Shown here in pieces: positions 1 to 11,523 of a DNA stretch of 11,523 nt. Within the stretch, counting starts at the first letter, position 1; each line of letters begins with the position of its first letter. Source of the stretch: Candidatus Pacearchaeota archaeon (GTDB lineage: Archaea > Nanobdellota > Nanobdellia > Pacearchaeales > GW2011-AR1); NCBI GenBank assembly GCA_016866975.1, contig VGKP01000018.1, forward strand, positions 1 through 11,523, in the 5' to 3' direction. Made by a program: the position numbers and the translations under genes. Under the pieces are notes generated by a model that saw only the letters and a program-made list of their open reading frames with translations, searched no databases and was not told the origin of the DNA.

Positions 1-64
1 CAACAAAAAAAAGTTCCCATGGCCTTCTCTCTGCCTTCTTAGGACTCAACAACATCTCAAACAT
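1..64 (-). CDS. 5' end (partial, runs off window) of a probable SpoIIM/DUF95-like membrane protein
   Basis: Manual translation of the minus strand from ATG at 64 gives MFEMLLSPKKAERRPWELFFV..., with a GGGAG SD-like element upstream. This resembles the recalled N-terminus of DPANN 'stage II sporulation protein M' family proteins. Not in the ORF track because it is truncated. Confidence 0.6.
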   Translation of the reverse strand, partial: MFEMLLSPKKAERRPWELFFV

Positions 65-145
65 TCTTTTTTACTCCCATATTAAAAATAATCCAGACCT
101 TATAATATTTTGCTATTTTAATTAATTTGTTCTAAAGGAATCGTA

Positions 146-559
146 CTAAGATCCAGTAGTATTCTTTCCTTCAGTTCCTTGCTGTTCTTGTATGGCTCTG
201 ATAAGATTCTGCATTGCTTGATGATATAGTTCTAGCTTGCTTAACGCGTGCAACCTTGCCTCAGTGATTTTCTTCAATTGCGCATCAATAATTGCCCTTG
301 TCTCTAAAGGTGTCTTCTTCACGATTATCCCTGCTCCAACTTCGACAAATAGTTCTTTCTCTACCCTCTCTGTCTTCATGAAGACACCTTTTCCAAGTGA
401 TGAAAGTACTTCTTTCTTCTGACTTTTCTCGAGCAATTCAAGATCGTTCTTGAACCTTACAAGCTCTCCCATTTCCCTCTCTATCAGATCTGCATGCGCT
501 TGCATCTCTTCTATCTGCTTCTGTAAAGCTTGTGCCTTATATATCAATTCAGCATCCAT
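146..559 (-). CDS. pfdA: Prefoldin subunit alpha
   Basis: 137 aa. Two long coiled-coil helices flank the double beta-hairpin signature LSSLGKGVFMKTE...LFVEVGAGIIVKKT. Confidence 0.92.
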   Translation of the reverse strand: MDAELIYKAQALQKQIEEMQAHADLIEREMGELVRFKNDLELLEKSQKKEVLSSLGKGVFMKTERVEKELFVEVGAGIIVKKTPLETRAIIDAQLKKITEARLHALSKLELYHQAMQNLIRAIQEQQGTEGKNTTGS

Positions 560-580
560 AAAGATGGCAGAAGAAATGAT

Positions 581-588
581 ATTTTAAA
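581..588 (-). promoter_or_regulatory. TATA box (TTTAAAAT) for pfdA, probably a leaderless transcript
   Basis: The 8-mer lies 21 nt (560-580) upstream of the ATG at 559, the same spacing as other promoters in this window. Confidence 0.55.
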
Positions 589-619
589 GCTATGCTTTGG
601 AGAGTCTATCACCTGTATC

Positions 620-627
620 TTTATAAA
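620..627 (+). promoter_or_regulatory. TATA box (TTTATAAA) for the ORF starting at 649
   Basis: Canonical archaeal TATA, 21 nt (628-648) upstream of ATG 649. Confidence 0.6.
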
Positions 628-648
628 GAAATTTTCTTCTTTTATGCT

Positions 649-1002
649 ATGGATATAAAAGAGTCTATTGGAAGAGTAATTACCCAGGAAATCAGAGATG
701 CTGAAAAAAGTTTGCGAAGGTATCAAAAAACGCTGACAAAATTAAAAGCTGCAGATGGTTGCCGTCTAAATTACATTGTTAATTTAAGGTCTCTATGGGA
801 AAGTCAAGGTGAAGGGAATACAACTACAAAGTATATGGGGACTGTCGAAGGAGCGGTGCAAGCAGCAGAGCAAGAATTTATGCGTGTCAACAATAGAAGA
901 GATGTTCAGGCAGACTATCAAGTGATGGTCGTTCTTGGAAAAACGAAGGTATTTTTGCCCGAAGAATGTTGGAAACCATACGCTTCAAGGGCCAAAAAAT
1001 AA
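649..1002 (+). CDS. Hypothetical soluble protein (117 aa)
   Basis: Open frame 592-1002. The start is moved to ATG 649 because a TATA box sits 21 nt upstream and the 592-648 extension reads like translated intergenic DNA. Composition is protein-like; no family recognised. Confidence 0.7.
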   Translation: MDIKESIGRVITQEIRDAEKSLRRYQKTLTKLKAADGCRLNYIVNLRSLWESQGEGNTTTKYMGTVEGAVQAAEQEFMRVNNRRDVQADYQVMVVLGKTKVFLPEECWKPYASRAKK

Positions 1003-1402
1003 CACCAAGCCTATTATTTTCTGCTGTCGTGGCGCATTCAAATACGGGTACTCGCCTGGCAATTCAGCAAAAGGTTGTCTTGTAAACCCATGGTAAAATT
1101 GAGTGGTATTTATTTCTGTAGCAAGAGTACAATCACAATTATTGGCAATAGAAGCAATTTCTCCTATAATAAGACTTCTTTACTCGAGAATTTCCTGAAT
1201 GCATTTTCGTAATCACCATACACTCTCTCTGGTGTATCAAAAGCTTTCGAGGAATCTTCTCTGGATCAAGATAATTGTATTCATTTTTTTCTTTTCTCTT
1301 TTTTTCTGGCAAAAGATATATAATATTAAGGAAGAGATTTAATGTGTGGCTTGTGATGCTTTTTCCAAAGATATTGGAATATTCCAAGGTTAAATTCATA
1401 CT

Positions 1403-1951
1403 TCAACGTGATGTGGAAGAACGCGAAGAGGTAATTTTCCACACTTCAAGTTTCTCAAAGAATAGGTTTTGTTGGGCTTCTATATCAAATCTCATGCCCT
1501 GTCTTTTCATCATCTCAAGTATCCTTTTTTTAGGTGTTAGGGAAGATAAGACTATAAGTATTATCCCGTTCTTGTCCAGGTAAATAGGCGCTTTCTCAAG
1601 GAACTTCAATACCATCTCATCGCCTTTCTCCCCCCCAGTAGTTATGCGTTTGCTTTCTTCATCTTCTCTCTTGTCTGATGGCAGGTAAGGGGGATTGAAT
1701 GCGATTATATCAAACTTTCCATCTACCTCTGAGAATAAATCTGATTCTATAGCATTCAACCCTTTAAGTCTAAGGGATTTTACTGCCTCAGGGTCTATAT
1801 CTATAGCTATCACTCTCTCAGCTCCGCCGGTTATCGCGGCATCGCTTTGGACTCCAGAACCTGCACCAATGTCTAGGAATTTCTTACCTTTTGAATATTT
1901 TCTCACGATTTTCGCGAGCAATTTAGAGTCTTCAGCTGGTTCGTATATCAT
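1403..1951 (-). CDS. HemK2/MTQ2-family (PrmC-like) SAM-dependent protein glutamine methyltransferase
   Basis: N-terminal IYEPAEDS motif, motif I LDIGAGSG, motif II AIDID, catalytic FNPPY, and GG.kG after it. All are typical of the archaeal release-factor methyltransferase. Confidence 0.9.
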   Translation of the reverse strand: MIYEPAEDSKLLAKIVRKYSKGKKFLDIGAGSGVQSDAAITGGAERVIAIDIDPEAVKSLRLKGLNAIESDLFSEVDGKFDIIAFNPPYLPSDKREDEESKRITTGGEKGDEMVLKFLEKAPIYLDKNGIILIVLSSLTPKKRILEMMKRQGMRFDIEAQQNLFFEKLEVWKITSSRSSTSR

Positions 1952-2654
1952 AGTATTTGTATGTTATAATTGTGAGTAAGATAGCGAAAAAAGGATATAC
2001 TGCTATAAATAAAATCATTTCTGTAATCGAGATTCCATAATAATAAATATTGCCAGTCAGGCTTTCTAAGATTCCCGTAAGAAGAAAATAGACAATAGAT
2101 ATTGTAAGCGTCAGAGGATAATTGATCCTGGTTATCTTAAAACTTGTTGTGATTGCCTTTCTCCATGTGTGACCTAATGCATAAGCAGATTGCGCATAAA
2201 TAAAGAATAACGCGAAACTTATTATTATCAGAGCATAAAGGAATATAAATATCATTTGCGCAGCTGCAATCTCGAGCTGCATCGTCCTTCCAATAAGTAA
2301 AGCGCCATTTTGTGCAAATAGCCACACTATATTGAATATGATTAAGAATAATATGGATTGCAGGAACATGCCTGGCCAGTTTCTCAGACCTCCCTTTGTT
2401 TTTCTAGAAATCACTTTGGCACATGATGAAAATAGATAACTGAAGAAAAATGACAAGCCTATAAGCGCAATTAATGCTAAAACTACCGACCATATCCAGA
2501 AATCTGTTTCAGATGAGATCGGTAATGAATTCTTTTTCTGATTCAATAATTTAAAATAGATAGTCATCCAAACAAAGGCTCCTATTCCAGGTAAGATGAT
2601 TGCAGGATTTTTCTTGAAGACAGAAGCAGATTGGACGAGGATACCTTTTTCCAT
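1932..2654 (-). CDS. Polytopic membrane protein, about 5-6 TM (240 aa)
   Basis: Several long hydrophobic segments. TAATG overlap with the upstream gene and a 20-nt overlap with the methyltransferase start. Confidence 0.8.
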   Translation of the reverse strand: MEKGILVQSASVFKKNPAIILPGIGAFVWMTIYFKLLNQKKNSLPISSETDFWIWSVVLALIALIGLSFFFSYLFSSCAKVISRKTKGGLRNWPGMFLQSILFLIIFNIVWLFAQNGALLIGRTMQLEIAAAQMIFIFLYALIIISFALFFIYAQSAYALGHTWRKAITTSFKITRINYPLTLTISIVYFLLTGILESLTGNIYYYGISITEMILFIAVYPFFAILLTIITYKYYDIRTS

Positions 2655-3073
2655 TATGAGGAGAATGCTTTAAGGATTGTGTCCTTGAAGAGGATTGCAG
2701 CGATAAGTATCCCTATGAGAAATAATAGTAGGACCACCAAAAGCACTATTTTTTTTGTATCCTTACCGGCTGATTTCTTCGATAGAGAGGGTATCGATGG
2801 GATATTTGCTGGAGATGCATTAGTCTGGTTTGCAGGAGCAGTTTGTGGTTGCCCAGCTGAAGTAGTTTGAGGAATTAGCTCTGAAGGCGATGATGCAGAG
2901 ACGGTATTTTGTGCTCCAGTCACTATAGGTGTAGTGCCTCCGGTAAGAGAATTTGCTGCCTCTCTTATCTCGACAGATTTGTATCCTGCGTTTATGAAAG
3001 TCTGCATTGCTTGGTCCAGAGATTCTCCTCTCTCCAATCCGTTCTTTATTCCTGCAATTATTTCATCTTTCAC
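2654..3073 (-). CDS. Tail-anchored hypothetical protein (small helical N-domain, T/S/P/Q/A-rich linker, C-terminal TM)
   Basis: GTG start overlaps the RNase J stop (GTGA). C-terminal KKIVLLVVLLLFLIGILIAAILFK is a single TM helix. Confidence 0.8.
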   Translation of the reverse strand: MKDEIIAGIKNGLERGESLDQAMQTFINAGYKSVEIREAANSLTGGTTPIVTGAQNTVSASSPSELIPQTTSAGQPQTAPANQTNASPANIPSIPSLSKKSAGKDTKKIVLLVVLLLFLIGILIAAILFKDTILKAFSS

Positions 3074-4401
3074 AATTCCAGTACTCCTCCATTTTGCATA
3101 ATGTGGACATTTTTATTGAGTTTGTACCCCATCTCTATAGCAAGATTAGCTCCTGCAAGTAACTTTTTCAGGTCGCCATGCGAGGGCACGACATGTTCTG
3201 GCTTTGTTAACTGGATAAGGTCTCTTAGGTCTTCCCTGCCGCCATGGCCCGAGACGTGGACATTATCAAATATACGCACATGAAACTTTTTAAGTCTTCT
3301 CTCAAGCTGCTCTTTGTTAACTTCATTTATAGGAGCAGGGATTGTCTTCGAGGAGAATATCACTTGGTCTTCAGAATTAAGGCGGAGAGGCAACTGCCCT
3401 TTTGCAAGTCTGTCCAGGATTGATCCAGGTTCTCCTTGGTGTCCCGTGCATACAACTAGATATCTATTTCTGTTCTTGTTCACAATGGAGAGAATTTTAT
3501 CCACTTGTTTTCTATAAGTGCATAATTTTACATCTGATAGAAAAGGTGCTTTCCCTATTCTCTGGGCGGCAAGACAATATTTTATCAGGCTTCTCCCTAC
3601 AAATACAACTTCCCTGTTCAGTCTTTTCCCAAATTCAGTTATTGTCTTGAGTCTTGCTATATGGGACGAGAATGTCGTTATGACCATTCCTGCATTTTGA
3701 TGAGTGGTTGAGAAAAATACGTCTTCCAAAAGTTCTTTCGCAATATTTTCAGAAGGAGTTTTCCTGTCATCAGGAGCATATAAACAATCCACTATCAACG
3801 CTTTCACTCCTATATGTGCCAGCTCTTTTAATCGCCCATAATTTGGCTTGTCTCCAAATACAGGGGAGTTGTCAAGCTTGTAGTCATTGGCATATAAGAT
3901 TATGCCTTTCGATGTGTGGACTGCTATTATTGCGCATTGCAAGGTTGAATGAGTCATGTTGATGAATTCTATCTTATACTGATTGTTTCCTTTAAGCATA
4001 TAAGTACCATTTACCGGTACCGGCACAATTTTGTTCTTTATTCTTTGACCAGCATCTTCCATCAATACTTTTAGTACCTCCATAGTATAAGGGGTTCCAA
4101 CTACATCAGCATTGTATCTAGGGGCATTGTAAGGTATGCCCCCTACATGATCTAGATGAGCATGTGATACAAGTATTGCTCTCACTTTCTCTCTCAGTCC
4201 TTTATTGTCAAGGTAGACATCGTCAGGCAGGGCACCTAACGCGCGCATGCCTTTCTCAGTAGGAATCTTCTCCCTCTCAGATACACCAACTATCGCTGGT
4301 AAGAAAAGTCCAGCGTCGAATAATATAACATCTTGATCTACTTCGAGAGCAGTCATATTTTTTCCCACTTCATTGTATCCTCCTATAGCATGAATTTTCA
4401 T
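3070..4401 (-). CDS. rnj: Ribonuclease J (metallo-beta-lactamase/beta-CASP)
   Basis: N-terminal IGGYNEVGKNMT, LFDAG, SHAHLDHVGG (HxHxDH), MTHS, DYKLD, FSSHIARL, CTGHQGEPGS, HVSGHGGREDL and PSHG. SD-like GAGG upstream. Confidence 0.95.
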   Translation of the reverse strand: MKIHAIGGYNEVGKNMTALEVDQDVILFDAGLFLPAIVGVSEREKIPTEKGMRALGALPDDVYLDNKGLREKVRAILVSHAHLDHVGGIPYNAPRYNADVVGTPYTMEVLKVLMEDAGQRIKNKIVPVPVNGTYMLKGNNQYKIEFINMTHSTLQCAIIAVHTSKGIILYANDYKLDNSPVFGDKPNYGRLKELAHIGVKALIVDCLYAPDDRKTPSENIAKELLEDVFFSTTHQNAGMVITTFSSHIARLKTITEFGKRLNREVVFVGRSLIKYCLAAQRIGKAPFLSDVKLCTYRKQVDKILSIVNKNRNRYLVVCTGHQGEPGSILDRLAKGQLPLRLNSEDQVIFSSKTIPAPINEVNKEQLERRLKKFHVRIFDNVHVSGHGGREDLRDLIQLTKPEHVVPSHGDLKKLLAGANLAIEMGYKLNKNVHIMQNGGVLEL

Positions 4402-4485
4402 AATTTCCTCAACCTCATCTTCATTATCATCTGAGACATGTCTGCTTTAAATAGGTTATGAGATGAGAAAATGACGCGACTATGG

Positions 4486-5118
4486 TTAAAGCCTGGAAGG
4501 ATCGACATCTGTAGTATATCCAGGGTTCTTCTTGGGACGATATTGGTTAGGATAGTGCACGTCAGTTTTTACAGCGTGAGATACTTTCTTAAAGAATTTA
4601 AAGACTTCATAAGGATTTTCAATGTTACTCAAGGTATAAGGTTTTGACATGGGTCCATGATTTCCTTCCACAAATGTTCCAGCAGTTGATATTATGATGC
4701 TTCCAGAACTGCCTCCAAATATTTTATCAAATAACCCTACATTGACCTCTGCATTGGTTATCTGGTCAAAATCAACCATCTTGAAATCTCTTCCAATGAC
4801 ACCAGTCTGGATTATGACTCTCTTATTAGTGATTGCATAATATGTCCTGCTATGGACGAGATAATTGTAAGTAGGGATGCCAAAAATAAGGATGATTCCT
4901 ATCCAAAAATGTGGCAATAGGAAAACTCCCAGTCCTCAAATTTGACCAGAAAATGCTGCAAAAAGACCCAGTGCAATAAAAGGAATGAGGAATAACATCC
5001 AAAATGCCCCAAAGATGACTACGATAATGCTTCCTCCTAGAAAGAATGGCCAAAACTTTGGTGCACCTTCCCAGAAGACTTTCTCTTGGTCATCTAGAAC
5101 TTTGTCAATCTCTCGCAT
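4486..5118 (-). pseudogene. bPH_2/YdbS-like membrane PH-domain protein interrupted by an in-frame TGA (4936-4938)
   Basis: Track ORFs 4936-5118 and 4486-4917 are in the same frame, separated only by one TGA plus 6 sense codons (...SGQI*GLGVFLLPHFWIG...). The joined product is about 210 aa, with N-terminal E.V.WEG.P, TM helices and the YYAITNKRVIIQTGVIGRDF bPH motif. Could be a true nonsense allele, readthrough or a sequence error. Confidence 0.75.
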
Positions 5119-5139
5119 CTCTTATAAAGCAAGGGTGAG

Positions 5140-5147
5140 TTTATAAA
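5140..5147. promoter_or_regulatory. Palindromic TATA box TTTATAAA, candidate bidirectional promoter
   Basis: Lies exactly 21 nt from both divergent start codons (5118 on minus, 5169 on plus). Confidence 0.65.
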
Positions 5148-5168
5148 TCTGCTCTCATTAATTATCGT

Positions 5169-6062
5169 ATGGATCACCACGAGCATCATCAGCACCATAT
5201 AAGTCGGCTGAAGAAACATCGCAATGTACTTTATATCTTGCTTGCGCTTCTAGTATTAATCCAGACAATTTCATTTGTTGCTTTAAGCTCTCAGGTTTCA
5301 AGACTTGATTCTAGGCTAGACAGCACAAGGAAGGATTTCTCAAACACACTTAAAGAAAATAATGATTACTATCAACAGTTTATACAGCAACTCGATATGC
5401 ATTATCAGAAAAAAATCAATGAGCTTTCAAGTACCGTTGCTGATCAAGAACAAAGTTTTGCTCAGCAACTTAGTCTGCTGAAGGCTAGCCATGAAGATTT
5501 CTCCGGTATAATTTCAGATGCAATCCAAGGAGTTGTAAGCGTAGGCACTGAAAAGTCTGCAGGCAGTGGATTCATAATGCATGAGGATGGATATATTGTG
5601 ACAAATGCTCATGTTATAAATGGCGCGAAGAGCATAAAAGTTGTAAACTCTGATGGCAAGTCATTTCCTGCAGGCCTTGTGGGAATCGATTCTTTTTACG
5701 ACATCGCCTTGCTCAAGGTGGATGGAAAATACAATATCCTTTCTCTTTCAAACTCAGACCAGTTACAGGTGGGGAAGAAAGTTATTGCGATAGGCAATCC
5801 CTATGGCCTGTCGTTTAGCGTGACAGAAGGCATAATCTCCGCAATAGACAGGACCGGGCCTAATGGGAAGGCAGAGTATATACAAACAGATGTTTCTCTT
5901 AATCCTGGGAATTCAGGAGGTCCATTGATAGATACGCAAGGCAAGGTTGTAGGCATTAACAATTTCAAGGTGAGTAGTGCTGAAAGCCTGGGCTTCGCAT
6001 TAGAAAGCAATTCTCTCAAGCAGGTAGTCAATAAAATTGCCAACAGCACTTTGATAAGATGA
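5169..6062 (+). CDS. Membrane-anchored trypsin-like (S1C, HtrA/DegP-type) serine protease without a PDZ domain
   Basis: Catalytic triad motifs VTNAHV, DIALLK and NPGNSGGPL, plus IAIGNPYGL and IQTD. His-rich N-tail, one TM, a coiled-coil stalk. The protein ends right after the protease domain. Confidence 0.9.
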   Translation: MDHHEHHQHHISRLKKHRNVLYILLALLVLIQTISFVALSSQVSRLDSRLDSTRKDFSNTLKENNDYYQQFIQQLDMHYQKKINELSSTVADQEQSFAQQLSLLKASHEDFSGIISDAIQGVVSVGTEKSAGSGFIMHEDGYIVTNAHVINGAKSIKVVNSDGKSFPAGLVGIDSFYDIALLKVDGKYNILSLSNSDQLQVGKKVIAIGNPYGLSFSVTEGIISAIDRTGPNGKAEYIQTDVSLNPGNSGGPLIDTQGKVVGINNFKVSSAESLGFALESNSLKQVVNKIANSTLIR

Positions 6063-6334
6063 GACTGAAACTAAATCCTTCGGCTAGGATAAATTATAGG
6101 TACTTGTTGATTGACGCTTCAAACAAATCTATGATTGAACAGGCAATATTGGATGCAATTGGAGTCTTGGGCTGGGCTAAGGCGGCACCTATGTTTTTGG
6201 AAGAGAAAGGAAGCAGATTTATCCTAGCAGTCTCAAGAGAATCTCTAGATGATATACGGGCAGCTTTTGAACTCTATCCAGAAAAGATGAAGATAGTAAA
6301 AGTCTCAGGGACACTTAAGGGCCTTAAGAAATAA
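6059..6334 (+). CDS. rnp2: RNase P protein component Rpp14/Pop5 family (aPop5/Rnp2)
   Basis: 91 aa, RYLL near the N-terminus, I..AI...IG.LG.AKA, V.R...IRAA, C-terminal VSGTLKGL. ATGA overlap with the protease gene. Confidence 0.8.
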   Translation: MRLKLNPSARINYRYLLIDASNKSMIEQAILDAIGVLGWAKAAPMFLEEKGSRFILAVSRESLDDIRAAFELYPEKMKIVKVSGTLKGLKK

Positions 6335-6397
6335 ATTTATTCAGAGAAGTAAGAGCAGAAATCAGAAACTTACTTTCTTGTGCCATAGCCAAATAAG

Positions 6398-6405
6398 TTT
6401 ATAAA
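6398..6405 (+). promoter_or_regulatory. TATA box TTTATAAA upstream of the second protease gene
   Basis: Canonical 8-mer in the intergenic region, 33 nt before the GTG at 6439. Confidence 0.5.
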
Positions 6406-6438
6406 TAACTCTTTCTTCTTTCATTAATAGTCAAGAAG

Positions 6439-7614
6439 GTGAGCAAAGGGTTTGGTATATCCGGTTTTGTTCTGGGCATTCTCAGTGTTCTTGGATTTTT
6501 TGTATTTTTCCTCTCTTTGCCCATGGCCATCTTAGGCCTTATCTTTTCTATATTGCAGCTAAGGGAAAACAAGACAGGATTGGCTATTGCAGGCTTAATT
6601 TTGTCAATAATAGGAATAATCGCTTCAAGTGTGATTATCTTCTTATTCACTGTCGGATCTATTTTTGACGAAGCTGGAAAGACTCTGCTGAAGGCAGAGA
6701 GGTCCATAGTCTTGATTAAGACGAATGTGGATTACATTTCGAAGGAAGGAGTAAAAATAAAGGGCGCAGTAGGGGGAGGCTCAGGAGTCATATATTCAGA
6801 GTCTGGTGGAAAGACTTACATTCTGACTAATAGGCACGTTATAGATTGCAAGTATATACACGAATGTTGGGGGATTTCTAATCAGACAATCCGTGTGATG
6901 ATGTTTGACGGTAAGATATACCCTGTGTTGAATACTTACATATCTCCAAACAAAATAGATGTAGCTATTCTTGAGATAGCAAAGCCCTCTGATGGTAACT
7001 ATGCTGTGCCTGAGATAAGAAATTCAAGTAAGAAACTAGAGAAAGTTTTTGCAATAGGATATCCATCATTCTCCGTCAATGCTCGCGAATATAGCAAGGA
7101 GATTGGTAAGATTACTGGATTCAGGGACTTGATTACAGACGATGGGATATCCTTCAAGGTAATAGATTCTGACGCGTTTATCACATTTGGGAGCAGCGGA
7201 GGTGGATTGTTCGACTCAAAAGGAAGATTGTTGGGAATAACTACTTGGGGAAATCTACACCACTCCTATGCTATAAGTATGGAGAGTATAAGGTCTAAGG
7301 AAGATTTTCAGACATGTGGTCCTCAGTCTTACCTTACAGATGAAGGATGTACACCATATTGTTCCGGGGCTATAACTGATGACTTGAGATGTACTATGCC
7401 TTGCACAGGATTCTATTGCAACATGACAAAGATAATCGGGGATGATAATAGATGCAATGATCCTTCACAAGTCTTGGGCGAGGATGGTAAATGTCACTAT
7501 GCTTGTGAGGGTAAGTATACCTATTGCGGCGGGCAGAATGAATACTGTTTCAGTGAAAAATGCACTTCCTGTCCATTTGGATATCGTCTTTACGACGATG
7601 GGTTGTGCAGGTAA
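6439..7614 (+). CDS. Trypsin-like serine protease with N-terminal DUF4190-like 2-TM anchor and C-terminal cysteine-rich repeat domain
   Basis: GFGISGFVLGILS...LAIAGLILSIIG (DUF4190-like). Triad motifs LTNRHV, DVAIL and FGSSGGGLF. The last ~100 aa contain 14 Cys. Confidence 0.85.
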   Translation: MSKGFGISGFVLGILSVLGFFVFFLSLPMAILGLIFSILQLRENKTGLAIAGLILSIIGIIASSVIIFLFTVGSIFDEAGKTLLKAERSIVLIKTNVDYISKEGVKIKGAVGGGSGVIYSESGGKTYILTNRHVIDCKYIHECWGISNQTIRVMMFDGKIYPVLNTYISPNKIDVAILEIAKPSDGNYAVPEIRNSSKKLEKVFAIGYPSFSVNAREYSKEIGKITGFRDLITDDGISFKVIDSDAFITFGSSGGGLFDSKGRLLGITTWGNLHHSYAISMESIRSKEDFQTCGPQSYLTDEGCTPYCSGAITDDLRCTMPCTGFYCNMTKIIGDDNRCNDPSQVLGEDGKCHYACEGKYTYCGGQNEYCFSEKCTSCPFGYRLYDDGLCR

Positions 7615-8012
7615 TGGGAAAAGTCAGTGGAAATGGATCTGTAAGGGCATTTCACTTTGCATCCATCATATTTGCCGTCTCAGGTATACTTTTATCATTA
7701 TACCTTAAGTTTATAGAAAAAGAAAACTTGATTTTATCAATATTAAGTTCGGTTTTATTCTTGACTATATTGATCTGGAGCATAGTTGCATTGGCATTGT
7801 TTATCAAGGAGAAGCGCCCTAAGAAAGTCCTGGTTCTCCCAATATATTATCTTGCATTTATGGTCATAATAATAATTGCCTCAATTATAATCGCTGCATC
7901 AGGGACATATTATGAGGCTACTGGACCGGGATGGACAATAATCTCAATTGTTTCATCTTTATTTGAAGGTTTATATGCATTATACATTCTCAGAATTTTT
8001 AAGGGGAGTTAA
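7614..8012 (+). CDS. Small polytopic membrane protein (132 aa, about 4 TM)
   Basis: The start is moved from 7560 to ATG 7614, which forms a TAATG overlap with the protease stop. Four hydrophobic segments. Confidence 0.75.
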   Translation: MGKVSGNGSVRAFHFASIIFAVSGILLSLYLKFIEKENLILSILSSVLFLTILIWSIVALALFIKEKRPKKVLVLPIYYLAFMVIIIIASIIIAASGTYYEATGPGWTIISIVSSLFEGLYALYILRIFKGS

Positions 8013-8044
8013 CAAGGGAACTCAGGTTCTCTTATAAGTAAAGC

Positions 8045-8052
8045 TTTAATAG
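8045..8052 (+). promoter_or_regulatory. Probable BRE/TATA (AAAGC-TTTAATAG) for the pilin-like operon
   Basis: 20 nt upstream of ATG 8073; resembles AAAAGCTTTAAATA at 11021-11034. Confidence 0.4.
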
Positions 8053-8072
8053 TATATTTAGCTGATTCATCA

Positions 8073-8570
8073 ATGATGAAAAGGGGTCAATTGCAGTTAT
8101 CTTTTGGGATGATATTCTCAATGATTATAATAGCAGTTACTTTATCTATCGCAGGCTACATGATATTTCAATTCATGAAATCTGGAGATACTATCCTCTG
8201 CGCTAAGTTCAAGGAGAAATTGCAAGATTCAATAGATGATGCGTGGAGAAGTGATGGGGCTAGTATAGATACAAGAAAGGAACCTTTGCCATCTCTTCCA
8301 GGAGGTGTCGATGAAGTCTGTTTCGGAAACTCAACACAACCTCTTTTATCTGCAAAGGACAGGGCGAATTTTGATGATTTGAAAGAATTTACTTATCCTT
8401 CCAGAAATCTATATATCTCTCCCCATACATCTTGCAAGGGAGAGTTCAGTTTTACTTTAAAACACATCACATCCAGAGGGTTCTTTTGCGTCCCAGTTAC
8501 TAATAACAAAATAGCAGTACTTATTTCTAAGGATTCGACGGAACCACTAGTCCGTCTGTCACCACTATGA
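8073..8570 (+). CDS. Type IV pilin-like protein (class III signal peptide)
   Basis: MMKRG|QLQLSFGMIFSMIIIAV: short basic leader, G|Q cleavage site, hydrophobic helix. 4 Cys in the soluble domain. Confidence 0.8.
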   Translation: MMKRGQLQLSFGMIFSMIIIAVTLSIAGYMIFQFMKSGDTILCAKFKEKLQDSIDDAWRSDGASIDTRKEPLPSLPGGVDEVCFGNSTQPLLSAKDRANFDDLKEFTYPSRNLYISPHTSCKGEFSFTLKHITSRGFFCVPVTNNKIAVLISKDSTEPLVRLSPL

Positions 8571-9517
8571 ATAAAAGAGGATGGGAATTTAGTTTTGGAT
8601 GGATATTTGCAATAATCGTTGGTGCGGCAATCTTATCACTAGGGCTTTACGCAGCATCAAAGATAGTAAAACAGGGCGAATATAAGGGAGACAGTCTATC
8701 TGCACGAGAGTTAGGTTTGCTGACAACTGCTCTGGAGACTGGTTTGGAAAGTGGAAAGACAGATAAAATTTCTTTTGATATTCCTACAAGAGTTGTCTTC
8801 GACTGTGACTTGCAGGGCTTTTATGGGGTACAAAAAATCTCTATTGGCCGCCCAGGTAAGGACACAGGTATTCCTAGCCAGTTTTCAGGAAAATATTTCT
8901 TTTCAGGTAAGGACTTTGTTGCAAAGGATATCTTAGTCTTAGGAAAGCCTTTTGATTATCCATTCAGAGTGGCAGACGTTTTGATATTATGGTCATCTGA
9001 TTCATCTTATTGTTTCCTCGATCCTCCAGAACAGATGGAAAAGGAGATTAAGTCTCTTGTCAAGGACAATCGCGCCATTAACTCAAGTCTACAGGTTTTG
9101 TCTTACGATAAGAAAGAAAGTTGTAAGAGGGGAAGTCAGAAAGTTTGCTTTGGAAAGGTTACTGGTTGCGACATCTCAGTTTATGAAAGCTTGATTAAGA
9201 AAGGCTCAAGGACGATTTATGTGGACTCTTCTCAGAATAACAATGTCTTCGTCTGGGCAGGCATCTTCTCAGATCCAGATGTATATGAATGCCAGTTTAA
9301 AAGATTGATGAAGCGAGCCTCGTCGCTGTCTTCTCTTTATCAGGAGAAATCAATACTCCTTAATGGTAAAGGGTGCACTTCTTCTTTGACAGGATCTCTC
9401 GAGTCATTTTCTCAGGCTACACGATTGTATAATTCCAGTTCTGATCTTGCAAAAATATCTTTTCTTTCACAGTCTTTAGGAGGTGAGAATGACAAGTTAT
9501 CTTGTCCGGTCTTCTAA
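8567..9517 (+). CDS. Large type IV pilin-like protein (class III signal peptide)
   Basis: MNKRG|WEFSFGWIFAIIVGAAIL. 8 Cys. ATGA overlap with the previous gene. Confidence 0.8.
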   Translation: MNKRGWEFSFGWIFAIIVGAAILSLGLYAASKIVKQGEYKGDSLSARELGLLTTALETGLESGKTDKISFDIPTRVVFDCDLQGFYGVQKISIGRPGKDTGIPSQFSGKYFFSGKDFVAKDILVLGKPFDYPFRVADVLILWSSDSSYCFLDPPEQMEKEIKSLVKDNRAINSSLQVLSYDKKESCKRGSQKVCFGKVTGCDISVYESLIKKGSRTIYVDSSQNNNVFVWAGIFSDPDVYECQFKRLMKRASSLSSLYQEKSILLNGKGCTSSLTGSLESFSQATRLYNSSSDLAKISFLSQSLGGENDKLSCPVF

Positions 9518-10016
9518 AGGGCAAATCAAGATACAGGAGATGGCATTCGTTCTTGTTGCCTTGATGATATTTTTCTCAGTAGCAATAATATTTTATATTT
9601 CACTGAACAGTGCAGATAGAAAAGATAAGGTTCTTGAGCAGAGGGAAAATGAGGTATTGGAAACATTGAGGAAACTTGCAGATAGCCCAGAGTTAAGATG
9701 GAGTGATTCTCATGAGGAATGCAATGGCTGCATAGACCTAGATAAAGCCATCCTACTTAAAGATCCTCAAAGGAACCAACAAGTCAGGGCTCTCTGGAAC
9801 ATGGGTGCACTATCATTGGAAGTTATATCGCCATCTAGGACAGGAGAATGTTCTATAGGGAACTATCCTTTATGCAAGACTATCACTCTCATTAATTCTA
9901 CGATAGGCTCACGCATTCAATATGAGGGAGCCTTCGTCTCTCTATGCTGGAGAGAGCAGCAATCTAGGATATGTGAGATAGGAAAAATAATCGGAAGTCC
10001 TAAGGAGTTAAGGTGA
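9489..10016 (+). CDS. Type IV pilin-like protein (class III signal peptide)
   Basis: ATG 9489 follows GGAGGTGA at 9479-9486 (archaeal SD). ...SSKG|QIKIQEMAFVLVALMIFF. 6 Cys including a CxxC. Confidence 0.8.
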   Translation: MTSYLVRSSKGQIKIQEMAFVLVALMIFFSVAIIFYISLNSADRKDKVLEQRENEVLETLRKLADSPELRWSDSHEECNGCIDLDKAILLKDPQRNQQVRALWNMGALSLEVISPSRTGECSIGNYPLCKTITLINSTIGSRIQYEGAFVSLCWREQQSRICEIGKIIGSPKELR

Positions 10017-10510
10017 AAAATTCAAAAGGTCAGGAAGAAGTTGTCGGATTTGTAGTGATAGTCGTACTAGTTGCAGTAGTGTTTGTACTTATGTTGGGAT
10101 TCTCTCCTAAAGAGCCAATTGTTAAAGAGAATGCCAGTAAAGACATAAGGCATTTCTTAGAGAGTCTAAGGGTATATACAACAGATTGTAGGTTATCCGA
10201 GCAAGTTCCATTGGAATATAAGGGATTGATAGGCTCCTGCTATAGTGGTCGGGTTTGTCTATCTGGCAAGAAAGCGTGTGATGTTTTGAACAGTACAACT
10301 AATGATATCTTGACAAAGTCATTTCCTAATGGAAAAGACTATCCTATTAAAGGAGTTCGCTTTAATATTTATTATAATGAATCTACAGGGTCAGAGAGTA
10401 ATATAGCTTCACTCTCTCAAGGTAATTGCTCAACAAGTCACAGGTCAGCAGAAGACTTCTTCCCTCTAGGACTAGGACAAGTCACTGTAAGCCTTAAGAT
10501 ATGTTATTAG
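10013..10510 (+). CDS. Type IV pilin-like protein (class III signal peptide)
   Basis: GTG start overlaps the previous stop (GTGA). MKNSKG|QEEVVGFVVIVVLVAVVFV. 6 Cys. Confidence 0.8.
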   Translation: MKNSKGQEEVVGFVVIVVLVAVVFVLMLGFSPKEPIVKENASKDIRHFLESLRVYTTDCRLSEQVPLEYKGLIGSCYSGRVCLSGKKACDVLNSTTNDILTKSFPNGKDYPIKGVRFNIYYNESTGSESNIASLSQGNCSTSHRSAEDFFPLGLGQVTVSLKICY

Positions 10511-10866
10511 ACGGATATTTTAATATTCAATGTGTCTATGACAACTACCGGTTTTATCCTCTCTCTTTTTCCAGTCTTTTCAAATATCAGCTCAATAAAC
10601 CCAAATCTCTCAAGCAATTTAAGGTCTTCATGGACTGCCTTAAAATCTCTTCCTAAAAGCTTGGCAAGATGATATAATGAGCCAGGTTTCTTTGTTTTTA
10701 GGGTATGGAGGATACGCGCCTTTTCATTGCTTAGTAGCTGCCTGAATGCAGAAATGCCTTCAAAGTCATAATTCTCTTTTTCTCCACTAAACTTCTTGAA
10801 GAAAATAGCAAAAGTGCCTCCTTCATCAGTTATAGTTATCTCTCTAGTTTTAGTTTTCGTCGACAT
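10507..10866 (-). CDS. HVO_A0114-like winged helix-turn-helix DNA-binding protein
   Basis: RQLLSNEKARILHTLKTKKPGSLYHLAKLLGRDFKAVHEDLKLLERFGFIEL followed by a wing (KTGKRERIKP); matches the recalled family pattern. Confidence 0.85.
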   Translation of the reverse strand: MSTKTKTREITITDEGGTFAIFFKKFSGEKENYDFEGISAFRQLLSNEKARILHTLKTKKPGSLYHLAKLLGRDFKAVHEDLKLLERFGFIELIFEKTGKRERIKPVVVIDTLNIKISV

Positions 10867-10884
10867 TTTATCTAATAGCTGTAC

Positions 10885-10982
10885 TTTATATACATATATA
10901 TTAGTAATATATTTAGTATATATATGTTTCTATATTACATATATGTTATTAAATAACATATATTGTAAATTAACATATAATG
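10885..10982. repeat. Very AT-rich array (about 11% GC) with six ACATATA copies and several inverted repeats; candidate operator
   Basis: ACATATA at 10892, 10937, 10956 and 10973 (+), and at 10921-10927 and 10940-10946 (-). 12-bp perfect inverted repeat 10939-10950/10952-10963. Confidence 0.65.
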
Positions 10983-11020
10983 AATCAAAAAAAGGTCGTG
11001 TCTTCCGATATAGTAGTATC

Positions 11021-11034
11021 AAAAGCTTTAAATA
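11021..11034 (+). promoter_or_regulatory. BRE+TATA AAAAGC-TTTAAATA, candidate distal S-layer promoter
   Basis: Close match to a strong archaeal promoter consensus, about 255 nt upstream of the S-layer ATG. Confidence 0.55.
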
Positions 11035-11082
11035 CCTTCAGCAAAGAGTTAAGAGTTTATTGCGAACATCTATTATCATGAA

Positions 11083-11099
11083 GAGAAAGTTTTTTAAAG
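11083..11099 (+). promoter_or_regulatory. BRE+TATA (GAGAAAG...TTTTAAAG), candidate proximal S-layer promoter
   Basis: Applying the 21-nt spacing seen elsewhere in the window predicts a start near 11120, where the first hairpin of the structured element begins. Confidence 0.5.
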
Positions 11100-11118
11100 C
11101 AACATATCTAAGATACTT

Positions 11119-11255
11119 TGCTCTTATTGTATCAATAAGGGCACTGGCCAAGATGATGTATCTTTGATACTGAAAACTTGTGTCAGAGCAACATGCTCGA
11201 CACGGCCAAGGCGGATTGCTTAGCAATCTCCTCTAAGAGGGATCTACGGATCGCC
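11119..11255 (+). ncRNA. Highly structured RNA element, probably the 5' leader of the S-layer mRNA
   Basis: Six hairpins and two closing helices found by eye (see findings), including a C(UACG)G tetraloop. No known RNA family recognised. Confidence 0.65.
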
Positions 11256-11272
11256 AATTCCACACAGATGAA

Positions 11273-11279
11273 AGGAGGT
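11273..11279 (+). promoter_or_regulatory. Shine-Dalgarno AGGAGGT
   Basis: 9 nt upstream of ATG 11289. Confidence 0.8.
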
Positions 11280-11288
11280 ATAAAAAAA

Positions 11289-11523
11289 ATGATGAATTTT
11301 AGAAAAATTGTATCGGTGCTGACGAGTGCAGCTATGCTCGGTTCAACAGTCGCATTGGCAACTGCAGCTAGTTATCCACAACCTTTCGTAAAGAATGGTA
11401 TGGCTGACGCTGCTGTTGTGTATGGTTCTTCTGCTGCAACAACAGACGTTGTCGCTGCTTTAGACATTCACAAGCAATTGACCAGTCAACTATTGAAAGA
11501 AGCTATAGTCACTCCAAGCAGTT
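11289..11523 (+). CDS. S-layer protein, N-terminal part (runs off window)
   Basis: Manual translation MMNFRKIVSVLTSAAMLGSTVALATAASYPQPFVKNGMADAAVVYGSSAATTDVVAALDI... shows a Sec signal peptide plus the YP.PFV..G..D.AVVYG..AA..D..AA.DI pattern of Methanococcus-type/DPANN S-layer N-domains. Confidence 0.88.
   Translation, partial: MMNFRKIVSVLTSAAMLGSTVALATAASYPQPFVKNGMADAAVVYGSSAATTDVVAALDIHKQLTSQLLKEAIVTPSS

Follow-up and report, generated by a model that had tools for sequence, protein, structure and literature searches.

The S-layer protein is usually the most abundant protein in an archaeal cell, and to our knowledge how archaea keep its mRNA abundant has hardly been studied, and is not known for the DPANN lineages, whose members cannot so far be cultivated on their own. 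The DNA analysed here (the window, 11,523 nucleotides) is an entire 11.5-kb contig of an 806-kb, 89%-complete Candidatus Pacearchaeota genome, and its plus strand ends inside an S-layer gene. From the letters alone, an earlier reading (the original prediction) had drawn the segment in front of this gene, 11119-11255, as an unrecognised, multi-domain structured RNA leader, and had proposed comparing it with shuffled sequences, with Rfam and with the regions upstream of orthologous S-layer genes. Is this segment a genuine conserved RNA, and what could it do for the S-layer mRNA?

Fold and conservation of the S-layer leader

The open reading frame of the S-layer gene begins at ATG 11289 and is truncated by the contig end at 11523 on the plus strand, where all the leader features described below also lie. 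It matches Pfam PF05124 (S_layer_C) at 31.9 bits against a cut-off of 23.9, and its product starts with a signal peptide followed by SYPQPFV; complete orthologues are 780-879 aa long. Ahead of the start codon lies a Shine-Dalgarno (SD) core, GGAGGUA (11274-11280), which together with A11273 forms AGGAGGU, 7 nt complementary to the 16S rRNA 3′ end GGAUCACCUCCU found on contig C6 of the same genome. With its 5′ end predicted from the TATA-like element, the leader measures about 170 nt (11119-11288). The S-layer frame remains open upstream through the structured region (11178-11288, beginning with TTG 11178 and including an in-frame ATG at 11193), into which gene callers could over-extend the gene. 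An N-terminal coding extension through this region was considered and rejected: an in-frame stop separates the junction described below from the conserved N-terminus in 44 of 50 homologues, so the leader region is non-coding and the open frame of the window is there by chance.

The minimum free energy (MFE) of 11119-11255 is -53.5 kcal/mol, compared with -32.6 ± 3.5 kcal/mol for 200 dinucleotide shuffles, none of which folded as well (z = -6.0), while the minus strand folds less well (z = -4.7). The proposed comparison with shuffled sequences was thus borne out, and the centroid fold coincides with the original drawing, its helices lying at the same positions. The segment had also been described as richer in GC than its flanks, which is true of the upstream spacer (0.38-0.46 versus 0.15-0.30) but not of the coding sequence, whose GC content is similar. 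Similarly, the SD is left unpaired within the 137 nt, as had been claimed, but once the SD is included the MFE fold pairs UUCC 11259-11262 with its GGAG. As anticipated, no Rfam 15 family was matched at gathering thresholds over the whole window; at E values up to 10 over 10850-11523, the only matches were snoR1 (14 bits, E 5.9) and ST7-OT3_1 (15.7 bits), both noise. A tRNA-like cloverleaf was likewise rejected, as ARAGORN predicted none, no Rfam tRNA match was obtained, and the junction has loops of 3-4 nt on a 3-bp closing stem.

The part of the leader closest to the gene, domain 3 (11210-11255), is a perfect four-way junction, with a covariance model match of 58-67 bits, covariation and RNAalifold in its support. 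Its closing stem of 3 bp joins GGC 11210-11212 to GCC 11253-11255 and encloses H4 (11214-11219 with 11223-11228), H5 (CCUC-UAA-GAGG, 11230-11233 with 11237-11240) and H6 (GAUC 11241-11244 with GAUC 11249-11252, capped by a C(UACG)G loop). The original drawing had these helices right but missed one pair, G11213.U11229, which covaries (GU in 47, AU in 8 and CG, GC or UA in 3 of 59 homologues). Because these two bases pair, H4 is 7 bp long and no nucleotide of the junction is left unpaired.

When 200 genomes from the same GTDB family were searched at the DNA level, the 3′ part of the leader, from domain 3 to the SD, was recovered in several genera. In a first MAFFT alignment of seven copies, 99.2% of the cells were paired, with nine compensatory pairs, against 40-51% when the partners were slid by 1-3 columns. 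A pooled alignment of 59 distinct homologues, fitted to the covariance model, had 97.7% of cells paired and changes on both sides at 18 of 19 pairs; none of 500 shuffles was as good, and slid partners paired in 42-52% of cells. From an independent plain MAFFT alignment of 27 sequences, RNAalifold obtained the same junction de novo, with 14 of 17 pairs compensatory. Compensating mutations have preserved the four-way junction in dozens of genera. The covariation sought upstream of orthologous S-layer genes was found in domain 3, the one domain that is widely conserved.

Two of the four junction-flanking positions hold conserved G.U pairs (47/59 and 29/59), which would be A-C on the other strand and therefore fix the junction to the plus strand. 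Covariance model scores show the same polarity (24-77 bits on the plus strand versus 13-21 on the minus). In at least 32 of the 59 sequences H6 ends in a UNCG-type tetraloop, the H4 loop is AU-rich and ranges from 0 to 11 nt, and no conserved unpaired junction bases were found among the 59 homologues. H5 is CCUC/GAGG in 36/59, with CCCC/GGGG and CCCU/AGGG as covariants, and a GCCAAU or GCCAAG tail is conserved as well. From there an A-rich, single-stranded linker of 18 nt (11256-11273, consensus ..GUACAAAGCUGAAA) leads to the SD. In 47 of 58 homologues, 17-19 nt separate the junction from GGAGG, and the consensus through the SD reads GUACAAAGCUGAAAGGRGGUU.

A first covariance model gave exactly one match per genome in 24 of 151 family genomes, that of the window included. 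With the refined model, the junction was detected in 18 of 105 family genomes, as one weak match in 45 genomes of the order's other families, and in none of 133 genomes from about 50 other families of the class. It was found only within one GTDB family of Pacearchaeota/Woesearchaeota, and each match lies upstream of the same S_layer_C gene. Relatives found by the S-layer protein come from MAGs labelled Candidatus Pacearchaeota, Woesearchaeota or Nanoarchaeota. When 80 loci were picked by S-layer protein similarity alone, 36 of them carried the junction, all on the coding strand and in the same place, and about half of the family's S-layer orthologues are without it. We also considered a repeat or mobile element and rejected it, since the junction is single-copy in its own genome, where the next best model matches have E values of about 0.9-1.6. 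These results make it very probable that the segment is a genuine conserved structured mRNA leader. The central claim of the original prediction, an unrecognised structured leader before an S-layer gene, has accordingly held up, with no Rfam match, strong covariation and a PF05124 gene downstream.

Promoter elements, the first hairpin and interchangeable modules

Upstream of the leader, two BRE/TATA-like elements are found on the plus strand. The distal one (AAAAGC-TTTAAATA, 11021-11034), a putative promoter element, is kept in nearly all orthologous loci, and the proximal one (GAAAG-TTTTTTAAAG, 11085-11099) includes GAAAGCTTTTTAAAG, which is nearly invariant across loci. Orthologous loci share the distal element as AAAGCTTTATAAATA and the proximal one as GAAAGCTTTTTAAAG, and of the 26 loci in which both were detected (including L003 and the L032-L054 layout), 24 have them at a spacing of 62-64 bp. 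This tandem spacing corresponds to about six helical turns, and the sequence in between is poorly conserved. The two elements may be tandem promoters, or a promoter accompanied by an architectural element.

An archaeal transcription start site (TSS) is expected about 27-30 nt after the first T of the TATA box, and the proximal element predicts one at approximately 11117-11121. The original prediction had placed the start of H1 at such a site, and this was confirmed as far as a predicted TSS allows. H1, an 11-bp hairpin with one U.G pair and a UAU loop (11119-11143; 11119-11129 with 11133-11143), is present in both the MFE and the centroid fold and is predicted to be 5′-terminal, and in 42 of 88 leaders, the window's among them, the best local hairpin begins 27-30 nt past the first T of the proximal TATA. 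The position of H1 is conserved and its letters differ between loci with the pairing kept (ACUCUA/UAGAGU, ACUCCG/CGGAGU, CGCUC/GAGCG and GCUCUC/GAGAGU). The true promoter, or a further one, could instead be the distal TATA-like element, which lies 64 bp upstream, and H1 would then not be 5′-terminal on every transcript. The proximal TATA lies 84-256 nt from the SD in 100 distinct leaders (189 nt in the window) and 33 to 142 nt from the junction across loci; because the latter distance can be as short as 33 nt, some lineages have no room for H1 or domain 2.

Between H1 and the four-way junction, domain 2 (11145-11208) forms a three-way junction in the centroid fold. It is closed by UGGCC 11145-11149 with GGCCA 11204-11208 and has the arms H2 (GUAUC/GAUAC) and H3 (UGUC-GAGCA/UGCUC-GACA). 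Here the original drawing stands in part: GUAUC/GAUAC and UGUC-GAGC/GCUC-GACA are both in the centroid, but the inner pairing of the MFE fold differs and the CAAG/CUUG helix that had been drawn is absent from the window's own fold. That helix does appear in the MFE folds of two relatives (L083 and L207), and the independent MFE folds of L032, L083 and L207 all have the three-way architecture of domain 2. Domain 2 is confined to close relatives: the closing CUGGCC/GGCC helix, UGUCAGAG and CAUGCUCGACACGGCC are common to the same genus (L032, L058) and to L083, L207 and L265 (MAG/metagenome contigs), and the H2 arm is swapped for unrelated hairpins in relatives and in an RNA-library contig. A metagenome scan with a loose pattern for domain 2 returned 120 stretches, two of them true relatives (L207 and L265).

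The 44 protein-selected orthologues without the four-way junction have long leaders too. In many of them (L139, L141, L117, L007 and others) the junction is replaced, at the same distance from the SD, by a simple GUUGUC-AUA-GACAAC hairpin. This hairpin stands about 38-40 nt before the end of the SD and resembles H4 of some junctions (GGGUUGU-UUA-ACAACUC in L039). The hairpin and junction forms may be related, with H5 and H6 either gained or lost.

Upstream of the simple hairpin, a further module contains invariant AUAGGG and CCCUAU, the latter in a hairpin loop (L139:582-660, L122:570-657, L111:566-653, L133 and about 30 other S-layer leaders, all outside the window). The flanks of CCCUAU are mutually complementary in 34 of 35 leaders with quite different letters, and their mean duplex energy is -10.6 kcal/mol versus -4.0 kcal/mol for shuffles; pairing in this class was scored by a per-sequence duplex test, as register shifts in MAFFT ruled out column-wise counting. 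The AUAGGG/CCCUAU pairing covaries as well, to GUGGGG/CCCCAC and GUAGGG/CCCUAC (L149, L150). On this comparative evidence, the module is probably an H-type pseudoknot, apparently undescribed. Pseudoknot and four-way junction occur together in L133 (same record as L008), and the H3 loop of L058, a relative of the same genus, still reads CCCUAU; for these reasons the window's domain 2 appears to have arisen from the pseudoknot module by degeneration. Across lineages, the middle module ranges from none to the pseudoknot.

Parts of the window are present as assembled contigs in four metatranscriptome runs. One RNA-library contig spans 11221-11467 at about 98% identity, a second, from a relative, spans 11227-11484, and in a third the 3′ half of domain 2 is continuous with the four-way junction of a relative. 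RNA-library contigs continue from the junction into the coding sequence. As assembled contigs they may include contaminating DNA and do not resolve RNA ends; none reaches upstream of 11173, which says nothing about the TSS. They fit co-transcription of the leader with the S-layer gene, and no oligo-T stretch, the usual archaeal termination signal, occurs between the junction and the ATG.

A proposed stabilising leader and its alternatives

As possible functions, the original prediction had listed a stabilising or cis-regulatory element, a riboswitch-like sensor and an independent non-coding RNA; the first of these fits best and the other two are disfavoured. Our best reading, to which we give a probability of about one half, is a modular, constitutive cis-leader that stabilises the S-layer mRNA and supports its translation. 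It is favoured because the modules are interchangeable, the caps are stable tetraloops, there is no conserved unpaired core, a hairpin sits at the predicted 5′ end, and the target is a single, very highly expressed gene. Under this model, H1 would be the 5′-terminal hairpin of a transcript initiated at the proximal BRE/TATA promoter, domain 2 a lineage-specific three-way junction within a modular leader, and the four-way junction a core held 17-19 nt upstream of a very strong SD. H1 and the compact junction would occlude the 5′ end and stop 5′-to-3′ decay by the organism's RNase J, and a 30S subunit at the strong SD just downstream of the junction would reinforce the block. The outcome would be long life and steady translation for the cell's most abundant mRNA.

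We infer both the stabilising effect and the nuclease involved. The window encodes an RNase J-family beta-CASP ribonuclease of 443 aa on the minus strand (3070-4401; TIGR00649 at 388 bits, just under the cut-off of 400, PF22505 at 78.5 bits, and PF07521), and an aCPSF1-like beta-CASP enzyme is encoded on another contig. By homology, this shows that the reduced genome keeps a candidate 5′-to-3′ exonuclease. We also considered a leader that insulates the SD and found no support for it: across 54 homologues, the median unpaired probability of GGAGG was 0.245 with native leaders and 0.285 with shuffled ones (20 dinucleotide shuffles each; Wilcoxon p = 0.70), so accessibility is no better than with shuffled leaders.

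Some features of the junction are not obviously needed by a generic stabiliser. The nearly invariant H5 (identical in 36/59), the G.U pairs at the junction and the GCCAAU tail hint at a specific partner. As the main rival to the stabilising leader, though with a clearly lower probability, the four-way junction may be an operator at which an RNA-binding protein governs how the S-layer mRNA is translated or degraded. The protein could be unassembled S-layer protein acting in feedback, or one of ribosomal type, and binding next to the SD would block or aid loading of the 30S subunit. The near invariance of CCUC/GAGG in H5, the wobbles kept at two of four junction-flanking positions, the GCCAAU/GCCAAG tail, the strict spacing of 17-19 nt to the SD and the presence of one target gene per genome all speak for such an operator. 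However, the loops are variable or generic stable tetraloops, the H5 stem itself covaries (CCCC/GGGG, CCCU/AGGG), which implies that its sequence is not absolutely required, and a simple hairpin takes the place of the junction in about half of the orthologous leaders, which implies that any such circuit is dispensable. More tentatively still, the four-way junction and the AUAGGG/CCCUAU pseudoknot module might together be the sensor or operator of a dedicated post-transcriptional S-layer circuit, responding to unassembled subunits or a small ligand. If this unlikely proposal were true, it would be the first riboregulator class specific to Pacearchaeota, setting S-layer output in host-dependent DPANN archaea.

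That the leader is a riboswitch-like sensor, tuning S-layer synthesis to a metabolite or ion, seems very improbable. A multi-helix junction in a 5′ leader near the SD would suit it, and the pseudoknot of sister lineages, with its invariant AUAGGG/CCCUAU, is more aptamer-like, yet that pseudoknot is absent from the window itself. The junction is fully paired and without the conserved unpaired nucleotides that mark riboswitches, and its loops vary in length and sequence or are UNCG-type caps. Nor is an expression platform apparent, since there is no T-run before the ATG and the median probability of pairing between the SD and the junction is 0.02.

The same partition-function folding weighs heavily against an SD-sequestering switch or RNA thermometer, in which CCUC(U) of H5 would pair in cis either with the mimic GAGG (ON) or with the true SD (OFF). 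The idea draws on the resemblance of AAUCUCCUC to the 16S 3′ end GAUCACCUCCU, by which H5 amounts to an in-cis copy of the SD/anti-SD helix. However, the SD pairs with any junction nucleotide at a median probability of 0.02, native leaders leave SD accessibility unchanged relative to shuffles, and the four-way junction is thermodynamically dominant, so that we give this switch little credence.

Equally hard to credit is a small RNA, independent or processed (a box C/D-like sRNA in domain 2 among the options), that just happens to sit in front of the S-layer gene: the compact, stable fold, the AUGAUGU ... CUGA of the window's domain 2 and the weak snoR1 match speak for it, but that match is far under the gathering threshold of 49 bits, C′/D′ boxes are missing, the C/D-like letters are not kept in L032, L058, L083, L207, L265 or the X21 contig, no oligo-T terminator precedes the ATG, contigs from RNA libraries extend past the junction into the coding sequence, and the distance to the SD is fixed. 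A box C/D motif or k-turn in domain 2 was itself rejected, as AUGAUGU matches the C box RUGAUGA at 6 of 7 positions, there is a single CUGA, AAA stands between CUGA and the CAAG/CUUG stem, and the letters are not kept in the six relatives.

Comparison with known leaders and the surrounding locus

The stabilising cis-leader that we prefer has precedents of its kind. In Lactobacillus, the structured 5′ UTR of slpA (UTLS) accounts for the long half-life of the mRNA (PMC3666127). The Pacearchaeota leader resembles it in being a long, structured 5′ UTR before an S-layer gene and in combining strong promoters, often in tandem, with a strong SD. It differs in having no homology of sequence or fold, in its DPANN host and in a core four-way junction that is supported by covariation and keeps a constant distance to the SD, and its stabilising effect is a proposal. 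Two of the features that define the class of S-layer leaders are found here as well: a long 5′ UTR, as predicted from the TSS, directly before the structural gene and stable structure that includes the predicted 5′ end; the third, a longer mRNA half-life or raised expression, belongs to the proposed mechanism. Among archaea, Methanosarcina slmA1 has a mapped 5′ UTR of 154 nt, more than 91% conserved between species, with predicted structures, a TATA promoter and a role stated to be unknown (PMC3361143). Both are long, conserved, structured leaders of archaeal S-layer genes with a TATA promoter; the sequences are unrelated, the S-layer families differ, and conservation of slmA1 means identity among three close species, whereas here it means that paired positions covary in dozens of genera.

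Where RNase E is lacking, mRNAs such as aprE, ermC and cryIIIA are protected by a 5′ stem-loop and a strong SD, and in organisms dependent on RNase J such a stem-loop and strong binding of ribosomes are what is known to make mRNAs long-lived (PMC3997798). With these Bacillus leaders, of which STAB-SD is one type, the present leader shares a predicted 5′-terminal stem-loop, a strong ribosome binding site and a genome that encodes RNase J, while its four-way junction has no counterpart in aprE, ermC or cryIIIA. A stabiliser of the STAB-SD type was rejected: STAB-SD requires an accessible SD-like box, whereas the GAGG strand of H5 forms pairs with CCUC in 98% of cells, with covariation between the two. 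Compared with box C/D sRNAs, domain 2 of the window likewise has AUGAUGU and CUGA flanking a hairpin, but a canonical k-turn does not allow the 3-nt spacer found on the D side, and there are no C′/D′ boxes.

Full-text literature searches returned no account of an S-layer leader from DPANN archaea. As a kind, structured leaders of S-layer mRNAs are known; the fold, the DPANN host, the support from covariation and the modular relatives are new. The covariation-supported four-way junction could become a new Rfam family and could serve to mark S-layer genes in Pacearchaeota MAGs, and in archaeal genetics the leader could be used as a strong expression leader. Its geometry is testable, with a hairpin at the predicted TSS, a junction 17-19 nt from a strong SD and a genome that encodes RNase J. 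The natural module swaps, of four-way junction for simple hairpin and of three-way junction for pseudoknot or nothing, allow a dissection of which parts matter.

The divergent upstream neighbour of the S-layer gene encodes an HVO_A0114-type winged-helix regulator on the minus strand (10507-10866; PF25212, 65.9 bits). Between this gene and the S-layer promoters lies an AT-rich array of ACATATA/ATATATGT palindromes (10885-10982), likely an operator array. By eye, similar ATATATGTT...ACATATAT repeats, together with the regulator gene, are also seen at orthologous loci. Further upstream, four overlapping plus-strand ORFs (8073-10510; 165, 316, 177 and 165 aa) have no Pfam match, and in L055 and L056 the regulator and S-layer genes likewise follow ORFs of similar size and order. 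Near the S-layer locus, the plus strand also carries two genes for trypsin-like serine proteases (PF13365, E 2.6e-34 and 3.8e-19), at 5169-6062 and 6439-7614.
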